From an uncultured Candidatus Saccharibacteria bacterium (GTDB lineage: Bacteria > Patescibacteriota > Saccharimonadia > Saccharimonadales > Saccharimonadaceae): DNA of 50,881 bases. A model generated the notes under the pieces. That model searched no databases and was not told the DNA's origin. It worked only from the letters and a program-made list of their open reading frames with translations. Below, in pieces: positions 1-50,881 of this stretch; positions within the stretch are counted from its first letter, which is position 1; every line of letters begins with the position of its first letter. Where the stretch lies: contig CALFGG010000050.1 in assembly GCA_937958235.1 (NCBI GenBank), positions 1 through 50,881 of the forward strand, given 5' to 3'. The position numbers and the translations under genes are program-made.

Positions 1-2682
<2,682 letters not shown>

Positions 2683-2712
2683 GTTGATTCCCTATTTAAT
2701 TACATTGATTAG

Positions 2713-3585
2713 TTAAAATTTATCTTTAGCTCGCTCCAGGCGTGCGATGCGCTTTTCGATGGGTGGATGGGTACTGAAAAGATTTATAAATTGCTTCTTT
2801 AGGGGAGAATTAATAAACATGGCTTCTGTGGCAGCATTCTGGCGCTGCATGGGTCGGCCGTGTTCCTCAAGTTTTTTAAGAGCAGAAATCATCCCTTCTG
2901 GTAAACGCGTTAGCTCAACGGCTGAAATATCAGCAAGATATTCACGCTCACGAGAGATGGCCATTTGCGCAAGACTAGCAGCAAGCGGAGCTAGGAGTGA
3001 GGTGATAATGATAATAAATAAGCCGATTGGACTGTTTTCCTCATCTTTTTTGCGCGTGAAGTAGGTCATGCGTAAACCGATATCAGAAAGAAAACCGATA
3101 ATACAAACCAATGCAAAAGTAATGGCCGAAACCCGAATATCATAGTTTTTAATATGTGAAAGTTCATGTGCCATAACGGCAGTCAACTCTTTATCATCCA
3201 TAATGTCAATTAGGCCAGTGGTGGCAGCAACAAGAGCATGATCTGGGTCACGGCCGGTGGCAAAAGCATTTGGCGCAGAGTCTTGGATAATATAAACTTC
3301 CGGCATTGGCAGTCCAGCGGTAATCGTAAGATTCTCAACAATGTTATATAGCCTACGGTAATCACGACGATTGGCTTTTTTCGCACCCGTCATCATAACT
3401 GCCAGTTTTGAAGATAAAAAATACTGCACACATGCATAAATAAGTGCGATGACAATAGTGGTAAACGCAATTGAAGGATCGCCATAAACATAGGAGAAGA
3501 TACCACCGATTAGAGAAATTAGTAAAATAAAACCAATAAAGATGAGGATGGTATTTCTTTTGTTTTCTGCAATTTGTTTATACAT
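2713..3585 (-). CDS. htpX: M48 family membrane zinc metalloprotease HtpX
   Basis: PNAFATG, HELSH (HExxH), EYLAD, STHPP motifs; follows lemA. Confidence 0.93.
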   Translation of the reverse strand: MYKQIAENKRNTILIFIGFILLISLIGGIFSYVYGDPSIAFTTIVIALIYACVQYFLSSKLAVMMTGAKKANRRDYRRLYNIVENLTITAGLPMPEVYIIQDSAPNAFATGRDPDHALVAATTGLIDIMDDKELTAVMAHELSHIKNYDIRVSAITFALVCIIGFLSDIGLRMTYFTRKKDEENSPIGLFIIIITSLLAPLAASLAQMAISREREYLADISAVELTRLPEGMISALKKLEEHGRPMQRQNAATEAMFINSPLKKQFINLFSTHPPIEKRIARLERAKDKF

Positions 3586-3636
3586 AGCTCTTAAAGAAAA
3601 GAGAGGGTGTGCCCCTCTTTTCTAGATTCCTTTCAC

Positions 3637-4209
3637 TTAGAATTCAACGGACGGAGCTTTTTCAATCTTCTCCATCTCTTTTTCATCTACATTGAAGTAG
3701 GTATATTTTTCAAAACGTGAACCGTAGAGGATATTGACTGGGAACTGAATGATTTTAGTATTAAATTCCCTGGCGCCAGCGTTATAAAAACGACGGGAAG
3801 CCTGAAGTTTTTCTTCAGTATCTACGAGCTGGCTTTGAAGCTCTTTAAAGTTTTCATTAGCCTTTAATTCAGGATAAGCTTCGGCAAGAGCGAAGATTTT
3901 GCCAAGAGCACCCTGAAGAGTTTGCTCTGCGGCGGCAGTTTCATCAACGCCTTTTGCTGACATGACGGCAGTGCGAGCCTTTGTGACTTCTTCAAAGGTT
4001 TCTTTTTCATGTTTGGCATAACCCTTTACGGTATTAACAAGATTTGGAATAAGATCAGCACGGAGCTTAAGAATCACAGTAATACCTGACCAGGCTTCTT
4101 TAACGCGTTCATTTAATCTAATAATAGAGTTATAAGTGGAGATGAGATAGACTACAAGTACGAAGACTAGAGCTAAACAGATCAATCCAATAGTTAATAA
4201 GTTTGGCAT
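3637..4209 (-). CDS. lemA: LemA family protein
   Basis: N-terminal TM, RADLIPNLV, EAYPELKANENF, RRFYN; classic lemA-htpX pair. Confidence 0.95.
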   Translation of the reverse strand: MPNLLTIGLICLALVFVLVVYLISTYNSIIRLNERVKEAWSGITVILKLRADLIPNLVNTVKGYAKHEKETFEEVTKARTAVMSAKGVDETAAAEQTLQGALGKIFALAEAYPELKANENFKELQSQLVDTEEKLQASRRFYNAGAREFNTKIIQFPVNILYGSRFEKYTYFNVDEKEMEKIEKAPSVEF

Positions 4210-4272
4210 TTTTTCTCCTTTTTAATACTTCTATTATATGGTTCGGCGGGGTTTTTCGCAATACTCTTAAGC

Positions 4273-4312
4273 AAAAAATTCTCCACTGAAAGGGGGGTTT
4301 CAGTGGAGAATT
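4273..4312 (-). terminator. Intrinsic terminator after tRNA-Gly
   Basis: Long perfect stem AATTCTCCACTGAAA/TTTCAGTGGAGAATT followed by a T-run on the minus strand. Confidence 0.8.
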
Positions 4313-4345
4313 CCTACCGTAATCTTTTATAGAAGATTATGATAA

Positions 4346-4422
4346 TGGTGCGAGCTAAGAGACTCTAACTCTCGACCTCTTCCTTGGCAAGGAAGCGCTC
4401 TAAACAACTGAGCTAAGCTCGC
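4346..4422 (-). tRNA. tRNA-Gly(GCC)
   Basis: Cloverleaf GCGAGCT.../AGCTCGC-A-CCA; anticodon arm CTTCC-TTGCCAA-GGAAG. Confidence 0.95.
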
Positions 4423-4502
4423 ATCTGTTTAGATTATAGATGAATTTTATTTTAAATTCAAGGGTTTTTTGAATTTTTTATAGCCTAAACAGTTCTGAAC
4501 AA

Positions 4503-6592
4503 TTATTTCTGAGTAAAGTAGCCGGGGTTACCAGGAGCGTCAATATGAGCATAATCACTATTATAATTTGGCCAGACGTAGCTAGTACCATTTCCACCGA
4601 CGACGTTACTAGTATGTTCAAACATTTTCTGAGGAGCAGAACTTAGCCCTGCAACCGTAAAGCTCGGTGAGACTAGAATTGTCTTAACCCCCGAGTCGGT
4701 AAACATAGCCTTGGCTTCAGTCAGACTACGAGTATCAAAGCTGGAAATATCTAGAGTGTCATTACCTGGGTTTTTCATAGTAGAGAGGAACATATCTTTC
4801 ATATTAGTGACCTTTCTTGTATCAAAGGAGGAGATATTTAAATTATTTAGATTAGCTTGACCTTGGAACATAGCCTCCATAGTTGTAACATTGCTTGTAT
4901 TAAAATTCGAGAGATCAAGATTTTGAAGAACCGGCATTGCAGACCAATTAGAGAACATAAATGACATATCAACAACATTATGCGTACGAAAGCTAGAAAC
5001 ATCAAGACTAGACAAGGCGGTCGTTTCCTCAAACATATATTTCATGTGGGTAGCATTTGAAGTGTCGAATTCGCGAAGATCAAGACTTGTTAGGGCATGA
5101 CAATGCGAGAACATAAATTCCATATTCTGCACATTCTTTGTCGTAAAACCTGCGTACTGAAAATTCCTTAGATTAGTAAGACGACCAAACATTGCTGCCA
5201 TGTCAGTGGCGGAATCATTCTGCCAACCAGAAACATTGAGGTCAGTAATTTCCTCACTGTATACAAAAGTACTGTTCATATTAGTAACATTGCGAGTATT
5301 CCACCCAGAAAGATCCAAGGAGGTAACATTTTTCAGTCTGGCAAAAGTAAAGGATAGGTTAGTGACACGGCCGACATCAAAATGGCGAACATCAATATTA
5401 GGAAGATGTGAGCCTTGGAACATTCCCTCCATGTCTCTGACATTACTAGTATCAAAATGTGAAAGATCGATTGGTGATGGACTAACTGTACCAGTATTCG
5501 AATCATCACTACCAAACATATATCTCATATTTTCAACCTGAGAGGTATTGAGATTTCCTATGATTAGATCTTTAACTAATTTCTCTCCACTATGGAACAT
5601 GAATCTCATATCTTTAGCCTTGCTAGTGTCAATTCCGGTTGTATCGATAACAGACACATCATTAGCTCCGCCGTTAAGATCATGAAACATGAAACCAGCA
5701 TTAATGTTTGCGTATGAGACATCTGCGTCACTCCACCAGAGTAGGGTTTTATTTATAGTATCGTACCAGAGATATATTGGCCGATCCGAATCAGGAGTAG
5801 AGACGATTCTTGCTAGGGTTGGGTTAGCAGGAGCAACTGATGAGTGCTTAAACACATTAATATCCTTGGTTGGTGTAATATCTCGGACTACATCATTAAA
5901 ATCAGGCCCCTCAATAAAAGTGGTAGTGGTTGGGACATAGTTAGAAATCACGGTAAAAACAATTTGTTTTGAATATGTACCAGCAGGGAGATCCGGCCCA
6001 GATTTAACCCCAAAATCAATAAAATGCTTAGTCCCAAATGCAGATTTTTTAGTAAACAAGGCATCTGGAGTACTAGCCTTAGGAACTGGATGGTAATTGC
6101 CGGTTGGCAAGATAGCAGCGGCACGATAGCCCCAGGTCTTAGAACTAAACGCGGTATCCGCTAGAGGAGTAGTGATCGAAGGGATTTTTTGAAGAACTGA
6201 GGGGTCGGAGTGATTGAGATTTGTATCCTCATCAATACTAGAGATATAAGCAGTAGCGCCAGTAGAATTATTCGTGTAAACATCGATTAGGAAGGAACCA
6301 TGTTTAAAGGTTGAAGAGGTAAGCTCAGTTTGAGTAAAATTAAAGTCCACTGAGGGATCACTAGAAACAGTAATGATGGGAGAGGTAGATGGCGCCCCGG
6401 GAGCGGCAAAAGTATTATACTGGGAAGTTATCACTAAGAAAGAACCTAGTAAGGTCGTGAATAATGAGAAGATTAAAAATGGAATATAATGAGCACGACA
6501 AGTGAGAATAGACTTTAATGACATGGATTTTTTATTCTGATATAAAGTAGCACCCCCCCCCGATACTGTTTTTTGGTTTTGGATATGAACAT
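4503..6592 (-). CDS. DUF285/BspA-like repeat surface protein; probable true start 6592 is frameshifted by a G9 tract (in-frame ORF 4503-6524)
   Basis: N-terminal hydrophobic segment; about 11 repeats of the LDLSxFDTSNVTxMxxMF type. Upstream ATG 6592 joins the frame if the G tract at 6553-6561 gains one base. Confidence 0.85.
6553..6561 (-). repeat. Poly-G9 homopolymer (candidate contingency tract)
   Basis: C9 on the plus strand; longest G/C run noticed in the window. Confidence 0.9.
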
Positions 6593-6670
6593 ACTAGATC
6601 AATTTTAGCATAATCAAAATAAAAAGATAACAGAATCTGCGAGAGGGGTAGATCAAAAAAGTACGTAAAT

Positions 6671-6697
6671 AAAAAATCGCTCAAGGAGCGAAGTTTT
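6671..6697 (-). terminator. Intrinsic terminator after tRNA-Leu(TAA)
   Basis: TCGCTC-CTT-GAGCGA stem followed by TTTTTT on the minus strand. Confidence 0.65.
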
Positions 6698-6704
6698 AAA
6701 AGGC

Positions 6705-6789
6705 TGGTGCCCGAAATGGGACTTGAACCCATATGGATTTCTCCATTCGATTTTAAGTCGAACGCGTATACCAATTCCGCCATTCGGGC
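6705..6789 (-). tRNA. tRNA-Leu(TAA)
   Basis: GCCCGAA acceptor, anticodon loop CTTAAAA, long variable arm, TTCAAGT T-loop, CCA end. Confidence 0.96.
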
Positions 6790-6856
6790 ATATTTTTATT
6801 ATATTACAGGCTGGCTGGTTTTTCTAGAATATAAAACGCGATCGTCAGTCTGATTT

Positions 6857-6930
6857 TGGAGGCACCGACCGGAATTGAACCGGTGTACACGGTTTTGCAG
6901 ACCGCTGCGTAACCACTCCGCCACAGTGCC
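6857..6930 (-). tRNA. tRNA-Cys(GCA)
   Basis: GGCACTG acceptor, anticodon loop CTGCAAA, U73-CCA, 74 nt. Confidence 0.96.
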
Positions 6931-6960
6931 ATGGTTTTATTTTAGCATAGTTATAAAAAG

Positions 6961-6987
6961 AAAAATACACCTAAGCGGTGTATTTTT
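6961..6987 (-). terminator. Intrinsic terminator of the candidate sRNA
   Basis: AAAAATACACC-GCTTA-GGTGTATTTTT. Confidence 0.8.
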
Positions 6988-7114
6988 GATTACCTCGTAA
7001 TTTTGGGCAGAATTTATTCTTTTCTGGAATGCCTGCAAGATACAAGCAATCTAGCCAAATTACTTCACACTCCACCCTTTGAACTTCGGCGTCTCTCAAC
7101 TTCGCCCAAGTTCT
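6961..7114 (-). ncRNA. Candidate structured small RNA, family unassigned
   Basis: Own promoter and terminator, no ORF, several stems whose G-U pairs work only on the minus strand. Confidence 0.55.
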
Positions 7115-7120
7115 ATATAT

Positions 7121-7148
7121 AGTTTAGCATGAGTGGATTATTCGTCAA
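7121..7148 (-). promoter_or_regulatory. Sigma70-type promoter of the candidate sRNA
   Basis: TTGACG-N16-TAAACT with an extended -10 TG. Confidence 0.6.
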
Positions 7149-7316
7149 CCTTGTTTTTTATGAATATTATATTGTAATAGTTGTTTATTTCTAGTTGCTT
7201 TTTTCTTTTTTTATGTCTTTATGATTTAGTTATAATCGTTCGGGTTTCGGTTTCAGTGTTCGGTTTTATGTTTTTGTTCGGTTTTACAGAGGTGAATTAT
7301 TATTTATGACTACATA

Positions 7317-7346
7317 AAAAATAAACGACGAGTGCCGTTTATTTTT
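7317..7346 (-). terminator. Terminator of the hisS unit
   Basis: AAAAATAAACG...CGTTTATTTTT inverted repeat. Confidence 0.7.
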
Positions 7347-7365
7347 AGCTAATGAATCATTTGTG

Positions 7366-7605
7366 TTAATTTTTCTGATGGTTTTCTTGCTTATTTGCCT
7401 CGCAAGCTTCCTTATCGCCTTCCAGACATAGGATTCTTTCTAGCAGCATCATTTGAGTATTACTTGATGAAACTGTGGTTTTTGTATGTAAATCTTGCAA
7501 ATAAATGAAACTCGCTAAGCTAAGAACAGACAAGAATAGGCTTAATAATGAGATTAGTAGAGTAATAAAAATAAGTATTATTTTTGTTTTTTCTTTCATT
7601 TTCAA
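7366..7605 (-). CDS. Small single-pass membrane protein
   Basis: 79 aa, one long hydrophobic helix, C-terminal Cys pair, 6 nt downstream of hisS. Confidence 0.6.
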   Translation of the reverse strand: MKMKEKTKIILIFITLLISLLSLFLSVLSLASFIYLQDLHTKTTVSSSNTQMMLLERILCLEGDKEACEANKQENHQKN

Positions 7606-7611
7606 CTTTCT

Positions 7612-8910
7612 TTATTTTATGTTGATTACTTCTTTTTGACCACTTACAAGATCCTTAAATTCTATACTGCGCTCTTCTGCCTCCTTTTCGCCAATTACGC
7701 CCACATATTTTGCAATTTTACCAGCGTATTTCATTTTATCGCCAAGTTTTTTATCAGAATATATAATATCTACACTGTGGTTCTTGCTTCGTAAATCCTC
7801 TGCAACTTCTCCGGCAAAAGCATATTCTGATTCGGATAGTGGAATAAGTACATAGTCTATAGGGGCGGATTGGAGTTCGTCTAACATATTATTATTCTGC
7901 AAGACATAGAAGAGACGGGTAAGACCAATGGAAATACCCACGCCTGGGAATGATTGATCAGTGTAGTTGCTAGCCAGATTTTCGTAGCGACCGCCAGAAC
8001 AGATCGATCCGATTTGCTTATACTCGGGGAGAATGGTCTCAAAGACCGTACTAGTATAGTAATCGAGACCACGGATAATCAACATATCAGCAATCACTGA
8101 TTCGCCAAGTCCGCGCTGCTCAAGTAGATTCAAAACAAAATCCAACTCTTTAATCCCCTGTTCAAACTGAGGGCTCTCTAGATTAAGGGCCTTTAGTGCT
8201 AGGATGGAATCATTGCGAGGGCCATTGATTTGTACAAACTGAAGAATCTTCTCGATTTTATCTTCAGGGATATTAAGATTCTCAAGAGCGCTTTTCGTTT
8301 TTTCTAGAGGAACTTTTTCGGCGTGATCGATAATATCGAAGACATCCTTAGTTTGATCGGATAATGCAAGAGCCTCAAGAAAACCAGATAGAATCTTACG
8401 GTTGCTAATTCGGATAACCATTTTTGGCTTAATAAAAGTCTTGAGCGCCGCATAGGCAGTTTCCACCACGTCAGCATCATAGGCGATAGAGAGAGCATTA
8501 CGGCCAATCACATCAACATCAAGCTGATAAAATTCACGAAAACGCCCCTTTTGAGAACGCTCACCGCGAAAATTACGGCCAATCTGAGTAACCTTAAAAG
8601 GAAAGGTGAGTTCACTTTCGTGTTCCACAACGTAGCGAGCAAGCGGCACGGTGTGATCAAAGCGAAGTGCCTGGTCAGCATCATCAGCGATTTCTGCGGT
8701 CTTTACAACCTTATAAATCTGTTTTTCGGTATCACCACCAGCCTTCGCCAGTAGAATCTCGGTGCGATCAATAATTGGGGTTTCGATGTATTGATAACCA
8801 TGAAGATGATACATCTTGGCAATTTGGTCTTTGATGGTGTTAAAAACGATCTGGGCGTCGGGCAAAAGCTCCTGCATCCCAGAAATTGCAGATGTATTGA
8901 TTCTTTTCAT
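7612..8910 (-). CDS. hisS: Histidine--tRNA ligase
   Basis: LRFDHTVPLARY, FRGERSQKGRFREFYQ, RGLDYYT, SGGRY motifs. Confidence 0.98.
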   Translation of the reverse strand: MKRINTSAISGMQELLPDAQIVFNTIKDQIAKMYHLHGYQYIETPIIDRTEILLAKAGGDTEKQIYKVVKTAEIADDADQALRFDHTVPLARYVVEHESELTFPFKVTQIGRNFRGERSQKGRFREFYQLDVDVIGRNALSIAYDADVVETAYAALKTFIKPKMVIRISNRKILSGFLEALALSDQTKDVFDIIDHAEKVPLEKTKSALENLNIPEDKIEKILQFVQINGPRNDSILALKALNLESPQFEQGIKELDFVLNLLEQRGLGESVIADMLIIRGLDYYTSTVFETILPEYKQIGSICSGGRYENLASNYTDQSFPGVGISIGLTRLFYVLQNNNMLDELQSAPIDYVLIPLSESEYAFAGEVAEDLRSKNHSVDIIYSDKKLGDKMKYAGKIAKYVGVIGEKEAEERSIEFKDLVSGQKEVINIK

Positions 8911-8954
8911 AATGTCTTGATTATAGCATACTATATGATATACTAAATTAAAGT

Positions 8955-9030
8955 GGTTCTGTAGCTCAGTTGGTAGAGCAGAGGCCTGAAGAGCCTTGTG
9001 TCACTGGTTCAAGTCCAGTCGGAACCACCA
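8955..9030 (+). tRNA. tRNA-Phe(GAA)
   Basis: 76-nt cloverleaf, anticodon loop CTGAAGA, CCA end. Confidence 0.97.
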
Positions 9031-9157
9031 TTTTTTATGCCTTCTTAATTATTAAAATACATTAGAATTTAAATCAGAAACTAATGAGAGCCATTGATAT
9101 ATGTATTATTTTAATTAATAAATATGATATGATTTTTATAATAGTAATAAAAAGGAA

Positions 9158-9544
9158 ATGACTATAATGAGTGAAAAACTTAATAGTAATTCTGCTAATT
9201 CTTATAGTGGATGGGATGACGAAACTGAGACCAAGAATCAAGTTGAGAAGAAAGAAATTCTTGAAACTAGGAACTTAATTAGTGCTTTGGATTTTGCTGC
9301 TCAAAGAGAAGAAGGTTTTACAGTTGAAGTTGGCGGTAATTATGTAGATAGCGACGGATACTGGCAAGCAACTTCTTTCATGTGCGAGTCTTATGATAAA
9401 GGTGCTGATACTAAGAAGATCGCAGATAATATACATAAAACAGTTGCGTATGAAGCTGTTAATGGTGATATCGTAGCCGATATTTATGCTGGTAAATTAG
9501 AAGACTCAAAGAGGGAAATGATTGCTAGAGCTATACTTCAGTAA
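9158..9544 (+). CDS. Acidic hypothetical protein (start may be 9167)
   Basis: 128 aa, AT-rich flanks, AAGGA upstream, terminator hairpin at about 9579-9616. Confidence 0.7.
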   Translation: MTIMSEKLNSNSANSYSGWDDETETKNQVEKKEILETRNLISALDFAAQREEGFTVEVGGNYVDSDGYWQATSFMCESYDKGADTKKIADNIHKTVAYEAVNGDIVADIYAGKLEDSKREMIARAILQ

Positions 9545-9682
9545 TGTGGTTTTTCAAAAAAGCATAGGATTATATTTTAAAAATACCTCCACAATGATGC
9601 TTGTGGTGGTATTTTTGTCTTAAAAGCATTTACTCCATTAATGTTTTTGAAAAATGCTTAATGGTATAATATAAATATATCT

Positions 9683-10804
9683 ATGGCAAATATTAATGGT
9701 TATTTGAGCGTAGCTGGAGCGCAGAAAATTTCAAAGAAGGCACCTTTCTCTGAAGCCGACCAGCTGATTTTGGCGCGAATTTCTTATTTGCCATTTCATA
9801 AAATTAAACTGGGCTTATTTGAGACAATTGCATCAGTGGCGGATAAAATGCATGAGCTGCCAGCTTCGGCTTTTGGCTGGCCAGATGACCGTAAATTAAT
9901 TGAATTACTCGGACAGTCAAGGCGCTTTAATAAAATGCGTATCAGCAATTTCGTACGTCACAATGATGAGGCACTCGAAAAACAGTTTTCTGCCGTCACT
10001 ATTCATTTGAATCTGCAGAGAGCATATCTTTCCTTTTATGGGACTGATAGTTCCCTGACCGGGTGGAAGGAAGATTTCAACTTAGCTTTTCTTGATAATA
10101 TTCCTGCGCAGATCGAGGCGCTTGAATATCTTAAAAAAGTCAGCCTCAAGTTTTTTTGGAAGAAACTATACCTAGGAGGACACTCTAAGGGCGGGCATGT
10201 TTCAATCTTTGCCGCCATTCATGCCGCAGACCATATTCAAAAAAGAGTCCAAGCTGTTTATAACTATGATGGGCCAGGGATCCGTAAGGACTTGGTTGAA
10301 CAAGATTTAGGTTCTTTTAAGGTTCTCGACCGTATCAATACTTTTGTCCCACAAGAATCAATTATTGGGCGTCTGTTTGAACACCGTGAGGGACTGATAA
10401 TCGTACATAGTACTGCGAAGAATGTTTATCAACACGATATTTACTCTTGGCAGATTGAGGGTAATAAATTGGTTCGCTCGAAAACGACAAAGCGTAGTAA
10501 TATGATTAATCGTGCGATCAATCAATGGATGCAAAATGCTAGTCGCGAGGAAATAAAAATCTTCATCAACGGGATGTTTGAAATTTTTTCATCGGTAGAG
10601 CTGAACAATCCGATAGAACTAATGCGTGAATGGAAGCATTTTGGTCCTAAAATCCTAAAAGAATTTATGAATACGCCAAAAGAAAAGAAGAAGGCAATTT
10701 CTGACATTTGGTTAAAACTGGGTGAATCACTAATCCGCTCACAGATTGAGCAGAGCGAGATTCTAGCAAAATTTAATAAGACTTTTAAGGTTCGGGGGAA
10801 ATAG
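9683..10804 (+). CDS. DUF2974 (Mbeg1-like) alpha/beta hydrolase, putative lipase
   Basis: GTD...GWKEDF, GHSKGG nucleophile elbow, YDGPG, HD motif. Confidence 0.88.
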   Translation: MANINGYLSVAGAQKISKKAPFSEADQLILARISYLPFHKIKLGLFETIASVADKMHELPASAFGWPDDRKLIELLGQSRRFNKMRISNFVRHNDEALEKQFSAVTIHLNLQRAYLSFYGTDSSLTGWKEDFNLAFLDNIPAQIEALEYLKKVSLKFFWKKLYLGGHSKGGHVSIFAAIHAADHIQKRVQAVYNYDGPGIRKDLVEQDLGSFKVLDRINTFVPQESIIGRLFEHREGLIIVHSTAKNVYQHDIYSWQIEGNKLVRSKTTKRSNMINRAINQWMQNASREEIKIFINGMFEIFSSVELNNPIELMREWKHFGPKILKEFMNTPKEKKKAISDIWLKLGESLIRSQIEQSEILAKFNKTFKVRGK

Positions 10805-10810
10805 TCGTAG

Positions 10811-11452
10811 ATGCGAAAATTTCAGTTAGATCAGAACTTCCTAAAAAGTCCAAAACTGGCATTATTTCTGATTGGACACTCCAATATTAAGAAACGAGAT
10901 CTAGTGATTGACCTTGGTGCCGGCTCTGGCGTAATAACGAGCGCACTAGCAAGACGTTGTAAAAAGGTGATCGCAGTCGAAAAAGACCCGGAGACTGCAA
11001 AAAAATTGCGAGCAAACTTGGAGCGCCAAAAAATTTCTAATGTGGAAATTTTTGTGGGTGATCTTAGGGAGCTAAAACTTCCAAATGAGCCTTACAAGAT
11101 TTTTGCCAACCCGCCTTTTTCCCTATCCGCTGAAGTATTTTATAAATTACTCAATTTAGAGAATCGAGATGGACAAATAGTTGAACTAGAAAATAAAAAA
11201 CATCGACGACCAGATGCGATTTATTTGATTCTACAAAAACAACTGGCCTTAAAATTAATTATTACAGAGAGACACTATACCAGCCAACTCGGTAGAATTC
11301 TAGCTAAAAATTATGCGACCCGAATCCGGTTGCCACTAAAGGAGACTGATTTTACGCCGCCTCCACGCGTGCCGACTGTTTTATTTGAAGCGAAACAGTT
11401 TACTTTAAGCCCTGAGCCAGGAACCGCTCAACATAACTGTAATCCCAGCTAG
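10811..11452 (+). CDS. Short Erm/KsgA-family rRNA adenine N6-methyltransferase
   Basis: QNFL, DLGAGSG, NPPF, FTPPPRV; no C-terminal helical domain. Confidence 0.85.
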   Translation: MRKFQLDQNFLKSPKLALFLIGHSNIKKRDLVIDLGAGSGVITSALARRCKKVIAVEKDPETAKKLRANLERQKISNVEIFVGDLRELKLPNEPYKIFANPPFSLSAEVFYKLLNLENRDGQIVELENKKHRRPDAIYLILQKQLALKLIITERHYTSQLGRILAKNYATRIRLPLKETDFTPPPRVPTVLFEAKQFTLSPEPGTAQHNCNPS

Positions 11453-12179
11453 TATCAAAGCCAGAGGTCGCAAAGGAGCCAAATTTAAAGCTTGGCATAC
11501 CACCTAAATTGTATCGCCCCATAAAAGTGGTGGCTTCAGCAGTATTTTGCTTAACCTTATCTAGCATTTTATGTTCAGATAAACATTCGTTAAAGGAAGG
11601 ATCGAGATTAATTTCTTTAGCAATACTCTGCCAATATGCGGGAGTGAGATCCTTGATGGCTGGCGCATTTTTAGAAGTACCAATACCCTTGCTTTGATAA
11701 TCTTGCCAAAGGCGACGAATCACCTGGTGATAGTAATCCCAGAATCTATTTTGCTCAGTAGCGCAGGCTACGGCCTCGGCGCTCATTCTTGAAAAGCCAT
11801 AGTGATCCATATTATTTTCAGACAAAAAGTCGGTGACACGTAGTTCAAAAACAATATCGTGATCTTTGAGATATTTCTCAAATTTTTCCTGATTCTCTAA
11901 TGTGAGACGTGAAAAGACTGTACAATATGGACACATAACATCAGTTACCATGACATAATGATTTTTGGCGTTTTTATTACCTAAAATCGTGCGTTCGTCA
12001 CGAATACTATTTAAATCTTGATTCTTGGGTGCAGAAGTGAGAGCTAACGCAAGAAAAACTACGACGATAGCACCAATAACAATAAGACGAATAGCGCGGC
12101 TAAACATATTGGGACTAGTATGCTCTTCATAGTCTTTAGAGTCGGTAGAATCTATTTGATGATGATCATTTTTACTCAT
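11400..12179 (-). CDS. Membrane-anchored DsbA-like thioredoxin-fold protein
   Basis: N-terminal TM, CPYC, AVACA/NECL second Cys pair, GMP cis-Pro loop. Confidence 0.85.
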   Translation of the reverse strand: MSKNDHHQIDSTDSKDYEEHTSPNMFSRAIRLIVIGAIVVVFLALALTSAPKNQDLNSIRDERTILGNKNAKNHYVMVTDVMCPYCTVFSRLTLENQEKFEKYLKDHDIVFELRVTDFLSENNMDHYGFSRMSAEAVACATEQNRFWDYYHQVIRRLWQDYQSKGIGTSKNAPAIKDLTPAYWQSIAKEINLDPSFNECLSEHKMLDKVKQNTAEATTFMGRYNLGGMPSFKFGSFATSGFDTSWDYSYVERFLAQGLK

Positions 12180-12810
12180 GTTTTTCTCCTTCGGGTGCTG
12201 TTTGGGATTTTATTTGTTGATATTTTTCCGCCTCAGAAATTATATATGCCTCATAGCCAAGTTTTTGAAAGACGAAGAACGCCATAATTAACGATATAAG
12301 ATTAAGAATCACGGAAACAGTACCGATTAGCGCCAGCCCGGATGAGCCAAGGATCGAAATAAAAATAGGGGCAAGCAGCGCAGTACCACAGGTGGGACAA
12401 CCAGAGCTTAATAGAAAGAAGCTGGCAATAATGCCGGTACTTTGAAGATTATCGGAGAGATTCTGTTTGCGAAAGTGCAAGATAAAGAAAAGTAGGCCAA
12501 TGAGTACTGATTGAACTAGATTAATTAACGACATAAAGAAGAAGTCCGGCAGGGTGCGGCCCACACCAAACACGGCGGCAACGGTATGAGCAATAAGGAC
12601 AAGTTTTCCACGTAAGTTAGAGAGTTGGAAGAGCTGCCAGTTGGCCGAACCAGCCGCAAAGAAATTGAGAAGAAAACCAAAAACTAGGAAACAGATCAGG
12701 AACGGCCAAAGAAAATGGCGATTTCCAAAGAGGCTCGGAAGATTTTTGATTGCGTCATGGAGATGCGAGAAAAACCGTCGAAAACGTCGCTGAATTGGCT
12801 GCTTTTTAAT
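12172..12810 (-). CDS. Multi-pass membrane protein with CPTC motif; probable ATT start
   Basis: Frame open 79 codons upstream of the GTG at 12573 and encodes another TM; GGAGG-N5-ATT at 12810. Confidence 0.75.
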   Translation of the reverse strand: MKKQPIQRRFRRFFSHLHDAIKNLPSLFGNRHFLWPFLICFLVFGFLLNFFAAGSANWQLFQLSNLRGKLVLIAHTVAAVFGVGRTLPDFFFMSLINLVQSVLIGLLFFILHFRKQNLSDNLQSTGIIASFFLLSSGCPTCGTALLAPIFISILGSSGLALIGTVSVILNLISLIMAFFVFQKLGYEAYIISEAEKYQQIKSQTAPEGEKHE

Positions 12811-12834
12811 AATTACCTCCTAATTTTAGTTTAA

Positions 12835-14172
12835 TTATAGCTCATTAATTTTGACACGAGTTTGAGCCAGTGTATCACGGTCTCTAATTGTAACAGTATC
12901 ATCTTCAAGAGTATCAAAATCGATGACCACGCATTTTGGAGTACCGATTTCATCCTGCTTACGATAACGCTTGCCAATATTACCAGAATCATCCCAAGTG
13001 ACATTACCATATTTCTTACGAAGAATTTGATAAACAGTTCTGGCTTTTTCGACTAGTTCAGGCTTATTTTTAAGCAGAGGGGAGACACAAAAACGGAATG
13101 GAGCAAAAGCTTCAGGGAGTTTTAAGACGGTACGCTTTTCACCATTTACCTCATCTTCATGATAGGCAGCAGAAAGTACTGCCATAACTAAGCGTTCGAC
13201 ACCAAAGGAAGGCTCAATGACATGTGGGACAAAGCTTTCGCCAGTCTTTTTATCACGATACTCCATATTCTTACCAGATGCGCGGGCCACATTCTGAAGA
13301 TCAAAATCCGTACGATAGGCAATACCCATTAGCTCTTCGGATCCAATCGGAAAGTCAAATTCAATATCAACAGTTCGCTTTGAATAGTGCGCACGATCAT
13401 CGGCTGGAACCTCATACTCATGAATCATACTAGCTGGAAGCTGCATTGTCTCTTCAAGAAAAACATGAACATCTCGAAGGAGTTCAGCAAAAATACGCTC
13501 CCAATCATTTGGATGCACAAAATATTCGATCTCCATCTGCTCAAGCTCACGACAACGGAAGATAAAATCACGTGGAGAAATCTCGTTACGAAAAGCCTTA
13601 CCTTGCTGAGCAAGACCAAAAGGCAGGTCTGGATAAACGTTATCAACAACGTTTTTATAGTTCGTGAATATTCCCTGGGCAGTTTCGGGACGAAGATAGG
13701 CAATTGAGGTCTCATCAGAAACGGCACCAACATGAGTCTCAAACATCATATTAAATTGTTTGACTTCACCCCAGTTGATCTTGCCACAAGTTGGACACTT
13801 GATACCAGCATTAATCAGTTGGTCTTTCGTGATATTGGCGGATAAATCATGGCCTTCAGCGGTTTTTGCTAATTTATCAGCACGGAAGCGACCATGACAT
13901 TCATTACATTCCACGAGCGGGTCGGCGAAAGTGGCAGCGTGTCCTGAAGCGACCCAGGTTTTAGGATTCATAATAATGGCAGCGTCGACACCAAGCATAT
14001 CTTCACGATCCTCAACCCAGTATTTCCACCAGGTTTGCATAATTTTACGCTTTAAAGCGACACCAAGAGGACCAAAATCCCAAGTACCAGCCATGCCGCC
14101 ATAAACATCAGATCCTTGAAAAATAAAACCACGACGCTTACATAGACTAACGATATCCTCAAGTTTTGCCAT
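12835..14172 (-). CDS. glyQS: Glycine--tRNA ligase, homodimeric alpha2 type
   Basis: LRPETAQGIF, GKAFRNEISP, VIEPSFG, IGKRYRKQDEIGTP. Confidence 0.97.
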   Translation of the reverse strand: MAKLEDIVSLCKRRGFIFQGSDVYGGMAGTWDFGPLGVALKRKIMQTWWKYWVEDREDMLGVDAAIIMNPKTWVASGHAATFADPLVECNECHGRFRADKLAKTAEGHDLSANITKDQLINAGIKCPTCGKINWGEVKQFNMMFETHVGAVSDETSIAYLRPETAQGIFTNYKNVVDNVYPDLPFGLAQQGKAFRNEISPRDFIFRCRELEQMEIEYFVHPNDWERIFAELLRDVHVFLEETMQLPASMIHEYEVPADDRAHYSKRTVDIEFDFPIGSEELMGIAYRTDFDLQNVARASGKNMEYRDKKTGESFVPHVIEPSFGVERLVMAVLSAAYHEDEVNGEKRTVLKLPEAFAPFRFCVSPLLKNKPELVEKARTVYQILRKKYGNVTWDDSGNIGKRYRKQDEIGTPKCVVIDFDTLEDDTVTIRDRDTLAQTRVKINEL

Positions 14173-14206
14173 ATCAACTCCTATTATTTCTTTTTATTAT
14201 AACATC

Positions 14207-14908
14207 TTAGCTGGCAATATAGGAAAGTATCGGCAAATAGGTATAAAGGTTTTTAATTTTTAAGATAACATGAATATTGGTCGACAAAATGAGGCGGAGA
14301 ATTTTAATTACATTTTGGTCAATCATGCCTTCCCCATCTGATCTTCTAATAAGAACCTTTTCAAAATTATCCCAGTCGTAAGTGGCTGAGGCCTCAAGCC
14401 TTTGGCCATCACGATCAAAGAAGACGTTAATTTCTTCACCAGAGATTCTAGCCTGATTTAGGTGAAAATAGATTTTAATCAACTGTTTAGTTGAGGCGTC
14501 AGATTGCGATAAATTAAGAGCACTTAGGGTTTGATGTAAAAGATTAAAAAGGTCAGCTGAGTCAATTTGGTGCGAAAGGCGTGAAACCTGTTTTAAAAAG
14601 CTAGAGGCTAGTTCCAGAGTTTCAAGATCACCAATGATTTGATGATAAAATTCCTTGGGCCTGGCTGAAGTAAGAATACCAAATGAGTCATCAGTCGCGT
14701 TTTCGTTTTTTTTGGAATCCTTTTGATGAACGACAATACTAGAAAGAGTGAACATCTCAATACCCCCGGCAAGCTTTGATTTTTCCTTACGAGCACCCTT
14801 AGCAATAGCAGAAAGACGACCATCAGGAGTGAGAAAGGTAATAATTCGGTCACCTTCGCGATAATTTACACGCTTTAATACAATTGCGTCGGTCTTAAGA
14901 TCAGCCAT
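14207..14908 (-). CDS. recO: DNA repair protein RecO
   Basis: AIVLKRVNYREGDRI...AKGARKEKSKL N-terminal OB signature; recO-glyQS synteny. Confidence 0.92.
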   Translation of the reverse strand: MADLKTDAIVLKRVNYREGDRIITFLTPDGRLSAIAKGARKEKSKLAGGIEMFTLSSIVVHQKDSKKNENATDDSFGILTSARPKEFYHQIIGDLETLELASSFLKQVSRLSHQIDSADLFNLLHQTLSALNLSQSDASTKQLIKIYFHLNQARISGEEINVFFDRDGQRLEASATYDWDNFEKVLIRRSDGEGMIDQNVIKILRLILSTNIHVILKIKNLYTYLPILSYIAS

Positions 14909-15343
14909 CTAAACCTCAAAGTCCTTCTTTTTTAAAGCTTTAATGACGGCGGAAAAAAGTGACTGTGGCGTCATGGTGGTTTTATTTAAAATTTCCACGA
15001 CATTATAGCTTTCGTAGGTCTGATCGGGAAATTTGAGAGAAGAAACAATAATAACTGGTATCTTGGAGAGATCGGGGTAGGAGGCGATTTCATTCAAAAA
15101 GGTGAAGCCGTCCGGTCCGATCAAAAGCACATCCAGAATAAAAAGATCCGGCGGCTTGCAGCCATCCGGTAATGCAGCAATGGCTTCTATGCAATTTGTA
15201 AAGCAGCGAATTGACAGGTTTTGACCATTTTTTTGAAAAGCCTTTTTTAAGTTCTTCGAAAAAAGCCGTGAAAGAATGGGATCATCCTCAAGTAGGAAGA
15301 TTTCGATGGTTTCTTTAGTGGAAGCTAGTTTATTCTTTAACAT
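14909..15343 (-). CDS. Stand-alone response regulator receiver
   Basis: LEDD, PDLFILD, DGF, IIVSS, K; no output domain. Confidence 0.88.
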   Translation of the reverse strand: MLKNKLASTKETIEIFLLEDDPILSRLFSKNLKKAFQKNGQNLSIRCFTNCIEAIAALPDGCKPPDLFILDVLLIGPDGFTFLNEIASYPDLSKIPVIIVSSLKFPDQTYESYNVVEILNKTTMTPQSLFSAVIKALKKKDFEV

Positions 15344-15352
15344 AATAAAAAC

Positions 15353-16042
15353 CTAAAAGGCAAACGCAACTTGCTTGGATGCGGGAAGGCGAAGCTTAAA
15401 ACTAGTGCCGTCACGATGACGCACCGCTAAAAGTTCTGCCTGCATGTACTGCGAAAACTTTGAGGCAATGAAGAGGCCCAGGCCGGAACTGCCGGGGCGC
15501 ATGGAGATACTTGCAGGACGGACCATACCATCTTTTAGAGATTGCCAAATCTGTTTAGGAAGGCAGGGCCCAAAGTCACGCACCGTAATCTCTACAGAAT
15601 CACCACGGTCAGAAATTACCAGAGATGACTCCGTTTCAGAGGTGGAATAATACATTGCGTTAATACAGAAGTTATATATAACACTGAAGAGAAGGTCCGG
15701 ATTCGCAATGGCGAGGTCGTGACGATTTTTATAAAAAGCTGCAACGCTGCGTTGGTTGATCTGAAAAAAGGGCTGAAGTTCAGTGAGAACATGGTCGCAA
15801 ATTCGGCGCACAGAGACTGGCTCCATTTCGAAGAGACCATCCTCGAGTCTAGCAATTTTAGTAAGATCGTTAACTTGTCTGAGAGCACGCTCAGAAATAT
15901 TGATCAGTTGTTTCTTAGTATCCTTTAACTCAGCGAGGCTGTCCTCCTGAAAATCCATTGAAAGAGCAAGCTGACGCATCACCGCAAGCGGACTTTTCAA
16001 CTCATGGGCAACAACTGCTAAACCTCCGACCTCACTTACCAT
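15353..16042 (-). CDS. Minimal histidine kinase (HisKA + HATPase only)
   Basis: H-box AHELKSPL at residue ~13, N-box, DFGP, GLGL; no TM or sensor. Confidence 0.88.
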   Translation of the reverse strand: MVSEVGGLAVVAHELKSPLAVMRQLALSMDFQEDSLAELKDTKKQLINISERALRQVNDLTKIARLEDGLFEMEPVSVRRICDHVLTELQPFFQINQRSVAAFYKNRHDLAIANPDLLFSVIYNFCINAMYYSTSETESSLVISDRGDSVEITVRDFGPCLPKQIWQSLKDGMVRPASISMRPGSSGLGLFIASKFSQYMQAELLAVRHRDGTSFKLRLPASKQVAFAF

Positions 16043-16112
16043 AGGTCAATTATAGCAGAGAAAAAATTTATAGTCAGATTTTTGAAAATTGCATTTGAAG
16101 AAACGCACCTGA

Positions 16113-17189
16113 TTAGCTATTGAAGCGGATGGTGGAGAGAATACGTTCAAAGTCAGCACGGAAGACATTGCTCGAATCGGTTTGAAGCAGAGCAGTCTTA
16201 TCGCGAATCTTAAAGATACAGACAATACCCATGAGGTCACTATCTAATTTACCAGTATAGACATTAACATTAACACCATTAACCACTGTTGAAGAGACGG
16301 TCATCTCTTGCGACTGTACTTTATCGGTGAAATCCTCAAGAACACGATCAAGCTGTTCGTTTTTAATTGTAACCCGAAGAGCCATAACGGTATTGTCAGC
16401 CACAACGTTCACCTGGCCAGGATTGAGGTAGGCATGATAGTCGCCACCACGACTGGCATCATCAGGAATGTAGAGATTCCAAGTCTTAGGATACTCAAAG
16501 TTTAAGGCGCCAAGATCGGTGGGGCCAGAAAATGTTAAGAAAGGATATTTTTCTTTTTCTTCAAAATCATTTTCTAACTTAGTTTGTAAACTATTTCTAG
16601 CCTCGGCAACAGCCACGTCGATTTTTCCCTGTACATTGGTGTTGGCTTCACTCCATTTTAAGGTCATCCAGATGAAGAGTCCGACAAAGAGGACGGCGAG
16701 AAGAGAAACAACAATCAGGCCAATGGTTTTAAGGAGGTCGACACGGTTCTTAGCACGAGCGATACGCTCAGCTTCTTTTTTCTCCTCATCGGTCATGAGA
16801 TTAAAATCTTTATTTAGAAGATTACCGGAAGGATCAGTAACCTGAGACATAAAGGAGGCGTTATTTACTGGAGTAGATGAGGGTGCGGCTTGAGGCATAG
16901 CGGAGGGCTGAGGTGAAACTGTAGGATTTACTGGGGAATAAGGAGACGCGGGTTGATTAAAACTCTGGGGGTTAAAGCCAGGAGTGGAGGTCGCAGATGG
17001 AACAGCAGAAGTGGCAGGAGCGGACGCAAAACCAAAAGCCTGTGAAGACTGTGCGGGTTGCGGGGTTTGAGAGGCCTGCATTGTTTGCGGAGATGGTTGT
17101 CCTTGTGGAGAAATTGGATTCCAAAAATTAGCGTCTTGCGGCGTAACACCTTGACCATTATTAAAATTATTTGAACCCTGATTATCCAT
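16113..17189 (-). CDS. Single-pass protein with Pro/Gln/Ser-rich N-terminus and folded C-terminal domain
   Basis: Low-complexity first ~120 aa, TM near residue 155, FEYPKTW...ILSTIRF (PsbP-like by pattern). Confidence 0.8.
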   Translation of the reverse strand: MDNQGSNNFNNGQGVTPQDANFWNPISPQGQPSPQTMQASQTPQPAQSSQAFGFASAPATSAVPSATSTPGFNPQSFNQPASPYSPVNPTVSPQPSAMPQAAPSSTPVNNASFMSQVTDPSGNLLNKDFNLMTDEEKKEAERIARAKNRVDLLKTIGLIVVSLLAVLFVGLFIWMTLKWSEANTNVQGKIDVAVAEARNSLQTKLENDFEEKEKYPFLTFSGPTDLGALNFEYPKTWNLYIPDDASRGGDYHAYLNPGQVNVVADNTVMALRVTIKNEQLDRVLEDFTDKVQSQEMTVSSTVVNGVNVNVYTGKLDSDLMGIVCIFKIRDKTALLQTDSSNVFRADFERILSTIRFNS

Positions 17190-17246
17190 ATATTTATATT
17201 TTACTTATGATTATTTATTTGTAAAGTTACTTGCTTACTTTACATT

Positions 17247-17483
17247 CTATTCTTTACTAAAATCACGATCAATGATTTCAATTTGATTCTTAATCTCATT
17301 GAGACTTTTTTCAATTTCTTTTGCCGAGAGAGCTACTTCCTGATATTTTTGACTGGCCTCTTCAAGAGAAAATTCGTCGCCGTAAAACCACTCAATCTGC
17401 TGGTCTAATTGTGCTAAGCGCTGATTAATTGAAAGAACGGTGGTTTTAGTTTTTGTCTTCTTGGGACTGGTTGATTCTGCCAT
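17247..17483 (-). CDS. xseB: Exodeoxyribonuclease VII small subunit
   Basis: 78 aa helical protein, SLEEA..KYQE, directly after xseA. Confidence 0.85.
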   Translation of the reverse strand: MAESTSPKKTKTKTTVLSINQRLAQLDQQIEWFYGDEFSLEEASQKYQEVALSAKEIEKSLNEIKNQIEIIDRDFSKE

Positions 17484-17485
17484 AA

Positions 17486-18583
17486 TTACTCCTTATTTTT
17501 AACTTTAATTATTTTGGCTTCGGCTTGATGAGTTTCGGTTTCAAGATGAACAATCGCATTCTCTGATAATTGACCATGAATGATAGCATAGCCGCGTTTT
17601 AAGACAATGGCTGGATTTAAGTTTTCGATAATCTTCTGCTTTTGTTGGATTTTTTGCAGTTCAAGTTGCAGAAAATTAAAGATTTTAGTGCGAATACTTT
17701 CAATTTGTTCCCTTAACTTATGTTCTTCAAAATTAATTTTACTCACAATCTGCTGATGAATACGTGACACTTGAAGTTTAAGTGAATGGATCTCAGCTTG
17801 ACGATCGCGAGTCAAAAATTGAGCGGCATTACTTGGAGTGGAGGCAGCTAGGTCAGCTGCAAGATCAGCAAGAGACTCATCAACTTCATGACCAATACCA
17901 GTGATTACCGGAATACGGCTTCCAGCAATGGTGCGAACCAATTTTTCGTCGTTAAAAATCGCGAGATCATCTTTTGAGCCACCGCCACGAATCAGGGCAA
18001 TCACCTGATTATCCGTATACTGATTCATATACTCAATCGCACGCACGATTTGATCAACGGCTGGTAATCCTTGAACCTGGGTATGTGCCACCTGAATCTT
18101 GAGTTCACCCCAGCGTTCGTTAATAATTTTAATAAAGTCAGCATAGCCGGCAGCCTGAGTAGAAGAAATAACACCTAGACGCTCAAGGTTACGAGCAATG
18201 GGACGTTTTTTAGCCGGATCAAATAGGCCTTCTTTTTGTAATTTAGCCTTAAGTAGCTCAAAGGCTTTTTTAAGACTACCCTCGCCTAGAGGATGAAAAC
18301 GCTTGATAGTGAGACTGAATTTACCGAAATTAGTGAGTTTTGGTGTGGCCTGAACGGCAATCTTCATGCCATCTTCAAGAGGAAAACCACCAAGTTGATA
18401 GATTGTCATAAAACAACCGATGGACGATTCGGAATCTTTTAGATCAAAGAAGACCCATTTGCCTTGGTTAACTTTAAAACTGCTAACTTCACCAAAAACT
18501 ACAACGTCACCTAATCCAGTTTCTAAAACTTGATTTGTAACTGAAACGAATTGACTAACGGTAAATCGCGGAGCTTCCGACAT
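17486..18583 (-). CDS. xseA: Exodeoxyribonuclease VII large subunit
   Basis: GEVSS, FFDLKD, RGGGS, GIGHEVD, TPSNAA, LKRGY. Confidence 0.96.
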   Translation of the reverse strand: MSEAPRFTVSQFVSVTNQVLETGLGDVVVFGEVSSFKVNQGKWVFFDLKDSESSIGCFMTIYQLGGFPLEDGMKIAVQATPKLTNFGKFSLTIKRFHPLGEGSLKKAFELLKAKLQKEGLFDPAKKRPIARNLERLGVISSTQAAGYADFIKIINERWGELKIQVAHTQVQGLPAVDQIVRAIEYMNQYTDNQVIALIRGGGSKDDLAIFNDEKLVRTIAGSRIPVITGIGHEVDESLADLAADLAASTPSNAAQFLTRDRQAEIHSLKLQVSRIHQQIVSKINFEEHKLREQIESIRTKIFNFLQLELQKIQQKQKIIENLNPAIVLKRGYAIIHGQLSENAIVHLETETHQAEAKIIKVKNKE

Positions 18584-18585
18584 AT

Positions 18586-19716
18586 TTAGGATTCTTTTGA
18601 AGATTCAAAGACCTTCTTTTTATCGGCTTTGCCAATCTTTGAAATGGCATTTTGGTAGAAACCATAACCAGAGACAATAGTGTTAAGAAGGACAATAACA
18701 CGAGTGACGATAACGACGGTACTTGCAACAGCAAGGTTGGTGCCAAGAATACACATAACAGTAATCATGGAACCTTCGTAGCCGCCTACACCACCTGGAG
18801 TAGGAAGAACAGCACCTACGAGCGAACCGAGAGCCTCTGCAACCATGATCTGTGGGAAGATTTCGCCGTGACCTAAAGATAAGGCAACGATTTCGTAGGT
18901 TGCAATTTCAAGAAAATTATAGAGAAAGCCCCAGATAATAGGTTTAACGAGAAGCTTTTTATCTTTCTTAGCAGTAAGAAAATCTTCGTGTAGATCCATG
19001 AAATACTTATTAACTTTTTCGAGCTCAAGAACCTGCTTCTTTTTACCAAAGGTAATAGTTTTGACCAGCCAGTTAGCAAAAGCAGTCAGTTCTTTGGCAG
19101 CCCAGCGGATCATCTTGCGGCTTGAAACAATGGTGATAAGAATAGCGATGGCAGCAATGATACCAACACTCATGGCGCCGACTAACCAGATCATCCAATA
19201 GGCGTTAGCTGGGACGCTGCTAGTAATAATAAGGAAGATAATGGCAAAAATTGTTTGAGTCTGGTTTGCAAGAATGGTAATTAAATAGCGCAAAATATAC
19301 ATAAAGCTAACCTGGCCGGCTGTGGCTCCGTAATTTTTTAGGCGCCAGGTGATATAACCAAGACCAGAGACACCACCAGATGGAATGGCATGGTTTACGA
19401 AATTAAGCTCAAAAGAGATGCGAGCAAGCTCCCATGTGGAAATTTTCTTAGTTTCCTTAGCTCCCTTATTCATCTGCTCAGCAATTCTCTGTTTTCCCGC
19501 CATATAGGCGAAGAAAATTTTGCCAGCACAGTAATACATGAAGAGCTGTTCTGGAATGAGGAGGCAGACAATAAATAAATTAATACTAAATTCACCACCT
19601 TCAATACAGTGTCCTCCAAAAATACAACTAGTGGCGGCGGTGATTTGGTCCCAGGCACCCCAAATAACGAAGGCGACGAGGGCTAGAGTAATTAAGCTAA
19701 GAATTTTTTTAAACAT
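18586..19716 (-). CDS. Lysylphosphatidylglycerol-synthase TM / flippase-like membrane protein
   Basis: Multiple TMs, PSGGVSG and PTPGGVGGYE motifs. Confidence 0.85.
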   Translation of the reverse strand: MFKKILSLITLALVAFVIWGAWDQITAATSCIFGGHCIEGGEFSINLFIVCLLIPEQLFMYYCAGKIFFAYMAGKQRIAEQMNKGAKETKKISTWELARISFELNFVNHAIPSGGVSGLGYITWRLKNYGATAGQVSFMYILRYLITILANQTQTIFAIIFLIITSSVPANAYWMIWLVGAMSVGIIAAIAILITIVSSRKMIRWAAKELTAFANWLVKTITFGKKKQVLELEKVNKYFMDLHEDFLTAKKDKKLLVKPIIWGFLYNFLEIATYEIVALSLGHGEIFPQIMVAEALGSLVGAVLPTPGGVGGYEGSMITVMCILGTNLAVASTVVIVTRVIVLLNTIVSGYGFYQNAISKIGKADKKKVFESSKES

Positions 19717-19825
19717 ATCCTAGATATTATAGCATAGGTGTTTCTAGATTAAAGAGAAAAATGTGATTTGCATAGAAGACCATAAGATGGTTTAATATTA
19801 GCCTAAATTTTGATATAATATTTAT

Positions 19826-20995
19826 ATGAAGTACCTCGCAGTAGCAGGCCGCCAACCTCTAATTTCTTTGGCAGAAATCCAAGCATTATATGACAAGCAC
19901 GCAAAATTGGTTGGGAAAAACTTAATAATTTTTCAGCTAAACAATAAAAAGCCCGAGATAAATCGACTGGGCGGAACAATGAAGCTCGGTGAATTATTTG
20001 AGGGTGATTTTAAAGGATTAGTTAAGCATTTAAATGAATTACACCCTGAGGGTAAAATCACTTTTGGAATTTCAGACTTTTCAAAGCAAAAAAAGGCGGG
20101 GTTTGCTTTCCAGAAGAGTATGGAAATTAAGCGAAGTTTGGGAAGAATAGGGCGAAGTGTTCGAGTAATTACCAGCAAGGAATCTGAGATTCCTTCCGCA
20201 ACCGCACATCATAATCAATTAGGCGAAAAACCTGGTTGTTATGAAATTTTGGTGCTTGACCAGGAACTTTACCTTAGCCTTGGCACACAAAACATTACCG
20301 CATATACTGAGAGAGATCAGGCGCGACCAGCGAGAGACGCTAAGGTAGGAATGTTACCTCCTAAACTTGCGCAAATTCTAATTAATTTATGTGGACCTTT
20401 GCCCGAGGGGGCGAGAATATTGGACCCGTTTTGTGGAACAGGCGTAGTTCTACAGGAAGCGGCAATTATGGGCTATACACCATATGGTACGGACCTTAGC
20501 GAGCGCATGATTGATTTTTCAAGGAAAAATTTAAACTGGCTTTTTAACGAGAGAAATAGCAAGAGATTTAAAATTAAACCAGAACTAATCTTAAAAAAAG
20601 ATGCGATCTTGGACAAACTTGCAGTAGGCGATGCTATGACTTTTCAATGGGAGGGACAGATTGACGCGGTTGCTTTCGAAAGTTACCTTGGAGCACCGAT
20701 GTCTAAGCCGCCAGTGGACATAAAATTTAAGACGGAAAAAGCTAAGTGTAGAGAGATTGCTTTAGGTTTTCTTAAAAATATTACCCCTCTCATTAAATCA
20801 GGGACACCTATCGTAATGGCGGTACCGGCTTGGCTACGAGAAACTGGCAAGTATGCACACATGAACGTTCTTGACGAAATTCAAGAGATGGGATATAATT
20901 TTGAAAAGTTTCAAGATTTGAGTCAGTCGGATTTGCTCTACTTCCGAGAAGGTCAGATTGTGGCTCGAGAAATAATAGTAATAAGGAAAAGATAG
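19826..20995 (+). CDS. Trm11-like SAM-dependent RNA methyltransferase
   Basis: RPARD...LPPKLA..LINL, LDPFCGTG; motif IV appears as ESYLG. Confidence 0.75.
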   Translation: MKYLAVAGRQPLISLAEIQALYDKHAKLVGKNLIIFQLNNKKPEINRLGGTMKLGELFEGDFKGLVKHLNELHPEGKITFGISDFSKQKKAGFAFQKSMEIKRSLGRIGRSVRVITSKESEIPSATAHHNQLGEKPGCYEILVLDQELYLSLGTQNITAYTERDQARPARDAKVGMLPPKLAQILINLCGPLPEGARILDPFCGTGVVLQEAAIMGYTPYGTDLSERMIDFSRKNLNWLFNERNSKRFKIKPELILKKDAILDKLAVGDAMTFQWEGQIDAVAFESYLGAPMSKPPVDIKFKTEKAKCREIALGFLKNITPLIKSGTPIVMAVPAWLRETGKYAHMNVLDEIQEMGYNFEKFQDLSQSDLLYFREGQIVAREIIVIRKR

Positions 20996-21003
20996 GCTAA
21001 AAT

Positions 21004-21276
21004 ATGTCACATGTTAAAGCTGGTGGTACCGCGAAGAACATTCATAATAACGCTGGTCAGCGTCTTGGTGTAAAGCGCTTCGGTGGTCAAAAGGTTCGCA
21101 ATGGCGAAGTATTAGTCCGCCAAACTGGTAGCACTAAAATTGCAGGTCCAGGTACTTATGTATCTCGCAACTTCACAATTCACGCTGCTAAAGATGGTGT
21201 AGTAACCTTTGTAAAAACAAAGAAAACTCACTTCTCTGGTCGTTCATTACCACGTGTTCGCGTTGAAGTTCGCTAA
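21004..21276 (+). CDS. rpmA: 50S ribosomal protein L27
   Basis: MSHVKAGGT...RLGVKRFGGQ...VRQ. Confidence 0.97.
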   Translation: MSHVKAGGTAKNIHNNAGQRLGVKRFGGQKVRNGEVLVRQTGSTKIAGPGTYVSRNFTIHAAKDGVVTFVKTKKTHFSGRSLPRVRVEVR

Positions 21277-21281
21277 ACAAT

Positions 21282-21304
21282 TAGACCCTTCGGGGTCTTT
21301 TTTT
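21282..21304 (+). terminator. Intrinsic terminator after rpmA
   Basis: AGACCC-TTCG-GGGTCT followed by a T-run. Confidence 0.9.
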
Positions 21305-21362
21305 ATCCCCTTTTAAACTCGTGAGATTTCTTTTAACAGATATTCTATGATAGAATATGCTT

Positions 21363-23171
21363 ATGAATGTATTGATCGTGGGCAATATAATTAAGGATAC
21401 TTACCTTGAATTTCCGAAACATCTATTTGAAGCTGGCGACCATGGTCGTGTTTTTCTCGATACAGAGTTTGACGAGGAAACCCTGCACTATAAGAATAAA
21501 GAAAGTGTACTGAGTGGCGCTAGCATCATTGACGAGGTATTAAAGAATTTTAAGCTAAATAGCCTACTATCAAACCAACAGGCTTTAGAAAACCATAAAT
21601 ACGACTGCCGCTACGTTCTGAAAACTGGTAATACTGTAAAATATCTAACAACAAATTTGTGTGGAAAGACTGACTTTTTAACACCGGAAACGAAGCCAGA
21701 TTGGATTTTTATTGACCGTTCGGCAAGACTCGGGATTGATGACTTAAAAAGATTAGAACGGTATCTAGAATTACATCAAGAAGTTAAATTGGCCATTCAT
21801 ACTAGTCAGATTTCCTGTGGATTTTTACATCAAGCAGATGATTTTATGGCAAAAGAAATTGCTAAAAATTTATATACAAAAGCTAAGCTAATTTTTGTGA
21901 CTGGTAAAAATACAGAGTTACTTTTACCACTAGAGTTCAGCCTAGATAATCAAAAGGTTTTTCTGATTACCCCAACCGCAATTACGAACGGAGAAGAAAG
22001 GGTCTTCTTAAAACGTAATAAGAAAGTTTTTCAGACCCATTTGACGATTTATTCCATTGCTGCCGGCACAATTTTCGCAGCGCTTTCGTCTGGTTGGAAT
22101 GTGAACCGTGCATTAAGATTTGCAAAAATAAATATCGAGAATGCCAAGATGAGTCGAACCCTAAGTATCGATAAATTATATAACAAATTAAAGGCCTCCC
22201 TCAAACAAGAGGATAATTTACGACTGATAGCCAAAGCACTGACTGCTGATTATAGAGGCATTTTAGCAATTGATGAATCAAAAAAATCAATTCGCCGTAA
22301 GCTTAAAAAATATGGTCTACCAGAAACACGGGCAGTACAAGAAGAATACCGTGAATTATTGGTGACAACGCCACGTATTAATGAATATTTAAATGGTATA
22401 ATTTTAGCCCAAGAAACAGTGGTGCAGAAAATAGCAAACGGCCAGAGTGTTCCTGAATTTTTAGCAGCAAAAGGCATTTTACCTGGAGTAAAAGTGGATC
22501 TTGGCCTTGAAAAGATACACAATCAAGTCAACTGCCTTACATGTGGACTTGAAGATCTAGACCAGAGGCTAAGCAGGTATTATAATTTGGGTCTTCGTTT
22601 TACAAAATGGCGTGCGGTCTTTGAGGTGGAAAAAAATTCACAAATCCCTGAAGGCGTGATTCAGAAAAATACAAGAGACCTAGCAGTCTATGCGAAAAAA
22701 GCACTTGAAAAAAAGCTGGTGCCAATTATAGAACCGGAAGTACTGCATGGAGAACAGAGTATTGCAGATTTTTATAAACACACGAAACAGGTCTTAGTCG
22801 CATTGTTCGAGAAACTGCAGGAGCTGGGGATTGATCTTGAATGTTGTATTTTAAAAATTAATATGATTTATGCCCGGGAAAACGAGCCTGAAGAGACTGG
22901 TCGCATGACAATGCGGTTAATCTCTGAAACTGTGCCAAAAAATATTGGTGGAGTGGTCTTTTTATCAGGTGGACAGAGTGAAGAGCAGGCAACAAAAAAT
23001 CTTCAAGCCATCATTAATGCGAATCAAGATAGGTATAGATTATCTTTCTCGTTTGGTCGCGCAATCCAGGATCCAGCATTAAAAATCTGGCAGGGTGAAC
23101 CCCAAAAGATCGATGATGCACAAACAGAATTAATTAAACAACTTAAACTAAACTGTCTGGCGCTAAAATAA
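21363..23171 (+). CDS. Class I fructose-bisphosphate aldolase fused to an N-terminal PfkB-like domain
   Basis: ILAIDES, GVKVD, FTKWR, IIEPE, LKINM (Schiff-base Lys), FLSGGQS, FSFGRA; N-terminal VGNIIKD strand pattern is PfkB-like. Confidence 0.88.
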   Translation: MNVLIVGNIIKDTYLEFPKHLFEAGDHGRVFLDTEFDEETLHYKNKESVLSGASIIDEVLKNFKLNSLLSNQQALENHKYDCRYVLKTGNTVKYLTTNLCGKTDFLTPETKPDWIFIDRSARLGIDDLKRLERYLELHQEVKLAIHTSQISCGFLHQADDFMAKEIAKNLYTKAKLIFVTGKNTELLLPLEFSLDNQKVFLITPTAITNGEERVFLKRNKKVFQTHLTIYSIAAGTIFAALSSGWNVNRALRFAKINIENAKMSRTLSIDKLYNKLKASLKQEDNLRLIAKALTADYRGILAIDESKKSIRRKLKKYGLPETRAVQEEYRELLVTTPRINEYLNGIILAQETVVQKIANGQSVPEFLAAKGILPGVKVDLGLEKIHNQVNCLTCGLEDLDQRLSRYYNLGLRFTKWRAVFEVEKNSQIPEGVIQKNTRDLAVYAKKALEKKLVPIIEPEVLHGEQSIADFYKHTKQVLVALFEKLQELGIDLECCILKINMIYARENEPEETGRMTMRLISETVPKNIGGVVFLSGGQSEEQATKNLQAIINANQDRYRLSFSFGRAIQDPALKIWQGEPQKIDDAQTELIKQLKLNCLALK

Positions 23172-23201
23172 AAAACCGCGATAGTTTTATCGTCGGTTTT
23201 T
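23171..23201. terminator. Bidirectional terminator between aldolase and uvrA
   Basis: AAAAACCG-CGATA...TATCG-T-CGGTTTTT between convergent genes. Confidence 0.75.
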
Positions 23202-23223
23202 ACTTACATTGACAGGGCTTATT

Positions 23224-26163
23224 TTAGTTTTTGAGGGCCTCACGCAGGAATTTACCAGTTGGGGTATCATCACGCTTTGATAACTGTTCAGGAGTACCTT
23301 CGGCAATAACCAAGCCGCCATGCTGGCCACCTTCTGGTCCCATATCAATCACCCAGTCAGCCGATTTAATAACATGCAAATTATGTTCAATAATCACCAT
23401 GGTATTGCCGCCATCAACTAAACGATTAAGGATTTGCAAGAGGCGCTTGACGTCGTCGGTATGTAGACCTGTAGTTGGCTCATCTAGAATATAGAGTGTC
23501 TTACCGGTGCTACGACGAGAGAGTTCGGTGGCGATTTTAATGCGCTGTGCCTCACCACCAGAGAAGGTAGTTGCGGACTGGCCAAGGCGAATATACCCAA
23601 GACCGACTTCTTGAATAGTCTTTAGTTTATTAACAATGACTGGAATATTCTCAAAGAAATCAACAGCCTCATCGATGGTCATATTTAAAACATCAGATAT
23701 GTCTTTACCCTTATATTTGACCTCGAGAGCTTCGCGATTATAACGCTTACCATGACAGGTTGGACAGGTTACGTAGACATCAGGTAAGAAATGCATCTCG
23801 ATCTTATTCACACCATCACCCTGACAGGTCTCACAGCGACCACCTTTAACATTAAAGCTAAAGCGGCCCGCCTTATAGCCTCGGATTTCAGCCTCGGGTT
23901 GGGCGGCAAAGAGCTCACGAATAGCGGTGAAGACACCAGTGTAGGTAGCAGGATTGGAGCGAGGAGTACGACCAATTGGGCTCTGATCAATCACAATACA
24001 TTTATCGAGATTTTCAATACCGTCAATACGGGTATGTTCGCCTGGCACAGTTTGGGCACGATGGAGCCTAGCAAGAAGTTCATTGGCAAGAATTTCGTTA
24101 ACTAGAGTGGATTTACCAGAACCGGAAACACCGGAAACCACGGTCATAACGCCAAGTGGAAAATGGACATCAATATTTTTGAGATTGTTTTCTCTAGCCC
24201 CAACAATAACAAGTTCTTTGCCAGATTTTGGCTGGCGGCGTTTCTTGGGGATGCCGATCTTATTTTTACCACTCAGATATAGACCAGTAAGAGACTGTTC
24301 ATTTTGCATAATTTCAGCAGGGGTACCTGCGGCCACCACGTGACCACCTCGAGAACCAGCACCAGGGCCAATATCAATTAGGTAATCTGAATTTAGCATC
24401 GTATCTTCGTCATGCTCAACGACAAGAACGGTATTCTTGAGGTCACGAAGATGTTTTAAAGTGGCGATTAGTTTATCATTATCGCGCTGGTGAAGACCAA
24501 TGGATGGCTCATCGAGAACATACAAAACACCTTGTAAGCCGGAACCGATTTGGGTGGCCAGACGAATACGCTGCGCTTCACCACCAGAAAGAGTATTAGC
24601 AGAGCGCCCGAGCTCAAGATAACCAAGACCTACGTCCTGCATGAATTTTACACGTTCCTTAATCACTTTCAGAATTGGTTTAGCGATCAATTCTTCAGCT
24701 TCGGAAAAACCTAGATCCTGTGAAAGAACTTCAATAGTCGAGTCAACATCTAGATTGCACATATCGACAATATTTAGGCCATGAATCGTAATGGCAAGAA
24801 CGACTGGTTTTAATCTGGCACCATGACAGGTCTGACATTCACGCACACGCATAAAACGTTCAATATCTTTACGCATAAAATCGGAGTCAGTTTCTCGATG
24901 GCGACGTTCAAGAGTCGGAATTACACCTTCATAGACTGATTCGTAGGTTGCCCCTTCTTGCCATTTACCAGAGCCGGAAATCTTGATTTGATATTTCTCT
25001 TCGCCGGTACCATAAAGAATCAGATGTCTTTCGGCATCAGTGAGTTCACCAATCGGGGTATGAACGGAAAAGCCATGGCGATTGGCGACGGCAGTAAGAC
25101 GCTTAAGCCACCAAGAATCACTCTGAACGCGATTAAACGGACGAATACCACCTTCGGCAATAGTGAGGTTATTATTGAAGACTAGGTTGGGATCAATTTC
25201 CATGCGAGTACCAAGACCGGTACAGGTTGGACAGGCACCTTGAGGCGCATTGAAGGAGAAGAGTCTTGGTTCAAGTTCAGGAATCAGCTCATCTGGATGA
25301 ACTGGACAAGCATAACGCTGCGAATAGGTGAGTACTTCGGTGTTTTGAGTACCCAAGGTTTTCCCCTCGATAGTGGAACTATTATCGTTGATCTTAAGTA
25401 ACTGAATAATGCCCTGGCCAAGCTCGAGCGCCTGTTCGATGGAGCTTGAGATGCGAGAATAAAGTTCAGTATTTAAAATAAAGCGATCGACGACTAATTC
25501 AATATCATGACGTTCCTGTTTTTCGAGTTCAGGAAACTCATCAAGAGCATAAACAATACCATCAACACGGACGCGTGAAAAACCTTTTTGAAGGTATTGC
25601 TCGGAAATGTGCTGAAATTCGCCTTTTTTCTGTTGGACCAGTGGGGCGAGTAGCATTAATTTGGAGCCGAGGGGCAATTTCATAACTTCATTAACGATGT
25701 CTTCGACTGAACGACGAGAGACCTCGCGATGGCAGATTGGACAATGGGGGACGCCAACACGCGCAAAAAGTAGACGAAGATAATCATAAACTTCGGTGAC
25801 GGTGGCCACGGTGGAGCGAGGGTTTCTTGAAGTGGATTTTTGATCAATGGAGATGGCGGGAGAGAGACCAGTGATGGTGTCAAAATCTGGTTTGTCCATC
25901 ACGCCGAGAAACATCCTGGCATAGGAGGAGAGAGACTCAACATAACGACGCTGACCTTCGGCATAAATAGTGTCGAAAGCAAGACTGGATTTACCGGAGC
26001 CAGAAAGGCCGGTGATGACAACTAGCTTATCGCGTGGAATATCCAAATCAATATTCTTAAGATTGTGCTGTCTGGCGCCACGCACCTTAATACAGTTCTC
26101 GGTCGATCCGCCCTGCAGTTCTATTCCCCCTTTGGATAATAGTCCATTACTCTCTTCGTTCAT
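23224..26163 (-). CDS. uvrA: Excinuclease ABC subunit A
   Basis: Two Walker A motifs ([16 protein letters not shown]), LSGGEAQR, zinc fingers; SD favours ATG at 26163. Confidence 0.98.
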
Positions 26164-26278
26164 TAATTCCCCTTTCTCAAAGTTGGTATATTCTATCATA
26201 TTTTGACCCAAAAAGCCAGCGAGCGGCTAGCCTGCTCTGATTTTGTCCAGAAAAATTTCAAATTGATATAATAGCTAT

Positions 26279-27868
26279 ATGAATTCACGTTTTGACCCAG
26301 ACCAGGCAGCATATTATAAGTCTGGGATGAAAAAATCTACTTGGCCTGATTCTTCGGATACCCAAAAGGATGAGCCGAGTTTCTTCTTTTACGACCTTGA
26401 GACGTCTGGGATTAGCCCACGTGAAGATCGCATTATGCAATTTGCTGGACAACGAACGAATCTTGAATTAGAGCCGCTTGGTGAGCCGGTGAATATTTTA
26501 ATTAAGTTAAATAATGACACATTACCAAGTCCGGAGGCGATTATGGTGACACATATTTTACCGCAAGAGACGGTCAAAAACGGAATGACAGAGGCGGAAT
26601 TTTGTCGTATTGCGATGAACGAAATTTTTACACCAGAAACTACTGCTTGTGGTTATAATTCTGTGCGTTTTGACGATGAACATATGCGCTATCTGTGGTG
26701 GCGAAATTTTTACGATCCATACGAGTGGCAGTGGAAGGATGGCAGGAGCCGCTGGGATCTATTAGATGTCGTACGAATGGTGCGAGCACTGAGACCGGAG
26801 GGCATAACTTGGCCAGTCATGGTCGACAAAGAATCTGGAAAAATAAAGCCGACCAATAAGTTAGAGCTTTTAACAAAATTAAATAAAATTGATCATTTTA
26901 AGGCGCATGATGCCCTATCTGATGTTGAAGCATTAATTGCGCTTGCCAAATTATTACGAAAAAAGCAGCCGCAAATTTTTGATTACCTATTAAAAATGCG
27001 TAACAAAAAAGAGGTCTTGAAGCTAGTCAATCTGAATACCCCTCAGCCTTTTGTCTATACTTCGGGTCGCTATAAATCTGATTATTTAAATACCACTGTG
27101 GCTTTTCCGATTGCGCCAAGTAAAAATGGGAATCTAATCGTATTCAATCTGCGATATAACCTTGAGGAGCTGCTTCGTGAGGAGAAAAATTTTAAGCCAG
27201 AAAGACGAGTGAGCCGACAAGGTAAGGAGTATATGACCTGGTTTGATTTCGGGGAAGCCGTGAAGGAATTTTGTCCAAACAAATGCCCTGCCGTGGCACC
27301 GATTTCCGTTCTTGACGTAGTGTCAGAGGAAGATTCAACAGATGAATTTGCGCCACACAGGGCAGGGACTTCTGGTTGGGAGAAAATTCAATTATCACCA
27401 GAAATGATCGAAAGGAATTTGCAGATTCTTTTAAAGCATCCTGATTTTATCGAAAGAATGCGTGGAGTTTACGAAAAGAAAACAGACTATCCGAAAAGCG
27501 ATGAGGTGGAAGCAAGTCTTTATGATGGATTCTTACCTGAAGCGGATCGTAGGGTTTGCCAAAAAATTCAGAGGGCGGACGCTGGAACACTCGGTGATTT
27601 TACGCCTAATTTCGCCGACGATAGATTACCGGATTTGTTTTTACATTTTAAGGGGCGTAATTTCCCACAGAGTTTAACAGAAGACGAAAACTTAAAATGG
27701 GAGGCAGATCGAAAAGCGAGAATCAAAAAACAAAGTGATAGATTCTTTGCTTCTCTCACGACCTTAAAGCAGCGAGGCGAAGCCGGCGAAACAACTTTTG
27801 ACGGCAGAGAAATTGATTTAAAGATTTTAGAAAAACTAGCTGAATGGTATAAAAAGTGTAGCGAATAG
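26279..27868 (+). CDS. sbcB: Exodeoxyribonuclease I
   Basis: DLETSG, QFAGQRT, GYNSVRFDDE, HDALSDV, NKCP. Confidence 0.95.
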   Translation: MNSRFDPDQAAYYKSGMKKSTWPDSSDTQKDEPSFFFYDLETSGISPREDRIMQFAGQRTNLELEPLGEPVNILIKLNNDTLPSPEAIMVTHILPQETVKNGMTEAEFCRIAMNEIFTPETTACGYNSVRFDDEHMRYLWWRNFYDPYEWQWKDGRSRWDLLDVVRMVRALRPEGITWPVMVDKESGKIKPTNKLELLTKLNKIDHFKAHDALSDVEALIALAKLLRKKQPQIFDYLLKMRNKKEVLKLVNLNTPQPFVYTSGRYKSDYLNTTVAFPIAPSKNGNLIVFNLRYNLEELLREEKNFKPERRVSRQGKEYMTWFDFGEAVKEFCPNKCPAVAPISVLDVVSEEDSTDEFAPHRAGTSGWEKIQLSPEMIERNLQILLKHPDFIERMRGVYEKKTDYPKSDEVEASLYDGFLPEADRRVCQKIQRADAGTLGDFTPNFADDRLPDLFLHFKGRNFPQSLTEDENLKWEADRKARIKKQSDRFFASLTTLKQRGEAGETTFDGREIDLKILEKLAEWYKKCSE

Positions 27869-27885
27869 CGAGGCATTTCAGAAAG

Positions 27886-27910
27886 AAAATAGCCCCACGA
27901 CTGTGGGGCT
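27886..27910 (-). terminator. Terminator downstream of the 27990-28448 gene (between convergent genes)
   Basis: AGCCCCAC-AGTC-GTGGGGCT-ATTTT. Confidence 0.8.
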
Positions 27911-27912
27911 TG

Positions 27913-27989
27913 AAATAGGAGGGGACAAAAGTCAAACCAAAAAAGACTGGTTGTATCTTTATTGGTATGAAATTTTACCCCTCCTATTT
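27913..27989. repeat. 77-nt imperfect hairpin with 12-bp terminal inverted repeat
   Basis: AAATAGGAGGGG (27913-27924) / CCCCTCCTATTT (27978-27989) plus inner ACCAATAAAGA/TCTTTTTTGGT stem. Confidence 0.85.
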
Positions 27990-28448
27990 TTACTTCATAT
28001 GTCTTCGGAGCCAGTTCCTGATAACGGTTGGTCCGAAGACAAGATCTCCTCTTCCGTTTCGCCAGAAGGTTAAATAACCATTCTGGTATAGGCTGTTGAG
28101 TACGCTCTCCAGCCATTCTGAAACAGCGACAACCATCGCGAAGTACATAGCTAAAAATACTGCACTTCTTAACAGTACCCAGATGGCGTAGATGACGGCA
28201 ACCGCCCATCCATACGACATCATGGTTGGTGCTCTGAACCTATCCCACTGCCTCATGTCGTACAAAACGACGGCAAGCAGGACTGACGCGGTTACGGCAA
28301 GCACGATGATGAGGCACCAAGCCCCACTAAATCGTGTACCGACGACCAAGGTGCCGTCTTTCTTTCTTCCTTGCACTTTCGGAAGAACGAGCCCTAATAA
28401 TATGGAACTCACGAAAAAAAATGAAAATAAAAAAATATAAAATCTCAT
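27990..28448 (-). CDS. Orphan membrane protein (3-4 TM)
   Basis: 152 aa hydrophobic protein, SD AAGGAGGGG, consensus promoter, terminator. Confidence 0.8.
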   Translation of the reverse strand: MRFYIFLFSFFFVSSILLGLVLPKVQGRKKDGTLVVGTRFSGAWCLIIVLAVTASVLLAVVLYDMRQWDRFRAPTMMSYGWAVAVIYAIWVLLRSAVFLAMYFAMVVAVSEWLESVLNSLYQNGYLTFWRNGRGDLVFGPTVIRNWLRRHMK

Positions 28449-28509
28449 GTTATACCCCTCCTTTTAAGGTGCTAATCTTCCGCTTTGTGCGGATAATGGT
28501 TACTGCTTT

Positions 28510-28538
28510 ATTATATAATACTATTGCTTATTTGTCAA
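28510..28538 (-). promoter_or_regulatory. Perfect consensus sigma70 promoter inside an 11-bp inverted repeat (28453-28463 / 28542-28552)
   Basis: TTGACA-N17-TATAAT on the minus strand. Confidence 0.9.
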
Positions 28539-28602
28539 TATAAGGAGGGGTAATGTAATATACGGTCTACGGCTAGCTTAGCGCTGTAGTTTTTTTGAAG
28601 AC

Positions 28603-29325
28603 TTAGGCGCCGATACTATTGATTTCAGATTGAAGTTTACGATACTTAACGTAGATTTGGTTATACTCAGTGGAAAGTTTCTTATAGTCTTCGGAGACTT
28701 CGATCGGAAGGACAAGGAATTTGAGTGGGGAGTTCTTACTGCCACAGATTTCGCGTTCACTACCATAGGCGAGTGGACTTGGAATATCAATCTCGCGAAC
28801 GCCACCAAAACGCATGCCCTTGATCCCCTCAGACCAGCCAGCGATCAAACTATTTGGATTGGTGACTGCAAGTGGCTCTTTGAGACTCTTTGGATTCTTG
28901 GCATCATCAAAGGAGGAGTCAAAAACAGATTCATTGGCACACCAACCAACATAATAAGCATAGTATGAAGTGGTTTTATCGGTGATTTCAGCACCAGTGC
29001 CATTTTTAAGGTCAAAGGTTTTGAGGCCGGCGTCTTCAACAGAGGTACCGTTATAAGCTTTAATCTTATTGCGGAAAGAGGCAAGTGTATCAAAATATTG
29101 CTTCGACATTTTATCAGAAGCAGATTTTAATTCGTCTTGTTTGGCGGAGAGCTCTTTAGTGACTACTGCAAGCTCTTCTTTTTTGGTGGAAGAAGTCTGC
29201 TTATTCTTTTCACCATTAAGCACGATCAAAGCATAAATTGCGATAGTAGAAGACAGGAGTAGAACGGCAATTACCCCAATTATAATACGCTGACCTAAAC
29301 TGGTCTTTAATTCTTTTTCTTGCAT
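28603..29325 (-). CDS. Membrane-anchored FKBP-type peptidyl-prolyl isomerase
   Basis: YVGW...VFDSS, LIAGWSEGIKGM..GGVREIDIPSPLAYG; N-terminal TM. Confidence 0.9.
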   Translation of the reverse strand: MQEKELKTSLGQRIIIGVIAVLLLSSTIAIYALIVLNGEKNKQTSSTKKEELAVVTKELSAKQDELKSASDKMSKQYFDTLASFRNKIKAYNGTSVEDAGLKTFDLKNGTGAEITDKTTSYYAYYVGWCANESVFDSSFDDAKNPKSLKEPLAVTNPNSLIAGWSEGIKGMRFGGVREIDIPSPLAYGSEREICGSKNSPLKFLVLPIEVSEDYKKLSTEYNQIYVKYRKLQSEINSIGA

Positions 29326-29356
29326 AAACCTCCTTTAGTTTTTCTCGGTATTTGTA

Positions 29357-31855
29357 TTAGATAATCTCAGCACCGAGCGCTGTAATATTTTGTTCAATTT
29401 GTTTCATTATAGCAGAGATTTCATCTGCACTCATAGTTTTTACCGTACTGGCAAAGCTAAGATGGAAGCTACAATTTCGGGTAGTGTCATTTTCTGATGG
29501 TCGATAGATGGAAACTGGCTCCAAGGTATGAATCAGAGAATCTTGGGCGAGAGCACGCGTGATTTCCTGTTCAAGTGTAGCATAAGAGACGGTGTCTGGA
29601 GTCTTAACAGTGAGATCACGCGAGACGGATGGGAAGCGACTGATCTTTTGTGCGCCACGCAAGATTCGAGGAGTATTAAGTAGTGGCTCAAGATTTAGCT
29701 CAAGGGCAGAAACTTCTTTTAGCTTCAGTTTTTTAAGTACAGAATGTTTAACCTCACCAAGACAACCAATGATCTCTTGTCCGAGCTGAATACGGACTGA
29801 ATGAAGCGGTTCAAAATATGGGTATTGCTGCTCCTGATATTCGATAAACTTAAAATCAAGACCAAGACGAGCGCCAAGGGCGAGACAAAGCTCTTTAATT
29901 CGATAGAAATCACCCTCAAGACAGATTGAGAGATGCGATTCGAGCTTTGGGGTTTGGTCCGCAAGAAAGCCAAAGGAGCGCTTGGCGACTTGATTCATTT
30001 CATAGAGAATAAAATCCTTATATCCAGCCTTTTGATTCTCATAGACCTTCTCAAGTAGGCTTGGAGTTATGGACTGCCTAAAACATTGGAGCTCTGGAGA
30101 GATAGAATTACTAATCTCGTAACTATCAGCGATATCTTCACCTACTTTTTGCTGAAGATTTTGCGAAACGAAGCTATAAGTTAGAAGCTCATTAGCGCCC
30201 TGTTGATCTGAAAGGATATTGCGAATTTCACTCTTGAGAGCAAAAAGCTGATTTTTTGGGCTACCTTTGAAAGGGCGGAGCGGAAGGGTTTGCGGAATAT
30301 TGTCAAAACCATTGAGACGGCCAACCTCCTCATAGAGATCCTCTTTAATATGGATATCGGTACGCCATAGCGGAGTGGTAACATTTAAGGACTGATTGTC
30401 TGGGAGAGTATCCACCACAAAACCAACATTAGAGAGCGTTTGTTTAACTTGCTCTAATGTAAAATTGGAACCCAGTGTTTGATTAAGGTCGCTTAGGTCA
30501 AGTTTAATGGTTTGCTGAGCAGGGCTTTGGGCAAGACAGTCAGCAAAAATGAGATTAGAAGTATCTTTAATACCAAGTTTTTCTAGGCAGGATTTTAACG
30601 CTGGCACTGTGCCAAAAACTGGTTGGCCTTTAGTGAAACGCGTAATAGCTTCAGAGAAAATACCGTGAGCCATTTGAGTTTTACGTAGGTTATAGAGACT
30701 GAAAGTGGCAGACTCGATGAGAATGCGCTTAGTGTTTGCATCAATTTCTGTATTTTTACCACCCATGGCGCCAGCTAGAGCAACTGGAATATCATTGGAG
30801 ATAATCACAATATCATTTGTATTAAGTTCGATTTCAGTATCATCAATTAAAGTGATTTTTTCACCTTCCCTGGCAGCACGTACAATGATTTTTGGGGAAT
30901 CGGTACCACCGATGGCAATGAATTTATCGTAGTCAAAGGCATGTAGAGGCTGGCCGGTTTCAAGCATGGTGAGGTTCGTTGCATCAACAATTGGCGAAAC
31001 AGGTCGCATGCCAGATTTATAGAGTAGAACGCCATCTTGAGTGAGGATGCGCTCAAAATCAGCAGAATCTTGATCAAGCTTAAGCTGGGTTTGATCGACG
31101 ATAACACAGGAATAGCGAGGACATAATATTTGATCCTGGATTTCAATAACTGGACTCTTGATATCTGAAGTGTTATTAGAATTACTACGGATAAATTCTG
31201 ATTGTGTAGCTAAGTCACCATCAAAGATTGCAGGATTTTTGAATGGCTGGCCTAGGATACCAGCAACTTCGCGAGCAAAACCAATCAAGCCAAAGGTATC
31301 AGGACGATGAGTGAGAGATTTGTTTTCAATATCGATAATCAGATCATCAAGATCTAGAGCTTCAATAATTGGAGTGCCCGGTTTAGCAAGATCAGGAGCA
31401 AGCTCAGCAATATATTTATGATCGGTACCAAATCCGAGCTCATCAGCGCCAGCAATCATGCCGTAACTTTCATAGCCACGAAGTTTACGGACAGATAGCT
31501 GGAAATTCTCTGTGCCATAAGTAGTAGGAACAATAGCGCCAGGAGCGAGCCAAACTACAAAGAGATCAGCACGGACGTTTGGTGCACCACAGACAACCTG
31601 AATTAAACCATTCTCTAATTTTCCAAATTCTTGATTGATTGGACCAGCGTCAACTTCACAGAGATGAAGATGAGTATCCGGAATATCAGTGCAGCTGACA
31701 ACTTTAGCAACGTAGATATTCTGATATTTTTCAGCTAGTTTTTCTGTACTCTCCACCTCAACTAAGCGAGAGCCGATAAGCTTCATCAGTTCTTCAGTAG
31801 AAAGAGAATCTGGAATTTTAACATAACGTTTTAGGGCATTAAGTGAAATAAGCAT
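29357..31855 (-). CDS. pheT: Phenylalanine--tRNA ligase beta subunit
   Basis: VCGAPNV, GQPLHAFD, EEVGRL, C-terminal FPSVSRDL domain. Confidence 0.97.
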   Translation of the reverse strand: MLISLNALKRYVKIPDSLSTEELMKLIGSRLVEVESTEKLAEKYQNIYVAKVVSCTDIPDTHLHLCEVDAGPINQEFGKLENGLIQVVCGAPNVRADLFVVWLAPGAIVPTTYGTENFQLSVRKLRGYESYGMIAGADELGFGTDHKYIAELAPDLAKPGTPIIEALDLDDLIIDIENKSLTHRPDTFGLIGFAREVAGILGQPFKNPAIFDGDLATQSEFIRSNSNNTSDIKSPVIEIQDQILCPRYSCVIVDQTQLKLDQDSADFERILTQDGVLLYKSGMRPVSPIVDATNLTMLETGQPLHAFDYDKFIAIGGTDSPKIIVRAAREGEKITLIDDTEIELNTNDIVIISNDIPVALAGAMGGKNTEIDANTKRILIESATFSLYNLRKTQMAHGIFSEAITRFTKGQPVFGTVPALKSCLEKLGIKDTSNLIFADCLAQSPAQQTIKLDLSDLNQTLGSNFTLEQVKQTLSNVGFVVDTLPDNQSLNVTTPLWRTDIHIKEDLYEEVGRLNGFDNIPQTLPLRPFKGSPKNQLFALKSEIRNILSDQQGANELLTYSFVSQNLQQKVGEDIADSYEISNSISPELQCFRQSITPSLLEKVYENQKAGYKDFILYEMNQVAKRSFGFLADQTPKLESHLSICLEGDFYRIKELCLALGARLGLDFKFIEYQEQQYPYFEPLHSVRIQLGQEIIGCLGEVKHSVLKKLKLKEVSALELNLEPLLNTPRILRGAQKISRFPSVSRDLTVKTPDTVSYATLEQEITRALAQDSLIHTLEPVSIYRPSENDTTRNCSFHLSFASTVKTMSADEISAIMKQIEQNITALGAEII

Positions 31856-32799
31856 TAGAATTCCTCCAAGAAATTAAGTTTACCAGATTCGAAGAAACGA
31901 ATATCGTCAAGTTGATACTTGAGAATGACAAGACGATCAATGCCGCCGCCCCAAGCAAAGCCCTTATAGACAGTGGGATCAATACCAGCGGTTTTTAGAA
32001 CATTAGGGTGGATCATGCCGCAGCCCATCATTTCTAACCAACCATCACCTTTACCACCGAGGGCTTTTGGCTTCTCGATTTGAAATTCGAGAGAGGGTTC
32101 AGTAAATGGGAAGTAGCCTGGCTGAGTTTTAGTATTTAAAGTTTGACCATAATAGGTTTCGAAGAAATTTTTAAGAACGCCGAGCATCTGCCCCATGGTG
32201 GCAGTTTTGGAGACAAAAACACCTTCACATTGGTAAAAAGTATGCTCATGAGTAGCGTCAACATCTTCATTACGAAAGACACGGCCAGGAATGACTACGG
32301 CAATCTGACCTTCGGTTTCAAGCTGATCTCGACGAGAGGTGAGTGCGCGATATTGCATGGTAGAAGTATGGGCTGGAGGAATAAAACCTTCTTTGGTACG
32401 AAAAGTATCATAGCCATCACGGGCGGGATGACCTTCAGGGAAGTTGAGCGACTCAAACATATGAAATTCATCGTCAAGCTGAGTGGACTCCATGACTTCA
32501 AATCCCATATTAGAATATATATCTATTACTTTGTCAAGTTCAACCATAAGAGGATGCTTGCTGCCACGCCTGTTTTTCTTCGGAGTAGAGTTTTCAGCCA
32601 TAGGAGCGGTGAGATCGATGGGCTTGATATCGACTGCTGCTAATTTTTCTTCCTCAGCTTGAATTTGAGCTAAGATTTCAGTTTTGCGACGATTAATTTC
32701 CTGCCCAAAAGCTTTGCGCTCTTCAGCTGGGAGGTCTTTAATTTTACTATATTCAAGGCCAAGATCTTTTAGGGCCTGTTTTAGGTCTGTAAGTTTCAT
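31855..32799 (-). CDS. pheS: Phenylalanine--tRNA ligase alpha subunit
   Basis: HPARD, HTS, GRVFRNE, YFPFTEPS, GCGMIHP. Confidence 0.97.
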   Translation of the reverse strand: MKLTDLKQALKDLGLEYSKIKDLPAEERKAFGQEINRRKTEILAQIQAEEEKLAAVDIKPIDLTAPMAENSTPKKNRRGSKHPLMVELDKVIDIYSNMGFEVMESTQLDDEFHMFESLNFPEGHPARDGYDTFRTKEGFIPPAHTSTMQYRALTSRRDQLETEGQIAVVIPGRVFRNEDVDATHEHTFYQCEGVFVSKTATMGQMLGVLKNFFETYYGQTLNTKTQPGYFPFTEPSLEFQIEKPKALGGKGDGWLEMMGCGMIHPNVLKTAGIDPTVYKGFAWGGGIDRLVILKYQLDDIRFFESGKLNFLEEF

Positions 32800-32898
32800 A
32801 TCTATACTCTATTATACTCTGGTTTTAAAGGTTTTTTAAGAGAAAAGATAGTTTTTAAGACTTTAAGCCAGGTTTATATGAATCAAATCCTATAAGCT

Positions 32899-33126
32899 CT
32901 AAATTACAACAATAAGAATGAGGGAAAGAATAGCGAGACCAACAAGGATGATCCAAATCCAACCGTAGCGACTAGTGGTTTTTGACCCATTAATATAGTC
33001 TGAATCATTAACAAGATCAGGGTCGGCGCTTAAGGCTGTCTGTTCCGCTTTTATCTTTAGGTCTGCGGCAATACGGCGACTAAGCTCTGCATTTTTATCC
33101 TGTTCTTTATGTACGATTACTCCCAT
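32899..33126 (-). CDS. Small tail-anchored membrane protein
   Basis: 75 aa, C-terminal TM, SD GAAAGG. Confidence 0.75.
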   Translation of the reverse strand: MGVIVHKEQDKNAELSRRIAADLKIKAEQTALSADPDLVNDSDYINGSKTTSRYGWIWIILVGLAILSLILIVVI

Positions 33127-33212
33127 CCTATACCTTTCATTTTAGAAAATTAAACTTTAAGTATTTTACCACAGATGTGTTATAATTCATTCAATATTAC
33201 TTAAGGAGGTAT

Positions 33213-34199
33213 ATGGCAACAAGTAAGTCCAAGAAGGCTAAAAAGTCTACGGAAAAGCCAAAAAATACTAATACAAAGCCAGAAGTTACTGTCGTTGAAG
33301 AAATTGTGACTGTAACCGAACCGGAAACAATCGTCACTGAGATAGCCGAAGTAAAAATGAAAGAAAACAAAAAGAGCAAATGTATTTTTGCAAATTTCTT
33401 CGCTAAAAAAGGCGATCCAGAAGAAAATATTCTAACTATTTTCAAAACACCAAAGATCTGGGGTGCGCTCGTTGGAGAATTAATCGGAACAATGTTTATC
33501 ACAATGCTCCTCTTAACTCTCGGCATCTACCAGCCACTTTATGTTCTATTCGGCGTAATTGGTGTAACCCTAGCCGTCTTCACCCTTTCTGGGGCACACT
33601 TAAACCCAGCAATCACTGCAGGTATGATGGCAACCCGTCGCGTTTCTGCAATTCGTGGCGTACTATACATGGTCGCTCAGGTTGTCGGTGCTTGGCTTGG
33701 TCTAGTCATTGTTAACGCCTTCCGCATGGCTGGCGAAACTAAGGTTGATCTTCCTGCACTAACCGCAGTTGAAGCTTCAAACTTATGGCAATTACTTGCG
33801 ATTGAATTCTTGGGTGTTTTCACTTTGGCATTCTTCTTCAATCGTGCACAAGAATATAAGTCTCGCCGTAGTGCTTTCACCTACGCTGCAATCATTGGTG
33901 GCGGTATGGTACTTGCGGTATTATTTGCAATCGTAATCTCAAGCAATTTCTTCAAGATTTCAAACAACTTTATCTTGAACCCAGCAGTTGCAATTATGTA
34001 TCAGATCTTCCCAACTTCAGCTGAGAATTTTGGTACTTTGATTAGCAAAGTTGGCCTTGAAGTCCTAGTCTTCATCCTAGCTCCAATCGTAGCTGGTGTA
34101 CTAGCTTTCTTCGTTGGCGACATTGCAACCACCCTTGCAGGCGAGGATGAGTGTGAAAAACACCACCACTGCAAAGATGGACACTGCCACGAAAAATAA
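33213..34199 (+). CDS. MIP/aquaporin family channel
   Basis: SGAHLNPA and ILNPAV motifs, six TMs, SD AAGGAGG. Confidence 0.9.
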   Translation: MATSKSKKAKKSTEKPKNTNTKPEVTVVEEIVTVTEPETIVTEIAEVKMKENKKSKCIFANFFAKKGDPEENILTIFKTPKIWGALVGELIGTMFITMLLLTLGIYQPLYVLFGVIGVTLAVFTLSGAHLNPAITAGMMATRRVSAIRGVLYMVAQVVGAWLGLVIVNAFRMAGETKVDLPALTAVEASNLWQLLAIEFLGVFTLAFFFNRAQEYKSRRSAFTYAAIIGGGMVLAVLFAIVISSNFFKISNNFILNPAVAIMYQIFPTSAENFGTLISKVGLEVLVFILAPIVAGVLAFFVGDIATTLAGEDECEKHHHCKDGHCHEK

Positions 34200-34211
34200 T
34201 TTGTGATAGAT

Positions 34212-34239
34212 AAAAAATAGCCCGATGGGGCTATTTTTT
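34212..34239. terminator. Bidirectional terminator
   Basis: AAAAAATAGCCC-GATG-GGGCTATTTTTT between convergent genes. Confidence 0.88.
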
Positions 34240-34294
34240 ATTGGTTCGATCTAGCGACTAGTTTTGATTATCTTACTTTTTATTCTATAGACAA

Positions 34295-35710
34295 TTAATC
34301 TTTAGGGAAAAGTGGAGTTTCTGGAGGAAGAATCTGACCGCTTCCGGTGAAGATAGATTCAACTGTTTCTGCGACAGGGAGAAAAGGTTTGAGGTGATGA
34401 TTAGCAACTAGAAGCTCTTCAACTAGCCCAGTAAGGCAGGCCTTTGCCTGCTCAGGATCGGTTTTAGCGAGCTGCCATGGCTTCTGTTCTTCGATATGAC
34501 GATTAACGCCTTGGATCATCCCCCAGGCCTTGTTAATAGCATTGGTAAATTCGAACTGATCCATTAATTCAGCGTATTCTGGGACAAAAGCCGAACTAAA
34601 ATCAAGTTTTTCGACTGAATTTTTCTGACAAAGTACAGAGAGACGCTGGACAAGATTGCCGTAGTCATTGGCTAATTCGTTGCGGTAGGCGTTCTCGAAC
34701 TTTTCCCACGTAAAATCAGCATCAAGAAAGGTATCGATGTGCTTAGAGAAGAAATAACGAAAAGCATTGATGCCATGTTTTTCCAAAACTTCGACCGGAT
34801 CAATACCATTGCCGAGGCTTTTACTAATTTTCTGACCATCCACCTGAATAAAGCCATGAGATAGAATGGTGCGTGGCAGAGGTAGACCTAACCCTAGAAG
34901 AATAGCCGGCCAAAGAATGGCATGAAAACGCAGAATGTCTTTACCTACCACCTGAACAGTGGCTGGCCAGTAGTTTGAAATGTCTTGATCTGGATAACCA
35001 AGAATTGTAATGTAATTTGTCAACGCATCCATCCAAACATACATTACTTGAGACTCATCACCAGGAACTGGAATGCCCCATTTGAGATGGGCGACCGGGC
35101 GAGAAATTGAAACGTCAGGAGCATCCTCAAGTAACTTAAGGATTTCATTCTTACGAAATTCTGGGAGGATTTGCATCCTGCCATTCTCGATAGCGGCTTT
35201 GATTTCATCTTTAAAATCAGAGACTCGGAAGTAATAATTAGATTCTGTAAGATGTTGATAAGGAGCTTGATGATCCGGGCAAGCACCCTGATTATCTTCA
35301 TACTCTTTTTGCGTAACAAAACGTTCACATCCCTCACAATACCAGCCATCATAACTGGAAGAATAAATATGCTTTTCTAGGCGTTGCCAAATTTTCTGCA
35401 CGCGCTCAATATGAGACTGGTCTGTAGTGCGAATAAAATCAGTATATTTTATCTCAAACTTCTGAAGAAAGTTCTGAAATTTGGCAGAGTTTTGGTCAAC
35501 GTAGTCCTTAATATCTATCTGCTGCTGCTCAGCCTTTTTCTCAATTTTATTACCATGTTCGTCAGTCCCAGCCTGAAAGCGCACATTTTTACCCTGCATG
35601 GTTTGATAGCGAGCATAGATATCAGCAAGTAGATAATCCTCAGCATGCCCAACATGAGGAGCACCGTTAACATACGGGATTGCCGTCGTAATATAAATTT
35701 CTTGAGACAT
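34295..35710 (-). CDS. metG: Methionine--tRNA ligase (short form)
   Basis: HVGH, CEGC/CPDH knuckle, YVWMDAL, GKDILRFH, KISKS. Confidence 0.97.
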   Translation of the reverse strand: MSQEIYITTAIPYVNGAPHVGHAEDYLLADIYARYQTMQGKNVRFQAGTDEHGNKIEKKAEQQQIDIKDYVDQNSAKFQNFLQKFEIKYTDFIRTTDQSHIERVQKIWQRLEKHIYSSSYDGWYCEGCERFVTQKEYEDNQGACPDHQAPYQHLTESNYYFRVSDFKDEIKAAIENGRMQILPEFRKNEILKLLEDAPDVSISRPVAHLKWGIPVPGDESQVMYVWMDALTNYITILGYPDQDISNYWPATVQVVGKDILRFHAILWPAILLGLGLPLPRTILSHGFIQVDGQKISKSLGNGIDPVEVLEKHGINAFRYFFSKHIDTFLDADFTWEKFENAYRNELANDYGNLVQRLSVLCQKNSVEKLDFSSAFVPEYAELMDQFEFTNAINKAWGMIQGVNRHIEEQKPWQLAKTDPEQAKACLTGLVEELLVANHHLKPFLPVAETVESIFTGSGQILPPETPLFPKD

Positions 35711-35826
35711 GAGATCCTTTGATATTTTTTAAAATTATTTTCTTATTAATTATACTACAAAAAACGTATAGAAAAACTGAGAGGCCGTTTTCAGGGCCTC
35801 CCAGTTTAATTCATTGATTTTAGAGA

Positions 35827-37092
35827 CTACTCAACTGTGGAGCAAGAAAGTCCGGTTTGGTTCTCGGCTAACATGAGGGAGTTTAGATCATGGCTCGTGA
35901 TGGAGCTAAATTCAGATAAGGACTTAAGGTAGTTATCTACATTATTTCCCGAAATAGCTGTTTTTTTCTTTAATTGGTTGAGATTAATCTCAGTTGTAAC
36001 CTTAATATTATCATCAGATTTAATACCAGCATCAAGAGTGGTCTTCGCAGTAACAGCTTCATTTTCGCTGTTGTATTGGTAAATATATTGCTCAGAAATG
36101 CCACTAAGATTATCATTCTCAAAAGTGAACTGCATCTCAAAGTTACCATAAGCGGCACCGACTTCAGAGGATTCATTGGTACTTAAAGGACGAACACAGG
36201 TTAGCATTTTTGTAGAAGCCTTCTCGACCTGATTCTTACCAGCAGCTTGAGTGGGTTTCTTCTGTGGCTCACTCAAAAACATCAGCGCAAAGATAATCCC
36301 AGCAATGACAAAGAGGACAGCAGCGGCAATAATCAAAATCATGGTGCGATTCAATTTAATCTTTGGTTTATTTTGATTCTTGGCCTGCTTGGCAGCTTCT
36401 TCAGCTTGTTTCTTCTCAAAATCAGCATAGGAGATGGCACTACCAATAGAACCGGGAGCCGGAGCGGCCGCCACGAGAGGCTGCTCCTCCTGATTATCAT
36501 CTTCATTAGCTTCGGTTTGTGCTGTCTGAGAAGCTTGCTCGCCGCCAACCATGTCGACGCTGGACTGTGCCTGAGCAGAAGCCGTAAATGGAGTGGAATC
36601 TAGAGCTGAATCGTCCTGCTGATTTTGAACTGGATCAAACATAAGGCCTGGATCAGACGTAAGACCTGAATTAGATGCGCTAGGAGCAGCAGAAAAAGAA
36701 GACACAGAGAGCGTGGGGTCAGTTGGCGCAAGCGAGGAAGGTGAAGTGTTTGAGGTCGATTCCATAGAGGCGCTTGGCCTAGTAGATGGCTGTAAATCAT
36801 CCGTAGTAGGTTGATAATTACTTAGTTCGGACATTAAACTATCTAGTTCTGGCGAAGCGGTAGGAGCTGGGGTTGGAGAAAAGGGGGCCGCAGGAGCTGG
36901 CGAAGCTGAAGCAGCAGAGGCGGAAGAGGAGGCCGCAGAAATCGGCGAAGCTGGAGCAGTAGAGGCGGAAGAGGGGGCGGCGGTGTTATTGACTGCCGAA
37001 GAAGGATTTGTGGGCTGGTTATCGGTTGGTAGAGGGTTCTTATTTAGTATATGATCATCATTTTGAGTTTGAGGATGAGGAATTGGATCCAT
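35827..37092 (-). CDS. Single-pass protein with long Ser/Ala/Pro/acidic disordered N-terminus
   Basis: 421 aa, low complexity to ~residue 240, TM, C-terminal domain bounded by two Cys. Confidence 0.8.
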   Translation of the reverse strand: MDPIPHPQTQNDDHILNKNPLPTDNQPTNPSSAVNNTAAPSSASTAPASPISAASSSASAASASPAPAAPFSPTPAPTASPELDSLMSELSNYQPTTDDLQPSTRPSASMESTSNTSPSSLAPTDPTLSVSSFSAAPSASNSGLTSDPGLMFDPVQNQQDDSALDSTPFTASAQAQSSVDMVGGEQASQTAQTEANEDDNQEEQPLVAAAPAPGSIGSAISYADFEKKQAEEAAKQAKNQNKPKIKLNRTMILIIAAAVLFVIAGIIFALMFLSEPQKKPTQAAGKNQVEKASTKMLTCVRPLSTNESSEVGAAYGNFEMQFTFENDNLSGISEQYIYQYNSENEAVTAKTTLDAGIKSDDNIKVTTEINLNQLKKKTAISGNNVDNYLKSLSEFSSITSHDLNSLMLAENQTGLSCSTVE

Positions 37093-37172
37093 TTTGTTCC
37101 TTTGATTAGATAAAATATTAGATAAACGCTTATGTTTATCTTAGCATAATTAGCCGATCTCAACAACTTGGA

Positions 37173-37958
37173 CTAGATTTTTTGAGCAAAATCGTAAACT
37201 TTTTGCCAATCAGAAAGAGTGAGGTCGGCAGGGCGATAATTCTCTTCCAAATCGAGGGTTTGATAAAGCTCTTTAATTTCTTCACGCGATTTTTGAGTAA
37301 TATATGGAAGACAAGTAATTAGTTTTTTACGTGGATTCATAAAACACTGCTTAATAAAGCGTAAAACCTCCGGATTCACAATAGGCTGCTTACGAGGCAT
37401 TAACACTACAGAAGCTGAATCAACTTTAGGTGGTGGCGTAAAGAGACTGCGGTCGACAAAAACTCCTGGATAGACATCGGCAAAATTAAGGACAGCAAGG
37501 GTGAGATAAGTATATCGCCCCACATCCAAAAGTAAGCGATCGGCGACTTCTTTTTGCATAAGCAAAACAATTTTCTCTGGTGGGTTGGAGGCGGAAATTA
37601 ATTTCTGAATAATTGGACTGGTGATGTAATAAGGAATATTGCCAACCGCAACATAAGGCTCTGTAATCTGCGAGAGATCGAATTGAAGAAAATCTTGATG
37701 TACAACTTGGAGATTTTTGCCCGGAAAGGAGTTTGGCAAATTGGTGGCAAGTTTTTCATCATATTCGACAGCAAGAACTTTTGGAAAGCGACGAAGTAGA
37801 GAGCTAGTGAGAGTACCGAGGCCTGGACCAATTTCAAGACAGAGAGGCTGAGGAGTTTCCGGATCATCAGTATCTATCACTGCGCTTTCAGCAATTTCTT
37901 CAAGAACTGATCGGTTTTTAAGCCAGTTTTGTCCAAGGTGTTTTTTATTCTGTAGCAT
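37173..37958 (-). CDS. rsmA: 16S rRNA m6,2A dimethyltransferase
   Basis: KKHLGQNWL, EIGPGLG, NIPYYITSP, MQKEVA, FTPPPKVDS, RKKL. Confidence 0.96.
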   Translation of the reverse strand: MLQNKKHLGQNWLKNRSVLEEIAESAVIDTDDPETPQPLCLEIGPGLGTLTSSLLRRFPKVLAVEYDEKLATNLPNSFPGKNLQVVHQDFLQFDLSQITEPYVAVGNIPYYITSPIIQKLISASNPPEKIVLLMQKEVADRLLLDVGRYTYLTLAVLNFADVYPGVFVDRSLFTPPPKVDSASVVLMPRKQPIVNPEVLRFIKQCFMNPRKKLITCLPYITQKSREEIKELYQTLDLEENYRPADLTLSDWQKVYDFAQKI

Positions 37959-37967
37959 CAGCTTCTC

Positions 37968-39005
37968 CTAGTACCAGTGGCGTGATTGCCAGAAGCTCCA
38001 AGCCTGATTCCAACCACCATAACGGCCAGTGACATAGCCAATCATCCAGCGGATTTGAGTGACCGGGTTGGTCTGCCAGTCTGCACCAGCACTTGCCATT
38101 TTGGAGCCTGGAAGCGCTTGCGGAATACCATAAGCACCACTGCCGGCATTCGTAGCGTCAAAACGACATCCTGATTCACGATAAATTAAGGTGAGAGCAA
38201 CATGAAGATCCGCTTCGGAAACACCAGCGGCACGTGCGTAGGAGGCACAGGCTTCCCATTCGGGAGGAACTGATTTTTTCATGCCAACTGCAGTAATGCG
38301 ATCAACTGGGTTTTTGATAGTTTCAGAACTGATTAGTTCACGAGAAACTTCTTTACCATTAACAAAATTTACACGGTAGACAGAACTCTTACGACCTAAT
38401 TCCCCGACCTGACGAAGATTGGTCTGTCCGGTAGCGAGCGAAGTGTCGCTAACTGTTTTTTCGGCATAGGGGATATCTTCCTCAATAGTAAGAGTGCGAC
38501 CGCCATTACGAGTGAGCTGATAGGTGGTAGCGATACCTGATTCAAGGATATTTTGACCAGAGATGAGATTAAGTTCGTCACCATCATAAATGGTAATACC
38601 GGCATCACGGGCAATTTCTTTTGGATCAAGATTGGCAGACATGATGAATTTGTTGGTGGTGCCCGCCTTAATAATAACTGGACGAGAACGATAAATATTA
38701 ATGCGAAAACTATCGGAATTAATTTCATCAGTAAGGGCTGGCTCAACACGATCCGTGTCGTGATAGACGATTTTAGCGCGTTCAAGGGCCTCTTTGACGG
38801 TTTTGGCGCTGGTTTTGATGGTAAGAGACTTTGAATCATCATAGAAAGTAACAAAATGACTGTCAGAAACAACACCATTGTCGGAGCTATTCGATTCAGC
38901 ATAAGTTGGGCGCATGCTAAAAAAGACACCTAGGACTAAGGTTAAGATAAAAACACTAATACTAAAACCACAGAAGAACCTGTAGTAAGATGCTTTTAAT
39001 TTCAT
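37968..39005 (-). CDS. DUF348/G5 protein with C-terminal lytic-transglycosylase-like domain (RpfB/YabE-like layout)
   Basis: N-terminal signal/TM, G5 segment, RESG...GAYGIPQALPGSKM...RYGGW; upstream of rsmA; start 39005 follows TGGTATAAT. Confidence 0.88.
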   Translation of the reverse strand: MKLKASYYRFFCGFSISVFILTLVLGVFFSMRPTYAESNSSDNGVVSDSHFVTFYDDSKSLTIKTSAKTVKEALERAKIVYHDTDRVEPALTDEINSDSFRINIYRSRPVIIKAGTTNKFIMSANLDPKEIARDAGITIYDGDELNLISGQNILESGIATTYQLTRNGGRTLTIEEDIPYAEKTVSDTSLATGQTNLRQVGELGRKSSVYRVNFVNGKEVSRELISSETIKNPVDRITAVGMKKSVPPEWEACASYARAAGVSEADLHVALTLIYRESGCRFDATNAGSGAYGIPQALPGSKMASAGADWQTNPVTQIRWMIGYVTGRYGGWNQAWSFWQSRHWY

Positions 39006-39036
39006 CTCCACTATTATACCATAACAAGATTTAATA

Positions 39037-41892
39037 CTAAAGACTGGCGCCATGAGCGACTAGTTCGTCATGATAGGTTTCAATATCGGCTGGACGCATA
39101 TTAGCAACTATGCGATCAATTGACATTATCTGAAGAAGGTTATCTAAATTATAAATAAGATCAGGGCCAATGAGTGATCTAACCACACGATCATCGTTCA
39201 ATTTTGCAACTTCATCACTATCTTTATAGAACTCTATAAATTTTGAGACCAATTTGCTATATAATTCGGGCTTAATATTATTAAAATCAACAGGGTGTTG
39301 TCCTAAGAATGTTTTTAGATTATCAGGTAGTTCTTCTTCCATCTCTTTCTTCATAGCCAGCTCTAAGCTACCACCTTTAATAACTGAATCTAATTGACTG
39401 TCTAGAACTTTGTCAATAATTACATCCTCGCTAATATTTTCCAGAATAAGATTTCCAGTATCATCAATGAACATATCGCGACAAATAGTCGCCTGAGCGG
39501 TCTTTATATTGGCTGGATCAGTCTGAATATTATCTAAATTAGACTCAATGCCTTGAAGATCCATTTTTGAAATAAGAAGATTAATTGGAATATTCTTCTG
39601 CGCAAGTAGCTCGAAGTTTTGTGAAATGCCATCAGTATTTAGTTTATCAAAGGCAATATTAACGCTGATACCTTTTTCGATGAGGGTGTTAAGATTTTGT
39701 GAAACACCATCAGCATTTAGCCTATCAAAGGCAACGTTCACGTCGATGCCTTTTTCAAGGAGAGTATTAAGGTTTTGTCCTATTTCATTCTTACCCATTT
39801 TATTAAAGATAATATTTACATCAATACCTTTCTCGAGAAGAGTATTAATGTTTTGTGAAATACCATCAGCATTTAGCTTACCAAAGGCAACATTCACGTC
39901 GATACCTTTTTCGAGGAGAGTATTAAGGTTTTCTGCAATATCATAGCTGTTTAACTTATCGAAGGCAATATTTATATCAGCACCTTTTTCGAGGAGAGCG
40001 CTAAGGTTTTTTAAAACATCATATTTATTCAGACTATTTAGAATTGTTTCTACGTTGACACCACCTTCAAGTAGAGTATTAAGATTTTGTGAAACACCAT
40101 CACTGCCAAGTCTATCAAGAATTGTTTCTATCTTGATATTTTTTTCGAGGAGAGCGTTAAGGTTTTGGGAAATATTATAGTTGCCCAGGCTATTTAAGAT
40201 TGTTTCTGCCTTGACACCACCTTCAAGTAGAGTATCGATTTTTTGCGAAATATCATCGCCCTCTATCTTTTTAAAAAGGATAGCCGTATCAATACCTTTT
40301 CCCAGGAGAGCATCAAAGTTAACAACTATGTCGCTACTACTGGCTTTTTCTAGAACACAATTAATTTCTTGCATTAATAAGTCTTGATCTGAAATATTCT
40401 TATCTTCACCCTGCAATAATCTTGATAGGTTATAAATATTTCTTAGTTCTGCAATTTTCAGATCGGGACCACCGTAAGTATCTAAGGTAAAAATTTCACG
40501 ATTTTTTTCGTATAAAAATGTGTATTCGTCAAGAGTGAGGTCTTCACCTTTTTTGGCTTTATCTTGTAGTCTAATGAGTTCTTTTTTGTCCCTGAATTTT
40601 TCTTTAAAATCTTTTTTTGGGTTAAGAGGATATTTAAGGACTTCTTGCTCGACAATAGGAATGAGAGAGTCCTCAACTGTTTGATTACTATTATTCGCTA
40701 AACCAGAAACTTCCGTCACTCTTCCTTGCGTATCAAAGCGAATAGAAGCACAGGCAGTTTTCGACATACCATCTATGCTGTTTTCATTTTTCAATTTAAA
40801 GAGTTTAAATCTTGCTTTATTGTCTTTAATAGTATGGTCGTTGGTATTTAGATAATTCTCCCCCGCTTGTTTACTAGCAATACACCAAGGTGTACCCTGA
40901 GAGGCTTCGGCGAGCTCATCCTCTTGCCCAGGATAAAAGTCAAACCATTCACCTTCTATGTCTTCTGTACGTTCAGGTGTAGGGATGGGCTTATAAATTT
41001 CTTTAAAAAAATGTGTGTAAATCTTGCCAAAATTTCCGGATTTCACAACTGCGTTAAGTTGGTCATCGTCGGTATGCTCTGTAAACCATTTATCTTTATC
41101 TTGCCCGAAAAAATCGTTAACCGCATCAAGTGTAAGAGCAAGAGCTGCTGGGTTAACTTTTGGATAGGGAGCGATGGTGGACTTGTCACGATTTTCATAT
41201 TTACCATATTTGTGATTATATGTACCCATTTTGATAACACTATCAAAGGCATAGATCTTGAACCAAGTAGGAAAAGGGGTTTCTTTATTACTGAGATATT
41301 CCGTCCAACTGTTTATGGAATCAATCTGATTTTGGCGAAGTCTTTCGTAGTCTTTATTCATCTCAGACTCCGTATATTCGATAGAAGGAAGGCCTTGCCC
41401 ATTACGATCATCGTCAAAGGCCTTCTTAAGTTGGGTCCAGGATTTATTATTAATATTCTCTTTTTCAATAATTGGAGCAAAATTTTTGATGGATTCTTGC
41501 CAAATTCTCTTTTCAAGTCTATTACCACCACGTTCGATCGCCAGATCAAGACGTTCAAGATAAGCATAATTCTTTCTGTCTTTTGGGTTTTCGCCGGGGA
41601 TCTTTTCGATTTTCTTCATTGGCTCGCCGGTTGTAAGCGCTTCTTTTCTAGCAGCCTGCTCGGCCTGTTTTTGAGTTCTTAAAGCCTTTTCATAATACGG
41701 AGTAACCAAAGGTTCCTTCGTATCTGGAGTTTTTCTTTCCTGAAAACTAATTAATGTGAGGACACTAGAATAGATAGCATTTGTTCTTTTTCGCTGAAGT
41801 TCTTTTTGATATTCTGATTCATTCTGGATAGAATTATAAGATTCTTGTGAATTATCCTGAGCCTTTAGTGGTAGACCTTCATGATTTGGCAT
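39037..41892 (-). CDS. Large hypothetical protein with GTPWC motif and 26-aa helical repeats
   Basis: 951-aa ORF; no family recognised with certainty. Confidence 0.85.
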   Translation of the reverse strand: MPNHEGLPLKAQDNSQESYNSIQNESEYQKELQRKRTNAIYSSVLTLISFQERKTPDTKEPLVTPYYEKALRTQKQAEQAARKEALTTGEPMKKIEKIPGENPKDRKNYAYLERLDLAIERGGNRLEKRIWQESIKNFAPIIEKENINNKSWTQLKKAFDDDRNGQGLPSIEYTESEMNKDYERLRQNQIDSINSWTEYLSNKETPFPTWFKIYAFDSVIKMGTYNHKYGKYENRDKSTIAPYPKVNPAALALTLDAVNDFFGQDKDKWFTEHTDDDQLNAVVKSGNFGKIYTHFFKEIYKPIPTPERTEDIEGEWFDFYPGQEDELAEASQGTPWCIASKQAGENYLNTNDHTIKDNKARFKLFKLKNENSIDGMSKTACASIRFDTQGRVTEVSGLANNSNQTVEDSLIPIVEQEVLKYPLNPKKDFKEKFRDKKELIRLQDKAKKGEDLTLDEYTFLYEKNREIFTLDTYGGPDLKIAELRNIYNLSRLLQGEDKNISDQDLLMQEINCVLEKASSSDIVVNFDALLGKGIDTAILFKKIEGDDISQKIDTLLEGGVKAETILNSLGNYNISQNLNALLEKNIKIETILDRLGSDGVSQNLNTLLEGGVNVETILNSLNKYDVLKNLSALLEKGADINIAFDKLNSYDIAENLNTLLEKGIDVNVAFGKLNADGISQNINTLLEKGIDVNIIFNKMGKNEIGQNLNTLLEKGIDVNVAFDRLNADGVSQNLNTLIEKGISVNIAFDKLNTDGISQNFELLAQKNIPINLLISKMDLQGIESNLDNIQTDPANIKTAQATICRDMFIDDTGNLILENISEDVIIDKVLDSQLDSVIKGGSLELAMKKEMEEELPDNLKTFLGQHPVDFNNIKPELYSKLVSKFIEFYKDSDEVAKLNDDRVVRSLIGPDLIYNLDNLLQIMSIDRIVANMRPADIETYHDELVAHGASL
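39541..40320 (-). repeat. About 10 tandem 78-nt (26-aa) coding repeats
   Basis: Consensus NLNTLLEKGIDVNVAFDKLNADGISQ. Confidence 0.92.
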
Positions 41893-41978
41893 TTTAGTTT
41901 CCGGTTTTATTTTGTTTATGATTATTTATAAGTATAGAAGCTTTACTATTTTTTGTCTATGAATGAAATATTGATGAA

Positions 41979-44198
41979 TTAGAAATCATCTGGAAAAGGG
42001 TCGACCTCATCATATTCAATATCGTCATTGAATGGGTCAAAGGAGCGAGAATTATTGGACTGGCTGAAATTACGTGAGTTATAAGGACTGTATGAGTCAT
42101 ACGGGTTATACGAATTATGGGATTGCGAAGTATTTTGTGAACTATACGGATCGTAGCCCAACTCAATCAGAAAACGTGATGGCATGTTATAACTGAGCTG
42201 TCCGTTCGAAAAACGGGAGCCGGCGTAAGTTAAAATAAGTAACTTTCTAGCCCTAGTCATTCCTACATAAGCTAAGCGACGTTCTTCCTCAATTGCCTCT
42301 TCATCATCAGAGCGAGAGCTCGGGAAAAGGCCCTCTTCAAGCCCCACTAGGAAGACGGCCGGAAATTCAAGACCCTTAGCAGCATGAATAGTCATGAGAG
42401 TGACGAAGTTGGTCGAGGTCTGTTCATCGGCGGAAGACATGAGGCTGGCTTCAGCAAGAAAATCCTCGAGAGCATCAAATTCACTGGCGTTACCAATCAT
42501 AGTATTGAGGTTTTCGGCTCTTTCGTCACCAGTTGGGGTACCATCTCGAAGAGATTCAACTAAACCAAAATAATGGATAGCCTGCTCTGTGATTTCGGCC
42601 GGCTTGAGTGACAGATCAAGATCGCGCAAAAAATTCTGCAGCCTAGCAAAGCTATTTTTGGCTTTACCAGAAAGAGTATCAGAGAGGCCGGTGTCAAGTA
42701 GGGCGTTATTTTTCCCTTGTGCAGACTGATCATAGCCTTCGGATTGATTTAAGAAGGTGTGAATTTTTTCAAGGCTGGCTGGACCAATACCGGATAATAA
42801 ATTGCGACAAATTCGATCAAGACTGATGCGATCATGGAAATTGACAATCAATTTCAGGACCGCCAGAACATCTTTGACTTCCTTGCGATCATAGAAGCGT
42901 ACTCCACCAATAATCTTGTAGGGAATTTGGTGAGAAATCAGGGCTTTTTCAATAGCATAGGATTGCGCATTGGTACGATAAAGGACGGCAAAATCAGAGT
43001 AGCTGGTAAAATCTTTAACTAACTCGCCATTTTGCATGGTGGTTTTAGAATTTGCCAGAAGATTGATGATTTTCAGTGCGACATAGTTTGCCTCGGCGGT
43101 TTCATCCATCATAGATTCAATTTCAATAGGCTCACCATCGCCAGCAGTAGTAAATAATTCCTTATCCGTGCGAGTTTTATTTTGATTAATGATTTTCTGA
43201 CTAGCCGTTAAAATATTGCCAGTACTGCGGTAATTTTGCTCCAGCTTAATAGTTTTAGCGCCTGGAAAATCACGCTCAAAATTTAAAATGTTGGTAAAAT
43301 CTGCACCGCGCCAGGAATAAATCGACTGCCAGTCATCACCGACTACACAGATATTCCTATCTTGGTTAACTAAGGCCTTAACCAAACGATACTGAATCTG
43401 ATTGGTGTCCTGATACTCATCAATCAAAATATGCTCAAAACGATTTTGCCAGCGTTCACGCACTTCACGATGTTTTTCAAAGAGGTGAGTAACCTCAAGT
43501 AGCAGGTCATCAAAATCTAAGGCAAAGGAATCGCGTTTTAGTTTCTCATAGCGAGCGAAGATTTTGGCGGTTTTAACCTGATTCGGATAATATGCCTCTT
43601 CTTCAAATTCCTCTGGAGTTTGCCCAATATTCTTACAGTGAGAGATGGTGCCTTGAACAGATTTTGGTCGCAGACTTTTGTCGTCAATTTTGAGATCCTT
43701 CATGGCTTGTTTGATAAGAGAGATCTGATCGTCAGTATCGTAGATGACGAAATTCTTATCTAGTCCAGCAGCTTGATGTTCGATACGCAGGATTTTGACG
43801 CAGATTCCGTGAAAAGTCCCCATATAGTTCATAAAGCTACGAGGAGGATCAGTGAAGCCGTCAAGATCTGTATCTTGACCCAGCGTGGAGTCAGAAGCAA
43901 GGAGGGCAGTATTATCCGCAACGATATCGTCGGAAAGCTGTGGAGTAAGATAGGCGTTTGAACGAGATTGCTGAAGTAGCCTCCATAAGCGCTCGCGCAT
44001 TTCCCTGGCGGCTTTGTTAGTAAAAGTGACAGCTAGAATACGCTCTCCTGGAATGCCATGAGAAATTAAGTTAGCAATGCGATGTGTTAAGGTTTTAGTC
44101 TTACCAGAACCAGCGCCAGCCAAAATCAAAAGTGGCCCAGTTAAAGTTTCTACTGCTTCTTTTTGAGCAGGATTTAGTCCCTCCGTAAAAATATTCAT
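41979..44198 (-). CDS. pcrA: UvrD/PcrA SF1 DNA helicase
   Basis: AGAGSGKT, TFTNKAA, DEYQD, GDDWQSIY, QNYRS, TIHAAKGLEF, EERRLAYV. Confidence 0.96.
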   Translation of the reverse strand: MNIFTEGLNPAQKEAVETLTGPLLILAGAGSGKTKTLTHRIANLISHGIPGERILAVTFTNKAAREMRERLWRLLQQSRSNAYLTPQLSDDIVADNTALLASDSTLGQDTDLDGFTDPPRSFMNYMGTFHGICVKILRIEHQAAGLDKNFVIYDTDDQISLIKQAMKDLKIDDKSLRPKSVQGTISHCKNIGQTPEEFEEEAYYPNQVKTAKIFARYEKLKRDSFALDFDDLLLEVTHLFEKHREVRERWQNRFEHILIDEYQDTNQIQYRLVKALVNQDRNICVVGDDWQSIYSWRGADFTNILNFERDFPGAKTIKLEQNYRSTGNILTASQKIINQNKTRTDKELFTTAGDGEPIEIESMMDETAEANYVALKIINLLANSKTTMQNGELVKDFTSYSDFAVLYRTNAQSYAIEKALISHQIPYKIIGGVRFYDRKEVKDVLAVLKLIVNFHDRISLDRICRNLLSGIGPASLEKIHTFLNQSEGYDQSAQGKNNALLDTGLSDTLSGKAKNSFARLQNFLRDLDLSLKPAEITEQAIHYFGLVESLRDGTPTGDERAENLNTMIGNASEFDALEDFLAEASLMSSADEQTSTNFVTLMTIHAAKGLEFPAVFLVGLEEGLFPSSRSDDEEAIEEERRLAYVGMTRARKLLILTYAGSRFSNGQLSYNMPSRFLIELGYDPYSSQNTSQSHNSYNPYDSYSPYNSRNFSQSNNSRSFDPFNDDIEYDEVDPFPDDF

Positions 44199-45043
44199 AC
44201 TTTGATTATATCACTATAAGTTAAGTCAATATTGTGATTAGAGACTGGGGCCTGCAAGAGAAAGGAAATGAAGAAGAAAATCAGGATAAAGCAAAAGGCA
44301 AGTAGGCGACCGCCAACACTCGAATAAAAGAAGTAGCCGATAATCAAGAAAATTAGAAAGACGATGATTGGAAGATTGAGGACAAGGAAATGAAGAGCGG
44401 AGTTGCTTTGGTAGAGGTTTGTGTTGGCATGACTAATAGAAATTAGCTGGCGATAATAAACCTCAACCATGGGCGAGATAAAGTTTGCAAGAACTTGGGG
44501 ATGAACTGAGAGACGCTCCTTTGAAAGTAACTGGTCGATTTTAGCAGCCATACTATTGCTAATCTGAGTCTTAATGCTATTAAAATTATCTTGACCAGAA
44601 AACCTGAGATCAAGAAAACGATTTAAGTGCGTAATATAGGTTTCTTGGTTAATACTTTGCTCTAGAATTTCCGTAAAATAATCATTGAGATATTTTAACT
44701 GCATAAAAACTATGCCCTCCTTAAGATCAGAATCTTGAAGTTGGCTGATTTTTTTATAAAAATCAGTAGTAAATTGCTCAGAGAATTCCTCAGTTTTTGC
44801 CTGAGTGCCATAGTATTTTTCCGTCACCTGACGACGAGTACTGGTGACTAGGTTCGAATAGTAGCCCTTCTTGCTGGCAAGATATTTTTTTACATAATTA
44901 GCATTCTGTTCGGTCTGATTGATTTGGCAACAAACACCCGCGAATATCGCTGCAATCAAAATAAAGCTGCTAAAGATAAGTTTAGAGATTTTGATTTCAG
45001 AAATAAATTCCTCGATATTCTGGAGTTTGAATACCTGTAACAT
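44195..45043 (-). CDS. Membrane protein of unknown function
   Basis: N-terminal TM, soluble middle, two C-terminal TMs; ATG 45043 follows TGTTATAAT-N6 and avoids overlap with murA. Confidence 0.75.
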   Translation of the reverse strand: MLQVFKLQNIEEFISEIKISKLIFSSFILIAAIFAGVCCQINQTEQNANYVKKYLASKKGYYSNLVTSTRRQVTEKYYGTQAKTEEFSEQFTTDFYKKISQLQDSDLKEGIVFMQLKYLNDYFTEILEQSINQETYITHLNRFLDLRFSGQDNFNSIKTQISNSMAAKIDQLLSKERLSVHPQVLANFISPMVEVYYRQLISISHANTNLYQSNSALHFLVLNLPIIVFLIFLIIGYFFYSSVGGRLLAFCFILIFFFISFLLQAPVSNHNIDLTYSDIIKV

Positions 45044-45062
45044 ATGTCGATTATAACATAAG

Positions 45063-46613
45063 CTAAATGCCGGAGACTGGACGAATATCGGCGCCAAGAT
45101 GATTAAGGCGCTTGGCAAAATTCTGATAGCCACGATTGATGGAATAGACATTACGTAAAATCGAGACACCAGGAGCGGCTAGCATGGCGATTAGCACTAC
45201 GACGGCAGGTCGGAGAGCTGGAGGAGCGACAAGCTCTGCAGCGCGCCAGTTGGTTGGGCCTTCGACATAGACGCGGTGAGCGTCAAGTAACTCAATTTTG
45301 GCGTTAAGATTGGAAAGATAGGTCGAATAGATAGCACGATTCTCGAAGACCCAGTCATGTATTAACGTGCGGCCGGTAGCTGTGGCAGCGATTACACTAA
45401 AGAAAGGTAGGTTATCAATATTGAGACCTGGAAATGGCATTGGATGAATCTTATCTGTTGGTGCAACGAGATCAGATTTATGAATCGTTAAATCAACGAG
45501 ACGGGTTTCGCCATTAAAGGAGCGGTATTCCTCTGAACGATCAATCCGAGCGTGCATGGTATGAAGTACCTCAAGCTCGATTTCAAGAAATTCGACAGGA
45601 GCACGGCTGATAGTGATTTCAGATTTAGTAACGAGGGCGGCAGCGATGAAAGACATTGCTTCGATCGGATCCTCACTAGGATAATAGTCGACATCCTCAT
45701 CAATTTTTTCGAGACCCTCAATTTCAAGAGTAGTTGAGCCGATTCCTTCAATTTTAACCCCAAGTTTTTGTAGGAAGAAACAGACATCCTGCACCATATA
45801 ATTCGGAGAGGCACCAATGATGGTGGTCTTGCCAGGATAGAGAGCGGCGGCCATGAGAACGTTTTCAGTTACGGTGTCACCACGTTCAATCAGAACAATA
45901 CGTTTATTTGTCTCGCTCTGAAGTTCAGCCTGGTTTACAGTTGCCTCATAAAAGCCAGCATTACATTTGGCATCAACTTCAAGACCAAAAGCAGAAAGAG
46001 CTTTAAGATGCGGATCGACAGTGCGAGTACCTAGAGAACAACCACCAGCATAAGGTAGTTTAAAGTTTTGATAGCGATGAAGGAGGGGGCCTAGGAACAT
46101 GATGATGGAGCGGGTTTTACGAGCGGCATCAAGATCCAATTCATCCATTTTTAATTCGCGTGGTGTAATAATTTCAAGATCGCGACGACGGTTGAACCAG
46201 CGACATTTCACGCCAATTGACTCGAGAACTTCGATAATACGAAAGACTTCTTCGATACGAGCAACATGATGAAGTACGGTGCGACCACGGTTTAATAGAC
46301 TGGCGCAAAGCAAACCAACGGCAGCATTTTTGGAAGTATTAATGGTGATGGTGCCACTTAAAGTGCGACCACCATTAACCCGAAAAGATTGAGATGAGGA
46401 GTCATTAATAGAGAGGATCTGACCGCCGAGGGCTGAGGAGACCTTCTTGATCATTTCAAGCGAAGTATTCTGATCACCTTTTTCTATGCGGTGGATAGCA
46501 GATTGTGAGGTGCCAATCATATTCGCGAGTTGAGCCTGAGTCAGGCCCTTTTCGCGACGCATATTCGAAACAACTAGACCAATTTCCTCTTGGTATGTGC
46601 GTGGTTTTGCCAT
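45063..46613 (-). CDS. murA: UDP-GlcNAc 1-carboxyvinyltransferase with N-terminal XRE HTH
   Basis: LTQAQLA..IGTSQSAIHRIEKG HTH; SKNAA, GGCSLGTR (active-site Cys), PFPG. Confidence 0.94.
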   Translation of the reverse strand: MAKPRTYQEEIGLVVSNMRREKGLTQAQLANMIGTSQSAIHRIEKGDQNTSLEMIKKVSSALGGQILSINDSSSQSFRVNGGRTLSGTITINTSKNAAVGLLCASLLNRGRTVLHHVARIEEVFRIIEVLESIGVKCRWFNRRRDLEIITPRELKMDELDLDAARKTRSIIMFLGPLLHRYQNFKLPYAGGCSLGTRTVDPHLKALSAFGLEVDAKCNAGFYEATVNQAELQSETNKRIVLIERGDTVTENVLMAAALYPGKTTIIGASPNYMVQDVCFFLQKLGVKIEGIGSTTLEIEGLEKIDEDVDYYPSEDPIEAMSFIAAALVTKSEITISRAPVEFLEIELEVLHTMHARIDRSEEYRSFNGETRLVDLTIHKSDLVAPTDKIHPMPFPGLNIDNLPFFSVIAATATGRTLIHDWVFENRAIYSTYLSNLNAKIELLDAHRVYVEGPTNWRAAELVAPPALRPAVVVLIAMLAAPGVSILRNVYSINRGYQNFAKRLNHLGADIRPVSGI

Positions 46614-46681
46614 AATTCTCCTTTGTAAAATATTCTTGTGGTGATATTTTCGATGCCGATAATAGCAAGTTGGGGTTTAAT

Positions 46682-47533
46682 TTATTTCTGCTTAGCTTGA
46701 TAGCCAGTGACGACATTATTGGCGTGAACCCAACCTTCAACAGAGCCGCCGTCGAGATACTCACCAGTGGTGGGAGCGACACGCATAATACCGCCTTCTT
46801 TGATATATTCGTCGATTGGATCGGTTACTAAATATTCCTGATCGAGGGGACCGAAGTCATGAGACTTGACATAATTAACAACACGACGTAGAAGATCGCG
46901 AGACATAATGTATTTACTAACATTAATCATATTCGAAGGAGCTTCCTCTATGCTTGGTTTTTCAACAACATCAACAAGTTTGCCATCTTGGACACTGAGA
47001 ACACCATATTTGTCGACTTTTTCGCGAGGAATTTCAACACCTAGAATAGCTGATTCATCTTCACTTTGCAGTGAATGAATAAGAGATTCGGCGGCAGATT
47101 CACCGTCTGGATTCCAGACAAAATCGTCACCCATGAAGACAAGGACTGGCTCATCAAGATTATATTCCTCGACAACTAGGGCAATAGGAACTGCAGTGCC
47201 ATAACGACCGGCTGGATCTTGAGTGGTGTAGTGAATTTTGACGTGATCTGGAAGAGTCTTTGCAAGAGCTAGACGATCAGCCTTGCCACGTTCGACAAGA
47301 TAGTCATTTAAAGCTAGATTATCGCGGTAGAATTCCTGAACCTGACAAGGCTCAACATTACTGATGACCATATAGATATCGGTGATACCGGCCTTGATTA
47401 ACTCTTGTACCGAATAATCGACAAGAGGTCGGTTACCGACAGGAAGCATTGATTTTTCAATAATTTTTGTAATTGGAAGACGGCGAGTGCCCCATCCAGC
47501 TACTGGAATGATTGCTTTCGTAATCTTTTGCAT
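46682..47533 (-). CDS. galU: GalU-like sugar-phosphate nucleotidyltransferase
   Basis: KAIIPVAGWGTR.LP.TK, MGDD, KYGV, VEKP. Confidence 0.8.
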   Translation of the reverse strand: MQKITKAIIPVAGWGTRRLPITKIIEKSMLPVGNRPLVDYSVQELIKAGITDIYMVISNVEPCQVQEFYRDNLALNDYLVERGKADRLALAKTLPDHVKIHYTTQDPAGRYGTAVPIALVVEEYNLDEPVLVFMGDDFVWNPDGESAAESLIHSLQSEDESAILGVEIPREKVDKYGVLSVQDGKLVDVVEKPSIEEAPSNMINVSKYIMSRDLLRRVVNYVKSHDFGPLDQEYLVTDPIDEYIKEGGIMRVAPTTGEYLDGGSVEGWVHANNVVTGYQAKQK

Positions 47534-47639
47534 AATAGCTCCTTTATTCCCACCAAAAAAATTGTCTTTTTTCTTTGCTGATTATATCACATAATGAATA
47601 TTTTGCTAGAATTTTTATAGCTTTTATACCCAGCAGAAG

Positions 47640-49289
47640 CTAGATTAGAGGCTGGCGCCAGGACTCTGGAAGGTCAGAAATACCAAAAAGCTTAGCAATG
47701 GTTGGTGCAACATTAGATAATCCAGCATCCGCGAGCTGCTGTGGCTGATATTTCTTTTGATTTTCGGTATTGTCATAGAACCAGCATGGAACAGGGTTAA
47801 GAGTATGCGAGGTCTTTGGCTTTTGAGTGATTGGATCAAAAACTTCCTCGGCGTTACCGTGGTCAGCGGTAATAATCATCATACCACCAAGTTCGTCAAC
47901 CTTCTTAGCTAGACGAGCAAGCTGGATATCAATAGCCTCCATGGCAGCAATGGTGGGCTCGAGTTCACCAAAGTGGCCAACCATATCACCACCCGCATAA
48001 TTAATACGGATGAATTGGTATTTGGGTTTACCTGATTCATCGGTTTCAGACATTTTATCTAAAACTTCGTCAGTAATTTCAGCTGCTTTCATCCATGGAC
48101 GTTCGTTGAATGGCCTGGTATCGGATTTAATTTCGAGAAAATCTTCGCCTGGTGCTTTATCGTAGCTATTACCATTAAAATAATAGGTGATGTGTCCAAA
48201 TTTAACAGTCTCGGCGACGGCAAGCTGATTTATATGATTTGCAGCAAGAAGTTGGTTGAGCGGATTTTTAATAGTGATTGGGGTAACTAGACAATGCTCT
48301 GGAAGATGAAGGTCGGAATCATATTCGGTCATGCCAGCAAAGAAAACATTGAGGGGGCGATTATTTTCGGTGCCACGGTCAAAACCATGGAAGTCTTGCT
48401 CGGTGAAGGCTTTGGCAGTTTCAATGGCGCGGTCTGCCCGAAAACTATAGAAAATAAAACTATCGCCGTCTTTGACTAAACCAACCGGACGATTTTTATC
48501 AGGTTGACCATCTGAATTTGCTTCTGTGATAACAAAACTTGGAAAATATTGGTCCTGCAAATTTGGATCTTTTGAGTGATTTTCTTTAATGGCTTGCATG
48601 GCAGAAGTAAAATACTGATCAGCCCTACCATAGACCATGGCATCCCAACCAGTTTTAACAATACTCCAATCAGCCTCATAACGGTCGGCCAAAAAGAGCA
48701 TGCGTCCGCCACCACAGGCGATTTGATAATCAAGAGGAAGGTCTGAGATGGATTTTAGTTCAGCTATTTTATCCTCGAGAAGCTGGATGTAGTGGTCTGC
48801 AGACTGAGGTGGAACGTCACGACCATCTAAGATAAGATGGATGCGAACTTTTGTTATTCCTTCTTTTTGCGCCTGCTCCAGTATCTTAAAAAGCTGAAAG
48901 ATTGAACTATGAACACCACCATCAGAGAAGATGCCAGAAAAATGTAGGGTGGAGTGATTTTGCTTGACATTGCCGATAGCGCCGCGCCAGGCTTCGGTTT
49001 GCCAAATAGCGCCAGTATTAAAATCATCCTCGATTTTAGCAATACCCTGCTTGATAATTTGACCGGCACCAAGAGCGTTATGTCCAACTTCAGAGTTGCC
49101 CATCTGTCCTTTTAGGATACCGACAGCTTCACCGGAAGCCTTGAGAGAGACCCAAGGATATTTATCAAAAAGCTGATCAATGAACTCAGAATGAGACTGC
49201 ACGACGGCATTTCCGTATTCGTCGTTTCTGAGGCCGACGCCATCAAGTACAGCTAAAACAATTGGTCCATCATAATGTAGATTATTCAT
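47640..49289 (-). CDS. gpmI: 2,3-bisphosphoglycerate-independent phosphoglycerate mutase
   Basis: LDG, GNSEVGH, SDGGVHS, DGRD, DMVGH, TADHGN. Confidence 0.97.
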   Translation of the reverse strand: MNNLHYDGPIVLAVLDGVGLRNDEYGNAVVQSHSEFIDQLFDKYPWVSLKASGEAVGILKGQMGNSEVGHNALGAGQIIKQGIAKIEDDFNTGAIWQTEAWRGAIGNVKQNHSTLHFSGIFSDGGVHSSIFQLFKILEQAQKEGITKVRIHLILDGRDVPPQSADHYIQLLEDKIAELKSISDLPLDYQIACGGGRMLFLADRYEADWSIVKTGWDAMVYGRADQYFTSAMQAIKENHSKDPNLQDQYFPSFVITEANSDGQPDKNRPVGLVKDGDSFIFYSFRADRAIETAKAFTEQDFHGFDRGTENNRPLNVFFAGMTEYDSDLHLPEHCLVTPITIKNPLNQLLAANHINQLAVAETVKFGHITYYFNGNSYDKAPGEDFLEIKSDTRPFNERPWMKAAEITDEVLDKMSETDESGKPKYQFIRINYAGGDMVGHFGELEPTIAAMEAIDIQLARLAKKVDELGGMMIITADHGNAEEVFDPITQKPKTSHTLNPVPCWFYDNTENQKKYQPQQLADAGLSNVAPTIAKLFGISDLPESWRQPLI

Positions 49290-49366
49290 GATTTTAGTAT
49301 AGCATAAGAGGGTTAGGGTAGAGGATTCTGGATAGTACTAGCGGTTTTAACAGATTGTTGAGGTGA

Positions 49367-49897
49367 CTAAAATTTTAGAACGTCACAGTTATTGACGTCG
49401 ATTCCGATATTTTGATATAGCTCCGCGTGATTGGCTGAGATAATATCTTGTGGGTTAAAGCCAAGCTTACTAGTGATATTATAGATATCTTCTTCTTTTT
49501 CAACCTCTATTTCTAGTAAATATCCAAGTTTTGGCCAGTGATCGATGGAGAGCTTGGCGCCATGATACTCATATTCATCACGGGTATTTTCTTGATAAGA
49601 ACGGTGTTTGATGCCGGTTTTTTCTAAAATCTCTAAAGTAGTCTCAAAATCAGAGACCTCAATCTCCCACTCTTCAGTGCCAGAAAATGAATCATTACTG
49701 AGTTCTTTGAAGGTAAGAGTGGTTTTATTGCCATCAGTACGTAGGCGCAACCAACGATGAGGAGCGCCTATAGTTGGATCAAAAACGTAACGCCGAAAAT
49801 TATAGAAGCCAAGTGGTTTAGCGCCAATGGCAAGAAGTTTAGCTTTTACTTCCTCTGGATTAATATTTGGGATTCTACCTTCAATTTCGACAGCCAT
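49367..49897 (-). CDS. CYTH (CyaB-like) domain protein
   Basis: EIEGR, LRLRTDG, TLTFK, EWEIEV, LEIE. Confidence 0.88.
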   Translation of the reverse strand: MAVEIEGRIPNINPEEVKAKLLAIGAKPLGFYNFRRYVFDPTIGAPHRWLRLRTDGNKTTLTFKELSNDSFSGTEEWEIEVSDFETTLEILEKTGIKHRSYQENTRDEYEYHGAKLSIDHWPKLGYLLEIEVEKEEDIYNITSKLGFNPQDIISANHAELYQNIGIDVNNCDVLKF

Positions 49898-50038
49898 GTT
49901 TCCTCTTTCTTTTATAATACTATTCTAATTTTACTCTATTTTTATTTTATTTATAATTCTTTCATCTTATGAAATAAACGATGTGAAAGAGTGCGATAAA
50001 TATCTCTCAACCCATGCGGTGTGCTATAATCTGTACAG

Positions 50039-50124
50039 GCCCGAGTGGCGAAACTGGCAGACGCGCTAGCTTCAGGTGCTAGTCTAGTTCCTAGGTGCAG
50101 GTTCAAGTCCTGTCTCGGGCACCA
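50039..50124 (+). tRNA. tRNA-Leu(CAG)
   Basis: GCCCGAG/CTCGGGC acceptor, loop TTCAGGT, variable arm, CCA end; TGCTATAAT upstream. Confidence 0.96.
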
Positions 50125-50235
50125 AAATCATTTAAACGGTTCCGTGTTAGTAAGTTGAACGGCTCTCTATATCTGATAGTGAGCCGATTTTCGTTGTCAA
50201 TTTCGAGTTTAAAGTAGAGCTTTCGGGCTAAAGCC
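50103..50235 (-). pseudogene. Possible 3' remnant of a site-specific recombinase gene reading into the tRNA end
   Basis: Frame KALARKLYFKLEIDNENRLTIRYREPFNLL...GARDRT* terminates inside the tRNA T-arm. Confidence 0.4.
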
Positions 50236-50881
50236 TTACTGTTCATTATTTCTTTCTTTTGTCTTAGCGGATTGCGCCATCTCTTGCACTGTCCAATTAT
50301 CAAAGCAAAACTTATTCGCGTCAATGCCGAGTTCTTTGCAGGAAACTACGACATTCGCTTTTACTTTTTTAGCGAAATCCCTGTCGCTGTTCATCATATA
50401 AGGAATTAAGCGAGTGATACTGTTAGCTAGGTCTGAATTGTGGACTTTCCAAATTAACCCGATTTTTGTATCCGACAAAGTTTTCTGTAGAGTTTTCTCA
50501 TCGATTGAATTTTTACGAATATCAACAAGTGCCTGGTTAAAGTTAGACAACATGTCCTGCCATAATTTATTTGGATCTTCAATTTTTCTATCGCCATGTA
50601 TATTTTGCTGGCGATCATACACGACTTTTTGGCAGATAAATTCTCGCAATGATCTCTTCCGGCCATTCAACTCAACCTGGTCATCTTTATGGGATTTTAC
50701 CCAATCAATGGCAGAATCAGTTACACCTTTCCAGAGCGCTTTAGAACGAAGCGTGTTATAGCTTTCCTTCCCAGTTTCTTGAGGCTCAGAACCATAACCT
50801 ATCCATCCATCGATTTTGCCGGTGGCTTTAGGAGGCTTCCCCACCTTTCCAAATAAATCAGGTTTCTTATCTCGCGCCGAC
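50236..50881 (-). CDS. Hypothetical protein, 5' end outside the window
   Basis: Frame stays open from the GTG at 50844 to the window edge (SARDKKPDLFGK...). Confidence 0.75.
   Translation of the reverse strand, partial: SARDKKPDLFGKVGKPPKATGKIDGWIGYGSEPQETGKESYNTLRSKALWKGVTDSAIDWVKSHKDDQVELNGRKRSLREFICQKVVYDRQQNIHGDRKIEDPNKLWQDMLSNFNQALVDIRKNSIDEKTLQKTLSDTKIGLIWKVHNSDLANSITRLIPYMMNSDRDFAKKVKANVVVSCKELGIDANKFCFDNWTVQEMAQSAKTKERNNEQ

Follow-up and report, generated by a model that had tools for sequence, protein, structure and literature searches.

A predicted stand-alone small RNA gene and its family in one genus of Candidatus Saccharibacteria

What is encoded between hisS and a pair of tRNA genes in a Candidatus Saccharibacteria genome, and what might it do? 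The window considered here, the whole stretch of 50,881 nucleotides analysed (contig CALFGG010000050.1), belongs to a genome labelled G000 (0.79 Mb in 95 contigs, 89.7% complete, 40.3% G+C). On the minus strand, to which the RNA coordinates below refer as window positions, hisS (8910-7612) is followed at 7148-6961 by a promoter, a predicted RNA of about 154 nt and a terminator. Downstream on the same strand come tRNA-Cys(GCA) (6857..6930) and tRNA-Leu (6705..6789). Saccharibacteria (TM7) are ultra-small epibionts with reduced genomes, many of them living in the human mouth, and the nearest hisS loci in public genomes are those of Candidatus Saccharibacteria, Candidatus Nanosyncoccus nanoralicus and TM7 G3 HMT-351. 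The analysis points to a real, previously uncatalogued gene, predicted to yield a stand-alone small non-coding RNA between its own promoter and its own terminator, and to a new predicted family of bacterial stand-alone small RNAs of which it is a member.

The ends of the predicted transcript are set by conventional signals. A consensus scan places the -35 box TTGACG at 7143..7148 and, after a 16-nt spacer, the -10 hexamer TAAACT at 7126-7121, which with the preceding TG forms the extended -10 TGcTAAACT (7121..7129; TGnTAAAAT in relatives). A start predicted 7 nt past the -10 is consistent with the position near 7114 proposed in the preliminary description of this DNA, and the RNA would extend to about 6961. 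There its 3' end is placed at the T-run of the intrinsic terminator AAAAAUACACC-GCUUA-GGUGUAUUUUU (6961..6987), a minus-strand hairpin of 11 pairs with a loop of 5. Both the promoter and the terminator of that description were thus recovered. Promoter-like sites number 9 in the region against 3.8 ± 1.9 in shuffles, and terminators 2 against 0.8. Since shuffled sequence also yields promoter-like sites, the consensus match by itself is weak evidence, and the credibility of the promoter rests on its conservation among relatives. TTGAC lies at a constant upstream distance in all 36 further family members inspected, as it does in those inspected earlier. In these 36 additional matches, taken from the weaker ones of the covariance model R2 (see below), TTGAC-N16/17-TGnTAAAAT is correctly spaced upstream, and the downstream sequence reads by eye as a terminator; script detection finds a terminator hairpin and T-run in 58 of 72 family members. 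The neighbouring tRNA-Cys lies outside the RNA and carries its own TGCTAAAAT (6947-6939), so that the extended -10 earlier ascribed to it can be read directly from the sequence.

The RNA is considered non-coding. The locus had been described as having no open reading frame, and this holds with one reservation: no frame is conserved, yet read mechanically the minus strand has an ORF of 42 aa that begins with TTG (7099-6971) and another of 33 aa. A gene for a small protein, namely the 42-aa cysteine-containing ORF at 7099-6971, has this frame in G000 to its credit, but the TTG start falls inside the loop of the 5' hairpin P1, and in 10 close relatives the frame varies from 24 to 47 aa, with a frameshift and radical amino acid changes. 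The longest sense ORF over 72 family members ranges from 4 to 43 aa. Because the 42-aa frame is not kept and no other ORF is conserved, the chance that the locus encodes this protein is negligible. Mini-ORFs after the G-box, a second conserved element of the RNA, were also considered; on reading the sequences they are not conserved.

Folding energies distinguish the two strands. On the minus strand, the whole RNA reaches -51.2 kcal/mol (z -4.87) and its body without the terminator -38.7 kcal/mol (z -4.02), with none of 200 shuffles as good in either case, against z-scores of -3.32 (whole) and -2.39 (without the terminator) on the plus strand. The strand asymmetry is therefore real, and the minus-strand preference reported earlier from G-U pairing is borne out. 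From 5' to 3', the RNA comprises P1, a purine-rich stretch starting AAAGGGUGGAGUGUGAAGUAAUUUGG, a variable hairpin, AUUCUGCCCAAAAUUAC, a five-pair mini-hairpin and the terminator. In the minimum-free-energy (MFE) structure of the G000 RNA, P1 is followed by a rod closed by GGGUGGAGU/AUUCUGCCC, then by the mini-hairpin and the terminator. The rod, here called domain 2, contains a 9x9 internal loop and ends in an apical hairpin, UGCUUGUA / UCU / UGCAGGCA (7030..7048). The apical segment is hypervariable in the alignment of the G000 clade, and, on a reading of the folded relatives, these retain a hairpin of different sequence at this place.

Relatives of the RNA were recovered in stages. BLAST matched 3 of 41 genomes including the window's own; the two relatives share an invariant loop flanked by stems that differ in a compensatory way. 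The family was then gathered first with a pattern for this loop and afterwards with a 38-position covariance model of P1. The loop pattern, allowing at most two mismatches, hit 77 of 201 genomes, a number that includes unrelated sites, and a reversed control pattern gave frequent matches too; later sets kept only pattern matches with TTGAC within 70 nt upstream. This filter removed L011, L013, L023, L026, L040 and L059, as well as L033, L039 and L060, which carry a different long inverted repeat. The model R1, built from 11 sequences, found matches in 46 of 150 genus genomes; on inspection 14 of 16 weak matches were genuine, and L120 and L121 were false. R2, rebuilt from 36 matches, gave exactly one match each in 83 of 150 genus genomes at E <= 0.05 (55 of the 100 with a completeness of 90% or more). 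The RNA may be absent from the 67 genus genomes without an R2 match, or may be present there in a more divergent form.

The distribution of the family is narrow. Across the order, R2 matched 2 of 150 genomes, both of this genus, and 0 of 148 genomes from 118 other genera; within the same family it matched none of 39 other genera. A model of the second domain, R3, likewise found nothing in 38 other genera; R3 misses the divergent domain 2 of G000 itself, where its match is instead a weak one elsewhere (contig C66, E = 0.019). These absences are to be read as "not found in those searched", because Infernal's stricter filters and one genome per species were used. As far as searched, then, the sequences confine the family to one species-rich genus of Candidatus Saccharibacteria. 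Within G000 the RNA is single-copy, with no paralogue detected, and the synteny comparison showed no such RNA after hisS at L075, a more distant relative. A search of sequencing runs found none from RNA that contains the locus; three runs with related sequence (X1-X3) consist of contigs, probably of DNA, and show related DNA only.

No catalogued RNA class accounts for the locus. Rfam covariance models, 6S RNA included, gave no match there at the gathering threshold or at E <= 10, and 20 diverse members searched at E <= 1 returned tRNAs only and no family match. The statement that SRP RNA, RNase P and tmRNA are not recognisable here stands, and contig C92 carries the tmRNA and RNase P genes of G000, away from this locus. 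The literature searched yielded no account of small RNAs from Saccharibacteria; the passages considered from PMC7160235 do not deal with TM7 RNAs. The conserved, single-copy and independently transcribed-looking gene without an Rfam match thus agrees with the undescribed ncRNA that had been proposed as one of two readings. Three models and more than 70 sequences were built for the family, and the collected sequences are a ready-made family for Rfam.

P1 is the best supported structural element. The hairpin GAACUU-G-GGCG / loop / CGCC-G-AAGUUC occupies 7081..7113 (R1 match at 7078-7115, 56.2 bits) and is 33 nt long; its loop measures 11 nt, and in some members an insert such as AUCUGAC makes it larger. 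The loop core GUUGAGAG (7093..7100) lies in invariant columns: in the family alignment this 3' part of the loop, consensus GUUGAGRG, never varies. In the MAFFT alignment A2 of 16 distinct sequences, 91.5% of P1 cells are paired, against 25.6-45.5% when the strands are slid, and 6 of 11 pairs show double-sided changes. In A4, with 34 distinct sequences, the values are 90.6% against 23.8-50.5%, 9 of 11 pairs are changed on both sides and none of 500 shuffles reaches the covariation score, although A4 was fitted to the model and is hence biased in favour of its structure. In 19 of the 34 sequences one position is unpaired, as an A.C mismatch or in another way. RNAalifold predicted no pairs on a MAFFT alignment of 22 full-length members, because P1 loops of differing size were misaligned, and model-based alignments were used instead. 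The check on homologues that had been suggested for this RNA therefore favours the 5' hairpin: by compensatory change in the collected sequences, the predicted P1 is established.

The second conserved element is a purine box. GGGUGG (7077-7072), the G-box, together with the 5' strand of domain 2, GGGUGGAGUGUGAAGUAAUUUGGCUAGAUUG, spans 7047..7077 and is identical in 12 of 13 related loci. Its partner in G000 is the anti-G-box CUGCCC (7010-7005), part of the closing-helix 3' strand AUUCUGCCC (7005..7013), with a pair probability of about 1.0. Overlapping it is a 3' box, CCCAAAAUUAC (6997..7007; family consensus CCUAGAAAUUA), which is conserved in family alignments and is a possible alternative partner of GUAAUUUGG (7063-7055). 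Family-wide, the G-box is conserved as GGUGG/GGGUG and usually pairs with CCACCU. Class I, to which a motif rule assigns 43 sequences including G000, has the order xGGUGG, a GAGUGUAGAGUUAUUUUGGCUA-like element, a variable segment, CCACCU, AGAAAUU and terminator. Class II forms a hairpin, AGCAC-[YGGGUGNUUNAAAU]-GUGCU, with the G-box inside the loop and no CCACCU.

The G-box/CCACCU helix is conserved in a manner different from P1. By an anchor-based count, 236 of 258 cells are paired, the two strands lying 4 to 75 nt apart, and variation in the CCACCU strand is nearly confined to transitions that preserve pairing as G-U or U-G; the G000 row is mis-anchored in this count, and its true partner CUGCCC pairs 6 of 6. 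When 28 distinct sequences are aligned by fitting to the model, 98.2% of cells are paired against 33.7-63.4% when slid, but 409 of 500 shuffles reach the paired percentage, and none of the 6 pairs has double-sided changes. Since double-sided changes are lacking, the helix represents conserved complementarity and is not proven by covariation. The MFE structure of domain 2 closes with this helix in most members. As an isolated element across 37 members, domain 2 has a mean z of -1.93, with 16 members below -2. It can shrink to 16 nt or give way to another hairpin, and the whole RNA can be as short as 87-100 nt. In short members such as L115 and L108, domain 2 is a 6-bp hairpin with a tetraloop and without a bubble.

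Two alternative folds had been proposed for this RNA, and they fared differently. Every helix named there can indeed be formed with canonical or G-U pairs. Fold A is right in its 5' hairpin, which is the covarying P1. Its junction-closing helix, GUAAUUUGG/CCAAAAUUAC, does not hold up in the same way: when forced, it gives -44.6 kcal/mol, 6.6 worse than the MFE, and on reading the sequences strong versions of it are confined to the G000 clade and to type C members, the latter with the form GUUUCUAG/CUAGAAAC. Fold B, a rod, conflicts with the covarying P1, whose 5' strand it uses, and, when forced, gives -37.7 kcal/mol, 13.5 worse than the MFE. In the ensemble, the MFE closing helix has a probability of about 1.0, and the Fold A junction helix and Fold B have probabilities of about 0.

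The GGGUGG:CYRCCY and GUAAUUUGG:CCAAAAUUAC helices are mutually exclusive, and from the folding models a conformational switch between them is possible. Such a switch, GGGUGGAGU/AUUCUGCCC against GUAAUUUGG/CCAAAAUUAC, would be the working part of a cis-acting leader or attenuator controlling read-through into tRNA-Cys, which follows on the same strand in G000 and in many other members. The terminator, however, forms in every fold and neither alternative helix touches it; tRNA-Cys has its own TGCTAAAAT; and the alternative helix, judged by reading the sequences, is not conserved family-wide. Downstream genes differ among members, and in many the next gene is convergent or unrelated, with its own -10 box, which disfavours control in cis. 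An attenuator of tRNA-Cys is hence very unlikely.

The other reading offered at the outset was a reduced 6S-like RNA, which would bind the RNA polymerase holoenzyme as a mimic of an open promoter. Like 6S RNA (RF00013), the RNA is single-copy, strongly promoted and abundant-looking, and domain 2 of G000 is an interrupted rod with a 9x9 internal loop; in addition, RF00013 detects no 6S RNA anywhere in the genome. The rest of the family does not agree with this picture. Because the 5' end forms the local, covarying hairpin P1, there is no 5'-3' closing stem; no central bubble is conserved, L115 and L108 having only the 6-bp hairpin as domain 2; total length falls to 87-100 nt; and no Rfam 6S match was obtained on 21 members. 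The 6S-like reading is highly improbable.

A small SRP RNA (RF00169) would be of similar size and, like this gene, would look like a stable-RNA gene near tRNAs. The RF00169 model, however, matched neither G000 nor any of 41 genus genomes or 41 order genomes, and the M domain of the partner protein Ffh (PF02978) was found in none of 41 related genomes. The SRP54 GTPase domain (PF00448) has no match in G000. Among the matches in 31 genomes, 2 reach the cut-off and the others are weak and P-loop-like; of the two, one is borderline and one is strong, the latter lying at the edge of a contig in a genome that is 76% complete and 3% contaminated. The lineage thus seems to lack the SRP pathway. In PMC10768705, SRP genes with APY09_ locus tags occur in a passage on the host strain XH001, and they are taken here as host genes.

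The genomic setting also invites comparison with T-box leaders (RF00230). The locus lies beside hisS and tRNA genes, and GGGUGG resembles the core of the T-box sequence. In contrast to a T-box leader, the RNA is downstream of hisS, without a regulated downstream ORF, and its GGGUGG pairs with CCACCU and forms no antiterminator bulge. The T-box model has no match at E <= 10, and the position is wrong for such a leader.

Tolerance of change differs sharply between the RNA and its neighbour. Eleven variants of the G000 clade do not differ at all in their first 69 nt or in UUCU-R-CCCAAAAUUAC, and the 34 nt between them are hypervariable. Of 13 hisS-linked loci extending as far as the RNA, 12 match its opening 69 nt at 69/69 and one at 67/69, and hisS at the same loci has 75.6-92.6% DNA identity. 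In these G000-clade loci, the RNA gene evolves far more slowly than the neighbouring hisS. At 7 of 8 more distant hisS-linked loci, only 26-39% of the upstream spacer aligns. Because 69 nt stay letter-perfect while hisS diverges by up to a quarter, the RNA is clearly a candidate for a regulator or particle of importance.

One way to account for this constraint is a stable housekeeping-type RNA that acts as a ribonucleoprotein or protein-bound decoy: a conserved protein, the ribosome or RNA polymerase would read the P1 loop and the G-box helix, and the RNA would scaffold or sequester it. Several properties are in keeping with it, including one copy per genome, a near-consensus -35 with an extended -10, a position among tRNA genes at most loci, and the 69/69 identity set against 76-93% in hisS. 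The G-box helix keeps the sequence of its two strands and does not covary, which fits sequence-specific recognition of that helix, and a hypervariable region separates the conserved parts. Other properties are less easily reconciled with a particle. Restriction to one genus is unusual for a housekeeping RNP, and domain 2 can be reduced to 16 nt or replaced by another hairpin. Genes that recur beside the family loci encode a CPTCG membrane protein (at 45 of 72) and a DsbA-like thioredoxin (at 41 of 72), or are hisS and tRNA genes, and no gene for an RNA-binding protein is among them. Searches for Hfq, CsrA and ProQ detected none of the three in 5 genomes, of which four are 99% complete, which also sets aside a Hfq- or ProQ-dependent sRNA and a CsrB-type sponge. 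On this balance, the ribonucleoprotein or decoy reading is less likely than not, but it is a close rival of the trans-acting reading preferred below.

A more specific proposal is that the RNA might be the subunit or decoy of an unknown particle conserved in the genus, with the GUUGAGRG loop and the G-box docking on tRNA, ribosome or RNA polymerase; it is speculative, and the odds are clearly against it. If it were true, these ultra-small epibiotic bacteria, which as far as searched have no SRP pathway, would possess a stable RNA of housekeeping type that forms a class of its own, new to science. Cultured Saccharibacteria are now accessible to genetic tools, and with them deletion of the RNA gene and the search for its partner look feasible.

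The tRNA-rich neighbourhood raises a further possibility. T-loop-like pentads, UGAGA in the P1 loop and UUCAA/UUGAA/UUUAA in class II loops, might dock on tRNA as T-box stem I or RNase P does, linking the RNA to the tRNA-Cys/tRNA-Leu cluster. The comparison draws on the T-loop consensus and on the motif of double T-loop docking. Members do carry such sequences in hairpin loops, their tRNA-gene neighbourhood is constant, and some G-boxes contain UGGU or UGGA, able to pair with NCCA ends. But G-boxes such as GGGUGUUU or GGGUGAAAG have no UGGN, the two putative T-loops belong to different hairpins, in contrast to the known interdigitated modules, and no T-box or other Rfam match appeared, whether for the locus at E <= 10 or for 20 members at E <= 1. 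Duplexes between the conserved boxes and 32 ARAGORN tRNA/tmRNA sequences are no better than those of shuffled boxes: the best tRNA duplex, P1 with tRNA-Gly, reaches -22.1 kcal/mol, against -18.3 ± 2.0 for shuffled boxes with a minimum of -23.5. A tRNA-interacting RNA is thus improbable.

The best guess on function, held tentatively and well short of an even chance, is a trans-acting RNA that uses the exposed P1 loop. It would act without Hfq, ProQ or CsrA. The loop core contains the tetranucleotide UUGA, of YUNR type, and YUNR motifs form U-turns that present the following bases for fast pairing, as in antisense RNAs and anticodon loops. With this U-turn-type motif followed by GAGAG, the loop would serve as the recognition element and nucleate pairing with a pyrimidine-rich, CUCUCAA-like target. 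The G-box would be a second contact, masked in class I members by its internal complement. Several points count weakly for trans action: the only stretches invariant across the family are unpaired or maskable purine boxes; the taxonomic range is narrow, which is typical for regulatory sRNAs; none of 5 genomes yielded Hfq, CsrA or ProQ; and the genes that follow the RNA vary among members and have -10 boxes of their own or are convergent. Against it, identity over 69 nt exceeds what a seed would need and suits an RNA-protein particle as well.

A search for targets of a trans-acting RNA found none. Matches to CTCTCAAC, the complement of the loop, number 19 in the 0.79-Mb genome of G000, about the level of chance at roughly 24 estimated, and only one of them is near a start codon; it and its 7-mers are absent from the 16S rRNA of a relative and from the stretch downstream in that locus. 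A 14-nt same-sense copy of the loop motif in the rpsL leader of G000 is attributed to chance because none of 22 further leaders has it, not even the leader in G018, where the small RNA is 90% identical. Mimicry of Shine-Dalgarno or anti-Shine-Dalgarno sequences was suggested by GGAGGUG and UAGAAA, which in some members complement the genus 16S tail GGAUUACCUCCUUUCUAG; it was rejected because G000 and many other members lack these motifs.

The closest functional comparisons for a trans-acting RNA of this kind are Hfq-independent sRNAs with loop-exposed seeds (RsaE/RoxS-type, Firmicutes) and YUNR U-turn antisense RNAs (CopA- and Sok-type). No sequence or Rfam relationship links them to the Saccharibacteria family, in which conservation spans 69 nt. 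The conserved loops are purine-rich rather than C-rich, so no pairing with Shine-Dalgarno sequences would be expected. The likeness lies in the stand-alone gene of 90-170 nt with its own promoter and intrinsic terminator, in a narrow taxonomic range and a genome without detected Hfq, and in a hairpin loop near the 5' end that holds the most conserved bases.

The signal recognition particle (SRP) pathway seems to be absent from the lineage that comprises the genome holding the window (G000) and its relatives. SRP RNA (RF00169) was matched in 0 of 41 genomes of the genus and 0 of 41 of the order, and the Ffh M domain (PF02978) in 0 of 41 genomes. Across 31 genomes, PF00448 (the SRP54 GTPase family, Ffh/FtsY) yielded weak P-loop-like matches only, with two exceptions: one strong match at a contig end, in a genome that is incomplete and 3% contaminated, and one borderline match. 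For the positive controls, the number of genomes with a match varied with the model, from 12 to 14 of 14.

The surroundings of the small RNA gene differ among its loci. The divergent upstream neighbour encodes a CPTCG-motif membrane protein, for which no Pfam match was obtained, in 45 of the 72 family loci, and a DsbA-like thioredoxin gene adjoins the membrane protein gene in 41 of the 72. In G000, hisS stands in its place. The AT-rich spacer that separates hisS from the promoter of the RNA can be aligned over little of its length in most relatives at greater distance. It also holds about five copies of a short repeat, AAACCGAA(C), read from the sequence at window 7236-7285 on the minus strand.

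Complementarity to the 5' hairpin of the RNA (P1) occurs in the tRNA-Gly(GCC) gene of the window (4346-4422, minus strand), the 3' half of which can form 14 pairs with P1, two G-U pairs and one bulge included; the energy of this duplex is no improvement over shuffled boxes, the randomised control sequences for duplexes of conserved segments. The same tRNA has an unusual T-loop, UUAGAGU, with A in place of the usual C56.

A conserved leader is common to all 23 rpsL (S12) upstream regions compared (among L172-L201, G000 included). It directly follows a TATAAT box and consists of AGAGUUUC, a variable stem and then UUGCUG; in G000 it lies at about 5900-6072 of contig C54 (locus L173). It is a candidate ribosomal-protein leader. 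Within it, at about 6008-6021, G000 repeats the P1 loop motif over 14 nt in the same sense (CGAAGUUGAGAGAC), probably by chance; the copy occurs in 0 of the 22 other rpsL leaders compared, that of the closest relative (G018) among them.

Three loci (L033, L039 and L060) hold a long inverted repeat of about 100 nt (AAAUUCGAAGUUGAAAGGCGCC ... GGCGCCUUUCAAUUCGAAUUU) directly next to a tRNA gene that is encoded on the other strand. By sequence, the loop motif of the RNA family is present in part, and the repeat is without a family-type promoter; it is an element distinct from the RNA family. One family member, L141 (G114, contig C11, 1229-1534), has P1 at 1229-1274 and a match to the second structured domain at 1478-1534, and the gap of about 200 nt from one to the other is either an insertion or the mark of an unusually long variant.
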